Below are positions 1 to 7,753 of a stretch of 7,753 nt of DNA, piece after piece. The stretch lies in IMG/VR virus record IMGVR_UViG_2751185961_000003, positions 1 to 7,753 of that record; one strand, given 5' to 3'. Source of the stretch: a virus (lineage: Duplodnaviria > Heunggongvirae > Uroviricota > Caudoviricetes). Under the pieces are notes generated by a model. The model made no database searches. It worked only from the letters and a program-made list of their open reading frames with translations, and was not told where the DNA came from. Positions within the stretch are counted from its first letter, which is position 1, and the number at the start of each line of letters is the position of its first letter. The position numbers and the translations under genes were made by a program.

Positions 1-95
1 GCCAGGTCATAAACCTCTTCGGCAGTGACATCGCTGTTCAGTCCCATTTCATGGCGATATATGATTTTTTCTACTCGTTGTTTTGTGATCGTCAT
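1..95 (-). CDS. Hypothetical protein, N-terminal part only (runs off the window start); begins MTITKQRVEKIIYRHEMGLNSDVTAEEVYDL
   Basis: ATG at 93-95 on minus strand with purine-rich GGAG/AAGAG upstream; open frame to position 1; same orientation as the neighbouring operon. Not in ORF track because it is truncated. Confidence 0.4.
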   Translation of the reverse strand, partial: MTITKQRVEKIIYRHEMGLNSDVTAEEVYDL

Positions 96-125
96 TTTTC
101 TCTTCACTCCGATATACAAGGATTA

Positions 126-365
126 CTACACCCCCTCTGCTGATTGCGCGAGCTGGATCCCCTGGTTCCATGCCGTCAATTCCGAAGGCTTCGAAAATGC
201 ATCCATTGCCTTCTGGCGTTGCTCCTGCTTACGGCGTTTATTCCATTTTTTCATGAACAACAGTGACAGCCATCGTCCGCTGCTGAACATGATGTAGAAA
301 TAACCAAGAAGTGCCAGGCCGGTGTTCAGGGCCATATCAATCGTTATCGCCGGGTCAATATTCAC
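126..365 (-). CDS. Small predicted membrane protein (79 aa): N-terminal hydrophobic helix then a highly basic K/R-rich segment
   Basis: GTG start at 363-365 preceded by AGGAGG with 6-nt spacer; start overlaps the 3' end of the upstream gene; hydrophobic stretch LALLGYFYIMF followed by KKWNKRRKQEQRQK. Confidence 0.5.
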   Translation of the reverse strand: MNIDPAITIDMALNTGLALLGYFYIMFSSGRWLSLLFMKKWNKRRKQEQRQKAMDAFSKPSELTAWNQGIQLAQSAEGV

Positions 366-657
366 TGCCCACCTCCTGAAAAATCACCGCATGGCCCAGT
401 TTCTCCGCCAGTGCCAGCTCAGCCCTTGCACCTGCCGACTGCTGCCAGCCTTTCAGCATGTAAACCGCATCCACGCAACGGAGCATTGCCATGCAAATAT
501 CCATGTAGTGTGGTTGAGTCAGCCCGTCCGGAAGTACTGCCGGGTTTAAAACGGTATGCCCTTCCCGTTTCAGTACCTCTTCCGCATTGTGAAACGCCTC
601 ACGGTTGAAATTTTTATACCCGGTCATTGGACCGGCGATATAGACTCTCACCCTCAC
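355..657 (-). CDS. DUF4406 / nucleoside 2-deoxyribosyltransferase-like prophage protein (100 aa)
   Basis: Translation MRVRVYIAGPMTGYKNFNREAFHNAEEVLKREGHTVLNPA matches the family's N-terminal YIAGPMTG motif from memory; GTG start at 655-657 with AGGAGG 7 nt upstream; GTGA start/stop overlap with the upstream gene. Confidence 0.65.
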   Translation of the reverse strand: MRVRVYIAGPMTGYKNFNREAFHNAEEVLKREGHTVLNPAVLPDGLTQPHYMDICMAMLRCVDAVYMLKGWQQSAGARAELALAEKLGHAVIFQEVGSEY

Positions 658-1046
658 TCCATCACCTCCTGAAAGTTTCCCCGATAGAACGCCAGCACAC
701 GCTGCATAACTTCGCTCCTCCTGCTCTCACGACAAATTATGTTCTGCCGTCTGTTGTAACGACGTATTTCTCCGTCAGGTAACTTTCGAATCAGTGTCGG
801 GTCAGCAGCCTTCTCCGGTGTCTTACGCCATACGCGATACGCCTGCTCTGATGGAAATACCCCGCAACCAGAGAGCCAGACATCACCACTGGCCGCAAGC
901 GCACCAGATAAACGACGAATAGCGGTCTTACTGACACCCGTTTTATCTGCCAGTTGTCGAAAAGTTTCTCGTCCGCTCAGGCGCACGAATTCCACAATGC
1001 GCGCCTTCACTTCTTCCCGCTCTTCTGGTGTAAATACTTTTGCCAT
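654..1046 (-). CDS. Helix-turn-helix domain protein (about 130 aa), function unknown
   Basis: ATG at 1044-1046 with GGAGG 5 nt upstream; the ORF-track start at 1061 is a TTG extension. HTH-like segment RQLADKTGVSKTAIRRL. Confidence 0.65.
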   Translation of the reverse strand: MAKVFTPEEREEVKARIVEFVRLSGRETFRQLADKTGVSKTAIRRLSGALAASGDVWLSGCGVFPSEQAYRVWRKTPEKAADPTLIRKLPDGEIRRYNRRQNIICRESRRSEVMQRVLAFYRGNFQEVME

Positions 1047-1061
1047 AAGCGCCTCCGGCAA

Positions 1062-1787
1062 TCACTTTTCCGACACAATACGACCGGATGAATCGACAAT
1101 CTGTCGAACAATATCCCGGTGCTTGTTCAGCTCCCGCAGCGCGGCGCAGACTCGCTCCCACTTCTGAACCTGACCTTTTGCCCGGCGCAGCTCGCGGTTA
1201 GCCACATGCAGCGATGGTAAAATCAGACCATCCGGATGTTTTCTGGTGAACGACGGCTGTGACTGCACTGTGACCGCCACACTTTCCGTTTTTATTTCTT
1301 CCTGTGTTTCTGCTTCCCGGACAGGTAACGCAACACCTGCTGGCTGAGGAAAGGCTTTACCATCGGTTTCCGCTACGGATGCAGCTTCCGGCTCTGCCGG
1401 TAAATCAGCGCCCGGTATGCAGTAACGAAATTTACCGCCCTGATTCACGCGAATCAGACGCCCTTTGCTGATTGCCATGGCCAGCGATGAATTCGCCCGG
1501 CGGGAGGTAATCCCGAACATCAGTGCCAGCTCATCCGCCGTTTGTGGGCCATGTTGTTCAATCGCCTCAGTCAGCATTTGCGCTGTCACTTTCGGTACCG
1601 GTGACACCGGTTCACTTTCACCAGCCTGAATCAGCCGCCACATCGAACCCTTGTTATCCGCTTCACCGCGGCGCTTCAGTTTCCACAGTTCGTTGACCGC
1701 ATCTTCACGGCTGATTCCAAGGCGGGCCGCCACTACCTGTGAAGAGGCTCTTTTCAGTGCTTTCAGTGCGTCAAATACGGTTTCCAT
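1062..1787 (-). CDS. Hypothetical prophage protein (about 241 aa) with two winged-helix-like segments; possibly DUF1627-like
   Basis: ATG at 1785-1787 with GGAGG 8 nt upstream; the ORF-track start at 1805 is a TTG extension. Family guess is from memory only. Confidence 0.6.
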
Positions 1788-1820
1788 TAAAATTTCCTCC
1801 GACAAAATCGTTTCTCAGAT

Positions 1821-2387
1821 TCAAATAAAACCAGCTGCCTTCCGGCGTTCGTATTCCTGTTTCAGCCGTTCAATTGGCGTTGGCCCTTGCGGGTGTTTCG
1901 CCCCTTCCAGTTGTCGTCGCACTGGCGGAACACTCATCCCGTTACCAACATGCTTTGCCCATTTCGTCAGTTGCCGTTCCGCAAGTCGTTTTAACTCACC
2001 CTGCGTCATCTGGCGCTCAATCCCTCTGGTACGCATTTCGAGGCAGATGTGGTACAGCACAGGCTGTGGCCACGGGTATTTATCACTCCCGTCGTATCGC
2101 CAGGATTCATTGCGCCAGCGCCGGTACTCTTCCATCACGGCATCCACCGTAAGACCAAATGGATTTGCCCCACTCTCCGAAATCAGCGCAACAAACTCAG
2201 CCAGGTCCGGGGGCCACGTTTCACCCGCCCGGCAGCGGTCCATGCACTGACGGCAGACCAGCCGGATTTGCTGTTCAGTCATCGTGCCAATCTGGGCAAT
2301 CCAGAGCTTCGAAGGTGCGGCCCCGTTCTTCTGAGTCCAGCGGTTCGAATACACCTCCCCCATAAGCTCCCACAGCTTCCAGGCCAT
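1821..2387 (-). CDS. Lambda P-like replication protein (putative DnaB helicase loader)
   Basis: Translation (WIAQIGTMTEQQ..., PPDLAEFVAL, YPW, MTQGELKRLAERQ) aligns by eye with lambda P as I remember it. Start uncertain: ATG 2385-2387 (MAWKLW) or 2361-2363, both with weak SD; the ORF-track N-terminus to 2483 looks non-coding. Confidence 0.65.
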   Translation of the reverse strand: MAWKLWELMGEVYSNRWTQKNGAAPSKLWIAQIGTMTEQQIRLVCRQCMDRCRAGETWPPDLAEFVALISESGANPFGLTVDAVMEEYRRWRNESWRYDGSDKYPWPQPVLYHICLEMRTRGIERQMTQGELKRLAERQLTKWAKHVGNGMSVPPVRRQLEGAKHPQGPTPIERLKQEYERRKAAGFI

Positions 2388-2991
2388 TTCCGTTGCTGAT
2401 AAATCCGTTGTCTCGTTCCCACTGTTCGCGTGCTGCCCGGATTTCCTGAACTGCCCGTGATGCCGTGCCACCTGATGCTGCATGGCTTACCCCCTTGCTG
2501 ACTGGTTTTACCTGTGCCCTGACGTGCTGCACGTGGCGGGCAAATTTCTGCTCCCACTGAACCTGCGTGAAAACCTTCCCCTCCGCCATCCAGTAATCCC
2601 GGAATGCGGCAAGCTCTGCAGGTGTAAATTCCGGCTCAGGCAGAGCCATACCCCACACTGCTGCCCGTTGTCGAAAATCCGACGACGGCTGCCAGACAGT
2701 AGTCATCGAAAATTTCCCGATCGGTTCGCTCAGGCCGTCCAGGTATTCAGGTTCGGCTGTCTGCAACGGCGCACCATGCGACTCACCGGTTGGAGCACTC
2801 TCGCGCATGCGCGCGTTATGTGTGGGGTTTAATTCTGTATCTGTATCTTTATCTGTCGTGACTTGTCGTGACAGATGCGTGACACGCCGTGACATGTCGT
2901 GACATTTCGTGACGCACTCACCAGAAGGTGGATATACACCGCCATCACTGTTGCGATTGGCTGTCCTGAGACCCTGGCAATGGTTCGCCAT
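2275..2991 (-). CDS. DnaT-like C-terminal domain fragment of a replication initiator (YdaU-like); frame lacks its own convincing start
   Basis: Segment GKFSMTTVWQPSSDFRQRAAVWGMALPEPEFTPAELAAFRDYWMAEGKVFTQVQWEQKFARHVQ closely parallels E. coli DnaT (GKFAMYPDWQPDADF...[20 protein letters not shown]) from memory. Upstream part of this frame runs through the iteron array with no credible SD. Confidence 0.6.
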   Translation of the reverse strand: MANHCQGLRTANRNSDGGVYPPSGECVTKCHDMSRRVTHLSRQVTTDKDTDTELNPTHNARMRESAPTGESHGAPLQTAEPEYLDGLSEPIGKFSMTTVWQPSSDFRQRAAVWGMALPEPEFTPAELAAFRDYWMAEGKVFTQVQWEQKFARHVQHVRAQVKPVSKGVSHAASGGTASRAVQEIRAAREQWERDNGFISNGNGLEAVGAYGGGVFEPLDSEERGRTFEALDCPDWHDD

Positions 2992-3041
2992 TTGGGATCA
3001 TTTGGCATGTCATGCCACAATCTGAGCCAGGCATTAGCCAT
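2829..3041 (-). CDS. N-terminal fragment of the replication initiator (YdaU/DUF1376-like), terminated inside the iteron/AT-rich region
   Basis: ATG at 3039-3041 with GAGG 5 nt upstream; conserved-looking MANAWLRLWHDMPNDPKWRTIARVSGQPIATVMAVYIHLL; stop TAA at 2829-2831; a different frame continues into the DnaT-like domain. Confidence 0.55.
   Translation of the reverse strand: MANAWLRLWHDMPNDPKWRTIARVSGQPIATVMAVYIHLLVSASRNVTTCHGVSRICHDKSRQIKIQIQN
2835..2914. repeat. Iteron-like array: six tandem about 10-bp units (consensus tgtCGTGACa) next to an AT-rich CTGTAT-repeat tract; putative replication origin
   Basis: CGTGAC at 2857, 2867, 2878, 2888, 2898, 2908 (spacing 10, 11, 10, 10, 10); each unit has TGTC/GACA dyad arms; CTGTAT tandem at 2835-2846. 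Confidence 0.7.
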
Positions 3042-3109
3042 ACTCACCTCATCTGATACCGAACTTTACCCTCGAACATCCAGAAGAAATCCGGCATGAA
3101 TATTGTTGG

Positions 3110-3535
3110 TCAATGCACGACAACAGCATTACCAGGCTGACCACCACTGTTAGTCAGGGTGCCCCAGGCGATCGCCGCTGCGACAAAATCATCCACATCT
3201 TTCACCAGCCGATCCCTCCGTTCGACGATCTCACGGTAATATTCAGAGCTGTGACTGCGCATACGGGCCACCAGCAGAGGCGGCATTGCCTTTTCGATCG
3301 CCGGTAACAGAGCCTGAATTTTTTCAACAGCATCAGGGGTGTCTTTATCCAGCCAACGGAAAATTTTCTGGGTATTACGAGCCAGGGCTTCCGGATGGCT
3401 GTCGTCGTACAGTTCCGGGAACGTCATTCCCAGCTCGAAATACGCTTTGGTAATTTTCGCAGCCGGTACTTTTTCGCCGTCCGGATGCGCCCAGACATTC
3501 ATCGCCATGCGGATGTGCTCATGTTTGATTTTCAT
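3110..3535 (-). CDS. YdaT-like (CII-like) prophage regulator, 141 aa
   Basis: ATG at 3533-3535 with GGGAG 7 nt upstream; ATGA overlap with the upstream Cro-like gene; N-terminus MKIKHEHI and gene position (Cro-like, this, replication gene) match the Rac ydaS-ydaT-ydaU arrangement as I recall it. Confidence 0.65.
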   Translation of the reverse strand: MKIKHEHIRMAMNVWAHPDGEKVPAAKITKAYFELGMTFPELYDDSHPEALARNTQKIFRWLDKDTPDAVEKIQALLPAIEKAMPPLLVARMRSHSSEYYREIVERRDRLVKDVDDFVAAAIAWGTLTNSGGQPGNAVVVH

Positions 3536-3786
3536 GAATCAACTCCCATCAGCTTTTTCGTGGTAGTTTTATTTCTGCCAATAGTTAATATTGCATCGGC
3601 AGAAAATAATCCGTTTGATGCAAGAGCGATTTTTTCAGCGTAATTGGTTTCACCGGTATATTCAGTGCGCGGCAATTTCCCGTTATTAATCCACTTGTAG
3701 ATTGCTCTTTGGCTGACACCACAAACGTCGGACACAACAGAAACACGAACAGTTTTGATTACATCTTCAAGTGTGTTCTGGTTCAT
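3532..3786 (-). CDS. Cro/YdaS-like HTH regulator (84 aa)
   Basis: ATG at 3784-3786 with GGAG 5 nt upstream; HTH VSDVCGVSQRAIYKWINNGKLP; divergent from the repressor gene. The ORF-track N-terminal extension to 3858 would cross the promoter region. Confidence 0.7.
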   Translation of the reverse strand: MNQNTLEDVIKTVRVSVVSDVCGVSQRAIYKWINNGKLPRTEYTGETNYAEKIALASNGLFSADAILTIGRNKTTTKKLMGVDS

Positions 3787-3802
3787 ACCATCTCCATAAT
3801 GT

Positions 3803-3865
3803 GAACTTTGGGTACATGATATAGCAGAACTGACAGTACATTCAATAGCGAATATCATTGAACTT
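3803..3865. promoter_or_regulatory. Divergent immunity-region promoters with operator-like repeats (PRM-like plus-strand and PR-like minus-strand)
   Basis: Plus: -35 cTGACA 3830-3835, 17-bp spacer, -10 TATCAT 3853-3858, 7 bp to the ATG at 3866 (leaderless geometry). Minus: -35 TTGAAT (plus 3840-3845), -10 TATATC (plus 3818-3823). Repeats GAAC-N5-GTACAT at 3803-3817 and 3827-3841; dyad TTCAAT-N10-ATTGAA at 3841-3862. Confidence 0.5.
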
Positions 3866-4285
3866 ATGGTTCATGAAGATAAAGCGCGTAAAGAGTTCGC
3901 CAGCAGGCTTGCGCTAGCCTGTGAAAACGCTGGTTATGAACAACACGGGAGGCAGGCAGAAATTGCCCGTCGAATGAAATTAACACCAAAAGCGGTCAGT
4001 AAATGGTTTAATGGCGAAACAATTCCTCGACGAGAGAAATTGAGGGAATTAGCAGCACTCATAGGAACAACGCCAACATATCTTTTGGGCGAGGATACAG
4101 AAAGTAGTGCGCAGGCACGCTTCTATCAGGAGTTAAACCCAAAACAAAAAATCATCATTGACCTTCTAGACGAGCTACCTGACAGTGAAACAGATGAGCT
4201 TTTAAAAACTCTTGAGGAAAAAAAACAGAAGTACAATGCAATTTACGAAGAATTAACACGAAAGAAAAAACAAAAAGCCTCTTGA
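3866..4285 (+). CDS. DicA/RacR-type (cI-like) HTH repressor without peptidase domain, 139 aa
   Basis: N-terminal XRE-type HTH (QAEIARRMKLTPKAVSKWFNGETIPRREKLRELAALIGTTPTYLLGED); acidic/coiled C-terminus (LLDELPDSETDELLKTLEEKKQ) with DicA-like architecture; no SD, consistent with a leaderless transcript. Confidence 0.75.
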   Translation: MVHEDKARKEFASRLALACENAGYEQHGRQAEIARRMKLTPKAVSKWFNGETIPRREKLRELAALIGTTPTYLLGEDTESSAQARFYQELNPKQKIIIDLLDELPDSETDELLKTLEEKKQKYNAIYEELTRKKKQKAS

Positions 4286-4373
4286 TCCAGCATAAATCCG
4301 GTAACATCCCTCCGGGTTTGTGCTTCACTTAATCCCTCCTCATTTTTTTAAACATAAAATGTACTAAAAGTAC

Positions 4374-4406
4374 TTTACACAAATGAACAAAAAGTACATC
4401 ATACAT
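4374..4406 (+). promoter_or_regulatory. Candidate left-operon promoter/operator (OL-like): third copy of GAAC-N5-GTACAT
   Basis: GAAC 4385-4388, GTACAT 4394-4399, same spacing as the two copies at 3803-3841; TTTACA at 4374-4379 is a possible -35, with only weak -10 candidates 17 bp downstream; nearby GTACT-AAAA-GTACT at 4361-4375. Confidence 0.35.
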
Positions 4407-4578
4407 CTACCAACCCACCCCGCTCCACAGAACGCCAGGCAATACTTCGAGTTACCAGGCAGTGGCAAGGGGTTAAGTAGCCAGCCCGAGGCGTAAGAAC
4501 ATGACGGCAGGGTTCAACTTTAACTATGCAGCAGGTTTTTGTTCCGCTCCCCCGGCGTTAAGGGGAAATGAGGTCAGC

Positions 4579-4731
4579 ATGGATACTATCGAGCTTGGCA
4601 ACAGCGAATCTCTGGTATGCGGCGTGTTTCCCAACCAGTACGGCACGTTTACCGCGATGACGTATACCAAAAGTAAAACGTTTAAAACCGAAGCTGGCGC
4701 GCATCGCTGGTTAGCAAGAAACTCCGACTGA
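4579..4731 (+). CDS. YdfA-like small protein (DUF1391), 50 aa
   Basis: ATG 4579-4581 with GAGG 5 nt upstream; MDTIELGNSESLVCGVFPNQYGTFTAMTYTKSKTFKTEAGAHRWLARNSD resembles Qin YdfA from memory. ORF-track start at 4501 has no SD. Confidence 0.6.
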   Translation: MDTIELGNSESLVCGVFPNQYGTFTAMTYTKSKTFKTEAGAHRWLARNSD

Positions 4732-4742
4732 TGAGGTTGACG

Positions 4743-5144
4743 ATGGAATTTAAAGATTTACCAGTACCATTCCAGGAAATGGCATCGAATGCGGTTCGCT
4801 CTCAACTGGCGACTCTTGACCTGAGTACCGTAGAAAAAGAAACCATCGATACTATATCCGGTAACGTGCGTCGTGCCTTTATAGGTCTGTATGAAGAGAA
4901 GCGCCTATTCGGCGGACAGAATTCGCCTGAAAACAAGAATCAAGCAAATGATGAGAAGCTGAAACACATTATCGCCTTACTTTTGGAAGACGCAAAACGT
5001 CTACAGCAACTGGAACCAAATGCAGGCACAGAGGCCCGCATTTGGATTGCCATGAAATCACTCAAATGTGAAAGCAGTGATTATTTCAAAACAACAATTA
5101 AAACTACTCAACTTTCGGGAGAGCTACTGAAGAAATTGCCATAA
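4743..5144 (+). CDS. Hypothetical protein (133 aa), no family recognised; sits where ydfB/ydfC lie in Qin
   Basis: ATG 4743-4745 with GAGG 6 nt upstream; alternatively ATG 4731 overlapping the upstream stop (TGATG). Helical-looking, no transmembrane segment. Confidence 0.6.
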   Translation: MEFKDLPVPFQEMASNAVRSQLATLDLSTVEKETIDTISGNVRRAFIGLYEEKRLFGGQNSPENKNQANDEKLKHIIALLLEDAKRLQQLEPNAGTEARIWIAMKSLKCESSDYFKTTIKTTQLSGELLKKLP

Positions 5145-5383
5145 GAGCATGGTCTTTCTCTTGTTCTGCAAGATGAGCATTAATACCTGGTATGGTTTTT
5201 TCAAATTTATCTATCTGTTGAATAACAACTTCGCGGTATACGTTTGTTTTTGTACCACCAAGCGCAGCCGTTAATGCAGAAAGCATATTTAGTATCATAT
5301 CAGTACGATATGAAAAGAATCCTGATAGCTTCATCTTGTTTTTCAATAATAGATTGCAGGGCCTCAATTTGCTTTTTATCCAT
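5104..5383 (-). CDS. AT-rich convergent ORF with frame ambiguity: 27-aa peptide from the SD-supported ATG, or a frameshifted about 90-aa protein
   Basis: AGGAGG (5389-5394) 5 nt upstream of ATG 5381-5383 gives MDKKQIEALQSIIEKQDEAIRILFISY then stop; the 94-aa track ORF is in another frame whose GTG start (5386-5388) abuts the SD. 3' end overlaps the plus-strand gene by 41 nt. Confidence 0.3.
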
Positions 5384-5704
5384 TTCACCCTCCTGAGGGT
5401 TGGTAATTAAGGAGTTCTCCACGGGTCAGGTGGAGTGCGTGCGCCGGACACGGGTGAGCATCCGGCACTGACAGTTTACTGAAAGGATATGTCCCTGAAA
5501 AGTCAGGGCATAACGCGAAAGCGCACGGCGAAATTGGTCTCTCTGTACGGTGTCGTTAAATTTAGTTCGACCGTGCACTTCCGGTTGTGGCACTCCGCGA
5601 AATGGCGCGGCGGTAAGTATGGCTGGGGTTTCCTCCATTGCTCCAGAAAATGCACCGGGTTGTCAGGTTGACCATACGCTTAAGTGACAGCCCCGCCACA
5701 ATAC

Positions 5705-5762
5705 CCATGCGTAGTCTTTGGTGGCATCAGTTCTACTCCGTGACTGCTCTGCCACCCTTTTT
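5705..5762 (+). ncRNA. dicF: DicF-like small RNA (cell-division-inhibiting sRNA homolog)
   Basis: 3' 41 nt (tttggtggcatcagttctactccgtgactgctctgccaccc + T5) about 90% identical to E. coli K-12 DicF as I remember it, with a compensatory stem change (GGCGG/CCGCC to GGTGG/CCACC); located just upstream of a dicB homolog. Confidence 0.55.
5720..5762 (+). terminator. Intrinsic terminator-like hairpin forming the DicF 3' end
   Basis: Stem GGTGGCA (5720-5726) / TGCCACC (5750-5756) followed by CTTTTT (5757-5762). Confidence 0.5.
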
Positions 5763-5944
5763 AAAGTGAATTTTGTGATGCGGTGAATGCGGCTATGCGC
5801 ACGCGGAACAGTTAAAACCGTAAAGTGGTCTTTTACGGGGCGTAACGGGCATCCTTCTGTATTCCGGCGTTAATTGTTAACTGGTTAACGTCACCTGGAG
5901 GCACCAGGCACTGCATCACAAAATTCATTGTTGAGGACGCGATA

Positions 5945-6133
5945 ATGGAAACGTTATTACCAAACGTTAATACGTCTGAAGGTTGTTTTGATATTGGTGT
6001 TCTGCTCAGTAACCGGGAGTTTACGGAAGATGCCATTAAGATGAGAAAATATGAACCTTATCTTCTCAATGATAATTCCATACTTTCCAGAATTGCCCTT
6101 CTTGAACTTGGTATTATCGGAGAACAGCAGTGA
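5945..6133 (+). CDS. dicB: DicB-like cell division inhibitor, 62 aa
   Basis: METLLPNVNTSEGCFDIGVLLSN... closely resembles K-12 DicB N-terminus (MKTLLPNVNTSEGCFEIGV...) from memory; GAGG 8 nt upstream of ATG; follows the dicF-like element. Confidence 0.8.
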   Translation: METLLPNVNTSEGCFDIGVLLSNREFTEDAIKMRKYEPYLLNDNSILSRIALLELGIIGEQQ

Positions 6134-6318
6134 CTTCAGCGTTTGCACTGATAATGACCGTTTTTCTTATAACGGGTGAGCCGCAGAATGTGATTACCGG
6201 AATTTATGACAGTAAGTCATCCTGCATTCAGGTAAGGGACGAACAAAAAATCCCCGGTGAATGCCTCCCGTTAAAAAAAGTATCGCTGTACCTGAATAAC
6301 GAAACACCGGCTGGATAA
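6130..6318 (+). CDS. YdfD-like small protein (62 aa)
   Basis: GTG start overlapping the dicB stop (GTGA) with GGAG 7 nt upstream; MTSAFALIMTVFLITGEP... has a hydrophobic N-terminus and sits where ydfD follows dicB in Qin. Confidence 0.6.
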   Translation: MTSAFALIMTVFLITGEPQNVITGIYDSKSSCIQVRDEQKIPGECLPLKKVSLYLNNETPAG

Positions 6319-6410
6319 CCCGCCAGCCATATTAACGCCATACCAACGGATTAAAAATGCCAGCAATGGCAGGAATTTGTTCATCCTTAAAATGGTTATG
6401 AGGTTTATCA

Positions 6411-7753
6411 ATGAACGCTGATAAAGAAGAAATTGCACTATATTACGAAGCCAAAAATGACAAAGTCAGAAAACGCCTTGGGATTAAAGGTGGTTTTTAC
6501 TGGCGCACAGCAAAAAAATTATCGGTTGCAATATCACGCGGTGTTGCTGCAATGGACGATGCCGGATTTGACGAAGAGGATTTTAAAAAACCCATCCGCG
6601 TCCATTTACCCGTTGTGAATGACCTTCCACCGGAAGGTGTGTTTGATACTGAATTCTGCAACCGATACGAAAAAGGCGGAGAAGATGGTATCACAATGAT
6701 ATTTATAGCGCCCTCCCCCTCAGTTCAGGACAAACCAGCCAGCACTGACAATACCAACGTCAATGGCGAAGACATGGCTGAGATTGAGGATAATATGCTC
6801 CTGCCGATTTCCGGTCAGGAACTGCCCATTCGCTGGCTTGCGCAACATGGCAGCGAAAAACCGGTAACGCACGTTTCACGAGAAGAACTTCAGGCATTAC
6901 ATATCGCACGAGCTGAAGAACTACCGGCTGTTACTGGCCTGGCTATTTCCCACAACACAAAGCTGCTCGACCCGCTGGAGATTCGCGACCTTCACAAATT
7001 GGTACGCGACACTGACAAAGTTTTCCCTAATCCCGTTAATTCCAGTCTGGGGTTCATGACTGCTTTTTTCGAAGCATACCTGGACACTGACTATACCGAT
7101 CGAGGTCTGCTGACAAAAGAGTGGATGAAAGGAAATCGTGTTTCTCGCATCACCCGCACGGCTTCCGGTGCAAATGCCGGTGGCGGAAATAAAACCGATC
7201 GTAATCCTGACTTAGTACACACCCTCGATACTCTGGATGTGGAGGCTGCAGCAGCCACGCTTCCGATGGATTTTAATATTTATGAAATTCCCGGGAGCGT
7301 TTATCGTCGCGCAAAAGAAATCGTCCTGAAAAAAGAAAGTCCGTTCAGGGAATGGTCCGCAGCACTTCGCGCAACCCCTGGTATCCTGGACTATTCCCGC
7401 GCAGCTATTTTTGCACTTATCCGAAGCGCCCACCCTGAGTTTTATCACTACCCGGGGCGCCTTCAGGGGTATATCAATGCCAACCTGACAGAAACTGATC
7501 ACGAGAATCCCACAGCTGAAACGCTCATGGCTGCCCGGCATACACCGGAAAAAGATATCCTGGAAGAAATTAACGGCGGACTGGCTGCTGAGTGCAAAAC
7601 AGAAGAAGAAAAAAATGATGAAGATAACCCGCAGCCGCTGGATGACAAGTCACAGGTAAAAGTTACCGCTGACGAAGTAAACAAAATTATGCAGGCAGCC
7701 AATATCAGCCAGCCTGACGCCGATAAGTTGCTTGCTGCCTCTCGCGGAGAATT
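6411..7753 (+). CDS. Large RecE-like (exodeoxyribonuclease VIII, N-terminal region) ORF, truncated at the window end (447 codons seen, no stop)
   Basis: ATG 6411 with GAGG 7 nt upstream; my own translation is open to position 7753. Segments NVNGEDMAEIEDNMLLPISGQELPIRWLAQHGSEKPVTHVSR and KLLAASRGE match my recollection of Rac RecE. Absent from the ORF track because it lacks a stop. Confidence 0.55.
   Translation, partial: MNADKEEIALYYEAKNDKVRKRLGIKGGFYWRTAKKLSVAISRGVAAMDDAGFDEEDFKKPIRVHLPVVNDLPPEGVFDTEFCNRYEKGGEDGITMIFIAPSPSVQDKPASTDNTNVNGEDMAEIEDNMLLPISGQELPIRWLAQHGSEKPVTHVSREELQALHIARAEELPAVTGLAISHNTKLLDPLEIRDLHKLVRDTDKVFPNPVNSSLGFMTAFFEAYLDTDYTDRGLLTKEWMKGNRVSRITRTASGANAGGGNKTDRNPDLVHTLDTLDVEAAAATLPMDFNIYEIPGSVYRRAKEIVLKKESPFREWSAALRATPGILDYSRAAIFALIRSAHPEFYHYPGRLQGYINANLTETDHENPTAETLMAARHTPEKDILEEINGGLAAECKTEEEKNDEDNPQPLDDKSQVKVTADEVNKIMQAANISQPDADKLLAASRGE

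Follow-up and report, generated by a model that had tools for sequence, protein, structure and literature searches.

Early region of a widespread dicB-type lambdoid prophage lineage of Escherichia coli and its modular mosaicism

The locus studied here raises the question of whether a prophage early region whose genes resemble Rac, Qin and lambda by turns is a special hybrid or a common arrangement. The window, meaning the whole 7753-bp stretch that was analysed, is one complete contig (MECV01000067.1) of a short-read draft assembly, and the joins within it are known from that assembly alone. A preliminary description had presented it as a mosaic relative to Rac, Qin and lambda, with a gene list that proved mostly correct. 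The mosaic and the resemblances are real, but they reflect the long-known modular mosaicism of such phages, and the gene order is standard and widespread, not that of a special hybrid. With a probability of about 0.9, the window is the immunity, replication and left-operon (dicF/dicB) early region of a widespread dicB-type E. coli lambdoid prophage lineage, and its patchwork is ordinary modular mosaicism. The minus strand carries the genes for a Cro-position HTH protein, YdaT, an initiator, a lambda-P-like loader and the DUF1627 (YdaW-like), DUF977, DUF4406 and DUF4752 proteins; the plus strand carries a repressor, YdfA, two unknown ORFs, the DicF RNA, DicB, YdfD and an exonuclease. The immunity cassette and the adjoining ydaT gene contained the following features:

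3110..3535, minus: YdaT, CII-equivalent regulator of CP-933P type (PF06254, 42.8 bits, cut-off 21)
3525..3542, unstranded: YdaT operator OM, TTGATTTTCATGAATCAA, zero mismatches to TTGATTN6AATCAA; right boundary of the immunity cassette
3532..3786, minus: Cro-position HTH regulator, 84 aa (phrog_35; weak HTH_17 match)
3787..3865, unstranded: putative divergent promoter/operator region, PR-like and PRM-like, with three TGAAC-N5-GTTCA-like sites (3802, 3826, 3859)
3866..4285, plus: prophage repressor, 139 aa, XRE/HTH_3 (PF01381), a distant DicA relative
4359..4407, plus: predicted PL/dicBp-like promoter (4374-4402) with operator-like sites; left boundary of the immunity cassette

The XRE repressor and the Cro-position regulator would be transcribed divergently from the 79-bp operator region between them. 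The exact repressor protein was present in 395 blocks of public assemblies, and the Cro-position gene was called at 84 aa in all relatives. The repressor had been taken for dicA, which did not hold, as it was 27% identical in amino acids to the K-12 protein and failed the NCBIfam DicA model (57 bits, cut-off 101). The Cro/YdaS-like label of the regulator applies at PHROG level only, phrog_35 being common to it and Rac YdaS, while its Pfam YdaS score was 12 bits against a cut-off of 30. Promoter-like matches across the window were not above those in shuffled sequence (7 found, 8.3 expected) and operator-pattern matches were modestly enriched (8 against 4.1); the functional case for the promoter-like and operator-like sites would be one of position only.

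YdaT, already recognised as such, was ~92% identical to the CP-933P YdaT structure (PDB 8bt1) and 31% identical to Rac YdaT. Because of this identity to the crystallised protein and the perfect copy of its operator, the site definition being that of PMC9986795, the closest described prophage is CP-933P/Sp12 and not Rac; together with the PPompW prophages it best represents the lineage in the literature. In CP-933P (E. coli O157:H7 EDL933; Sp12 of Sakai) the OM operator is identical and likewise located at the cro/ydaT junction, and the immunity region is described as having analogues of CI, Cro and CII, with an o homologue next on one flank and dicB/kil on the opposite flank (PMC8630535). The comparison with EDL933 was made indirectly, by way of the PDB chain and of CP-933P-like contigs. 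Over 620-3549 (ydaT, initiator, P, DUF1627, DUF977), three contigs carrying the CP-933P-type paaR2-paaA2-parE2 cassette (L017, L018, L020) shared 95% identity or more with the window; so did L017 and L018 over 4704-6387 (orf133 through ydfD), L020 ending at 5866. Unlike CP-933P, the window has another immunity cassette, with the 84-aa regulator and the 139-aa repressor and no PaaA2-ParE2 toxin-antitoxin, an exonuclease N-terminus that is RecE-like and not of YdfE_N type, and a 271-bp deletion in the initiator. The immunity cassette of the window was found in 1047 genomes at 92% identity, there with a Rac-type backbone (ydaT-ydaU-ydaV, kilR, recE), e.g. in E. coli 042.

The rightward operon would encode YdaT, whose operator lies where cro and ydaT meet, an initiator of two domains with a putative iteron origin inside its gene, a P-like loader and accessory genes. 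Downstream of ydaT the window contained, in order of coordinates:

1..96, minus: hypothetical gene, 3′ part of 104 aa, running off the contig end (104-aa homologue called in L007, L009, L013 and JE86)
126..365, minus: DUF4752 protein, 79 aa (PF15944, E=2.5e-23)
355..657, minus: DUF4406 protein, 100 aa, related to nucleoside 2-deoxyribosyltransferases (PF14359, E=7e-37; phrog_355)
654..1061, minus: DUF977/Ren-like protein (PF06163, E=2.5e-40; phrog_142 'Ren-like exclusion protein'), 27% identical to lambda Ren
1062..1805, minus: DUF1627 (YdaW-like) protein (PF07789, E=5e-83), 58% identical in amino acids to Rac YdaW
1821..2282, minus: lambda-P-like helicase loader, 153 aa as annotated (PF06992, 58.3 bits, cut-off 26; phrog_109 'P-like helicase loader')
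2275..3041, minus: replication initiator gene with DnaT DNA-binding domain, disrupted (PF17948; PHROG 'replication initiation protein')
2799..2913, minus: putative origin inside the initiator gene, with iterons, AT-rich tract and GC palindrome

The initiator had been described as YdaU-like, an identity that was rejected because the intact form has no DUF1376 domain and matched Rac YdaU by BLASTP at E=0.13; a Phage_rep_O match was not seen in it either. The DnaT-type initiator and P co-occurred in every locus examined and are one module, which replaces Rac ydaU and ydaV together. The loader is thus lambda-P-like as proposed (25% identical to lambda P, its ORF open upstream to 2483 so that the true start is ambiguous), but it was not swapped in behind a retained YdaU. 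The putative origin comprises six phased GTCACG iterons (2857-2913, spacing 10-11 bp), an AT-rich tract (~2820-2856) and a GC palindrome (2799-2815); in the 12.4-kb locus L007, all 10 copies of GTCACG were inside the initiator gene on one strand. This layout parallels lambda, where ori lies in the O gene (PMC7466680): in both, an initiator gene with phased iterons and AT-rich tract precedes a gene for a P-family loader, with the loader start overlapping the stop of the initiator, and the initiator has a similar two-domain logic, its N-terminal part being specific to the origin and its C-terminal part matching the loader. It differs from lambda in that the initiator is not of the O family and has a DnaT domain, and in the iteron motif and two-array arrangement.

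The intact initiator was 345 aa in all relatives. In the present copy, a private 271-bp deletion between the two iteron arrays, read from the sequence and mapped by BLAST, leaves 54 N-terminal codons, after which the frame shifts and reaches a stop at ~2829, with 209 C-terminal codons in another frame. Because the initiator is frameshifted, the prophage copy is probably replication-defective. Continued replication, by the C-terminal DnaT-domain ORF (2275-2991) alone or by a co-resident initiator in trans on the retained six-iteron origin, is unlikely, although the fused array keeps the six phased iterons, AT-rich tract and palindrome, the ATG-initiated 238-aa ORF retains the whole DnaT domain, and the ends of the contig point to further prophages of similar kind in that genome. 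The 54 residues cut off by the frameshift are shared with a different 'O' protein having the same iterons, implying that they are part of the origin-binding domain, and no gene is called on record for the 238-aa ORF, which starts inside the upstream reading frame.

On the other side of the immunity cassette, a leftward operon would run from the PL/dicBp-like promoter through ydfA, a variable cassette, dicF, dicB, ydfD and a large exonuclease gene; in relatives, xis and int come after the exonuclease. Its features were:

4579..4731, plus: YdfA/YdaF family protein, DUF1391 (PF07151), 86% identical to Qin YdfA and 78% to YdaF
4743..5144, plus: orf133 (phrog_1363)
5104..5388, minus: antisense orf94, 76-92 aa as annotated elsewhere (phrog_18692; annotated in E2348/69 and JE86)
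5398..5705, plus: conserved untranslated spacer upstream of dicF (precursor RNA)
5706..5757, plus: DicF small RNA (Rfam RF00039, 58.9 bits, cut-off 48, E=2.8e-11)
5945..6133, plus: DicB cell-division inhibitor (PF05358, E=3.7e-38), 61% identical to Qin DicB
6130..6318, plus: YdfD family protein, DUF1482 (PF07358), 44% identical to Qin YdfD
6411..7753, plus: exonuclease, N-terminal 447 codons of a 785-aa protein, running off the end (PF06630)

The order repressor, ydfA, dicF, dicB, ydfD, exonuclease gene is common to the window and K-12 Qin, and the Qin order proposed earlier stands for the ydfA, dicF, dicB and ydfD families. A 659-bp stretch of the Qin ydfC-dicF-dicB region, running from the spacer that precedes dicF across dicF to the first part of dicB, was 83% identical, and a match to DicC was not detected in the window. 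As first noted, ydfB and ydfC are absent and unrelated content is in their place: orf133 and orf94 showed no similarity to YdfB or YdfC and matched no Pfam, NCBIfam or PADLOC family. Orf94 occupies the slot carrying sieB in Rac. The orf133 cassette was 99.2% identical in 124 genomes, and the exact orf133 protein adjoined at least 4 different immunity cassettes.

The exonuclease was 51% identical to RecE residues 50-465, its N-terminus differing from the YdfE type of Qin, and its gene includes a 453-bp stretch 87.6% identical to Rac recE. A RecE-like gene had been reported here with its position as in Rac; the likeness is genuine, but ydfD followed by ydfE is the Qin order, whereas Rac recE follows racC. 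The catalytic C-terminus lies outside the window. The 785-aa protein of L009, 99.8% identical, has an Rv2179c-like DEDDh domain at its C-terminal end; full-length relatives terminate in a DEDDh 3′-5′ exonuclease and lack recT, and the RecE PD-(D/E)XK catalytic domain was absent from them. The gene product shares only the non-catalytic N-terminal region of RecE and is a RecE-N/YdfE-family hybrid at the Qin position.

Breakpoints clustered at functional boundaries (620-720, 3541-3552, 4408-4628, 4704-4738, 5532-5734 and 6387), with a further break at 4903. The recombination junctions proposed near 4731-5400 and 6319-6410 were thus both recovered, the former as breaks at 4704-4738, 4903 and 5532-5734, the latter as breaks at 6387-6405. 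The sharpest and strongest junctions are 3541-3552 and ~4408, the limits of the immunity cassette; from 4408 onward the window is again homologous to prophages with other types of immunity. The junction at 620-720 is likewise among the strongest. These three junctions and the 271-bp deletion were without mention in the preliminary description.

A single prophage colinear over the whole window was nearly found. Four other draft contigs (L007, L009, L010, L013) were colinear at 97-100% over 1-4902 and 5381-7753 (~94% of the window) with gene order kept, and ~100% identical over 1-4500 and 5850-7753; L008 was ~100% identical over 750-4638 and 5600-7753, and L021 100% identical over 4726-7753. The ydaT/initiator/P stretch was present at ≥80% coverage in 656 and the dicB/ydfD/exonuclease stretch in 608 of 5426 complete E. 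coli genomes. The gene order also occurred in complete genomes, in draft contigs with the identical repressor, and in sequenced phages and prophages (vB_EcoS-689R5, PPompW). The exact allele combination was not found elsewhere, since no complete E. coli genome or phage record gave a single colinear megablast match covering ≥80% of the stretch and, among sampled contigs except the source, none matched through 4903-5380 together with the immunity region. Only the crossovers in the ydfA region and the 271-bp deletion set this copy apart from its closest relatives. A mismatch map placed a fine-scale recombination zone at 4594-4787 within or near ydfA, where crossovers would have joined an immunity and replication half of L008/L012 type to a left operon of L021 type.

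That the mosaic joins, the deletion or both are short-read assembly artefacts of a genome with several similar prophages is quite improbable. The window being an entire draft contig is in keeping with such an origin, and over its final 99 bp it matches other exonuclease types at 99-100% identity, suggesting that the contig ends at repeats of co-resident prophages; moreover, the deletion junction had 0 matches elsewhere (genome and metagenome contig scans) and the best complete-genome match contains the extra 271 bp. However, the identical sequence shared at that junction is only ~8 bp (CGTGTCAC), far below assembler k-mers, which makes a collapse unlikely, and the ydfA-region joins were each continuous in independent genomes (JE86 4526-5532, L021 4448-7753, L012 720-4867). 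Assemblers usually break contigs at repeats and do not mis-join them.

The PPompW prophages and induced phages such as vB_EcoS-689R5 (INPHARED LC567822, ON470583) share with the window the framework int-xis-exonuclease-ydfD-dicB-...-repressor, cro-cII/ydaT-initiator, and the PPompW proteins were 100% (DicB), 95% (YdfD) and 89% (P) identical. Their immunity cassettes are of other kinds (dicA/dicC or further types), in vB_EcoS-689R5 the C-terminus of the initiator differs and P is missing, and their DNA covers only 35-44% of the window. The overall layout of Rac (racR/ydaS-ydaT-ydaU-ydaV-ydaW; kilR ... recE-recT) is also alike, with a conserved 30-bp island at the ydaT start, but its replication module, YdaU (DUF1376) with a DnaC-like YdaV, is of a different type. 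Homologues of kilR, ydaE, racC and recT were not detected in the window, nor was a BLASTP or DNA match to sieB. DNA matches to K-12 Rac and Qin were short and patchy (76-90%), and lambda gave none over the whole window.

Recent swaps, in which a Rac right arm gained a lambda-type loader and a Qin dicB operon gained the Rac recE, are highly improbable: the best K-12 protein matches do alternate (YdaT and YdaW with Rac, P with lambda, DicA/YdfA/DicB/YdfD with Qin, the exonuclease N-terminus with RecE, including the 453-bp DNA match), but identities to Rac, Qin and lambda are low for most genes (25-61% aa), so that none of the three can be a recent parent, the initiator is of another type than YdaU and is accompanied by P in every locus examined, an exonuclease directly after ydfD is Qin order, and the whole order recurs at 97-100% in other assemblies and in hundreds of complete genomes, colinear relatives that largely refute a recent hybrid. 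The hybrid framing arose because only K-12 references had been used.

The window is thus best seen as one allele combination of a common lineage. Homologous recombination at short conserved linkers may swap functional cassettes among co-circulating prophages; the linkers proposed here are the operator of YdaT, the start of the PL transcript, ydfA, the sequences flanking dicF and the beginning of the exonuclease. Mosaicism by homology-driven exchange is pervasive among E. coli temperate and defective prophages (PMC3945230).

The window was identical in sequence to the entire 7753-bp contig MECV01000067.1 of the draft assembly GCA_001722155.1. Gene families were assigned via Pfam, NCBIfam, PHROG, Rfam and BLASTP, and the features were as follows.

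1-96, minus strand: end of a 104-aa gene
126-365, minus strand: DUF4752 gene
355-657, minus strand: DUF4406 gene
654-1061, minus strand: DUF977 gene, Ren-like
1062-1805, minus strand: DUF1627 gene, YdaW-like
1821-2282, minus strand: lambda-P-family loader
2275-3041, minus strand: replication initiator with a DnaT DNA-binding domain, disrupted
3110-3535, minus strand: YdaT
3532-3786, minus strand: HTH regulator in the Cro position, 84 aa
3866-4285, plus strand: XRE repressor, 139 aa
4579-4731, plus strand: YdfA/DUF1391
4743-5144, plus strand: orf133
5104-5388, minus strand: orf94, convergent and antisense
5706-5757, plus strand: DicF RNA (Rfam, 58.9 bits)
5945-6133, plus strand: DicB
6130-6318, plus strand: YdfD/DUF1482
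6411 to the contig end, plus strand: exonuclease, first 447 codons

The last 99 bp (7655-7753) shared 99-100% identity with different types of exonuclease gene, those of E2348/69 and JE86, which suggests that the contig ends at a sequence repeated in co-resident prophages.

This architecture is not unusual but a very common prophage arrangement. An identical gene order was annotated in the complete E. coli genomes JE86-ST05, SW070917, 2013C-3342 and E2348/69, and was also found in draft and metagenome contigs with the identical repressor protein (395 blocks of a public collection) and in the sequenced phages or prophages vB_EcoS-689R5 and PPompW. Of the 5426 complete genomes, 656 covered ≥80% of a query reaching from ydaT through the initiator to P, and 608 covered as much of one reaching from dicB through ydfD to the exonuclease. 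When the whole window was compared by megablast with these 5426 complete E. coli genomes and with 50,697 phage records, no single place reached ≥80% coverage; the colinear relatives, obtained solely by looking up exact proteins in draft and metagenome assemblies, were the loci L007, L009, L010 and L013, with identities of 99.8% (1-2904), 98.1% (2879-4902) and 96.8% (5381-7753). Judged by sequence, the closest described prophage is CP-933P/Sp12.

The preliminary description of the window as a series of alternating best matches among Rac, Qin and lambda is correct as far as it goes, given the pattern of DNA and amino acid identities. DNA similarity was sparse overall. The only Rac matches were in ydaW (76-84%), a 30-bp island at the start of ydaT, the ydaG/ydaF region (85-89%), the region upstream of kilS/kilR (76%) and 453 bp of recE (87.6%), and the only Qin matches were ydfA (90%), the spacer-dicF-dicB start (83%) and 49 bp after ydfD. 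The window DNA had no match in lambda, and tblastn gave none at E<1e-3. At the protein level, YdaT was 31% identical to Rac YdaT, a figure equal to that reported between the YdaT proteins of CP-933P and Rac (PMC8630535). The DUF1627 protein was 58% identical to Rac YdaW, the repressor 27% to Qin DicA (over 109 aa, BLASTP), YdfA 86% and 78% to Qin YdfA and Rac YdaF, respectively, DicB 61% and YdfD 44% to their Qin namesakes, and the P-like loader 25% to lambda P, while residues 58-447 of the exonuclease were 51% identical to residues 50-465 of RecE. The absence of ydfB and ydfC was likewise borne out. Several of the names attached to the genes did not hold, as detailed below, so that the observation is partly confirmed and its interpretation partly supported.

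Among the regulators, YdaT was well supported (PF06254, 42.8 bits against a cut-off of 21) and about 92% identical to the crystallised YdaT of CP-933P (PDB 8bt1). The high-affinity YdaT operator, 5'-TTGATTN6AATCAA-3', is sited where the cro-like gene ends (PMC9986795), and a site with zero mismatches, TTGATTTTCATGAATCAA, was found in the window at 3525-3542, exactly the position published for CP-933P (PMC9986795). This operator falls inside the 30-bp island, which is 97% identical to Rac, and lies exactly at the recombination breakpoint that recurs most often (3541-3552). A conserved regulatory site appears to serve as a module linker. The view of ydaS/ydaT as a toxin-antitoxin pair was rejected, having been refuted earlier (PMC8630535).

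The protein in the Cro position, previously called YdaS-like, scored below the YdaS Pfam threshold (PF15943, 12.2 bits against 30, E=0.17) and had no BLASTP match to YdaS, DicC or lambda Cro. It was assigned to phrog_35, which also holds YdaS, and since this PHROG is all that the two have in common, any homology is at most remote and the equivalence is positional. Similarly, the repressor named dicA fell short of the DicA subfamily cut-off (57.4 bits against 101 for NF007257) and is an XRE-family repressor in DicA's position. Operator-like palindromes of the form TGAAC-N5-GTTCA were located in two clusters, 3802-3873 and 4359-4398, with three sites in the interval that separates the cro-like gene from the divergent repressor gene and one or two in the PL/dicBp-like promoter. 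Generic scans of the window for sigma-70 promoters and terminators displayed no enrichment over shuffles.

The immunity cassette extends over 3548-4407 and comprises cro, the divergent promoters, the repressor and the PL-like promoter with its further operator-like sites; it is a classical imm unit of heteroimmune lambdoid phages. Homology to prophages of other immunity types restarts at 4408, just beyond the -10 element of the PL-like promoter. The cassette alone was present at 92% identity in 1047 genomes, and in E. coli 042 it is carried on a Rac-type backbone (ydaT-ydaU-ydaV, kilR, recE).

Breakpoints were mapped as recurrent ends of blocks of ≥95% identity between the window and 24 related loci. 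They were found at 620-720, where DUF4406 meets DUF977; at 3541-3552, on the YdaT operator between cro and ydaT; at 4408-4628, immediately past the PL-like promoter (4374-4402); at 4704-4738 (end of ydfA, start of orf133); at 4903; at 5532-5734, reaching the 5' end of dicF; at 5825-5866; and at 6387-6405, immediately ahead of the exonuclease start. The sharpest were both limits of the immunity cassette, and the two junction zones proposed earlier, 4731-5400 and 6319-6410, contained real breakpoints. At single-base resolution the window was of the L008 type up to 4638, of the JE86 type at approximately 4594-4786 and of the type of loci L021 and L017 from 4726. These switches place the crossovers, on sequence grounds, within roughly 400 bp of shared ydfA homology, in keeping with the homology-driven exchange that experiments and genome comparisons have documented for E. 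coli prophages (PMC3945230).

Downstream of ydfA, orf133 and the convergent, overlapping antisense orf94 (4743-5388) form a cassette without a known family, found at 99.2% identity in 124 genomes and adjoining at least 4 different immunity cassettes. Neither orf133 and orf94 nor the alternative cassettes of the relatives gave anything in PADLOC, NCBIfam or Pfam; by exact look-up, a 133-aa version of orf133 was on record, which led to the contig identical to the window, and a 137-aa version was not. Rac has the antisense sieB in this slot and other relatives a 148-aa antisense ORF. From the position of sieB, a role in defence or exclusion, or as a moron, may be guessed.

DicF is an antisense regulator of ftsZ, and DicB a MinC-dependent division inhibitor. 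Both were recovered at full length, DicF with 58.9 bits against 48 (RF00039, model positions 1-52 of 52) at 188 nt upstream of dicB, and DicB with 129.5 bits against 27 (PF05358). The DicF allele is unlike that of K-12 in the 5' 13 nt and its terminator stem is altered in a compensatory way, from GGCGG/CCGCC to GGTGG/CCACC. Because the 5' end of K-12 DicF serves some targets, the target range of the window's allele may differ from that in K-12. The kilS sRNA region of Rac (7250-7520 of the Rac locus, L004) and 5752-5929 of the window have in common a terminator hairpin of the DicF type and the 3' flanking sequence TTTTTAAAGTGAATTTTGTGA, and from these shared elements KilS looks like a positional and partial sequence counterpart of DicF.

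The exonuclease gave a clear N-terminal Exonuc_VIII match (PF06630, 114 bits against 25, residues 56-189). Its C-terminal domain lies beyond the window and was assessed solely on the 785-aa relative in locus L009 (8494-10851), which is 99.8% identical across the 447 aa of the window. This relative scored 822 bits against the RecE equivalog cut-off of 1269 (NF007259), matching only model positions 1-406 of 877, and aligned with RecE only up to residue 592. Where Rac RecE has a PD-(D/E)XK domain (PF12684, 615-850), the relative has an Rv2179c-like DEDDh 3'-5' exonuclease domain (PF16473, 603-775), and in all relatives the genes after it encode excisionase and integrase, recT being absent. The gene described as RecE-like is for these reasons not RecE. 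The C-terminal part of the 785-aa relative is 88% identical to the YdfE-type exonuclease, the N-terminus of which corresponds to the Qin ydfE pseudogene; the placement directly after ydfD, earlier likened to Rac, is accordingly the Qin arrangement. In its full-length relatives the exonuclease is an intragenic hybrid of a RecE-like non-catalytic N-terminus and a YdfE-family DEDDh C-terminus. A PDB sequence search with the full-length protein gave no match.

In the replication module, the P-like gene belonged to the lambda P family (PF06992, 58.3 bits against 26; phrog_109 'P-like helicase loader', E=4.5e-54) and is a predicted helicase loader, with DnaB binding presumed from lambda. Its start is ambiguous (1821-2483), annotations giving 140, 153 or 180 aa, and the Pfam match already begins ahead of the 153-aa start, in a frame overlapping the 3' end of the initiator. 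The initiator, described before as YdaU-like, is without DUF1376: its intact 345-aa relative gave no PF07120 match even at E≤1 (92 bits for Rac YdaU), and the link to YdaU is remote, C-terminal and through phrog_2509 only (BLASTP E=0.13 against Rac YdaU).

The initiator is 345-347 aa long in every relative. Its gene there contains two (T)GTCAC(G) arrays of 6 and 5 copies, spaced by 10-11 bp and 229 bp apart, with all motifs on the coding strand; these are all 10 GTCACG occurrences in the 12.4-kb locus L007. The second array is followed by an AT-rich tract of approximately 30 bp (76% AT) and the palindrome CGCGCGCATGCGCG. Phased direct repeats with an AT-rich tract beside them, all within the initiator ORF, mirror the rule for lambdoid phages, in which the origin lies inside the initiator gene (PMC7466680). 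The putative origin spans 2799-2913 in the window and 4700-5050 in L007. No description of this iteron type was found in the literature searched.

Missing from the window are 271 bp lying between the fourth motif of the first array and the third motif of the second. The crossover lies inside the shared CGTGTCAC, with the junction at approximately 2879-2904, and leaves six phased motifs (2857-2913). The initiator frame shifts after codon 54 and meets a stop 16 codons on, splitting the gene into parts at 2829-3047 and 2275-2991. An exact search with the 30-nt deletion junction gave 0 matches in genome contigs and metagenome contigs, an exact look-up of the 238-aa frameshifted ORF found none on record, and the best match among complete genomes includes the extra 271 bp. 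The contig is a short-read draft, and collapse by the assembler might have produced such a gap, yet this is unlikely since the identity at the junction is limited to about 8 bp. An intact short isoform was rejected, 271 not being a multiple of 3 and the stop following after 16 aberrant codons. With its initiator frameshifted, this prophage copy is probably replication-defective, incapable of autonomous replication unless complemented.

In phage vB_EcoS-689R5 (locus L027, 2248-3318), the first 53 residues of the 'O' protein are 96% identical to the window initiator and the iteron segment is also in common, whereas the C-terminal half differs and no P gene follows. The pattern resembles a domain swap at the iterons, and the retention of N-terminus and iterons without the C-terminus supports a two-domain initiator, with an origin-specific N-terminal and a loader-specific C-terminal part, and suggests that the iteron region is an intragenic swap point. 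We put at about even odds (roughly 0.5) the reading that the DnaT-domain initiator and P-like loader use an apparently uncharacterised origin type, made up of two helically phased GTCACG arrays 229 bp apart, an AT-rich tract and a GC palindrome, and that the arrays are also intragenic recombination sites giving rise to domain swaps and to inactivating inter-array deletions such as that of 271 bp.

To the families, synteny, identity blocks, deletion and YdaT operator match observed here, regulatory and replication steps may be added from work on CP-933P (PMC8630535, PMC9986795) and lambda. The repressor would shut PR and PL; upon derepression, the Cro-like protein and YdaT, as the CII equivalent, would set the switch, the initiator would bind the iterons and recruit DnaB through the P-like loader, and the left operon would deliver DicF, DicB, YdfD and the exonuclease.

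That lambdoid prophages are modular mosaics has stood in textbooks for decades. Such mosaicism has been quantified for E. coli (PMC3945230), and the window is an ordinary mosaic of an already known kind, which carries little weight as a discovery; mildly new are only the way the iterons are arranged in this type of initiator gene and the deletion between the arrays. In practice, the lessons are for annotation: Rac, Qin and lambda of K-12 are poor references for this very common class, for which the CP-933P/Sp12 type is the right comparator, and the labels 'YdaU-like', 'RecE-like', 'toxin YdaT' and 'exodeoxyribonuclease VIII' mislead here. Breakpoints at the boundaries of functional units (the YdaT operator, the PL transcript start and gene starts) show the exchange of imm cassettes. 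The deletion between the iteron arrays is a small concrete case of a change by which such a prophage may become unable to replicate autonomously, and if the proposed role of the arrays is true, inter-array deletions would be a possible route by which such prophages become cryptic.

What the first reader, a model, noticed from the sequence alone, without database searches (positions are those of the whole stretch)
2835..2914. Helical-turn-spaced CGTGAC iteron array with adjacent AT-rich tract inside the replication gene
Six copies of tgtCGTGACa at 10, 11, 10, 10, 10 bp spacing place every site on the same DNA face, and each unit carries TGTC/GACA dyad arms. Immediately beside it lies a CTGTAT-repeat AT-rich tract. 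The arrangement parallels the lambda ori inside gene O (iterons then an AT-rich unwinding element), but with shorter units than lambda's 19-bp iterons.
Basis: seen in the sequence. Interest (0 to 1): 0.5.

Follow-up and report, generated by a model that had tools for sequence, protein, structure and literature searches.

The report
Fused origin repeats, broken initiator gene
The six evenly spaced CGTGAC repeats are real replication-origin repeats of a prophage, but here they are the welded remains of two separate repeat clusters left by a 271-base deletion that destroyed the gene for the protein that should bind them.

Summary
CGTGAC occurs six times at 2857-2913, spaced 10, 11, 10, 10, 10 bp, next to a 28-bp AT-rich tract. 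Only one other copy exists in the window.

The array is not a native unit. Every intact relative examined carries two GTCACG clusters about 230 bp apart inside a 345-aa initiator gene. Cluster A has 4-6 sites. Cluster B has 4-6 sites and is followed by the AT-rich tract. The window lacks 271 bp between site A4 and site B3, with an 8-bp microhomology (CGTGTCAC) at the junction. The deletion removes the helix-turn-helix coding part and shifts the frame, giving a stop at 2829-2831. The junction was found in no public collection searched.

At family level the origin reading is well supported. In about 42 of 57 diverse homologues the same two positions carry 10/11-bp-periodic hexamers. The hexamer changes with the protein clade: GTCACG, GAACGC, GTAACG or TAACGC. 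Codon choice is biased toward the motif, and a purine-rich AT tract follows cluster B.

The initiator is a DnaD-like "replisome organizer" fused to a DnaT-like domain, not lambda O. The origin design is lambda-, SPP1- or pSK41-like, with short asymmetric sites.

Verdict: an orphaned origin scar in a recently inactivated Qin-like prophage.

The parts
2908..2913 (-). Site A1. GTCACG on the gene's sense (minus) strand. It is the first site of the upstream cluster A.
   Evidence: It aligns with gene nt 129 of the intact allele L002.
2898..2903 (-). Site A2, with a full TGTCACGACA decamer.
   Evidence: It corresponds to gene nt 139 of L002.
2888..2893 (-). Site A3.
   Evidence: It corresponds to gene nt 149 of L002.
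2878..2883 (-). Hybrid site. The 5' part comes from cluster A site 4 and the 3' part from cluster B site 3.
   Evidence: Alignment with the intact allele: A4 reads GCGTGTCACtacg, B3 reads ACGTGTCACGcatc, and the window reads GCGTGTCACGcatc.
2879..2886 (-). Deletion junction. An 8-bp microhomology (CGTGTCAC on the sense strand) is shared by sites A4 and B3. 271 bp are missing relative to intact alleles.
   Evidence: Matches to intact genomes span 1172 bp for 901 query bases, or 432 bp for 161. See also the sequence comparison. The junction is absent from 5,426 complete E. coli genomes, the genome-collection species representatives, metagenome contigs and viral contigs.
2867..2872 (-). Site B4 of the downstream cluster, with a full decamer.
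   Evidence: It corresponds to gene nt 441 of L002.
2857..2862 (-). Site B5. It is the last site and abuts the AT-rich tract.
   Evidence: It corresponds to gene nt 451 of L002.
2829..2856 (-). AT-rich tract, purine-rich on the sense strand (ACAGATAAAGATACAGATACAGAATTAA). It is the candidate DNA-unwinding element and also the joint between initiator modules.
   Evidence: GC is 0.30 and TRF reports period 6. The same tract follows cluster B in L002, in phage 606R7 (different C-terminal domain) and in a P. aeruginosa prophage. It also occurs in Rac-SA53 ydaU, which has a different N-domain. Purine-rich tails are general in the family.
2802..2815 (.). GC-rich palindrome CGCGCATGCGCGCG, 13 bp beyond the AT-rich tract. 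It may bound the unwinding region, as the palindrome to the right of the lambda origin's AT-rich region may do.
   Evidence: A near-identical sequence is present in L002 and Rac-SA53 ydaU. Any role is inference only.
2829..3041 (-). 5' remnant of the initiator gene. It has 53 native codons (MANAWLRLWHDMPNDPKW...NVTTCHGVS), then 17 out-of-frame codons and a TAA stop at 2829-2831.
   Evidence: compared with the 345-aa intact protein.
2275..2856 (-). 3' remnant of the initiator gene (linker plus DnaT-like domain). It is now out of frame with the start codon and is 192/193 identical to the intact allele.
   Evidence: Pfam DnaT PF17948, E = 2e-17. BLASTP comparison.
1821..2282 (-). Lambda-P-like helicase-loader gene. 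It is intact, 153/153 identical to relatives, and overlaps the end of the initiator gene.
   Evidence: Pfam Phage_lambda_P, E = 1e-15. PHROG 109. BLASTP comparison. Annotation in L002.

Best explanation
The array is a genuine set of replication-origin repeats, that is, binding sites for the phage's own initiator. It belongs to a family of prophage origins that lie inside the initiator gene.

In intact members the initiator has three parts: a DnaD-like winged-helix 'replisome organizer' N-domain, a basic linker and a DnaT-like C-domain. It is followed by a lambda-P-like helicase loader. The intact gene carries two clusters of an asymmetric hexamer (GTCACG in this clade) spaced one helical turn apart.
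- Cluster A has 4-6 sites. It lies in the codons for a loop of the N-domain.
- Cluster B has 4-6 sites about 230 bp downstream. It abuts a purine-rich AT tract that would be the unwinding element.

Inferred mechanism: N-domains load head-to-tail on one face of the DNA at both clusters, stress the AT tract, and the C-domain with the P-like protein brings in the host helicase.

In this window a 271-bp deletion occurred between site A4 and site B3, through the 8-bp identity CGTGTCAC. It also removed the helix-turn-helix, wing and basic linker codons and shifted the reading frame.

The locus is therefore an orphaned origin beside a dead initiator gene, in a Qin/dicB-type prophage. It could fire only if a co-resident phage of the same specificity supplied the initiator in trans.

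Shown: the repeats, the deletion, the frameshift, and the family-wide architecture and covariation. Inferred: binding by the N-domain, unwinding at the AT tract, and loss of autonomous replication.
For: Repeats and their non-randomness.

Gene content. The minus-strand order is cro-like, YdaT/cII-like, initiator, P-like, DUF1627, DUF977.

Deletion.
- Intact alleles are 271 bp longer.
- Sequence comparison shows the two clusters and the junction.
- All 80 closest viral-contig relatives have cluster A with 6 sites and cluster B with 4-6 sites, and none has the deletion.
- The junction is absent from every collection searched, and the fused products are absent from 15 billion proteins.
- The flanks are 99-100% identical to intact alleles with no second lesion, so this was one recent event.

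Family-level origin evidence.
- The same hexamer sits at gene nt ~123-180 and ~310-450 in about 42 of 57 diverse homologues.
- Four classes are seen: GTCACG, GAACGC, GTAACG and TAACGC.
- The classes follow the protein clades.
- Spacing is 10 bp in 167 cases and 11 bp in 31.
- Codons are forced toward the motif: GTC for V before T in 56/74 cases against 24/125 elsewhere, ACG for T after V in 58/74 against 25/101, and TCA for S before R in 38/44 against 29/167.
- The repeat period is not a multiple of 3, so the motif is read in all three frames.

Modularity. The N-domain travels with both clusters while the C-domain differs (phage 606R7). A different N-domain without the repeats carries the same C-domain (Rac-SA53 ydaU).

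Precedents. Lambda, pSK41 and SPP1 place their origins in or by the initiator gene.
Against: - No binding or origin activity has been measured for any member of this family; I found no paper describing it.
- The motif class tracks protein clades, so the covariation is partly shared ancestry rather than many independent switches.
- One short metagenomic contig (L195) has a GAACGC-type cluster A but a GTCACG-type cluster B. This does not fit one protein reading both clusters, unless the contig is a recombinant or a chimera.
- About 15 of 57 homologues show no clear cluster A.
- The AT-rich tract is short (28 bp) and also encodes a conserved DKDTD linker, so its conservation might be protein-level.
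- I cannot exclude that the deletion arose during cloning or assembly of the source sequence.
Confidence: 0.8

Rival explanations
1. One reading: a native six-iteron origin inside a working initiator gene. The prophage would replicate autonomously as lambda does.
For: Regular helical-turn spacing, the adjacent AT-rich tract and the intact P-like gene downstream.
Against: The gene is split into two frames, with a stop at 2829-2831. All intact relatives have 271 more bases and two separate clusters. The missing part encodes the helix-turn-helix and wing.
Confidence: 0.03
2. The orphaned array still works in trans. With six in-phase sites next to the AT tract it may be a competent origin. Alternatively it may act as a decoy that titrates the initiator of a co-resident or superinfecting phage of the same specificity.
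For: For lambda, two iterons plus the AT-rich region suffice for unwinding and in vitro replication (PMC7466680). Ectopic lambda origin copies inhibit phages of the same replication type (abstracts of PMC3349717 and PMC4488673). E. coli genomes carry up to 6 places matching this module, so a trans supply is plausible.
Against: Nothing in the window shows a second, intact copy. The need for cluster A at its native distance from cluster B is unknown. No selection signature is visible, since the allele is private.
Confidence: 0.25
3. The repeats are selected only as protein repeats (a VT / SR / CH-rich peptide) and have no function as DNA.
For: The encoded peptide SRNVTRGH..VT is conserved across genera.
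Against: The period is 10-11 bp, so the motif is read in three frames. Strong synonymous-codon bias favours the hexamer. The same hexamer recurs in the linker-coding cluster B, where the protein is otherwise poorly conserved. In the AF2 model, cluster A's codons span a surface beta-hairpin plus its flanks (about aa 43-62), and the hairpin tolerates a 7-aa insertion.
Confidence: 0.04
4. The hexamer arrays bind some other factor, such as a phage repressor or a host protein. Alternatively they serve initiator autoregulation or copy control rather than origin opening.
For: Binding has not been tested. Two clusters about 230-280 bp apart could loop, as regulatory sites do. In L194 the two clusters are inverted relative to each other.
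Against: The motif class follows the N-domain clade, not the neighbouring regulators. The window and L002 have different cI and cro genes but the same repeats. The N-domain and repeats move together as one module. Cluster B always abuts an AT/purine tract, as origins do.
Confidence: 0.1
5. The 271-bp deletion is an artefact of sequencing, assembly or cloning, and the living prophage has an intact gene.
For: The allele was found in no other public sequence.
Against: The junction lies in an 8-bp microhomology inside 10-bp repeats, which is typical of real slippage or short-homology deletions. Repeats this short do not normally collapse in assembly. Other inactivated alleles of the same gene are common, for example the frameshifted P0027 with 16 member sequences.
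Confidence: 0.06

Closest known systems
Bacteriophage lambda ori inside gene O (O/P system), including the six-iteron origins of Stx phages
   Same: The origin lies inside the initiator gene. Repeated initiator sites are followed by an AT-rich, strand-asymmetric tract and then a palindrome. The repeats encode a linker between a DNA-binding N-domain and a partner-binding C-domain. A P-type helicase loader is encoded just downstream. Repeat number varies between relatives, and deletions in the repeat/AT-rich region inactivate the origin (PMC6022878, PMC7466680).
   Different: - The units are 10-11 bp with an asymmetric 6-bp core, not 18-19-bp dyad-symmetric iterons bound by dimers.
- There are two clusters about 230 bp apart, the first inside the DNA-binding-domain codons.
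- The N-domain has no Phage_rep_O match, and its fold is nearest the DnaD N-terminal domain.
- The C-domain is DnaT-like.
SPP1 G38P replisome organizer and oriL (Pfam Phage_rep_org_N, PF09681)
   Same: NCBI names these proteins 'phage replisome organizer'. There is a weak PF09681 match over the whole N-domain (E = 0.12, aa 5-122) and PHROG 'replisome organizer' and 'DnaD-like helicase loader' matches. G38P binds oriL and then the helicase loader recruits the helicase (PMC5615212). From my own knowledge, not checked here: oriL lies within gene 38.
   Different: The PF09681 match is below the curated threshold. The hosts are Gram-negative. The C-domain and loader (DnaT-like plus lambda-P-like) differ from G39P/G40P. 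I did not compare the repeat type.
RepA_N plasmid initiators (pSK41 Rep) with the origin inside rep
   Different: No sequence-level match. These are plasmids of Gram-positive bacteria with four Rep boxes in a single cluster. They interact with primase rather than using a P-type loader.
Rac prophage YdaU (DUF1376-type N-domain plus DnaT-like C-domain)
   Same: It shares the same C-terminal module, the same GATAAAGATACAGATACAGA tract and the same GC palindrome. It is 88% identical to window 2200-2854 and sits in the same gene neighbourhood (ydaS/ydaT-like, P-like).
   Different: The N-domain is unrelated and there are no GTCACG repeats. An inverted repeat GTTCAAACA/TGTTTGAAC sits upstream of the tract instead.

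Membership tests
Lambda-type origin (ori inside gene O) | The origin lies within the coding sequence of the phage initiator. | tested here: met
   The repeats lie inside the 345-aa initiator CDS of intact relatives. In the window they lie in its disrupted remnant.
Lambda-type origin (ori inside gene O) | Iterons are 18-19 bp long with hyphenated dyad symmetry, each bound by an O dimer. | tested here: not met
   The unit is 10-11 bp. Only the asymmetric hexamer GTCACG is conserved in 128 sites. A full dyad occurs in 2 of the 6 window units.
Lambda-type origin (ori inside gene O) | An AT-rich region lies immediately next to the last iteron. | tested here: met
   2829-2856 has GC 0.30 against about 0.55 regionally. 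A purine-rich AT tract follows cluster B across the family.
Lambda-type origin (ori inside gene O) | The initiator carries the lambda O N-terminal domain (Pfam Phage_rep_O). | tested here: not met
Lambda-type origin (ori inside gene O) | A P-type helicase loader is encoded directly downstream. | tested here: met
   PF06992 at E = 1e-15 and PHROG 109 'P-like helicase loader'. The gene is intact.
Lambda-type origin (ori inside gene O) | The initiator binds the repeats, and the segment supports replication. | not testable with these tools
   This needs EMSA or footprinting and an origin-plasmid assay.
Phage replisome organizer (PF09681; SPP1 G38P type) | The N-terminal domain matches Phage_rep_org_N above threshold. 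| tested here: inconclusive
   E = 0.12 and 12.8 bits against a cut-off of 23.3, but the match spans the whole domain (aa 5-122 to model positions 1-118 of 121). NCBI names the proteins 'phage replisome organizer'. PHROG replisome-organizer matches range from 4e-6 to 1e-4.
Phage replisome organizer (PF09681; SPP1 G38P type) | The fold is a DnaD-N-terminal-domain-like winged helix. | tested here: met
RepA_N plasmid initiators | Sequence membership of Pfam RepA_N. | tested here: not met
DnaT-like C-terminal domain proteins (PF17948) | The DnaT DNA-binding domain is present. | tested here: met
   E = 2e-17 in the window's 3' remnant and 8e-17 in the intact allele.
Functional initiator gene (this locus) | There is an uninterrupted reading frame from the start codon through the N-domain, linker and C-domain. 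| tested here: not met
   The frame is broken at the deletion junction, with a stop at 2829-2831. Codons ~54-143 are missing.

The most novel reading that the evidence does not exclude
The intact family is an undescribed origin design. A winged-helix initiator writes two arrays of its own 6-bp recognition sites, one helical turn apart, into its own gene. One array lies inside the codons of a surface loop of the DNA-binding domain, and the other lies in the linker next to the unwinding tract. At least four switchable specificities share an NNACG core (GTCACG, GAACGC, GTAACG, TAACGC). Iteron-to-iteron deletions such as the one here would then be a recurrent one-step route by which hosts disarm such prophages, leaving an origin decoy that can titrate the initiator of related incoming phages.
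Probability: 0.2. Interest if true: 0.6.

Novelty: new variant of a known kind. Interest (0 to 1): 0.4.

Why it matters
For this window, the result changes the annotation. The replication gene is a pseudogene, and the neat six-copy array is a deletion scar rather than a designed unit. The prophage is a Qin/dicB-type element carrying DicF. It has probably lost autonomous replication very recently.

More generally, this initiator family occurs in over a thousand complete E. coli genomes and in Pseudomonas, Aeromonas and Ralstonia phages. It has a readable, co-varying origin code at two fixed positions in the gene. That gives a direct handle for three things: predicting replication-compatibility groups among co-resident lambdoid prophages, including those of Shiga-toxin strains; designing specificity-swap experiments; and asking how a protein tolerates having its own binding sites imposed on its codons.

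Tried and rejected
- **Lambda O homology.** Rejected. There is no Pfam Phage_rep_O match and the fold is nearest the DnaD N-terminal domain.
- **Dyad-symmetric iterons.** Rejected by the site logo.
- **Junction searches.** An 18-nt pattern against genome representatives returned only chance hits in high-GC genomes. A 40-nt query against 5,426 E. coli genomes gave no full-length match. A 39-nt pattern in metagenome and viral contigs gave nothing.
- **Exact look-up of the fused ORF products.** Absent from the collection.
- **Profile search against PDB sequences.** Nothing meaningful, E about 9.
- **Literature.** Searches for GTCACG iterons, ydaU or Rac origins, and replisome-organizer iterons found no description of this origin type.
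- **Alignment-based locus search.** The query meant to reach distant relatives returned only close ones, because ranking follows the first sequence. I replaced it with single-protein queries from distant clades.
- **Independent hexamer calling in the cluster B region.** The 6/12-bp repeats of the AT tract partly hijacked it, giving 32 of 55 concordant by that strict method. The global call is the better measure.
- **Rfam.** Nothing at the array; only DicF elsewhere in the window.
- **Promoter and terminator scans.** Nothing above the shuffled expectation. The 'terminator-like' hits at 2799-2827 are the GC palindrome.

Full report
**1. The observation**

On the + strand CGTGAC starts at 2857, 2867, 2878, 2888, 2898 and 2908, spaced 10, 11, 10, 10, 10 bp. 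Tandem Repeats Finder reports 2854-2913 as a period-10 array of 5.9 copies with consensus TGTCGTGACA. It reports 2834-2856 as a period-6 TCTGTA repeat.

The window holds only seven CGTGAC on both strands, against 3.2 expected from shuffles. Six of them fall within 57 bp, which a Poisson estimate puts at about 3e-11 for the window. GC drops to 0.30 at 2830-2859, against about 0.55 for the surrounding 500-bp windows.

The one overstated detail is the dyad. Only two of the six units have both TGTC and GACA arms. In 128 sites from 16 diverse relatives only the hexamer core is conserved.

**2. Context**

The genes around the array are on the minus strand. In order they are:
- a cro-like gene (3532-3858);
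- a YdaT/cII-like gene (3110-3535);
- the replication initiator;
- a lambda-P-like helicase loader (1821-2282);
- DUF1627 and DUF977 genes.

A short cI-like repressor is divergent at 3866-4285. Rfam finds DicF at 5706-5757, and relatives carry dicB. This is therefore the early region of a Qin/Rac-like lambdoid prophage of E. coli. The neighbouring YdaT-like and repressor proteins are exact matches to E. coli proteins.

**3. The array is a deletion scar**

The initiator reading frame is broken.
- One frame gives MANAWLRLWHDMPNDPKW...NVTTCHGVS, then 17 foreign codons and a stop at 2829-2831.
- Another frame carries the DnaT-like C-terminal part.

Matches in 5,426 complete E. coli genomes cover the 901-base query in two pieces spanning 1,172 bp, which is 271 bp more. 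The intact allele L002 encodes a 345-aa protein. Its sequence shows two GTCACG clusters:
- cluster A at gene nt 129-186, with six GTCAC(G) sites spaced 10, 10, 10, 11, 11;
- cluster B at nt 410-456, with five sites spaced 10, 10, 11, 10, directly followed by ACAGATAAAGATACAGATACAGAATTAAA.

The window equals this allele with everything between A4 (GCGTGTCAC|tacg) and B3 (ACGTGTCAC|Gcatc) removed. The crossover lies in the shared 8 bp CGTGTCAC, at window 2879-2886.

The six sites are therefore A1, A2, A3, an A4/B3 hybrid, B4 and B5. The loss is 271 bp, or 3 x 90 + 1, which explains the frameshift.

The AlphaFold model of the intact N-domain places the helix-turn-helix at residues 63-84, the wing at 85-93 and a basic helix at 117-138. 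All of these fall inside the deleted codons ~54-143.

All 80 closest viral-contig relatives have the two-cluster layout, and none has the deletion. The junction is absent from complete E. coli genomes, from the genome collection's species representatives (chance hits only), and from metagenome and viral contigs. The fused ORF products are not among 15 billion proteins.

The P gene is 153/153 identical to the intact allele, and the 3' part of the initiator is 192/193 identical, with no second lesion. So this was a single, recent event.

**4. What the repeats are in intact relatives**

Four lines of evidence say they are DNA sites for the initiator's N-domain.

(a) *Modularity.* Phage 606R7 has the same N-domain with cluster A (4 sites), cluster B (5 sites) and the AT tract, but an unrelated C-terminal domain. 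Rac-SA53 YdaU has the same C-terminal domain and the same AT tract, but a DUF1376-type N-domain and no GTCACG.

(b) *Covariation.*
- A P. aeruginosa prophage with a 68%-identical, stand-alone N-domain has GTCACG x4 and x4 at the same two positions.
- A metagenomic homologue at 53% identity has GAACGC x3-4 and x5-6 there.
- Across 57 non-redundant homologues, about 42 have the same periodic hexamer at least twice at gene nt ~123-180 and at least twice at ~310-450.
- The classes are GAACGC, GTCACG, GTAACG, TAACGC and GTCACA, sharing an NNACG core.
- The classes follow the protein clades.
- Spacings are 10 bp in 167 cases and 11 bp in 31.

(c) *Codon bias.* This was measured in 17 GTCACG-class genes.
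- V before T is GTC in 56/74 cases, against 24/125 elsewhere.
- T after V is ACG in 58/74, against 25/101 elsewhere.
- S before R is TCA in 38/44, against 29/167 elsewhere.
- The 10-bp period forces the motif through all three frames (..SRNVTRGH..VT..), which protein-level selection would not produce.

(d) *An origin-like neighbour.* Cluster B is followed by a purine-rich AT tract in nearly all loci examined. In the E. coli module a GC palindrome, CGCGCATGCGCGCG (2802-2815), follows 13 bp further on.

**5. How it most likely works**

This section is inference. N-domains bind the asymmetric hexamers head-to-tail, one per helical turn on one face. Two nucleoprotein arrays form and distort the adjacent AT tract. 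The DnaT-like C-domain and the P-like loader then deliver the host helicase.

This parallels three known systems:
- lambda, with its O-some, AT-rich region and P protein (PMC6022878 and PMC7466680);
- SPP1, where G38P binds oriL (PMC5615212);
- pSK41, whose Rep boxes lie centrally within rep and whose origin-encoded peptide is a dispensable linker (PMC5703833).

In the window no initiator can be made in cis. The surviving array keeps six in-phase sites next to the AT tract. For lambda, two iterons plus the AT-rich region suffice in vitro. So the array may still respond to an initiator supplied by another prophage, and E. coli genomes carry up to six places matching this module. It might also titrate such an initiator. 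Both ideas are untested.

Premature termination upstream may also lower expression of the overlapping P gene (inference).

**6. Comparison with known families**

The design matches lambda ori in several respects: location in the initiator gene, repeats followed by an AT tract and a palindrome, a downstream P-type loader, and variable repeat number.

It fails two defining features.
- The sites are not 18-19-bp dyads.
- The initiator has no lambda O domain.

So it works like a lambda, SPP1 or pSK41 origin. By sequence it is best filed with the replisome-organizer initiators, not as a lambda O/ori member.

Only 24 deposited phage genomes carry this N-domain, and none is a studied model. I found no paper describing these repeats.

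**7. Caveats**

- No experiment exists for this family.
- Covariation is partly phylogenetic.
- L195 has discordant clusters, and L194 has clusters in opposite orientation.
- About a quarter of homologues lack a clear cluster A.
- An artefactual origin of the deletion cannot be excluded without the source strain.

**8. Verdict**

The 'origin inside the replication gene' analogy is right at family level. The specific six-copy array is an accidental fusion that marks the inactivation of the initiator gene.

As a window-level finding it is a recent pseudogenisation, of modest interest. The family-level two-cluster, helical-turn hexamer origin with switchable specificity appears undescribed. It is a new variant of a known kind.

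Noticed in passing
window 5706-5757 (+): A DicF antisense RNA (Rfam RF00039, 58.9 bits). The window's seventh CGTGAC (5739) lies inside it. Together with dicB in relatives, this marks the element as a Qin/dicB-type prophage.
   Followed up: partly
window 3003-3017: A perfect 15-bp palindrome, TGGCATGACATGCCA on the sense strand. It encodes the nearly invariant WHDMP motif at the start of the N-domain. It is kept in the P. aeruginosa homologue and is imperfect in the GAACGC-class one. It could be a DNA site as well as a protein motif.
   Followed up: no
window 2802-2815: A GC-rich palindrome, CGCGCATGCGCGCG, lies 13 bp beyond the AT-rich tract. It is shared with L002 and, nearly, with Rac-SA53 ydaU. 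It recalls the palindrome to the right of the lambda origin's AT-rich region.
   Followed up: partly
L107 about 2190-2230 (Rac-SA53 ydaU, minus strand): The DUF1376-type initiator has no hexamer arrays. It has an inverted repeat GTTCAAACA...TGTTTGAAC just upstream of the same GATAAAGATACAGATACAGA tract. This may be a different origin-recognition solution at the same joint.
   Followed up: no
L195 (P0106), gene nt 130-155 and 370-440: A hybrid layout. Cluster A is the GAACGC type (GCGAAC x3), but cluster B is GTCACG x3 preceded by three inverted GTGAC. It is either a recombinant between specificity classes or a chimeric 1-kb contig.
   Followed up: no
L194 (P0119), gene nt 125-150 and 343-380: Cluster A reads GCGTCAC x2, while cluster B reads the reverse complement GTGACGC x4. 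The two clusters can therefore be in opposite orientation.
   Followed up: no
P0027 (16 member sequences), P0045, P0117: Other inactivated alleles of the same initiator exist in public data. P0027 is frameshifted after WEKRQ, and its tail SRQIKIQIKIQ reads the AT tract in the same wrong frame as the window's SRQIKIQIQN*. Loss of this gene seems common.
   Followed up: partly
P0036, P0064, P0087; L110 2008-2508: Some homologues are N-domain fusions to an HNH endonuclease (PF01844/PF14279), starting about where cluster B would be. In L110 an HNH gene sits immediately upstream of the initiator.
   Followed up: no
L109 2501-5225 (P. aeruginosa prophage): Here the N-domain with both GTCACG clusters is a stand-alone 160-aa protein. 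It is followed by a 135-aa protein and a 609-aa Toprim/DnaB-like primase-helicase. The origin module is thus combined with quite different replisome partners.
   Followed up: no
gene nt ~192 of GTCACG-class homologues (for example L002; deleted in the window): A conserved inverted copy (CGTGAC, encoding the DVT of ALDVTE) lies about 30 bp after cluster A in most GTCACG-class genes. It is replaced in the GAACGC class.
   Followed up: partly
window 3866-4285 (+): The cI-position repressor is only 139 aa, with an HTH_3 domain and no LexA/S24 peptidase domain. L002 has a 238-aa LexA-family repressor at that place. The immunity region therefore differs from the otherwise near-identical replication module.
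   Followed up: no

Follow-up and report, generated by a model that had tools for sequence, protein, structure and literature searches.

Organization of the locus

The window analyzed here is a stretch of 7,753 nucleotides (positions 1 to 7,753 of IMG/VR virus record IMGVR_UViG_2751185961_000003, Caudoviricetes). Near its middle lies a divergent pair of a cro-like gene and a repressor gene, bordered on the cro side by ydaT and on the repressor side by genes of the ydfA-dicF-dicB type. Features and coordinates are collected in Table 1. For the Cro-side promoter, alignment to the HK022 pR annotation gives an alternative -10 element at 3823-3818.

Table 1. Features of the switch region and its flanks (window positions; operator and promoter assignments are predictions)
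Feature	Position	Strand	Remarks
YdaT gene (CII-equivalent)	3110-3535	-	protein nearly identical to PDB 8bt1 (E = 7e-83)
YdaT operator	3525-3542		TTGATTTTCATGAATCAA; cro/ydaT junction, left edge of cassette; exact match to TTGATT-N6-AATCAA
Cro-like gene	3532-3786	-	84 aa; ATG at 3786, GGAG ribosome-binding site before it
Exchangeable immunity cassette	3542-4407		cro-like gene, OR, repressor gene, OL, PL
OR1	3802-3816		TGAACTTTGGGTACA; just downstream of and overlapping -10 of Cro-side promoter; covers expected start
Cro-side promoter (PR-like)	3816-3845	-	-35 TTGAAT (3845-3840), 18-bp spacer, -10 TATCAT (3821-3816)
OR2	3826-3840		AGAACTGACAGTACA; in spacer of Cro-side promoter; centre holds repressor-promoter -35 CTGACA
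Repressor maintenance promoter (PRM-like)	3830-3858	+	CTGACA, 17-bp spacer, TATCAT; promoter scan, 10/12 matches
OR3	3859-3873		TGAACTTATGGTTCA; centred on A of repressor ATG (3866)
Immunity repressor gene	3866-4285	+	139 aa; Pfam HTH_3; HK022/933W-type HTH (~residues 1-75) plus short DicA-like helical tail
OL2	4360-4374		TGTACTAAAAGTACT; adjoins -35 of leftward-operon promoter on its upstream side
Leftward-operon promoter (PL, dicBp equivalent)	4374-4402	+	TTTACA, 17-bp spacer, CATCAT; promoter scan; ahead of ydfA
OL1	4384-4398		TGAACAAAAAGTACA; in spacer of leftward-operon promoter, overlapping its -10
Operon under PL-like promoter	4579-6133	+	ydfA, 133-aa ORF, DicF, dicB; Pfam, Rfam and annotation of relatives L001-L003
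ydfA (DUF1391)	4579-4731	+	Pfam
133-aa ORF	4743-5144	+	
DicF sRNA	5706-5757	+	Rfam, 58.9 bits
dicB	5945-6133	+	Pfam

Number and form of the repeated sites

A sequence-only reading of this DNA had reported three copies of the word GAAC-N5-GTACAT, the first two 24 bp apart. Searching the window with GAACNNNNNGTACAT returned the same three exact plus-strand matches (3803-3817, 3827-3841 and 4385-4399) and the same spacing. In 200 dinucleotide shuffles the mean number of matches was 0.01, and three matches were obtained in 0/200. When one mismatch was allowed, two further matches appeared: GAACTTATGGTTCAT at 3860-3874 (plus strand), lying across the repressor ATG at 3866, and GTACTTTTAGTACAT at 4359-4373 (minus strand), giving 5 matches where 0.34 are expected. 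The three reported copies are thus exact, but the total is five sites, three in OR and two in OL.

The form of the motif, on the other hand, had to be revised. Both halves of each site fit GWAC, and the word is better described as a symmetric core, GWAC-N5-GTWC, that belongs to a site of 15 bp, TGWAC-N5-GTWCA, whose frame begins one base to the left of GAAC-N5-GTACAT. The trailing “AT” of the earlier form consists partly of the outer operator base and partly of adjoining promoter hexamers, and it is missing at OR2 and OR3 of distant loci. The asymmetric reading was rejected for these reasons and because its frame is the annotated 15-mer shifted by one base. The symmetric core fits 5/5 sites, and no other exact core occurs in the 7.7-kb window. 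Note that one core match alone would be unremarkable (chance gives about 0.4 per window), whereas a cluster of five on three promoters is rare.

A weight matrix was trained on sites from other species only, with the window and its close relatives left out. It recovers exactly the five sites at 16.3-20.5 bits, the next best match in the 7.7-kb window scoring 7.7 bits. Half-site counts pooled over 159 distinct sites read a-T-G-W-A-C-T/C with an A/T centre, in agreement with the in vitro preferences of 933W (PMC3317979).

Agreement with annotated HK022 and 933W operators

The sequence-only reading had likened the arrangement to the OR/OL logic of lambda, with a motif pair overlapping the -10 and -35 elements of the divergent promoters. 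OR1 does overlap the Cro-side -10 and OR2 does contain the -35 of the repressor promoter, and the records of HK022 and of 933W and 24B annotate the same sequence, spacing and promoter overlaps. In the HK022 record (X16093, 1989) the oR sites read TGAACTTATGGTTCA, GGAACTGATAGTACA and TGAACTTATGGTTCA; they are spaced by 24 and 33 bp, and cI begins in the middle of the third. The window shows the same spacings, with the third site centred on the repressor ATG, and relative to that ATG the OR cores start at -63, -39 and -6, as they do in HK022. By position OR1 matches HK022 oR 430-444 and 933W oR1, and OR2 matches HK022 oR 454-468 and 933W oR2, while OR3 is identical in sequence to the annotated HK022 oR sites 430-444 and 487-501. 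The left side also agrees. OL2 and OL1 have their counterparts in HK022 oL 1262-1276 (TGTACTATTGGTACT) and 1286-1300 (TGAACTTTAAGTACA); in both phages the two sites are 24 bp apart around the promoter, and the window pair brackets TTTACA and overlaps CATCAT, hexamers identical to the annotated -35 and -10 of HK022 pL.

The 933W (AF125520) and phi24B (HM208303) records place oR1-3 in the same positions, with OR3 over the cI ATG and the -35 of pM/pRM inside oR2, as in the window. For 933W the site has been mapped biochemically. It is 15 bp long and symmetric, positions 2-5 (G-(A/T)-A-C) are essential, T or C is favoured at position 6, and the centre is A/T. There are five natural sites (3 OR and 2 OL), the repressor was shown to bind its operators with contacts from S41, K42 and K46, and binding at OR1 and OR2 was reported to be non-cooperative (PMC3317979). 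All five window sites (5/5) are likewise symmetric, 15 bp long and rich in A/T at the centre, and carry G-(A/T)-A-C at positions 2-5 and 2'-5'. The 933W sites differ in that they start with C, where those of the window start with T, and in being more degenerate, with family-matrix scores of 10-14 bits.

HK022 itself departs from the window in several ways. An additional far-right site follows cro in HK022, and an OL3 has been reported; a search of the 7.7-kb window for analogues of these two sites found neither. HK022 pL drives nun and kil-cIII and the window PL ydfA-dicF-dicB, and HK022 uses CII where the window has YdaT as the equivalent. By sequence and layout this is an ordinary prophage immunity region, and its operator type is already known, being the HK022 type described from 1989 onward.

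Repressor and Cro-like proteins

Both regulators are homologous to those of HK022 and 933W. In a tblastn search of phage records, the DNA-binding domain of the repressor matched HK022 CI at 58% and 933W CI at 51% identity. The recognition helix, TPKAVSKWFNGE, is one conservative residue apart from that of HK022 (TPKAISKWFNGE), and K42, S45, K46, W47 and N49 are invariant in the protein alignment. The base-contact lysines of 933W, K42 and K46, are therefore retained, with P41 in place of 933W S41. Identity of the Cro-like protein to Cro of HK022 is 60% and to Cro of 933W 47%, and the protein co-varies with the operator word across loci. Searches of PDB sequences returned only a weak match to P22 C2 for the repressor and no match for the Cro-like protein.

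The alignment of the repressor with HK022 and 933W CI spans the N-terminal domain only. HK022 CI has 235 aa including an S24 autocleavage domain, and the 933W repressor is likewise of the S24 type, whereas a Pfam search with the 139-aa window repressor gave no Peptidase_S24 match. Because this domain is absent, the protein is, as judged by alignment, a relative of HK022 CI in its DNA-binding domain only and not a full orthologue. Its remaining part resembles DicA: the match to the DicA model NF007257 covers residues 29-137 but scores 57.4 bits against a curated cutoff of 101, and residues 30-136 are 27% identical to K-12 DicA. By these comparisons the repressor is DicA-like in architecture and lies outside the curated DicA family. 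The replacement of a LexA-type cleavage domain by a short DicA-like tail is, on the protein alignments, the unusual point of this switch.

Conservation of the sites

The nearest relatives in E. coli, Shigella and phages are only ~91-93% identical to the window. Four-way alignments show substitutions in the N5 spacers and in the stretches that separate the sites; those in OR1 among relatives are confined to its N5 spacer. The comparison was extended to 83 close relatives chosen by 1.4-kb homology alone, not by intact cores; 3/40 core positions vary as against 55/165 non-core positions (one-sided Fisher p = 4.6e-4), and each of the varying core positions is changed in 1-4 of the 83. The spacer of OR2 behaves differently, being kept as TGA[ACT]A across the operator family. 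As OR2 also contains the -35 of the repressor promoter, this fits a double constraint.

Homologues of the DNA-binding domain, from 99% down to 40% identity, were found in several gamma-proteobacterial families, including Salmonella, Klebsiella, Raoultella, Enterobacter, Kluyvera, Brenneria, Pantoea and Providencia as well as Vibrio, Photobacterium, Haemophilus and other Pasteurellaceae, Pseudomonas and Salinicola. The motif search in related prophages that had been proposed as a check gave this result: in 35/38 loci at least 3 exact cores lie no more than 100 bp from the repressor start, mostly at -63, -39 and -6. Most loci have the OR3 core start at -6 relative to the ATG. A downstream pair of cores 24-25 bp apart, 0.5-3 kb away, is present in 28/38. 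Some loci carry cargo between the repressor gene and the downstream pair; in Salmonella this is HigBA, and in Raoultella and Klebsiella it is an AAA ATPase. Thirty-two of the 38 repressors are of S24 (LexA-like) size and six, that of the window included, are short-tailed.

Exchange of the immunity cassette

Prophages of three other immunity types share the ydaT and ydfA flanks of the window but carry a LexA-type CI, RacR or another 139-aa protein. Homology to them stops at 3541/3546 and resumes at 4408, just past OL1, and the core GWAC-N5-GTWC is absent from these same-flank prophages with other repressors. From these breakpoints the exchanged unit comprises cro, OR, the repressor gene and OL/PL, which is the composition of classical lambdoid imm regions. 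One of these prophages (L006) separates the two parts of the repressor. Its repressor has the same C-terminal tail joined to an unrelated N-terminal DNA-binding domain, and its switch carries another palindrome, ATACC-N4-GGTAT, in the same layout, with a pair 25 bp apart just before homology resumes. The operator word thus follows the DNA-binding domain. A literature search found no paper on this particular cassette, and a full-text search for four OR2 sequences gave no relevant match, only one unrelated nanobody paper.

Comparison with Qin, CP-933P and lambda

In gene content the window resembles the Qin prophage of E. coli K-12 with its DicA/DicC/dicBp switch. There too, the repressor is short (135-139 aa for the pair), lacks a cleavage site and has a similar C-terminal tail, a cro-like gene is divergently placed, and a PL-equivalent just past the repressor gene leads into ydfABC-dicF-dicB. 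The Qin DNA-binding domain, however, is only distantly related (27% identity overall), its cro-type protein is unrelated, and its switch region shows other words. Qin DicA has been described as a short, non-cleavable dicBp repressor, with an antirepressor relieving the repression (bioRxiv 10.1101/2023.04.14.536235).

CP-933P (E. coli O157:H7; PaaR2/YdaS/YdaT) shares with the window a near-identical YdaT and an exact YdaT operator, the published form of which is TTGATT-N6-AATCAA (PMC9986795). YdaT together with this operator at the cro/ydaT junction marks the window module as CP-933P-type. In both, moreover, the repressor and cro-like genes are divergent, ~80-97 bp apart, and past the repressor operon lies a PL-type promoter with operators. 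Their repressor and Cro modules differ (the PaaR2 operator consensus is GTTTAGTAA), and CP-933P has a toxin-antitoxin pair behind the repressor gene, which the window lacks.

With lambda the likeness is one of logic. In both, the divergent promoters have three OR sites between them, OL sits at the leftward promoter beyond the repressor gene, the paired sites are 24 bp apart and the repressor mRNA starts at the AUG, which for the window is a prediction. The lambda operators are unrelated in sequence, are 17 bp long and include three OL sites, as against 15 bp and two OL sites here. Lambda OR2 lies upstream of the PRM -35 (at about -42), whereas window OR2 contains the -35 (centre at about -33). 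Positive autoregulation of the window repressor should be considered uncertain due to this difference.

Predicted operation of the switch

The five sites are very probably switch operators of the HK022/933W type, bound by the repressor and, by analogy, also by Cro, with block of PR and PL, autoregulation at OR3 and a leaderless repressor mRNA. The 139-aa repressor would bind each 15-bp symmetric site as a dimer, and by lambdoid analogy the Cro-like protein would bind there too. Repressor at OR1 and OR2 would occlude the Cro-side promoter, and repressor at OL1 and OL2 would occlude the promoter of ydfA-dicF-dicB. As OR3 lies over the repressor's own transcription and translation start, its occupation would result in negative autoregulation. 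Transcription from the maintenance promoter would give a repressor mRNA whose 5' end is at the AUG or one base upstream. The sequence-only reading had suggested that one repressor controls both the Cro-side promoter and a dicB-type operon; this gains support from the repressor and Cro homologies and from DicF and DicB found downstream.

We infer binding itself, the order in which sites are filled, any cooperativity or OL-OR looping, activation from OR2 and the exact start site from these comparisons. HK022 CI is described in PMC8053113 as binding adjacent sites cooperatively and looping OL to OR, and the same source cites the demonstration of binding in HK022 and, on its immunity region, Carlson and Little (1993). 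Note that in HK022 the S24 domain serves dimerization and cooperativity; since the window repressor lacks this domain, the cooperative and looping behaviour of HK022 is not simply transferable to it.

One could suppose that only one of the two regulators, the Cro-like protein or the repressor, binds these sites and that the other recognizes something else in the region. The computed evidence does not separate the two proteins, both of which co-vary with the motif, and three loci (L011, L012 and L015) lack a cro gene but keep a repressor and the three OR sites, from which it follows that the sites can exist without Cro. These loci without cro speak for use of the sites by at least the repressor, and the 933W repressor is shown to bind its own (PMC3317979). 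CI and Cro share operators in lambdoid switches, a point restated for CP-933P (PMC8630535), and the Cro-like protein is close to HK022 Cro. A division of this kind is therefore unlikely, and use of the sites by both proteins is preferred.

Binding by YdaT, or by a host factor, in place of the cassette's own repressor is highly improbable. What speaks for YdaT is that it is a CII-like, DNA-binding tetramer that recognizes an inverted repeat and is encoded next door, 250 bp away. Its published site, however, is present separately at 3525-3542, prophages with near-identical YdaT and other repressors have no GWAC-N5-GTWC, and HK022 and 933W carry the sites although they use CII and not YdaT; YdaT was rejected as the binder on the first two of these grounds. 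A host-factor site would not be expected to swap with the cassette or to track the DNA-binding domain across bacterial families.

Finally, type I restriction systems recognize bipartite words, for example of the AAC-N6-GTGC type, and the repeats might be imagined to be such a word, a by-product of AT-rich promoters or chance. One core match per 7.7 kb is indeed unremarkable and the “AT” tail is partly promoter hexamer, but a reading without any operator role has next to no probability given five sites where ~0.4 is expected, all of them on three promoters, core letters that are kept while spacers and flanks vary, offsets fixed in those 35/38 loci down to 40% protein identity, and operator annotation in HK022, 933W and 24B with biochemical mapping in 933W (PMC3317979); the restriction-type word was rejected on its spacing, its symmetry and the promoter-only location of the sites.

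Start of the repressor mRNA

The mRNA for lambda cI made from PRM is leaderless, and the sequence-only reading had proposed the same for the window repressor. The -10 hexamer TATCAT (3853-3858) is followed by TGAACTT and then by the ATG at 3866, leaving 7 nt that contain neither a Shine-Dalgarno sequence nor a purine-rich tract. Promoter-scan geometry puts the expected start at 3865/3866, that is at the ATG, the predicted start being the 8th base after the -10. A TAnnAT hexamer adjoins OR3 in almost all of the 38 loci, and in ~30 of them the ATG follows 7 nt on with no Shine-Dalgarno sequence. Codons 2-3 (GTT CAx or GTA CAx) form the right half of OR3, which accounts for the M-V-(H/Q) N-terminus of this repressor family.

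Pasteurellaceae loci vary this arrangement. They have the same -10 and OR3, but these are followed by a leader of 19-24 nt with AGGTGA or AGGAA, and the repressors behind the leader begin with MITEE, MNEEK or MISEE. A leader with a Shine-Dalgarno sequence is what is expected if transcription starts at the centre of OR3. The phi24B record (HM208303) has the pRM start 1 nt upstream of the cI ATG; the window mRNA may accordingly carry a leader of 1 nt. The paaR2 mRNA of CP-933P was found to be leaderless by 5' RACE (PMC8630535). The geometry, the ~30 loci, the Pasteurellaceae variants and the 24B annotation all support the proposal, and the repressor mRNA is probably leaderless, with its start at or one base before the AUG.

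Implications

For a cassette that is uncharacterized and present in hundreds of E. coli genomes, O157:H7 included, the analysis provides an operator map (five sites and three promoters) that is precise and open to test, and it names the repressor that would be expected to silence the toxic dicF/dicB operon in these prophages. It also describes an operator and DNA-binding-domain pair kept at the same base-pair spacing across several gamma-proteobacterial families, around which the repressor C-terminal domain and the cargo between repressor gene and OL have been exchanged; this is tidy modular switch evolution with no new mechanism.

A more tentative suggestion follows from the joining of a domain of HK022/933W specificity to a non-cleavable DicA-like tail. 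The repressor might act as a paralogue insensitive to SOS and might bind, besides its own operators, those of HK022-like and perhaps of 933W-like (Shiga-toxin) phages. If so, it could give cross-immunity or dampen the induction of Stx phages, and dicF/dicB would be tied to that immunity group. The host of 933W, E. coli O157:H7, carries the cassette (L002).

Repressor promoter and translation start

The N5 spacer of OR2 was nearly constant over all loci (TGATA, TGAAA or TGACA), whereas the spacers of the other operators were not. This spacer forms the −35 element (CTGAnA) of the repressor promoter, and a single stretch therefore serves as operator centre and promoter element. In the stretch from about −90 to 0 relative to the repressor ATG, eight Pasteurellaceae loci (L034, L036–L041 and L043) carry the same three operators and −10 element as the other loci. 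Their OR3 lies 25–30 nt 5′ of the ATG, a leader that contains a Shine-Dalgarno sequence separates the two, and their repressors begin with MITEE, MNEEK or MISEE instead of MV(H/Q). Judged by sequence, these loci have a leader in a design that elsewhere has none. Upstream of dicA in E. coli K-12, 9 nt separate TAGCAT from the ATG and no Shine-Dalgarno sequence is obvious; the dicA mRNA might likewise have no leader or almost none.

Cassette boundary and exchange

The left boundary of the exchangeable cassette, where similarity to prophages with other immunity types stops (3541/3546), coincides exactly with an operator for YdaT. This operator covers both the start of ydaT and the end of the cro-like gene. 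One of these other types was found in E. coli TUM1857 (L006), between the same flanks as in the window. Its 139-aa repressor shares the C-terminal tail of the window repressor and has an unrelated N-terminal domain. The operator word here is the palindrome ATACC-N4-GGTAT, of which the switch holds two copies 24 bp apart, with more near the ATG, and the PL equivalent a pair 25 bp apart. Because TATTAT lies 6 nt 5′ of the L006 repressor ATG, this mRNA, too, is probably leaderless.

Over positions 3400–4800 of the window, none of the E. coli complete genomes, phage records and viral contigs compared exceeded about 93% identity. The DNA-binding domain of a Shigella flexneri repressor is 99% identical to that of the window repressor.

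Features located in the window and in comparison loci
Feature	Locus	Position	Strand	Remarks
YdaT operator	window	3525–3542		TTGATTTTCATGAATCAA; exact match to published TTGATT-N6-AATCAA
OR2 N5 spacer	window	3831–3835
Operon leader	window	4408–4578		PL-like promoter to ydfA
94-aa ORF	window	5104–5388	−	inside otherwise plus-strand ydfA-dicB operon
Extra site past cro	L130 (HK022)	163–177		GTACTAAAAGTAC
Cassette as in window	L002 (E. coli O157:H7 MB41-1)	3259–3900
Different immunity type	L006 (E. coli TUM1857)	1930–2010, 2463–2501
S24-type repressor, three OR sites	L011 (metagenomic)	about 1946–2500
Cargo	L007/L008	3053–3755
Cargo	L010	3308–4750
Region upstream of dicA	L133 (E. coli K-12)	1400–1437

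Relation to HK022 and 933W

HK022-like loci contain an extra site just past cro: it is present in HK022 itself and in L021, L024 and L027, where its distance from the ATG is about −330. It agrees with an operator with a role in immunity that has been reported 300 bp downstream of OR; no such extra site occurs in the window. The O157:H7 strain MB41-1 carries the same cassette as the window, including the non-cleavable repressor. O157:H7 is also the host of 933W, and the CI protein of that phage recognises operators of the same family; the two immunity systems could conceivably interfere with each other.

Loci with cargo or without cro

In L007/L008, L010 and L014, cargo separates the OL pair from the repressor gene. 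The Salmonella cargo is a HigB/HigA toxin-antitoxin pair, and that of Raoultella and Klebsiella encodes a 480-aa AAA/SMC-like ATPase. Lambda has rexAB in this position, and the O157:H7 prophage CP-933P has paaA2-parE2. Three further loci, L011 and L012 (both metagenomic) and L015 (Enterobacter sp.), encode an S24-type repressor with three OR sites, directly followed by an antiterminator-Q gene, holins and a glycoside hydrolase 19. In these three, the cro gene is absent and the OL pair was not found; the arrangement could be a remnant, or else a lysis module reduced to the minimum and controlled by the repressor.

Operon leader and minus-strand ORF

The leader of ∼170 nt is about 91–93% conserved in all immunity types examined. 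It includes the GC-rich patches CCAACCCACCCCGC... and GCCAGCCCGAGGC, and may hold a nut-like site or a structure. Within the operon, the 94-aa ORF and the 133-aa ORF overlap at the end of the latter. The 94-aa ORF has no Pfam match; in relatives, a hypothetical protein is annotated at its position.

Follow-up and report, generated by a model that had tools for sequence, protein, structure and literature searches.

What occupies the interval between the ydfA-like gene and the dicF leader in this prophage, and what should be made of the broken reading frame found there? The DNA analyzed (7,753 nt, referred to below as the window) comes from a lambdoid Escherichia coli prophage and carries its early-left operon, which is of the dicBF type. 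A preliminary description, made from the sequence alone, treated the interval as one acquired insert, in which a 133-aa plus-strand protein and a convergent, AT-rich minus-strand segment together formed candidate exclusion, toxin, or defense cargo. The features that it listed (ORFs, Shine-Dalgarno sequence, frames, overlap, composition, and setting) are all present. They belong, however, to two separate things: a chimeric gene on the plus strand and a single-gene cassette on the minus strand.

Setting of the locus

The interval lies between the following plus-strand features.

4579..4731, plus strand: ydfA-like gene (DUF1391; Pfam PF07151, E 7e-26; alignment with K-12 Qin)
5395..5705, plus strand: long 5' UTR of dicF, common to the window and K-12 Qin; its left end bears the cassette leader in antisense
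5706..5757, plus strand: DicF sRNA (Rfam RF00039, 58.9 bits vs. a gathering score of 48)

In the alignment with Qin, the left-hand block common to the two prophages ends with the ydfA-like gene. GC content is 0.365-0.37 over positions 5100-5399 and 0.50-0.55 in the flanks on either side, which bears out the contrast with the surrounding operon that had been pointed out. Roughly one in two complete E. coli genomes matches some part of a 751-bp query (end of ydfA, insert, and start of the dicF leader). The minus-strand segment is much rarer (126 of 5426 complete genomes) and is absent from K-12 Qin; it is an accessory cassette of foreign composition, as had been proposed.

The plus-strand gene

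The 133-aa gene is composed of parts with different distributions.

4743..5144, plus strand: 133-aa chimeric operon gene (phrog_1363), consisting of N-module, linker, C-module, and tail
about 4743-4907, plus strand: N-module, commonly found in the operon and joined to alternative C-terminal parts
4908-4949, plus strand: linker, low confidence
about 4950-5060, plus strand: conserved core of the C-module, LKHIIALLLEDAKRLQQLEPNAGTEARIWIA
5061-5144, plus strand: weakly constrained tail
5104..5144, both strands: convergent 41-nt overlap of the 3' ends of the minus-strand frame and the 133-aa gene

Selection on the core (dN/dS 0.06-0.15) is far stronger than on the tail (0.5-1.2). C-module homologues are stand-alone genes in Salmonella, phiES15, and pAEv1818; the stand-alone gene has 71-95 aa and is located downstream of ydfB in other phages, which is the ydfC position, and in L008 and phiES15 it immediately follows the ydfB homologue. 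Because the stand-alone gene lies behind ydfB elsewhere, the 133-aa protein is the fused positional counterpart of ydfC. It had been considered that this protein might turn out to be a fused or renamed ydfB/ydfC homolog; the fusion and the position hold, but there is no sequence homology to K-12 YdfC. BLASTP of the 133-aa protein and the 92-aa minus-strand protein described below against YdfB and YdfC gave E 1.7 and no alignment, and homology of the C-module profile to YdfC was rejected by hhalign (probability 0.2%). The 133-aa protein as a whole is likewise no longer assigned to an acquired insert, since its N-terminal half consists of the common N-module and its C-core stands alone elsewhere.

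Annotation of the protein was limited. PADLOC returned HerA alone (E 0.022) and nothing significant, Pfam and NCBIfam scans of the 133-aa and 92-aa proteins gave no significant match, PHROGs placed both in families without known function only, and sequence profile searches of the PDB gave no match. The structure model of the 133-aa protein is poor (pLDDT 60.7).

The minus-strand gene and its frameshift

On the minus strand, the window carries a damaged copy of a 92-aa gene.

5104..5383, minus strand: frameshift-inactivated copy of the 92-aa gene (phrog_18692; intact form WP_000358771.1 in E2348/69)
5394-5389, minus strand: Shine-Dalgarno sequence AGGAGG of the cassette gene, followed by five bases and then ATG
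5383-5381, minus strand: ATG start of the cassette gene
5302-5300, minus strand: premature TGA closing a 27-codon frame
GTG 5388 to TAG 5106-5104, minus strand: 94-codon frame in the other register
5313..5316, minus strand: frameshift site, a T4 run (A4 on the plus strand) that is T3 in intact alleles

The AGGAGG-N5-ATG start, the stop after 27 codons, the 94-codon frame, and the 41-nt overlap (5104-5144) are as first described, and the break suspected near the T-run at 5312-5320 was located to an extra T at 5313-5316. Alignment with E2348/69 as reference establishes that this single T (T4 vs. T3) accounts for the frame break. Comparison with related prophages, a check put forward in the preliminary description, found the ORF intact in about 120 of the 126 carrier genomes and, with T3, in 50 of 55 IMG/VR loci. 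All 126 genomes match an 81-bp probe; among 60 listed matches spread over them, the full 81-base span was kept in three and the others spanned at most 80. Together with another search, this puts T4 alleles in about 5 of the 126 genomes, and they make up 4 of the 55 loci. The broken frame is therefore a minority allele rather than a feature of the element. No terminator was found after the cassette gene in the window.

T4 alleles are seen in several assemblies, and their two backgrounds have Y or H at the codon preceding the premature stop. This recurrence, together with CUU UUC after AGGA at the site, a combination that we take to resemble loosely the prfB +1 site, could point to programmed frameshifting or phase variation, by which the T4 allele would still yield full-length protein. 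We regard this as very improbable. T3 and one continuous frame are found in 91-96% of copies, a run of 3-4 nt is too short for a slipped-strand mechanism, and the A-site codon UUC is neither hungry nor a stop. Further independent frameshift alleles (P0010, P0013, and P0014/P0016) are shifted at other sites, which fits random decay and indicates that the 92-aa gene is dispensable. The copy in the window is a dead pseudogene allele.

The 92-aa family

Selection indicates that the minus-strand ORF is a real gene, with dN/dS of 0.08-0.25 at dS of 0.67-0.89. The family is small (22 matches in a set of 5.8 billion proteins; 13 in an exhaustive profile search of 1.8 billion representatives). A tblastn search of 50,697 phage genomes with the 92-aa protein gave no match, a scan of species-representative genomes returned no family member, and a literature search on the protein accessions found nothing relevant. 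Every member examined converges on the adjacent gene, and members in prophage contexts adjoin the immunity switch. The member in L016 has its own terminator and is faced by a strong leftward promoter.

Enzymatic and membrane features are absent from the 92-aa product, which is modeled as three amphipathic helices, all-helical, with a longest hydrophobic run of about 15 residues. The exclusion, toxin, or defense role suggested earlier found no backing in PADLOC, Pfam, or NCBIfam (no match in PADLOC-DB v2). Known families and systems were considered and rejected. The match to a RelB-like antitoxin (NF048017) reaches 15.9 bits where the cut-off is 50, and no toxin-family neighbor was found beside the gene. 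A type I toxin-antitoxin system would have a small hydrophobic, membrane-active toxin peptide, which is lacking here, and the convergent partner is a protein gene, not an sRNA. For IraP (PF10796), the best family member falls below the Pfam threshold, as detailed in the last section.

The convergent arrangement raises the question of whether the C-module and the 92-aa protein are partners in a toxin-antitoxin-like or defense pair, regulating each other through the 41-nt overlap of their mRNA 3' ends. The two genes adjoin each other with the same 41-nt overlap in E. coli and Salmonella as well as in a third lineage, purifying selection acts on both cores, and the weak RelB-like match and a GhoS-like (type V antitoxin fold) alternative gene at the same position would fit such a pair. 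Within the overlap, the final 13 codons of the 133-aa gene represent, in antisense, the stretch that encodes the 92-aa protein's conserved C-terminus. However, an identical overlap and a similar tail are found not only on the Salmonella 71-aa gene but also in L012, where the gene that bears them encodes 214 aa and is unrelated, so the overlap is a property of the cassette end and not of a partnership. Distant members of the 92-aa family have no C-module neighbor, and the C-module gene lies beside other convergent genes in phiES15, pAEv1818, and L011. The RelB match is well under its cut-off, and hydrophobic and nuclease-like features are absent from both proteins. On balance, a functional pair seems quite improbable, and we treat the 92-aa gene as a cassette in its own right.

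A polymorphic slot behind a shared leader

Upstream of the cassette gene, the dicF UTR bears at its left end two hairpins that can be followed in other prophages.

5417..5435, minus strand: leader hairpin H1 (CUCCAC / GUGGAG), with compensatory changes
5441..5468, minus strand: leader hairpin H2, an 11-bp stem with U.G wobbles only in minus-strand RNA

IMG/VR was scanned for H2, which together with the earlier loci gave 182 occurrences. At 54-65 nt downstream of H2, a Shine-Dalgarno sequence and ATG open at least 11 unrelated ORFs. These ORFs encode 57-99 aa, have a GC content of 0.34-0.43, and belong to different PHROGs without known function; one is the GhoS-like gene mentioned above, and a 91-aa cassette is a distant member of the 92-aa family (hhalign probability 96%). 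The leader sequence, Shine-Dalgarno sequence included, does not change before the start codon of these unrelated ORFs is reached. About 37 occurrences resemble Qin, with nothing in the slot; in Qin of K-12 itself, there is no minus-strand gene at this place and H1 and H2 are kept. The minus-strand gene is one of at least 11 interchangeable small genes that lie in reverse orientation behind a shared leader in the dicF/dicB operon.

Anti-CRISPR loci were recognized by a pattern of this kind, diverse small proteins at one locus. The slot could accordingly be an anti-defense (Acr-like) locus, with diverse small inhibitors expressed at DNA entry from a strong shared promoter and leader. In related phages, many unrelated proteins of 57-99 aa share one position and are preceded by an identical leader, which agrees with this, as does the lack of an enzymatic domain in any slot protein among the cassettes scanned. 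Against it, no conserved HTH (Aca-like) gene adjoins the cassettes in the contexts examined, the cassettes are oriented against the early operon, their genes persist in cryptic prophages, and no similarity to known anti-defense proteins was found. When ten alternative cassettes were run through PADLOC, the sole match was a 63-aa Zn-ribbon ORF to the candidate PDC-M14A (E 3.5e-4, 19 bits, across the Zn-ribbon residues). A dedicated anti-defense locus is unlikely in our estimation.

Leader structure and candidate promoter

Two further elements complete the leader.

5414-5410, minus strand: anti-SD sequence CUCCU, which can pair with the Shine-Dalgarno AGGAGG at 5394-5389
5473..5501, minus strand: promoter-like site TTTTCA-17-TAAACT, matching 8 of 12 consensus bases (candidate)

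Pairing is retained through base changes. H1 pair 79-96 is UA in nine leaders, AU in eight, CG in one, and GU in one, and pair 104-127 of the anti-SD/SD stem is AU in 12 and UA in nine. Support from covariation is thin, as the leader sequences are related and the independent events behind it are few, amounting to two types of leader and three or four outliers. Leader pairing is 87.3%, compared with 35-51% when the partners are slid. The window's own leader has a folding z-score of -3.9; a search of the leader against Rfam at a permissive threshold gave no match. The transcript start predicted from the promoter-like site lies at the base of H2 (5466-5469), with a predicted K-12 counterpart near NC_000913.3 1649129-1649131 on the minus strand, and a -10-like hexamer is present at the equivalent position in five different upstream sequences. 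A consensus promoter scan of the window returned no minus-strand site, this one included. No LexA box was seen by eye upstream of the cassette gene.

The dicF UTR is structured and processed on the plus strand (PMC10448788), and part of the leader conservation may stem from that. The cassette might then have no promoter of its own: the hairpins would serve the plus-strand dicF precursor alone, with RNase III processing as one example, and cassettes would gather at the edge of the UTR simply because recombination has a boundary there. Retention of H1 and H2 in K-12 without a cassette and the weakness of the promoter-like site in the window speak for this reading. A K-12 primer-extension study, which examined the plus strand only, reported no additional operon promoter, and a literature search for an antisense transcription start site near ydfC found nothing relevant. 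The strand bias of the pairing argues the other way. The U.G and G.U pairs of H2 are near-invariant and would be A.C mismatches in plus-strand RNA, and of 30 unique leaders, 26 fold better as the sense than as the antisense strand. Conserved sequence, Shine-Dalgarno included, extends precisely as far as the start codon of ORFs that are unrelated. In L016, outside the dicF context, an H2-related stem with a compensatory change, read by eye, precedes the family member P0145. The slot ORFs are under purifying selection and must be expressed somehow. A cassette lacking its own promoter thus appears unlikely, and a leader acting on the minus strand is preferred.

Proposed expression and function

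We favor, with moderate confidence, the explanation that the minus-strand segment is a 92-aa cassette with one extra T, sitting in a polymorphic slot behind a shared promoter-like site and a three-hairpin leader antisense in the dicF UTR. Of this, the sequences show that the gene is real, that it is frameshifted here, that the cassettes are polymorphic, and that they share a leader whose pairing favors one strand; the promoter, the timing of expression, and the role of the protein are inferred. The cassette gene would be a separately expressed moron. In the order of transcription, the leader would consist of the promoter-like site, H2 (probably the 5'-terminal hairpin), H1, and the anti-SD/SD stem. 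The cassette would be transcribed from its own candidate promoter, facing the DicA-repressed dicB promoter. Because its transcription opposes a repressed promoter, the cassette product would be made while the operon is silent, in the lysogen and perhaps also just after infection. Once the operon fires, convergent transcription and an RNA duplex of at least about 280 bp with the operon mRNA would oppose the cassette gene. The stem sequestering the Shine-Dalgarno sequence probably gates translation. The product most likely acts through protein binding, in host modulation, exclusion, or counter-defense.

A broader proposal, offered tentatively because we consider it possible but doubtful, is that the strand opposite the dicF 5' UTR bears, at the left end of that UTR, an undescribed expression platform (promoter, stabilizing 5' hairpin, and SD-sequestering stem) with which lambdoid prophages of Enterobacteriaceae swap very small effectors, that its convergent transcription gates the toxic DicF and DicB, and that the 92-aa family is its commonest effector. 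Such effectors could serve phage exclusion, counter-defense, or host control.

If the shared leader does drive the ORFs, the dicBF locus, a textbook operon of cryptic prophages, would conceal a second transcription unit whose cargo can be exchanged. At least 11 uncharacterized small-protein families would then form a guilt-by-association list for exclusion, anti-defense, or host modulation, and there might be a further layer of control over toxic DicF and DicB. For the window itself, the "broken" ORF is a pseudogene allele, and an intact allele such as that of E2348/69 is the functional reference.

Comparison with known systems

The ydfB-ydfC pair of K-12 Qin occupies the same interval, from ydfA to the dicF UTR. 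It differs in showing no detectable sequence similarity to the genes of the window, and Qin has no minus-strand gene. IraP-type anti-adaptors are similar in size (86-93 aa) and all-helical, and one distant family member and one other cassette give collinear, weak Pfam matches to IraP. These matches (15.1 and 14.4 bits, respectively) are below the threshold of 23.2, and the hhalign probability is 0.3%, so the family is not a member.

Morons, as Hendrix and colleagues define them, are additional genes that have entered between genes conserved among related phages. Like them, the cassette is present or absent at the same place among related prophages (absent from Qin), has a distinct composition (GC 0.37 vs. 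about 0.5), and is oriented independently of the surrounding operon. A candidate promoter precedes it, and in L016 a terminator follows the gene. Unlike a one-off moron, it is one allele of a slot in which at least 11 unrelated small ORFs share a leader up to the start codon. The cassette in the window also departs from phage morons in having no terminator and in that an operon gene overprints its 3' end.

Genes of the rexAB, sieB, nun, and bstA type sit beside the repressor. Prophages of the P2 and P4 type have hotspots of accessory and defense genes (PMC9122126). The slot resembles both in its variable cargo, its conserved flanks, and its location beside the temperate-phage immunity region. 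In contrast to these, its cargo consists of single proteins of 57-99 aa with no significant PADLOC system, and it lies antisense within an early operon and the 5' UTR of an sRNA.

Convergent-promoter switches are familiar in temperate phages, as in pR/pL interference of coliphage 186 and the oop antisense RNA of lambda. The geometry of the locus suggests a similar transcription unit opposite an early lytic promoter, and interference and RNA duplexes are therefore expected. Unlike in coliphage 186 and lambda, the opposing unit here encodes protein cargo that varies between phages.

Prophage Region of the Window

The window belongs to a lambdoid E. coli prophage of the Qin/dicB type. It represents that prophage's immunity and early-left region and has the following features:

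3110-3535 (-), YdaT-like gene
3532-3858 (-), Cro/DicC-like gene
3866-4285 (+), DicA-like HTH repressor gene
4579-4731 (+), ydfA (DUF1391)
5706-5757 (+), DicF (Rfam, 58.9 bits)
5945-6133 (+), dicB
6130-6318 (+), DUF1482/ydfD-like gene

Alignment with K-12 Qin shows homology through ydfA to about 4731 and again from about 5395; therefore, positions 4732-5394 stand in place of Qin ydfB-ydfC. The preliminary description placed here a 133-aa ORF (4743-5144, +) and, converging on it with a 41-nt overlap, an AT-rich minus-strand segment with an AGGAGG-N5-ATG start at 5383, a stop after 27 codons and a second register of 94 codons. All of these were confirmed, with a GC content of 0.365-0.37 over 5100-5399 and 0.50-0.55 in the flanks.

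In a related prophage (L011, 1897-2561), the repressor gene and ydfA are separated by a HigB/HigA-type toxin-antitoxin pair, another place at which this region varies. Between DicF and dicB, 5769-5922 (+) resembles sRNA STnc100 in Rfam below the threshold (32.2 bits, gathering score 47, E 4.6e-5), and 5818-5838 (-) holds a T tract and a terminator-like hairpin, which could stop minus-strand read-through into the leader of the minus-strand gene.

The 92-aa Gene and Its Broken Copy

The minus-strand gene is a real, conserved small-protein gene. Strain E2348/69 carries an annotated intact 92-aa ORF (WP_000358771.1), and Salmonella and another enterobacterial contig (L008) have divergent copies with 71-73% protein identity. 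Comparison of the three lineages gave dN/dS values of 0.08-0.25 at dS 0.67-0.89, inside as well as outside the overlap. Few proteins belong to the family: 22 of 5.8 billion, and 13 matches when 1.84 billion representatives were searched exhaustively with a profile, a search that also brought in four remote members (90-93 aa). AlphaFold predicts three helices (pLDDT 77.6), and structure and profile searches returned generic helical matches only. The gene belongs to none of the YdfB/YdfC, RelB, IraP or PADLOC families. The protein has no enzymatic or membrane features and probably works by binding a partner.

Compared with E2348/69, the window has one additional T (T4 instead of T3 at 5313-5316) and one substitution close by. 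At least 80% of a 751-bp query was present in 124 of 5,426 complete E. coli genomes (megablast), and most among the best matches listed spanned 750 bases. An 81-bp probe centred on the T run matched all carrier genomes (126/126), with the full 81-base span in 3 of 60 among the matches listed from a spread of probe matches. Both queries together gave at least five T4 genomes. In IMG/VR, T3 with the intact ORF was found in 50 of 55 loci and T4 with the 27-codon stop in four; one ORF was cut short at residue 68. A programmed frameshift at the T run was considered and rejected: T3 with an intact frame predominates, T4 is rare, and other broken alleles (P0010, P0013, P0014, P0016) are shifted at other sites. 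The window copy is therefore a minority pseudogene allele, and is dead.

A Slot for Unrelated Small Genes

This position is a slot: from prophage to prophage, different and unrelated small ORFs occupy it behind a single leader. IMG/VR was scanned for leader hairpin H2 (5441-5468, -; pattern GCCGGA-N12-TCCGGCGCAC), giving at least 120 loci and, with earlier loci, at least 182 H2 occurrences, about 37 of which have an empty, Qin-like slot. At a fixed 54-65 nt after H2 come an SD and ATG, from which at least 11 ORFs begin; they are unrelated, 57-99 aa long and without exception AT-rich (GC 0.34-0.43). There are two leader types, each common to unrelated ORFs, with identity continuing up to the ATG.

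Small ORFs in the slot
92-aa, family of the window's gene
91-aa, distant relative of the 92-aa family (hhalign, 96% probability)
77-aa, phrog_10348
73-aa, phrog_7249
64-aa, phrog_4987
61-aa and 80-aa, Cys-rich, phrog_10133
69-aa, phrog_4274
99-aa, no PHROG match
94-aa, GhoS-like (PF11080, 21.2 bits, gathering score 21, E 2.8e-4)
57-aa and 61-aa, no PHROG match
63-aa, Zn-ribbon
TTG-start ORF (L101), read by eye in the leader listing

A PADLOC scan of these cassettes had a single hit, between candidate PDC-M14A and the 63-aa Zn-ribbon ORF (E 3.5e-4). The 94-aa ORF is of the same kind as the convergent ORF of Cronobacter phage phiES15 and Aeromonas phage pAEv1818. That 93-95-aa ORF, which overlaps the end of the gene for the C-terminal core described below, lies at 2735-3022 (-) in phiES15 (L009), where it has no annotation, and 2736-3017 (-) in pAEv1818 (L010), and also occurs in L117; the two phage copies had no Pfam match.

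The Shared Leader

Upstream of the minus-strand ATG, sequence common with Qin contains two hairpins, H1 (5417-5435, -) and H2; an anti-SD and the SD form a third stem. In 21 distinct leaders, which are mutually related, with few independent changes, and are the source of the structure itself, 87.3% of cells were paired, compared with 35-51% when partners were slid one to three columns. One SD-stem pair switches between AU (12 leaders) and UA (nine), and one H1 pair has UA, AU, CG and GU variants. H2 has U.G pairs in 19-20 of 21 leaders, which would be A.C mismatches in plus-strand RNA. Mean folding energies were -32.9 kcal/mol for the sense leader and -28.8 kcal/mol for its complement, and the sense strand was the more stable in 26 of 30 unique leaders. 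[quoted passage not shown]

Five different upstream sequences each have a -10-like hexamer 6-7 nt before the base of H2: the window's TAAACT (spaced 17 nt from an upstream TTTTCA; 5473-5501, -), TAAGCT, TGtTATTAT, TAAAAT (scan score 9 of 12) and TGtTAACAT. Overlapping the -35-like TTTTCA is a plus-strand hairpin with an A-rich loop, CCCTGAAAAGTCAGGG (5493-5508), reminiscent of lambda boxB and kept in Qin, Salmonella and most leaders. K-12 Qin lacks the cassette gene and keeps H1, H2 (weakened by one base change) and the promoter-like site (L003 3638-3666, -; NC_000913.3 1649137-1649165), possibly an orphan antisense promoter facing ydfC.

The 133-aa Gene and Other Neighbors

The 133-aa protein is a chimera. 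Its N-terminal ~55 residues reappear in other prophages with quite different C-termini, PHROG matches divide it at the same point, and its C-terminal core, LKHIIALLLEDAKRLQQLEPNAGTEARIWIA, forms a gene by itself at four other loci, in Salmonella, in L008 (after a YdfB homologue), in phiES15 (gp10) and in pAEv1818 (gp20). The core is strongly constrained (dN/dS 0.06-0.15), and the tail is not (0.5-1.2). At the DNA level the ~96-bp core (4956-5051, +) is a notably sharp island, 79-85% identical to the Cronobacter and Aeromonas phages between unrelated flanks; its synonymous differences suggest constraint on the protein. An upstream in-frame ATG at 4731, overlapping the ydfA stop (ATGA; 4731-4743, +), would give 137 aa and is used by some database entries (P0086, P0090), and RefSeq starts the 133-aa form. 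A renamed ydfB/ydfC homolog, which the preliminary description had allowed for, is not what was found: neither K-12 YdfB nor YdfC resembles the protein in sequence.

Neighborhoods of 92-aa family members
E. coli (window, E2348/69): repressor, ydfA, 133-aa gene, then convergent 92-aa gene; 41-nt overlap
Salmonella and L008: same order, the partner being a stand-alone 71-aa gene
L012: convergent with an unrelated 214-aa gene lying after a Cox-like gene; the overlap is also 41 nt
L013, L016: convergent with a cI-type S24 repressor gene; in L016 the member has its own terminator and faces a strong leftward promoter
L014, L015: adjoining an integrase

The theme is one small gene pointing against its neighbor, beside the immunity switch in prophage contexts. 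The L012 214-aa protein ends in ...PEELLIRCS, similar to the LSEELLKKC tails of proteins with the C-terminal core. Both tail and overlap are therefore dictated by the strand opposite the conserved C-terminus HALMxISSVALP. The L016 promoter (TTGACA-17-GATTAT with TG; 1000-1028, -), downstream of the cI-type gene, reads antisense through the 90-aa family member to a 76-aa gene and is thus probably pL, which would place this member antisense within the pL leader. Upstream of the member, outside any dicF context, an H2-like stem with a compensatory change was read by eye.

Discussion

The cassette may have its own sigma-70 promoter, with a transcript starting at the 5'-terminal hairpin and translation controlled by the SD-sequestering stem. 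Its orientation toward the DicA-repressed dicB promoter would mean expression while the operon is silent; an active operon would oppose it through convergent transcription and an extended RNA duplex. Binding of a partner by its protein could serve exclusion, counter-defence or host modulation. Literature on the dicBF operon describes the operon and its long UTR, and we found in it no minus-strand gene or exchangeable cassette. The slot is a concrete, testable lead, even though the window's own copy is dead.

The preliminary description took the 133-aa gene and minus-strand ORF together as an acquired moron. As regards position and composition, this holds for the minus-strand gene. L011 keeps an 88%-identical 133-aa gene, tail included, followed by a different, 61-aa minus-strand ORF; of the 92-aa gene only a 3'-end fragment survives. 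Thus, the minus-strand gene alone is the exchangeable unit. The cassette resembles a moron in position and composition, and as to a moron's own promoter and terminator, the window has the promoter-like TTTTCA-17-TAAACT and no terminator, and L016 has a terminator. The slot can be classed as an accessory-gene hotspot of a temperate phage; its geometry is unusual and the genes it carries are very small.

Follow-up and report, generated by a model that had tools for sequence, protein, structure and literature searches.

Processing of the polycistronic dicBp transcript of Escherichia coli K-12 is experimentally established (PMC10448788, PMC9438474, and PMC5069750, citing Faubladier 1990). The products described include a 190-nt species, the 5′ end of which is made by RNase III (PMC10448788), a 53-nt species, the 5′ end of which is made by RNase E (PMC10448788, PMC9438474, PMC5069750), and a 72-nt form of DicF, the 3′ end of which is made by RNase III 19 nt past DicF (PMC9438474, PMC5069750); no internal promoter was found experimentally (PMC10448788). 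Two further structured RNAs of lambdoid phages and prophages are relevant to the sequence considered here. PasD RNAs are small RNAs (sRNAs) of lambdoid prophages that are related to STnc100 (Zhu, Shabalina & Storz, bioRxiv 10.64898/2026.05.13.724894), and the put RNA of phage HK022 is an element of ∼70 nt, located just past the promoter, in which two stem-loops form a V without a closing helix (PMC9378689).

The window analyzed in this study, a 7,753-nt stretch of a tailed-phage record (Caudoviricetes; IMGVR_UViG_2751185961_000003), carries a Qin-like lambdoid early-left operon consisting of a DicA-like repressor, YdfA, two ORFs without known function, DicF, DicB, and YdfD. The synteny of a dicBF operon is present, with a DicA-type repressor, ydfA-type gene(s), DicF, dicB, and ydfD on one strand, and the gene order is identical in the window, K-12 Qin, and phage Tritos. 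Pfam domains detected in the window are HTH_3 (repressor), DUF1391 (YdfA), DicB (PF05358, 129.5 bits), and DUF1482 (YdfD). End-to-end alignment together with synteny shows positions 5400–5944 to be homologous to the sequence between ydfC, dicF, and dicB in K-12 Qin, to which the whole segment is ∼83% identical at the nucleotide level. The segment is matched in 4715 of 5426 complete E. coli genomes, with 80% or more of the query covered in 4067 of them, and in thousands of E. coli genomes the RefSeq annotation is blank at this position. A degenerate DicF pattern applied to one genome per species returned seven matches, all of them in Escherichia/Shigella or in metagenome-assembled genomes as probable contaminants, so that no diversity was gained by this route; because loci were gathered with exact-match patterns, the apparent conservation near the seeds is biased.

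The DicF-like sRNA itself lies at 5706–5757 on the + strand (RF00039; 58.9 bits against a cutoff of 48, E = 2.8e-11), with its terminator stem-loop and U5 run at 5720–5762, as placed by the structure line of the Rfam match and the sequence. Besides gene order, the window copy shares with K-12 Qin dicBF the DicF terminator, the long helix, termed P1, that matches the downstream RNase III site, a putative equivalent of the helix at the upstream one (see below) and, 16 nt past P1, the dicB ribosome-binding site; in the window this is GAGGA at 5933–5937, ahead of the start codon at 5945–5947 that is assigned from the DicB Pfam match. The two copies differ in several respects. The window alone has two extra ORFs, one per strand, where K-12 has ydfB/ydfC, it has a C·A mismatch in the upstream helix and a longer P3 region, and the 5′ part of its DicF is divergent, the first ∼12 nt differing from K-12. 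The A/U-rich RNase E site found at the DicF 5′ end in K-12 is also missing, the 14 nt UCUGUUAUCAAUUU that span it being deleted from the window, and DicF maturation may therefore differ in this copy.

Homology, helices, covariation, and gene linkage were all observed for this segment, and 5400–5944 very probably represents untranslated RNA between the cistrons of a dicBF-type early-left operon in a Qin-like prophage, processed as a first-pass annotation of the sequence had proposed. That annotation described a GC-rich, hairpin-bearing, non-coding stretch consistent with a processed precursor RNA, and its descriptive elements hold. The G+C content is 0.54–0.55 in the segment against 0.37–0.44 on either side, and the hairpins GCCGGA/TCCGGC (5443–5448 with 5461–5466), CCCTGA-AAAG-TCAGGG (5493–5508), and CCGTAAA/TTTACGG (5818–5824 with 5832–5838) are all present, as are the paired GTTAAC sites (5876–5881 and 5884–5889) followed by CCTGG/CCAGG (5894–5898 with 5904–5908). 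The precursor reading gains support from the homology to K-12 combined with the processing established there. Perfect local hairpins (stem of at least 6, loop of 3–14) number six, compared with 1.6 ± 1.7 in 300 dinucleotide shuffles, 11 of which reach six. The segment as a whole folds better than shuffled sequence (z = −3.3, none of 100 as good), and the dicF-dicB spacer at 5765–5929 does so more markedly (z = −5.3), whereas the upstream portion at 5400–5705 is only marginally better than shuffles (z = −1.75, 5 of 100 as good).

Comparative analysis distinguishes between these hairpins. No comparative support was found for the first two (5443–5466 and 5493–5508), and the second is reduced to 4 bp in the majority, K-12-type copies by an uncompensated change of GGG to GAC. 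The third (5818–5838) falls within a hypervariable insert that is missing from K-12, while the fourth (5876–5908) resolves into two covarying helices, P4 and P5. Two long-range helices, 5509–5531 with 5567–5589 and 5765–5785 with 5909–5929, were absent from the first-pass annotation. The small hairpins are unlikely to be determinants of processing, a role for which the long-range helices are the likely candidates. The check that the annotation had suggested, structure prediction with covariation across related prophages, gave support in the dicF-dicB spacer (15 of 40 pairs compensated) but none in the upstream half.

The upstream half (5400–5705, + strand) is a non-coding leader equivalent to the K-12 ydfC-dicF spacer, as shown by alignment with K-12, Tritos, and 60 unique homologs from E. 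coli prophages, over which the mean column identity is 94%. A permissive Rfam search (E ≤ 10) of 5400–5705 matched no family. None of 79 predicted pairs in the leader shows compensatory change, and because the 61 unique sequences compared are so similar (94% identity) its structure is neither supported nor refuted by this measure. An RNAalifold consensus nevertheless contains a helix of 20 pairs with small bulges between a 5′ arm at 5509–5531 and a 3′ arm at 5567–5589, which also occurs in the minimum-energy fold of the K-12 sequence; the window's own minimum-energy fold uses other pairings. The window is alone in having a C·A mismatch at 5520 × 5577, the pair being CG in 60 sequences and CA in one. 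When mapped through the alignment, the 5′ end of the K-12 190-nt species falls in the 3′ arm of this helix, which by analogy is taken to correspond to the K-12 site where RNase III generates 190-nt pre-DicF; from the length of that species, the equivalent cut in the window is predicted near 5577/5578, where the C·A mismatch also lies.

The downstream half is organized quite differently. Between the DicF terminator and dicB, the 165-nt spacer at 5765–5929 (+ strand) is closed by P1, an uninterrupted 21-bp helix formed by 5765–5785 and 5909–5929 that is equalled in none of 300 shuffles, the longest helix in which is 18 bp. The invariant sequence GGUGAAU follows the 5′ arm and precedes P2, a hairpin (GCGGC-UAUGC-GC.CGC, 5789–5804) that is itself invariant in the E. 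coli and Klebsiella types. Beyond it lie the candidate pseudoknot 5′ strand CAGUUAA (5809–5815), which is complementary to 5877–5883, and a P3 region (5816–5867, including the hairpin at 5818–5838) that homolog comparison reveals to be hypervariable in both sequence and length and that is partly deleted in K-12. P4 (5868–5890) comprises six Watson-Crick pairs (5868–5873 with 5885–5890) plus three optional wobble pairs, and its loop, UUGUUAACUGG, carries the 3′ strand of the pseudoknot (5877–5883). The module is completed by UCACC and the P5 hairpin CCUGG-AGGCA-CCAGG (5891–5908), both common to STnc100.

The pairing of this module has been maintained through extensive sequence change. Across the alignment 99.8% of cells are paired, compared with 32–39% in slid controls, and the 15 compensated pairs have changed on both sides; this covariation rests largely on one deep split, between the Escherichia and Klebsiella types, together with a few changes within types. 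In P1, 9 of 21 pairs are compensated between the two types, yet the helix remains 20–24 bp in the Klebsiella type, and 92 of 116 U..A-type (spacer) copies have a P1 of 21 bp. Five of nine P4 pairs are compensated in the E. coli/Klebsiella alignment, and 194 unique family instances contain 64 pairing-preserving variants of the stem. P5 is also compensated between the types, and 254 motif matches contain no combinations other than the complementary U..A and G..C. The P4-loop pseudoknot covaries over 26 distinct P4 loops, the mean complementarity of each with its own partner being 6.44 nt compared with 3.64 nt across classes. The GGUGAAU junction, P2, and the P4 and P5 loops are invariant between Escherichia and Klebsiella, with the surrounding stems turned over. 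The downstream half is a conserved RNA module that probably contains a pseudoknot. Its genetic position is likewise constant, since the module precedes dicB in 96 of 96 type-A cases, with the dicB start 16 nt past P1 in all 96, and kil in 67 of 68 type-B cases.

A relationship that is new here links the spacer to the STnc100/PasD sRNA family, of which it is a relative embedded in an operon, and in this respect the downstream half is a conserved STnc100-like module and goes beyond a generic precursor flank. The match to RF02076 (STnc100) extends over the full model (1–206) at 32.4 bits (E = 3.5e-4), below the 47-bit cutoff, whereas stand-alone STnc100 genes score 55–166 bits; in reciprocal nhmmer searches started from the spacer modules, stand-alone genes were matched nearly full-length (E = 2e-15 to 7e-5). 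The core architecture and motifs of STnc100 (P1, GGUGAAU, P2, P4, and UCACC-P5 with its GGAGGCACC loop) are found in the spacer, and the elements follow the same order in both groups: P1, GGUGAAU, P2, a variable middle, P4, UCACC, P5 with N-GGAGGCACC-N, and GCAC. The P4-loop pseudoknot covaries across spacer modules and STnc100/PasD alike. Several features set the two apart. The spacer P2 (GCGGC…) occupies the place of the STnc100 CCCCC/GGGGG hairpin but differs from it in sequence, and P1 is 6–9 bp in the stand-alone genes versus 21 bp in the spacer. In the Rfam model, stand-alone genes carry an intrinsic terminator and a tail that is single-stranded; judged by eye, AT-rich promoter-like sequence lies upstream of them, and they are often arranged in tandem near the late region, whereas the spacer module runs directly into dicB or kil. 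No + strand promoter-like or terminator-like site indicative of an independent transcription unit was found in 5000–6200. As an aside, a ∼143-nt core with a 9-bp P1 would have the architecture of a stand-alone STnc100/PasD sRNA minus its tail.

The lambda PL transcript, with the N leader and sib, provides a precedent for a long early-left duplex that is cut by host RNase III beside a regulated gene; the likeness is one of functional analogy only. The duplex described here encloses a conserved multi-helix core and also sets the 3′ end of an sRNA. Other explanations for the segment have been considered. Because the operon is equivalent to PL, in a lambdoid phage in which N is not recognizable, and because CCCUGAAAAG resembles half of lambda boxB, the structures could instead be nut- or put-like antitermination signals that promote read-through of the DicF terminator into dicB. 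HK022 put resembles the module in being a structured RNA of an early-left transcript, in its case that of a lambdoid phage without N, and in one Klebsiella-type IMG/VR contig (L146) the module lies ∼440 nt past a repressor-like ORF, the interval containing no annotated gene. The spacer module is distinguished from put by architecture and position, spacer modules being 150–165 nt and closed by P1; the window copy, at 165 nt with a 21-bp closing helix, lies over 1.5 kb away from the repressor gene and past the DicF terminator. The boxB-like hairpin decays to 4 bp in most homologs and no boxA was recognized on reading the sequence, and on these grounds antitermination is regarded as highly improbable. 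That the inverted repeats act in the DNA itself or through the opposite strand, whether as recombination joints, as the promoter of the leftward ORF 5104–5388, or as an antisense RNA ending at 5838–5818, is only slightly less improbable. Homology boundaries and opposite-strand ORF insertions are indeed concentrated in the upstream half, and the minus strand, which shows good folding too (z = −5.0), has one terminator-like site, at the variable hairpin 5818–5838. That hairpin is missing from most homologs, however, terminator-like sites are no commoner than in shuffles (1 versus 1.5), and K-12 lacks the leftward ORF yet keeps the conserved sequence. For the module, this reading is rejected because its G·U pairs favor the + strand: several pairs in P1 and P4 are G·U and would turn into A·C mismatches in the minus strand, so that the + strand is 12 kcal/mol more stable. 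The least probable reading, to which almost no weight is given, is that the segment codes for small proteins, a 60-aa product of the + strand ORF 5489–5671 and/or a 70-aa product of the − strand ORF 5426–5638. A full-length match to phrog_8854 (E = 3.6e-33) was obtained for the former, and hypothetical proteins are annotated here in some phage records, but Pfam matches neither ORF, PHROG does not match the 70-aa ORF, and RefSeq annotates nothing. The 60-aa ORF has AGGA 1 nt from its ATG, and in K-12-type copies its start codon is lost and a stop occurs at codon 15; its six distinct intact versions differ solely by non-synonymous changes or a segment swap. Of 59 unique homologs, 11 retain an intact 60-aa ORF and 5 an intact 70-aa ORF, and neither frame has an excess of variable sites at third codon positions. 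Neither ORF is therefore conserved, conserved translation being the evidence that the first-pass annotation had named as contrary to its non-coding view. The six ORFs of 43–70 aa in 5400–5770 were likewise screened, and none is conserved across the 59 homologs; phrog_8854 is regarded as a set of ORFs called in DNA that is conserved but non-coding.

A possibility of a different kind is that the spacer core is a functional RNA in its own right, either because RNase III cuts both strands of P1 to give an RNA of ∼143 nt (∼5777–5919) with a 9-bp P1, or because a cut in the 5′ strand only leaves the core on the dicB/kil mRNA as a structured cap at its 5′ end. Genes homologous to the core are transcribed as Hfq-bound sRNAs, the junction, P2, and loop sequences have been held constant between genera while the stems turned over, the pseudoknot covaries, and the 9 bp of P1 remaining after a K-12-type cut fall within the 6–9 bp of the stand-alone genes. 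Against this, the module has no terminator, no Hfq-binding U-tail, and no seed-plus-terminator tail, and the distance from P1 to the dicB start is only 15 nt. Promoter and terminator scans of the + strand inside the segment found nothing, in line with the experimental result on promoters in K-12, and the consulted literature describes no stable RNA from the dicF-dicB spacer. It is accordingly considered unlikely, though well short of negligible, that the core is such an RNA product, and the same doubtful standing applies to the wider proposition that the spacer, including the Klebsiella kil leader, is an operon-embedded, pseudoknotted member of STnc100/PasD with a function of its own. If true, there would be a third dicBF product of ∼143 nt, or a 5′ module controlling the stability or translation of the division-inhibitor message, and the origin of stand-alone prophage sRNA genes would be linked to early-left operon leaders.

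The preferred reading, a processed intercistronic RNA, can be set out as follows, with the identities of the nucleases and the positions of their cuts taken from the K-12 experiments and the same cuts presumed to occur in the window copy. The operon would be transcribed rightward from a DicA-repressed promoter, and RNase III acting at the upstream helix would free pre-DicF, ∼190 nt in K-12 and ∼180 nt here. DicF is proposed to end in a leaky intrinsic terminator, so that read-through transcripts would carry the module, in which the 21-bp P1 encloses the conserved core of GGUGAAU, P2, variable P3, P4, UCACC-P5, and the P4-loop pseudoknot. The 3′ end of the K-12 72-nt DicF maps 12 nt into P1, and by analogy an RNase III cut is predicted after about 5776; the 2-nt 3′-overhang rule would then place the partner-strand cut so that dicB mRNA starts near 5920. 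Cleavage within P1 would part a 3′-extended DicF from the dicB message, the 5′ end of which would be fixed ∼25 nt ahead of the start codon. Such cleavage may tune the amount of toxic division inhibitor that is made, and the conserved core may have a role beyond that of a spacer.

Most of this is known biology with a modest new twist. Its main result is one of reassurance, in that unannotated G+C-rich, hairpin-rich DNA around DicF is a known processed precursor and is non-coding, and the spurious 59–60-aa ‘protein’ carried at this position by some phage records and PHROGs can be viewed in that light. For both published RNase III sites, the matching helices can now be located in the sequence. 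By its structure the spacer is a member of the STnc100/PasD superfamily in which the closing helix has been extended to the length of an RNase III substrate and the pseudoknot covaries. The same module has been kept ahead of DicB in Escherichia and ahead of Kil in Klebsiella, two division inhibitors that are unrelated. It thereby offers a handle on how prophages meter toxic division inhibitors and bears on the role of the conserved STnc100 core.

The segment 5400–5944 lies within a series of genes consisting of a DicA-like HTH repressor (3866–4285), a YdfA/DUF1391 protein, two ORFs of unknown function (4731–5144, plus strand, phrog_1363; 5104–5388, minus strand, phrog_18692), DicF (5706–5757; Rfam, 58.9 bits, cutoff 48), DicB (5945–6133; Pfam, 129.5 bits) and a YdfD/DUF1482 protein, an order that matches the dicBF operon of the Escherichia coli K-12 cryptic prophage Qin and that of phage Tritos. 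The two unknown ORFs stand in place of ydfB/ydfC and are convergent with a 41-nt overlap; the leftward one begins at the very edge of the conserved leader, and a search there for a promoter-like site found none. The K-12 ydfC-dicF-dicB spacers align with the segment end to end (∼83% identity), the nearest full-length E. coli copies are 93–96% identical to it, and similar sequence is present in 4715 of 5426 complete E. coli genomes, mostly in at least two copies each, where it carries no RefSeq annotation.

The first-pass annotation described a G+C-rich, hairpin-rich non-coding segment and proposed that it is a processed DicF precursor. Its G+C content is indeed 0.54–0.55 versus 0.37–0.44 on both flanks, and the four hairpins listed all lie where the annotation puts them; the list omits both long-range helices, one upstream of DicF (5509–5531 × 5567–5589) and one, P1 (5765–5785 × 5909–5929), closing the dicF-dicB spacer. 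Six perfect local hairpins were observed versus 1.6 ± 1.7 in dinucleotide shuffles (six being reached in 11/300), and the fold of the 545-nt plus-strand RNA is better than that of shuffles (z = −3.3). This signal is unevenly distributed, reaching z = −5.3 in the spacer module 3′ of DicF (5765–5929) but only −1.75 in the upstream 306 nt.

On a rival reading the segment would encode small proteins, and a 60-aa plus-strand ORF (5489–5671) has a full-length match to phrog_8854 (E = 3.6e-33). This reading is disfavoured, however, since the ORF is intact in just 11 of 59 unique homologues and all differences among its six distinct intact versions are either non-synonymous or a swap of the C-terminal segment; for these reasons phrog_8854 probably represents repeated spurious ORF calls on conserved non-coding DNA. 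A 70-aa minus-strand ORF is intact in 5/59, the remaining ORFs fare no better, neither the 60-aa nor the 70-aa frame shows an excess of variable sites at third codon positions, and a Pfam search of the segment ORFs gave no match. These observations exclude a coding function.

In K-12, DicF derives from a polycistronic transcript initiated at the DicA-repressed dicBp, and RNase III and RNase E generate the 5′ ends of a 190-nt and a 53-nt species, respectively; the 3′ end is formed by an intrinsic terminator or, on read-through transcripts, by an RNase III cut that yields a 72-nt DicF, and searches for an internal promoter found none (PMC10448788, PMC9438474, and PMC5069750, all citing Faubladier et al., 1990). 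By alignment, the 5′ end of the 190-nt species falls at ∼5577/5578, in the 3′ arm of the upstream helix, a long pairing with slight bulges that belongs to the minimum-energy fold of K-12 and to the consensus structure of 61 unique homologues, whereas the minimum-energy fold of the window contains other pairings. The 3′ end of 72-nt DicF, 19 nt beyond DicF, falls at ∼5776, 12 nt into the uninterrupted 21-bp P1. By equivalence with K-12, both long helices would act as RNase III substrates. RNase III cuts usually leave a 2-nt 3′ overhang, so a partner-strand cut would place the 5′ end of dicB mRNA near 5920, ∼25 nt before the ATG. Neither of the two DicF-proximal processing sites in the window matches its K-12 counterpart. 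A C·A mismatch (5520 × 5577), found in the window only among the 61 homologues, adjoins the K-12-equivalent RNase III cut, and the window DicF lacks the 14 nt that hold the RNase E-generated 5′ end in K-12, its 5′ part (5690–5725) reading CAUGCGUAGUC... versus UUUCUGGUGACG... in K-12. Target range and maturation may differ from those of K-12 DicF. The same 5′ variant is present in contigs L111, L305, and L287.

Sequence conservation in the upstream half (5400–5705) is so strong (94% mean column identity, 61 unique copies) that none of 79 predicted pairs is compensated, and covariation is neutral there. Hairpin 1 (GCCGGA/TCCGGC, 5443–5466) is invariant and hairpin 2 (CCCUGA/UCAGGG, 5493–5508) keeps just 4 bp in the majority type; the comparative data neither support nor refute either. 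No Rfam family matched 5400–5705, even at E ≤ 10. Homology boundaries vary from prophage to prophage, and inserts occur at module borders in some of them. In some copies the positions corresponding to 5468 and 5498 are separated by ∼600 inserted nt that include an ORF on the opposite strand (592 nt and 143 aa in contig L032), and in L111 and L122 about 860 nt separate P1 from dicB; the leader thus behaves as a mosaic of modules with insertion hot spots. Sequence from ∼5498 onward, including the long helix, is retained in nearly all copies.

The spacer module resembles STnc100 and the related PasD, prophage sRNAs of which PasD was discovered via Hfq RIL-seq in EPEC and has no known function (bioRxiv 10.64898/2026.05.13.724894). 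All share the order P1, GGUGAAU, P2, variable P3, P4, UCACC-P5, GCAC, P1. Although the window scores below the Rfam threshold (32.4 bits at 5755–5977; cutoff 47, E = 3.5e-4), the relationship is reciprocal at the sequence level, as an HMM built from spacer modules recovers stand-alone STnc100 genes nearly full-length (E = 2e-15 to 7e-5). Stand-alone genes differ in having a P1 of 6–9 bp (21 bp in 92/116 spacer modules), an unlike P2, a tail and intrinsic terminator in the Rfam model and, by eye, AT-rich, promoter-like upstream sequence; scanning the plus strand of the spacer module revealed neither promoter nor terminator, and dicB begins 16 nt after its P1. When viral contigs were scanned for the P5 motif TCACC-N-GGAGGCACC-N′-GGCAC, N/N′ occurred only in the complementary forms U..A and G..C, the latter marking stand-alone genes (55–166 bits), which are often tandem. 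Tandem-STnc100 contigs L049 (7039–7227) and L182 (5220–5316) are dense prophage sRNA clusters that also hold C4 antisense RNA, isrK, and isrI matches. Around P5, three CACC/CACU repeats (UCACC-UGGAGG-CACC-AGG-CACU, 5891–5912) are each complementary to GGUG(A), an invariant sequence where P1 ends on its inner side (5782–5786), making alternative registers possible.

The post-P2 segment (CAGUUAA, 5809–5815) is complementary to the P4 loop (UUAACUG, 5877–5883), and in other family members both strands differ with complementarity kept (AUCAGCA/UGCUGAU, CCAGUC/GACUGG, GUGAUACCA/UGGUAUCAC). In 20 of 26 distinct P4 loops, Watson-Crick complementarity to the loop's own post-P2 segment extends over 5 nt or more; the mean is 6.44 nt, versus 3.64 nt for segments matched with loops of a different class. 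This covariation suggests a candidate H-type pseudoknot across the STnc100 superfamily; the pairing does not appear in the Rfam structure line, a format that would hide any pseudoknot. Members showing the covarying match include those in L049, L137, and L182.

A second long-P1 module type occurs in Klebsiella pneumoniae prophages, with a P1 of different sequence and similar length (20–24 bp), in an operon of the same kind as the Escherichia type: DicA-like repressor, small ORF, module, two tiny ORFs, and a lambda-Kil-family division inhibitor. In an alignment of 10 modules of each type, pairing holds in 99.8% of cells, falling to 32–39% when partners are slid by 1–3 columns, and both sides have changed in 15/40 pairs (P1 9, P4 5, P5 1), much of this signal being one Escherichia/Klebsiella split. 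Covariation supports the structure of the downstream module. No difference between the types is seen in GGUGAAU, P2, or the loops of P4 and P5, conservation near the seeds being inflated by collection of loci with exact-match patterns, and P4 has 64 pairing-preserving stem variants among 194 unique family instances. dicB and kil were not part of these patterns; dicB is next in 96/96 Escherichia-type modules with enough flank, and kil lies within 124–458 nt downstream in 67/68 of the Klebsiella type. At the DicF position, Klebsiella prophages (L146 9660–9750; L340 2269–2500) carry unrelated sequence, in some copies a hairpin and short U-run (GGCCAUCUGAUUUUUCAGGUUGGCC-ACCUUUG) that may be an analogous sRNA; no DicF reached the Rfam gathering threshold in three Klebsiella-type contigs.

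A role of the inverted repeats at the DNA level or in antisense RNA is disfavoured because several module pairs are G·U and the plus-strand module is predicted to be favoured over its complement by 12 kcal/mol, which assigns the modelled structure to plus-strand RNA; put/nut-like antitermination elements are likewise disfavoured, by architecture and position. On the best-supported interpretation, transcripts of a dicBF-type operon carry 5400–5944 as untranslated sequence and would be processed there, as dicBF synteny, K-12 homology, the lack of a conserved ORF and the K-12 processing literature indicate, and both the original observation and its precursor interpretation stand. The downstream module is best regarded as a putative leader conserved ahead of division-inhibitor genes, with STnc100-type sRNAs as either its source or its descendants; its core may act once excised, may act as a structured 5′ element while attached to the inhibitor mRNA, or may merely join the P1 arms. 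Most of the biology here is already known, and the additions are the STnc100 relationship, a closing helix of RNase III length kept across genera, the candidate pseudoknot, and the link to dicB and kil.

Follow-up and report, generated by a model that had tools for sequence, protein, structure and literature searches.

DicF is a prophage small RNA that halts cell division by silencing ftsZ; through it, prophage induction is tied to the division of the host cell, to its sugar metabolism and, in EHEC, to virulence. Faubladier and Bouche are said to have reported dicF-like sequences in other prophages in 1994. The reference copy is that of the Escherichia coli K-12 Qin prophage (b1574, NC_000913.3 1649382-1649434), and the mechanistic work cited here was all performed on K-12-type sequence. 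According to genetic analysis, the 3' part of this RNA acts on ftsZ and pykA, and its 5' end, which also contributes to toxicity, on xylR; in the 5' mutant DicF3, ftsZ repression and filamentation persist (PMC5069750). The regulation of manX depends on the 3' end (PMC5861419). For a second RNA of K-12, KilS, a prediction based on Hfq RIL-seq was confirmed by northern blot; its mapped TSS is position 1418502, RNase E has a site at 1418471, and its partner is yncL (PMC8175672). DicF goes unmentioned in that paper.

The DNA analysed here (the window, a whole stretch of 7753 nucleotides) is a lambdoid prophage immunity/early-left region with a dicBF-type operon. Its gene order matches that of the K-12 Qin dicBF operon and that of NCTC9112, the best E. 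coli match. The window is nevertheless a mosaic, at most ~74% of it being covered in one place by any complete E. coli genome. The features of the operon and of its surroundings are the following.

3532-3858, minus strand: divergent Cro/DicC-like regulator (HTH_17, E 1.4e-4, below cutoff; its position equals that of dicC / Cro-CI family genes)
3866-4285, plus strand: DicA/CI-like HTH repressor of the immunity region (Pfam HTH_3, E 1.4e-9; dicA position in K-12)
4501-4731, plus strand: ydfA-like DUF1391, first gene of the operon (Pfam PF07151, E 2.4e-25)
4731-5144, plus strand: 137-amino-acid ORF in the place of K-12 ydfB/ydfC (without Pfam hit; its homologue in NCTC9112 is a "hypothetical protein")
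5657-5693, plus strand: upstream hairpin, near-identical to K-12 (centroid fold of 5640-5800, alignment to K-12)
5705-5757, plus strand: DicF-family sRNA (Rfam RF00039 and ungapped alignment to b1574; the 53 nt are delimited by homology to K-12 DicF)
5755-5977, plus strand: dicB leader, common to K-12 Qin, the KilS/kil loci and the class C loci described below
5945-6133, plus strand: dicB, cell-division inhibitor (Pfam PF05358 DicB, E 3.7e-38, full length)
6130-6318, plus strand: ydfD-like DUF1482 (Pfam PF07358, E 3.6e-14)

The operon position ydfA ... dicF - dicB - ydfD is thus that of K-12, whereas the 137-amino-acid ORF is unrelated to the ydfB/ydfC genes found there. dicB lies 187 nt downstream of DicF. 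The ~560 nt that precede DicF (5145-5704) hold no convincing gene, and likeness to K-12 is found in their last ~145 nt only. A 43-amino-acid ORF with a TTG start (5638-5769) overlaps dicF and was treated as spurious. On the minus strand, Pfam identifies DUF1627, lambda-P-like, DnaT-like and YdaT-like genes in addition to the Cro/DicC-like regulator. The lambda-P-like and DnaT-like replication ORFs, at 1821-2483 and 2275-2991 of that strand, overlap by ~200 nt as listed, and the downstream one probably begins at a start codon other than its first. A sub-threshold match to the STnc100 family (RF02076, 5755-5977, plus strand, 32.4 bits against a GA of 47, E 4e-5) also extends over the leader and the start of dicB. 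This match recurs 3' of DicF in K-12, in NCTC9112 and in a kil locus, suggesting that the dicB leader, conserved and structured, may be related to Salmonella STnc100.

When the entire window is scanned against Rfam, the DicF family RF00039 is the sole family above its gathering score. The match, at 5706-5757 of the plus strand, covers model positions 1-52 of 52 with 58.9 bits and an E-value of 2.8e-11; the curated gathering threshold of the family (GA) is 48 bits, and K-12 DicF scores 76.7 bits. An ungapped alignment of 5705-5757 with b1574 reveals 14 differences in 53 positions, very unevenly distributed: the 5' 12 nt share 2/12 positions with K-12, the 3' 41 nt share 37/41. In DicF numbering, the four 3' differences are C18U (5722), U21C (5725), U29C (5733, in the loop) and G50A (5754). 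A covariance-model score exceeding the threshold, a terminator hairpin that is intact and a location 5' of dicB together fully support the identification as a DicF-like sRNA put forward in the earlier note, whose figure of about 37 matches in 41 proved exact on alignment to the real gene and whose statement that the 5' 12 nt differ substantially holds as well. Judged by its sequence, 5705-5757 is a genuine sRNA gene of the DicF family, a known family in which it holds no exceptional place.

The element itself can be dissected as follows.

5705-5716, plus strand: type-2 (KilS-type) 5' module CCAUGCGUAGUC (2/12 identical to K-12, 9/12 to KilS CUGUGUGUAGUC)
5717-5719, plus strand: UUU directly 5' of the hairpin (columns 13-15, invariant in all DicF alleles sampled)
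5720-5756, plus strand: terminator hairpin, outer helix 5720-5726/5750-5756 and inner helix 5728-5731/5743-5746 (Rfam consensus structure, MFE)
5722, plus strand: U of the compensatory U:A pair, C in K-12 (alignment, pair counts)
5754, plus strand: A of the compensatory U:A pair, G in K-12 (alignment, pair counts, U.G intermediate alleles)
5758-5762, plus strand: U-run UUUUU of the intrinsic terminator, same as K-12

The hairpin is formed by a 7-bp outer and a 4-bp inner helix, in which all pairs are standard, and is followed by the U-run. Its MFE is -15.8 kcal/mol (z -2.37), as compared to -15.9 kcal/mol for K-12, and the architecture is unchanged. We infer that the UUU at 5717-5719 belongs to the Hfq-binding context. 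The ~30 nt located 3' of the U-run are K-12 sequence except for one base. A simple promoter/terminator scan found no promoter close to dicF and missed the hairpin, since an 11-nt loop and a bulge exceed what its rules allow; this is no evidence against a terminator.

Positions 18 and 50 are partners in the consensus structure of Rfam as well as in the MFE fold, and the replacement of C:G by U:A is therefore a true compensatory swap, which preserves the stem at 5722/5754 as the earlier note had proposed. The change U21C, for its part, turns a U.G wobble into a C-G pair. Among the 18 distinct alleles compared, 14 have C:G at 18:50, three have U:A and one has a mismatch, and 99.5% of the pair cells of the Rfam structure are paired, as compared to 26-71% when the partners are slid. 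Three IMG/VR copies of class B, the class to which the window allele belongs and whose common allele differs from it by a single base (U, not C, at position 6), carry U18 opposite G50 (CCATGTGTAGTCTTTGGTGGCATCAG...CTCTGCCGCCC). Such U.G alleles are the intermediate expected on a path from C:G through U.G to U:A. One K-12-type allele bears the opposite single change, resulting in a C.A mismatch at 18:50. The swap had been presented as evidence of selection on RNA structure: the stem is indeed kept and nearly all cells are paired, but the covariation evidence at 18:50, although consistent, is thin, since the double change amounts to a single substitution event.

The 5' end calls for a different description. 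The module CCAUGCGUAGUC stands in place of the xylR-pairing seed of K-12, UUUCUGGUGACG (type 1), and follows the consensus C-Y-N-U-G-Y-G-U-A-G-U-C (type 2). CYNUGYGUAGUC is found in two unrelated upstream contexts, together with at least four loop types, and when Qin-type and Rac-type contexts are compared, homology begins at the module itself. In ~115 KilS-type elements of IMG/VR the 12-nt module is invariant while loops and upstream flank vary. The window module is identical to that of KilS, CUGUGUGUAGUC, at 9/12 positions, in a shared register and adjoining the stem; the common class-B allele reaches 10/12. By our own calculation, the chance of at least 9/10 matches at a fixed register is ~3e-5. 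These comparisons indicate that the 5' end of the window RNA is a swapped, conserved second module and not the product of drift or divergence of the K-12 seed. The "diverged 5' end" of the earlier note is thus better described as replacement by a module common to KilS and to the DicF copies located upstream of kil.

The relationship with KilS extends beyond the module. Class C comprises DicF copies upstream of kil, such as that of E. coli 2013C-4974, and is represented in 28 IMG/VR contigs. A query with class C identifies an 87% match in the Rac prophage of K-12, between sieB and kilR. The element reads CUGUGUGUAGUC-CUGGCGGCAUCAG-(different loop)-CUGAUGUCCGCCC-UUUUU, followed by the same leader as found 3' of DicF, and its DicF score of 39.1 bits is sub-threshold. 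In the K-12 RefSeq record it bears the name KilS (b4833, NC_000913.3 1418405-1418502) and lies in the 5' UTR of kilR. Like the window RNA, KilS combines a type-2 module (CUGUGUGUAGUC versus CCAUGCGUAGUC), a left arm GG(C/U)GGCAUCAG, a U-run and the leader UUUUUAAAGUGAAUUUUGUGAUGCGGUGAAUGCGGCU, and is positioned just upstream of a small FtsZ-inhibitor gene. Unlike it, KilS, which measures 98 nt, has an unrelated loop and right arm, UUUUUUUCUUGAAGUUCGGCUGAUGUCCGCC, devoid of the ACUCCG anti-SD core; it has its own mapped TSS and an unrelated upstream flank, and precedes kilR instead of dicB. Conversely, the window lacks the KilS-type loop and right arm as well as the kilR 5' UTR location, and harbors the DicF loop with dicB downstream. 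On the basis of the shared 5' module, left stem arm, U-run and downstream leader, and in spite of the different loop, KilS is, at the sequence level, a DicF homologue.

Class C copies, with a Rfam DicF score of 60.9 bits, share with the window the type-2 module, C21, C29 and a DicF-type loop, and differ from it by a C:G pair at 18:50, by G39 and C44, by a Rac-type upstream flank and by the presence of kil downstream. Their module, CU(A/G/U)UGUGUAGUC, is placed behind a wholly different upstream flank.

As compared to K-12 DicF, the window RNA retains the two-helix hairpin, the U-run, the anti-ftsZ/pykA core, the upstream hairpin and the dicB leader. It departs from it by U:A for C:G and C-G for U.G in the stem, by U29C in the loop and by the absence of the xylR-pairing seed. 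Also absent, upstream of DicF, is the 14-nt AU-rich stretch of K-12 (UCUGUUAUCAAUUU) that holds the RNase E site, which could shift the mature 5' end, and with it the seed, relative to K-12. A single-stranded stretch, 5694-5719, between the hairpin 5657-5693 and the DicF hairpin, is available for 5' cleavage. The 161-nt precursor does not exceed shuffled sequences in folding stability (z -0.17), and no long-range RNase III helix is proposed.

Target pairing was evaluated with simple thermodynamic models on K-12 mRNA sequences. Full-length duplex predictions are unrealistic, as they involve long-range pairings, and seed-only duplexes compared with shuffles were relied on together with a cofold net ddG, defined as the dimer minus the monomers with intramolecular structure included. 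The net binding values of the two alleles are the following.

ftsZ: K-12 allele -16.3, window allele -11.4 kcal/mol
pykA: K-12 allele -9.9, window allele -16.4 kcal/mol
manX: K-12 allele -13.0, window allele -9.5 kcal/mol
xylR: K-12 allele -15.3, window allele -3.0 kcal/mol

The hairpin loop carries the 13-nt anti-ftsZ/pykA core UACUCCGUGACUG, same as K-12; nucleotides 30-49 of DicF are unchanged as well, and the CUCCG:CGGAG pairing with ftsZ is kept. A 6-bp helix with ftsZ is interrupted by U29C, which breaks one flanking pair and accounts for a predicted net binding weaker by ~5 kcal/mol; the full-length duplex, a type of prediction considered unrealistic as mentioned above, gives -29.3 for the window versus -30.2 for K-12. 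The largest difference between the alleles concerns xylR. Nucleotides 4-16 of K-12 DicF form a perfect 12-bp duplex with xylR +8..+21 (-16.7, 1% of shuffles), whereas the window seed gives -9.1 (55% of shuffles), no better than shuffles. The xylR seed is a property of the K-12 allele and not of the RF00039 family, whose 5' consensus is weak. On ftsZ, xylR, pykA, manX and yncL, none of the pairings of the window 5' seed is better than shuffles. An extension of the pykA duplex by this seed (-13.3 kcal/mol at pykA +7..+20, 10% of shuffles) was considered and discarded as not significant. For KilS itself, nucleotides 29-50 pair with the yncL 3' UTR at -21.0 (2% of shuffles); the window seed on yncL gives -10.5, equal to the shuffle mean, and the KilS partner is not shared by prediction.

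Pairing with ftsZ, pykA and manX is thus predicted to be largely kept, somewhat weaker in the case of ftsZ, and control of xylR to be lost. The earlier note opposed ftsZ to metabolic mRNAs as the targets of different regions of DicF and suggested an altered target set. Different regions are indeed used, but pykA and manX share with ftsZ a dependence on the 3' part, xylR alone depending on the 5' end; for this reason retention of most known targets is predicted, and the alteration is limited, among them, to the predicted loss of xylR.

manX +21..+32 (ACACAUGG) and flanking bases are complementary both to the seed of the common class-B allele, CCAUGUGUAGUCU, and to that of KilS, with energies of -16.0 and -16.8 kcal/mol (1-3% of shuffles), which are marginal after multiple testing. 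In the window, C6 (5710) weakens this pairing to -12.1, which is not significant. The site lies approximately where SgrS is reported to pair, and manX +21..+32 is a candidate target of the type-2 seed in these models.

We assign a probability of about 0.8 to the reading that the window encodes a DicF-family, Hfq-dependent, trans-acting sRNA with a type-2 seed, which would keep the cell-division role, be devoid of xylR control and possibly act on new targets. By analogy with K-12 DicF, relief of the DicA-like repressor would yield an operon transcript stopping at the hairpin and U-run 5720-5762, RNase E would trim its 5' side inside the single-stranded stretch 5694-5719, and Hfq would bind the resulting RNA. 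The loop and 3' arm, UACUCCGUGACUGCUCUGCC, would pair with the ribosome-binding region of ftsZ, blocking FtsZ synthesis, and, by the same analogy, with pykA and manX. The type-2 module may bring new targets of its own.

The window RNA might instead be a functionally equivalent DicF in which the 5' difference is inconsequential, this segment being trimmed off or unused, and only ftsZ silencing counts. The 5' end of the 53-nt RNA was set by homology while the K-12 RNase E region is deleted, the 5' mutant DicF3 still represses ftsZ and filaments (PMC5069750), and the window seed performs no better than shuffles on the five mRNAs examined, all of which would fit such an equivalence. However, the type-2 module is kept across unrelated flanks and loops, above its surroundings, which argues for selection, and the 5' end of K-12 DicF is genetically required for xylR and adds to toxicity (PMC5069750). 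We consider full equivalence unlikely, although it is the most serious competitor of a trans-acting sRNA with a type-2 seed.

The distribution of the alleles bears on the two other explanations. A query of 86 nt centred on the window RNA, at a coverage of at least 80%, retrieves the window allele class in 207 of the 5426 complete E. coli genomes (~4%), five at 100% identity, among them E. coli EC2 (NZ_CP058571.1) and SCU-104 (NZ_CP053284.1), and ~200 at 98.8%, the latter with the common class-B allele; the corresponding K-12 query retrieves 3973 genomes (73%). Neither allele has a PGAP annotation under its matches, a lack that is uninformative. The window allele therefore represents a minority but well-populated class of DicF, less unusual than the earlier note had assumed. 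A complete scan of IMG/VR for the type-2 module followed by DicF-type spacing yielded 81 matches: ~40 class B, 28 class C, ~8 with other loops and ~5 attributable to chance. Among the class B matches, the exact window sequence is present in four IMG/VR contigs, all with dicB 3' of it, while class C combines the same kind of 5' end and a C:G stem with kil downstream. Cross-combinations are rare, with type 1 found upstream of kil twice and class B once. In a sample taken without condition on the loop, 105/119 type-1 alleles have an identical DicF loop, which argues for loop selection beyond the needs of a terminator. A degenerate core pattern with 15 specified bases, applied to genome contigs, returned nearly exclusively chance matches from unrelated phyla, the only real one being a K-12-type allele of Escherichia ruysiae.

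These data weigh on the idea of a cis-only intrinsic terminator or processing signal, comparable to a tL-like attenuator upstream of dicB and devoid of any trans role. By its architecture, a hairpin followed by a U-run in an operon leader, the element is a terminator, and KilS-type homologues with quite different loops hold the equal position upstream of kil. A terminator could nevertheless vary freely in its loop, yet here the 13-nt anti-ftsZ/pykA core remains that of K-12 and the loop is near-invariant in samples taken without condition on it; the K-12 orthologue is moreover a proven trans-acting sRNA (PMC5069750). A purely cis-acting element is accordingly improbable. As to a decaying dicF pseudo-copy in a cryptic prophage, which the 14/53 differences from K-12 and a Rfam score of 58.9 versus 76.7 bits might evoke, it deserves hardly any credit in view of stem changes that are compensatory or strengthening with unchanged energy, of a class that varies very little over the ~207 complete E. 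coli genomes and ~40 contigs of IMG/VR in which it occurs, and of an intact neighbouring dicB.

Returning to a trans-acting DicF with a type-2 seed, the parts of the family can be enumerated: two 5' modules, loops of the anti-ftsZ type, of the KilS type and of at least two others, and dicB or kil downstream. Natural DicF alleles thus fall into discrete classes, in which the ftsZ-targeting loop is kept and the 5' seed exchanged. It is tempting, but only tentatively so, to view DicF and KilS as one modular sRNA family, the seeds and loops of which would be reshuffled by lambdoid-prophage recombination, with type 2 as a second functional seed. If true, each prophage would bring its own combination of host targets, and the window would be a natural chimera of a type-2 seed and an anti-ftsZ loop. 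Should the 5' module be a working seed, the host mRNAs affected on derepression would differ with the prophage complement of the strain. The new element is that the alternative seed is the KilS seed: in the literature searched, the link between KilS and DicF is absent and no paper names both, while an earlier description of type-2 alleles or of the Rac homologue is possible. The modular relationship between DicF and KilS constitutes a modest but testable lead, and the window allele offers a ready-made natural chimera for tests of seed modularity.

Two further observations concern the surroundings and the diversity of these elements. In E. coli 7/2 (NZ_CP023820.1), a carrier of the common class-B allele, a gene for a Rha-family regulator is inserted between class-B dicF and dicB; an 84-nt dicB fragment adjoins dicF, and intact dicB is found ~1 kb further. 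This insertion explains many class-B loci without dicB within 700 nt. In IMG/VR, other loops occur behind the type-2 module (UUUAAUUGCUGG, UUUUAUUGCUGG, UUUUUCUUAGUCCUUU and AUUUUGUUUUCCCUUCUGCUCUGCC), most of them upstream of kil, which suggests that the DicF/KilS superfamily comprises more members than the Rfam DicF model captures.

What the first reader, a model, noticed from the sequence alone, without database searches (positions are those of the whole stretch)
6411..7753. Long plus-strand ORF missing from the ORF track because it runs off the window
Translating from ATG 6411 gives an uninterrupted frame of 447 codons to the window end, with a good SD. It also shows that the minus-strand track ORFs at 7212-7541 and 7499-7702 are antisense artefacts. 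The visible part resembles the RecE N-terminal region of unknown function rather than the C-terminal nuclease domain.
Basis: partly seen in the sequence, partly recalled or inferred. Interest (0 to 1): 0.35.

Follow-up and report, generated by a model that had tools for sequence, protein, structure and literature searches.

The report
Prophage RecE-like exonuclease gene, cut off
The open frame is real and is the first 57% of a very common E. coli prophage gene whose front half resembles RecE, but whose unseen back half is almost certainly a different (3'-to-5', DnaQ-like) exonuclease followed by excisionase and integrase, not the RecE nuclease and recT.

Summary
Observation confirmed. ATG 6411 opens 447 stop-free codons to the window end, preceded by an in-frame TGA (6399-6401) and GAGG 7 nt upstream. 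Substitutions against homologues fall mainly on codon position 3.

The visible part does match the RecE N-terminal region: Pfam PF06630, and 51% identity to K-12 RecE residues 50-465 (88% over aa 113-265).

The implied continuation, a RecE PD-(D/E)XK nuclease followed by recT, is not supported:
- Draft contig L005 is 99.94% identical to window 6152-7753 and runs on into a DEDDh 3'-5' exonuclease domain (Pfam PF16473, Rv2179c-like).
- Collinear Qin-site prophages carry the complete gene, 785 aa. In one of them the first 447 aa are identical to the window's. It is followed by an excisionase-like gene and an integrase, with no recT.
- The full-length relative fails NCBI's RecE equivalog cut-off (823 vs 1269 bits).

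RecE and this protein share about 590 N-terminal residues and differ only in the catalytic domain. Proteins with a K-12-identical N-terminus occur with either domain.

The hybrid is ordinary. Its DEDDh-coding DNA is in 4070 of 5426 complete E. coli genomes, against 1736 for the recE nuclease domain. Its function is untested, and the N-terminal fold matches nothing known. Already annotated; low interest.

The parts
6400..6403 (+). Shine-Dalgarno-like GAGG, 7 nt upstream of the ATG. It overlaps the upstream in-frame TGA at 6399-6401.
   Evidence: Read directly from the sequence.
6411..7753 (+). Partial CDS: codons 1-447 of a predicted 785-codon gene. By extrapolation the stop would lie at window coordinate 8766-8768. 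The product is a RecE-type N-terminal region joined to a DEDDh 3'-5' exonuclease.
6411..6707 (+). aa 1-99: predicted alpha/beta module (pLDDT 75-91). The first ~57 aa form a variable 'head' that does not align with K-12 RecE.
   Evidence: AlphaFold2 model; BLASTP alignment to RecE starts at aa 58.
6576..6977 (+). aa 56-189: match to Pfam PF06630 (Exonuc_VIII, N-terminal region of enterobacterial exonuclease VIII).
   Evidence: 114 bits, E=1.1e-32, cut-off 25.
6747..7205 (+). aa 113-265: the core most conserved with K-12 RecE (134/153 identical, 87.6%). It contains the predicted helical module aa 126-250.
7218..7490 (+). aa 270-360: second predicted helical module, and the segment covered by most cluster representatives. 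It is 35% identical to K-12 RecE and 32% identical to the YdfE-type 823-aa exonuclease (L002 aa 245-381).
7542..7715 (+). aa 378-435: acidic linker predicted with low confidence. At about 7627-7633 this allele lacks an in-frame 81-bp (27-aa) segment that the 812-aa alleles have.
   Evidence: pLDDT 30-50; indel seen.
7716..7753 (+). aa 436-447 'DADKLLAASRGE': start of the highly conserved linker block shared by RecE, the DEDDh hybrids and the YdfE-type proteins. Beyond the window it continues as FVxGISDPNDPKWVKG and then a CxxC...CxxC zinc-ribbon-like motif.
   Evidence: Alignment A1; 11/12 identical to K-12 RecE.
7212..7541 (-). Antisense ORF (109 aa), judged an artefact.
   Evidence: No PHROG match. 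Its codon position 1 coincides with the sense frame's position 3, where substitutions concentrate.
7499..7702 (-). Antisense ORF (67 aa, TTG start), judged an artefact.
   Evidence: Ser/Cys-rich low-complexity peptide with no PHROG match. It lies opposite a protein-coding frame that has 100% identical database proteins.
5706..6318 (+). Upstream genes of the same rightward (+) transcription unit: DicF sRNA 5706-5757, dicB 5945-6133, and a DUF1482/ydfD-like gene 6130-6318. Order and orientation match K-12 Qin (dicF-dicB-ydfD-ydfE).
   Evidence: Rfam RF00039 at 58.9 bits; annotation of aligned relatives; K-12 Qin map.

Best explanation
The ORF is the 5' 57% of the last cargo gene of the early-left (immunity-distal) operon of a Qin-like lambdoid prophage of E. 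coli. The operon runs repressor, DUF1391, DicF, dicB, ydfD-like, this gene, then xis and int.

The complete product, 785 aa in the closest relatives, has two parts. The first is a ~590-residue RecE-type N-terminal region. It comprises three predicted folded modules, acidic linkers, a conserved 'LLAASRGEFVxGISDPNDPKWVKG' block and a zinc-ribbon-like CxxC...CxxC motif. The second is a C-terminal DEDDh (DnaQ/Rv2179c-like) exonuclease domain.

Shown: the reading frame, the homology, the domain architecture of identical or near-identical full-length relatives, and the gene neighbourhood.

Inferred: the protein is a metal-dependent 3'-to-5' exonuclease. The RecE-type N-terminal region acts as a catalysis-independent adaptor that brings whichever nuclease domain it carries to its substrate or partner. 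In phages that lack a strand-annealing protein, the enzyme trims 3' ends of nucleic acid during lytic development, in place of the 5'-to-3' resection that RecE performs for RecT.
For: - Frame and start. Purifying selection on this frame.
- N-terminal homology: PF06630; NF007259 model positions 1-404 only; K-12 RecE 51% identical over aa 58-447, 87.6% over aa 113-265.
- Continuation: contig L005 is 99.94% identical to window 6152-7753 and runs on into 'LMIDLETMG...'.
- P0004 and P0005 are 100% identical over all 447 aa and carry PF06630 plus PF16473. All 30 of the best 120 hits that are 649 aa or longer carry PF16473, and none carries PF12684.
- Collinear prophages L009, L011, L012 and L014 have a 785-aa gene with PF06630 plus PF16473, followed by DUF1233 and an integrase. 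L012 is identical to the window over the first 447 aa; L009 and L014 differ at one residue.
- L001 and L003 (812 aa) have PF16473 at E=1e-61 to 1e-67 and are followed by xis/int.
- Homology with RecE ends at RecE residue ~590, exactly where its nuclease domain begins.
- DEDDh motifs are present in the relatives: DLET, NF(D/E)N, HNALDD.
- Portability of the N-terminal region: among cluster representatives of 550 aa or more, 25 carry PD-(D/E)XK, 14 carry DEDDh and 34 carry neither. Proteins whose first 470 aa are 100% identical to K-12 RecE occur with PF16473 as well as with PF12684.
Against: - The catalytic domain lies outside the window, so its identity rests on relatives. One search shows that N-terminal identity alone does not fix the C-terminal type.
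- No member of this hybrid family has been characterised in any paper I could find. Activity, polarity and substrate (DNA or RNA; the family founder Rv2179c is described by Pfam as an exoribonuclease) are therefore inferences.
- The predicted N-terminal modules match no known fold: best Foldseek E-value 1.3 against PDB and 0.59 against BFVD. The adaptor role thus has no structural support.
- In the closest relatives (L009, L003) the ExoII acidic residue is Glu rather than the usual Asp.
Confidence: 0.85

Rival explanations
1. It is a genuine recE: the unseen C-terminus is the PD-(D/E)XK 5'-3' nuclease domain and recT follows, as in Rac.
For: The N-terminal region is clearly RecE-type. One search shows that one and the same N-terminus can be joined to either nuclease domain, so the window alone cannot exclude this.
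Against: None of the 120 closest proteins carries PF12684, and all 30 that are long enough carry PF16473. A contig 99.94% identical in DNA continues into the DEDDh domain. All eleven related loci whose gene is annotated or called full-length with this domain have xis/int, not recT, after the gene. The upstream context is Qin-like (dicF-dicB-ydfD), not Rac-like (kilR-ydaE-racC).
Confidence: 0.04
2. In the source genome the gene is a remnant, truncated or interrupted downstream of the window, and makes no active nuclease. K-12 ydfE, cut by IS2, and the many 646-aa 'RecE family' proteins without a nuclease domain are examples of this.
For: Truncated forms are common. The same prophage copy carries a 245-bp deletion that splits its replication O-like gene, which suggests some decay. 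IS insertions occur right beside the gene in relatives: IS4 in L003 and IS600 in L001.
Against: The 447 visible codons are intact and identical to those of complete 785-aa genes. Substitutions show purifying selection.
Confidence: 0.1
3. The long frame is a chance or non-coding open frame, and one of the minus-strand ORFs is the real gene.
For: Nothing apart from the existence of the minus-strand ORFs.
Against: The probability of the open frame by chance is about 7e-10. Substitutions are biased to the third position. There are thousands of homologous proteins and curated family matches. The antisense peptides match no family.
Confidence: 0.01

Closest known systems
RecE (exonuclease VIII) of the E. 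coli K-12 Rac prophage
   Same: The N-terminal ~590 residues are homologous: 55% identity between the 785-aa relative (aa 58-588) and RecE (aa 50-592), rising to 87.6% in the core at window aa 113-265. Both share the PF06630 match, the conserved 'LLAASRGEFVxGISDPNDPKWVKG' block and the zinc-ribbon-like motif. Both sit in a prophage early-left operon near xis/int.
   Different: The first ~57 aa do not align. The catalytic domain differs: RecE has a PD-(D/E)XK 5'-3' nuclease (PF12684, residues ~600-866), whereas relatives of this gene have a DEDDh 3'-5' exonuclease (PF16473). No recT partner follows. The full-length relative fails the NF007259 equivalog cut-off.
Annotated E. coli prophage 'exonuclease' / '3'-5' exoribonuclease domain-containing protein' (for example WP_069357116.1, 812 aa, strain CFSAN004176; the 785-aa allele in GCA_023019145.1)
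   Same: This is the same gene. L012 is identical to the window over all 447 aa. WP_069357116.1 is 90% identical with a 27-aa indel. Neighbours are the same: dicB, DUF1482, then xis/int.
   Different: Nothing of substance. The window shows only the first 447 codons and belongs to the shorter (785-aa) allele.
Rv2179c of Mycobacterium tuberculosis, founder of Pfam PF16473 (3'-5' exoribonuclease Rv2179c-like, DEDDh)
   Same: The C-terminal ~175 residues of the full-length relatives match the whole PF16473 model (positions 1-177) at E=1e-61 to 1e-67.
   Different: From my own knowledge, not tested here, Rv2179c is a small stand-alone protein. In the prophage protein the domain is the tail of a ~785-aa polypeptide, its substrate is unknown, and it lies outside the window.
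ydfE pseudogene of the K-12 Qin prophage, and the intact YdfE-type 823-aa exonucleases (L002, L015, L016)
   Same: It occupies the same position in the same operon at the same chromosomal site (dicF-dicB-ydfD-[gene]-int next to rspB). The intact forms carry the same linker and the same DEDDh C-terminal domain.
   Different: The N-terminal ~245 residues are unrelated: ydfE gives no BLASTP hit to the window ORF. Only aa ~270-400 are distantly similar (32%), and the block from aa ~416 onward is shared.
DnaQ-type nuclease genes of lambdoid early-left operons (Zheng et al. 2025, Genome Res, PMC12315714)
   Same: That paper reports DnaQ-like 3'-5' nuclease genes in lambdoid phages. [quoted passage not shown]
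   Different: The passages I read do not describe the fusion to a RecE-type N-terminal region. I could not check whether its phage panel includes this protein, because no supplementary files are held.

Membership tests
RecE / exodeoxyribonuclease VIII (NCBIfam NF007259 equivalog) | N-terminal Exonuc_VIII region (Pfam PF06630) | tested here: met
   114 bits against a cut-off of 25, aa 56-189.
RecE / exodeoxyribonuclease VIII (NCBIfam NF007259 equivalog) | Whole-protein score at or above the curated equivalog cut-off (1269 bits) | tested here: not met
   The fragment scores 598 bits and matches model positions 1-404 of 877 only. The complete 785-aa relative, identical over the visible part, scores 823 bits. 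K-12 RecE scores 1830.
RecE / exodeoxyribonuclease VIII (NCBIfam NF007259 equivalog) | C-terminal PD-(D/E)XK nuclease domain (PF12684; RecE residues ~600-866) | not testable with these tools
   This lies beyond the window end. In identical and near-identical relatives it is absent and replaced by PF16473. It is present in K-12 RecE and in 25 of 73 long cluster representatives.
RecE / exodeoxyribonuclease VIII (NCBIfam NF007259 equivalog) | Adjacent recT (strand-annealing partner) downstream | not testable with these tools
   This lies beyond the window end. In all eleven related loci whose gene is annotated or called full-length with the DEDDh domain, the next genes are xis-like and int, not recT. 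In K-12, recT follows recE.
DEDDh 3'-5' exonuclease, Rv2179c-like (Pfam PF16473) | Presence of the domain | not testable with these tools
   The domain is not in the window. It is present at E=1e-61 to 1e-67 in L001, L002 and L003. It is also present in P0004 and P0005, which are 100% identical over the window's 447 aa, and in L009, L011, L012 and L014.
DEDDh 3'-5' exonuclease, Rv2179c-like (Pfam PF16473) | Exo I (DxE), Exo II (NxxF-D) and Exo III (Hx4D) catalytic motifs | tested here: inconclusive
   Tested in relatives only. D608-L-E610-T and H758-N-A-L-D-D are present. Exo II reads NFDN in L001 and L002 but NFEN in L003 and L009. The assignment of catalytic residues is by motif, not by structure.
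DEDDh 3'-5' exonuclease, Rv2179c-like (Pfam PF16473) | 3'-5' exonuclease activity | not testable with these tools
   This requires biochemistry. No paper on this protein was found.
Qin-type lambdoid prophage early-left operon | Gene order repressor - DUF1391 - DicF - dicB - ydfD(DUF1482) - exonuclease gene | tested here: met
   HTH repressor 3866-4285 and DUF1391 4501-4731. DicF 5706-5757. dicB 5945-6133 and DUF1482 6130-6318, by alignment to annotated relatives. K-12 Qin map.
Qin-type lambdoid prophage early-left operon | Integration next to ynfP-rspB | not testable with these tools
   The attachment site is outside the window. Collinear relatives L009, L011, L012 and L014 are integrated next to genes whose Pfam families match rspB, rspA, ynfA, ynfB and speG.

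The most novel reading that the evidence does not exclude
The RecE-type N-terminal region may be an autonomous, portable module. On this reading, recombination within the conserved linker exchanges it between exonuclease domains of opposite polarity: PD-(D/E)XK 5'-3' in RecE and DEDDh 3'-5' here. The module also occurs with no recognisable nuclease domain. It would deliver whatever it carries to a common, still unknown target such as DNA ends, SSB or the replisome. The uncharacterised DEDDh hybrids are present in about 75% of complete E. coli genomes, in four times as many places as recE. They would then represent an unstudied phage DNA-end-processing or anti-defence activity, and a handle on the long-standing question of what the RecE N-terminus does.
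Probability: 0.3. Interest if true: 0.5.

Novelty: already known. Interest (0 to 1): 0.15.

Why it matters
For annotation, the point is practical. A fragment that looks like 'RecE N-terminus' should not be called recE, and a neighbouring recT or RecET recombination function should not be inferred from it. In E. coli the same N-terminal region is joined more often to a DnaQ-like 3'-5' exonuclease (8114 places in 4070 complete genomes) than to the RecE nuclease (1827 places in 1736 genomes).

Biologically, the window adds nothing new, since identical proteins are already deposited. The family it belongs to is nevertheless a natural domain-swap experiment on the RecE N-terminal region, whose function has been unknown for decades.

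Tried and rejected
1. I looked for the exact source of the window. No complete E. coli genome or phage record covers it end to end; the best are 96-97% identical over 67-74% of the window. The closest DNA is a 2.4-kb draft contig (L005) and collinear Qin-site prophages. The unseen 3' part is therefore inferred, not read.

2. I tried to assign a fold to the visible 447 aa. The AlphaFold2 model built on a 38-sequence alignment reached mean pLDDT 68.5 and pTM 0.35, with three folded modules. Foldseek against PDB and BFVD gave nothing below E=0.59. A PDB sequence search gave no hit. The second structure job and the third fold search were not used; a domain-by-domain search might still find something.

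3. Defence or anti-defence role: PADLOC gave no match for the full-length relative.

4. Literature: I found no paper on the RecE-N/DEDDh hybrid, on PF06630 or PF16473 in prophages, or on ydfE function. One query ('full-length RecE' matched at word start) was wasted on 'receptor' hits.

5. Conservation of the antisense ORFs in homologues was uninformative, because the homologous DNA is 97-99% identical there.

6. Chi-site enrichment, as expected for phages without a Rec module that depend on RecBCD: only one Chi in the window, which is not significant.
Full report
**Observation**

Translating window 6411-7753 on the + strand gives 447 codons without a stop. The frame is closed just upstream by TGA at 6399-6401. 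ATG 6411 is the first possible start after that stop, and the next in-frame start is at 6552. GAGG at 6400-6403 sits 7 nt before the ATG. With the window's base composition, the chance of 447 open codons is about 7e-10, and the other five frames of the stretch carry 10-35 stops each. The ORF is missing from the mechanical ORF list only because ORFs that run off the end are not listed. Differences from homologous DNA fall mostly on codon position 3: 7/9/34 against L001, 20/7/66 against L003, and 6/6/40 against K-12 recE. This is the signature of a translated, selected frame.

**The antisense ORFs**

ORFs 7212-7541 and 7499-7702 on the minus strand exist. They encode Cys/Ser/Phe-rich peptides and match no PHROG family. 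Codon position 1 of 7212-7541 coincides with the sense frame's wobble position. ORF 7499-7702 shares third positions with the sense frame, so that argument is neutral for it. Their conservation in relatives says nothing, because the DNA there is 97-99% identical. Given the strength of the sense-strand evidence, calling them artefacts is reasonable.

**What the visible part is**

- The 447 residues match Pfam PF06630, 'Enterobacterial exodeoxyribonuclease VIII', over aa 56-189 (114 bits, cut-off 25).
- They match PHROG 607 over their whole length.
- They match NCBIfam NF007259 (exodeoxyribonuclease VIII equivalog), but only over model positions 1-404 of 877 and with 598 bits against a cut-off of 1269.
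- BLASTP against K-12 RecE aligns aa 58-447 with RecE 50-465 at 51% identity.

The similarity to K-12 RecE is very uneven:

| Window aa | Identity to K-12 RecE |
|---|---|
| 58-112 | 27% |
| 113-265 | 87.6% |
| 266-377 | 35% |
| 378-435 | 26% |
| 436-447 | 92% |

[quoted passage not shown] It is dispensable for nuclease activity but enhances linear-linear recombination (PMC11611040).

**What lies beyond the window**

- *Close E. coli matches.* The best-matching complete E. coli genomes annotate the gene as 'exonuclease' or '3'-5' exonuclease', 812-823 aa long. It is followed directly by excisionase and integrase genes, not recT. Pfam places a complete Rv2179c-like DEDDh 3'-5' exonuclease domain (PF16473, E=1e-61 to 1e-67) at their C-termini and finds no PD-(D/E)XK domain.
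- *Large protein collection.* Five deposited partial E. coli proteins (P0001-P0005) are 100% identical to the window's 447 aa. The two long enough to reach the catalytic domain (P0004, 649 aa; P0005, 705 aa) carry PF06630 plus PF16473. Among the best 120 hits, all 30 proteins of 649 aa or more carry PF16473 and none carries PF12684.
- *Nearest DNA.* The contig encoding P0005 (L005) is 99.94% identical to window 6152-7753, with one mismatch in 1602 nt. It continues for 771 nt through 'FVAGISDPNDPKWVKG', a CTACGQTGGGNCPDCG zinc-ribbon-like motif and the Exo I motif 'LMIDLETMG'.
- *Collinear prophages.* Looking up contigs that encode the window's own repressor (3866-4285) returned collinear prophages. 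They are 99.8% identical to window 1-2904, 98% to 2879-4902 and 97% to 5381-7753. In four of them (L009, L011, L012, L014) the gene is complete at 785 aa, with PF06630 plus PF16473, followed by a DUF1233 (excisionase-like) gene and an integrase. L012's protein is identical to the window's over all 447 residues, and L009 and L014 differ at one residue.
- *Extrapolation.* The stop would lie at window coordinate 8766-8768.
- *Membership.* The full-length L012 protein scores 823 bits on the RecE equivalog model, below the 1269 cut-off. K-12 RecE scores 1830.

**Anatomy of the family**

Aligning the DEDDh-type proteins with K-12 RecE shows homology up to RecE residue ~590 ('...ETGE(T/V)ADP'). The sequences then diverge completely, which is exactly where the RecE nuclease domain begins.

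The shared part contains:
- a variable head;
- the PF06630 core;
- a second, more divergent module;
- acidic linkers;
- an almost invariant block, 'DKLLAASRGEFVxGISDPNDPKWVKG', whose first 12 residues are the last residues of the window;
- a conserved CxxC...CxxC motif.

An exhaustive phmmer search of 1.84 billion cluster representatives found only 215 clusters with E at or below 1e-3, so the N-terminal region forms a narrow family. Every source-named hit in my searches came from Escherichia, Shigella or Salmonella. Among representatives of 550 aa or more, 25 have the RecE-type PD-(D/E)XK domain, 14 have the DEDDh domain and 34 have neither. Ten of the 'neither' class showed only PF06630 or nothing in Pfam.

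Most tellingly, proteins whose first 470 residues are 100% identical to K-12 RecE occur with PF16473 (789 aa, for example P0402) as well as with PF12684. The catalytic domain is therefore exchanged by recombination within the conserved linker. It also follows that the N-terminus alone does not predict the C-terminus. That is why I rest the call on exact-match contigs and collinear prophages rather than on family resemblance.

**Context**

The window is the immunity and early region of a lambdoid prophage.

- On the minus strand: DUF4406, DUF977, DUF1627, a lambda-P-like gene, a DnaT-domain O-like gene, a ydaT-like gene and a small HTH gene.
- On the plus strand: an HTH repressor (3866-4285), DUF1391 (4501-4731), an unknown 137-aa ORF, the DicF sRNA (5706-5757; Rfam 58.9 bits against a cut-off of 48), dicB (5945-6133), a DUF1482/ydfD-like gene (6130-6318), and then the ORF.

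This is the gene order of the K-12 Qin cryptic prophage: dicA, ydfA, ydfB, ydfC, dicF, dicB, ydfD, ydfE, intQ. The collinear relatives are integrated next to genes whose Pfam families match K-12's rspB, rspA, ynfA, ynfB and speG, which is Qin's site.

The ORF is thus the positional counterpart of the K-12 pseudogene ydfE. However, ydfE belongs to a third N-terminal type: it is 91% identical to the 823-aa L002 type and gives no BLASTP hit to this ORF.

Zheng et al. [quoted passage not shown] That is the position seen here.

**How common it is**

DNA encoding the DEDDh C-terminal domain is found in 4070 of 5426 complete E. coli genomes, at 8114 places and up to 7 per genome. DNA encoding the K-12 RecE nuclease domain is found in 1736 genomes, at 1827 places. 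In E. coli, therefore, a 'RecE-like N-terminus' is more often attached to the 3'-5' exonuclease than to the RecE nuclease.

**Mechanism**

Shown: the frame, the N-terminal homology, the architecture and neighbourhood of identical and near-identical relatives, and the presence of Exo I (DLET) and Exo III (HNALDD) motifs in those relatives.

Inferred, in three steps:
1. The complete protein is a metal-dependent 3'-5' exonuclease.
2. The N-terminal ~590 residues are a catalysis-independent adaptor, since the same region serves nuclease domains of opposite polarity and also occurs without one.
3. In these prophages, which carry no strand-annealing protein in the loci examined, the enzyme processes 3' ends during lytic development rather than generating the 3' tails that RecE makes for RecT.

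The substrate (DNA or RNA) is open.

I tried to obtain structural support for a role of the visible part. AlphaFold2, run on a 38-sequence alignment, predicts three folded modules: aa 1-99 alpha/beta, aa 126-250 helical and aa 270-360 helical. They are separated by low-confidence linkers (mean pLDDT 68.5, pTM 0.35). Foldseek found nothing below E=0.59 in PDB or BFVD. There was no PDB sequence hit and no PADLOC match. The adaptor idea therefore rests on comparative architecture only.

**Comparison, novelty and verdict**

The ORF is a member of an already deposited and annotated gene family, with identical proteins in NCBI. It is not a RecE by the curated equivalog test, although it shares RecE's N-terminal region. 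Nothing in the window itself is new.

The one mildly interesting aspect lies outside the window and is not proven to be undescribed. It is the natural swapping of exonuclease domains of opposite polarity on an N-terminal region whose function has long been unknown. I found no paper that describes it.

Noticed in passing
window 5706-5757 (+): A complete DicF antisense sRNA gene (Rfam RF00039, 58.9 bits against a gathering score of 48, model positions 1-52 of 52). It lies upstream of dicB (5945-6133), as in the K-12 Qin prophage.
   Followed up: partly
window 2867-2914 and ORFs 2275-2991 / 2829-3047 (-): Five CGTGAC(A/G) iteron-like repeats spaced ~10 bp apart lie inside the DnaT-domain O-like replication gene. 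Compared with every collinear relative the window lacks 245 bp here, apparently through a deletion between two repeat arrays. This splits the ~345-aa gene into two overlapping ORFs in different frames. Either the prophage is replication-defective or the assembly collapsed the repeats.
   Followed up: partly
window ~7627-7633: An in-frame 81-bp (27-aa) indel in the acidic linker distinguishes this 785-aa allele from the 812-aa alleles (L001, L003). The two BLAST pieces overlap by 7 bp at the junction, which suggests a deletion between short repeats ('NPQP...DPQP').
   Followed up: partly
proteins P0391, P0394, P0402 (789 aa) vs P0398, P0401, P0408; also P0392, P0124, P0390, P0393: Proteins whose first 470 aa are 100% identical to K-12 RecE carry either the DEDDh domain (PF16473) or the PD-(D/E)XK domain (PF12684). 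Others are fused directly to RecT (PF03837; 703-807 aa) or to an integrase domain (PF00589; 675 aa). These are presumably deletions that remove the nuclease domain and join the RecE N-terminus to downstream genes.
   Followed up: no
L003 and L009 vs L001 and L002 (alignment A1, column ~855): The acidic residue of the presumed Exo II motif is Glu ('GANFEN') in the closest full-length relatives and Asp ('GANFDN') in others. This is natural D/E variation at a presumed catalytic position of the DEDDh domain.
   Followed up: no
window 4731-5144 (+) and 4903-5380: A 137-aa ORF of unknown function (PHROG 1363, no Pfam match). The window segment 4903-5380 is not shared with the otherwise collinear Qin-site prophages, so it is a small mosaic replacement between DUF1391 and DicF.
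   Followed up: no
cluster representatives P0183, P0190, P0219, P0239, P0257, P0173 (715-789 aa): Long proteins share only the aa ~225-400 module of the N-terminal region and have no Pfam domain at all. They may be the 'RecE-2' proteins without a nuclease domain that Zheng et al. 2025 mention.
   Followed up: partly
L007 and L010, 12494-14851: The gene caller reports only a 570-aa product starting at 13139, although the 785-codon frame is open from 12494 and the DNA differs from L009 by one base in 2500. This is probably a start-codon or calling difference, not a real truncation.
   Followed up: partly
window 3268-3275 (-): There is a single Chi site (GCTGGTGG) in 7.75 kb, which is not enriched (0.35 expected; 59 of 200 shuffles have at least one). 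The loci examined show no strand-annealing gene, a condition linked elsewhere to high Chi density.
   Followed up: partly
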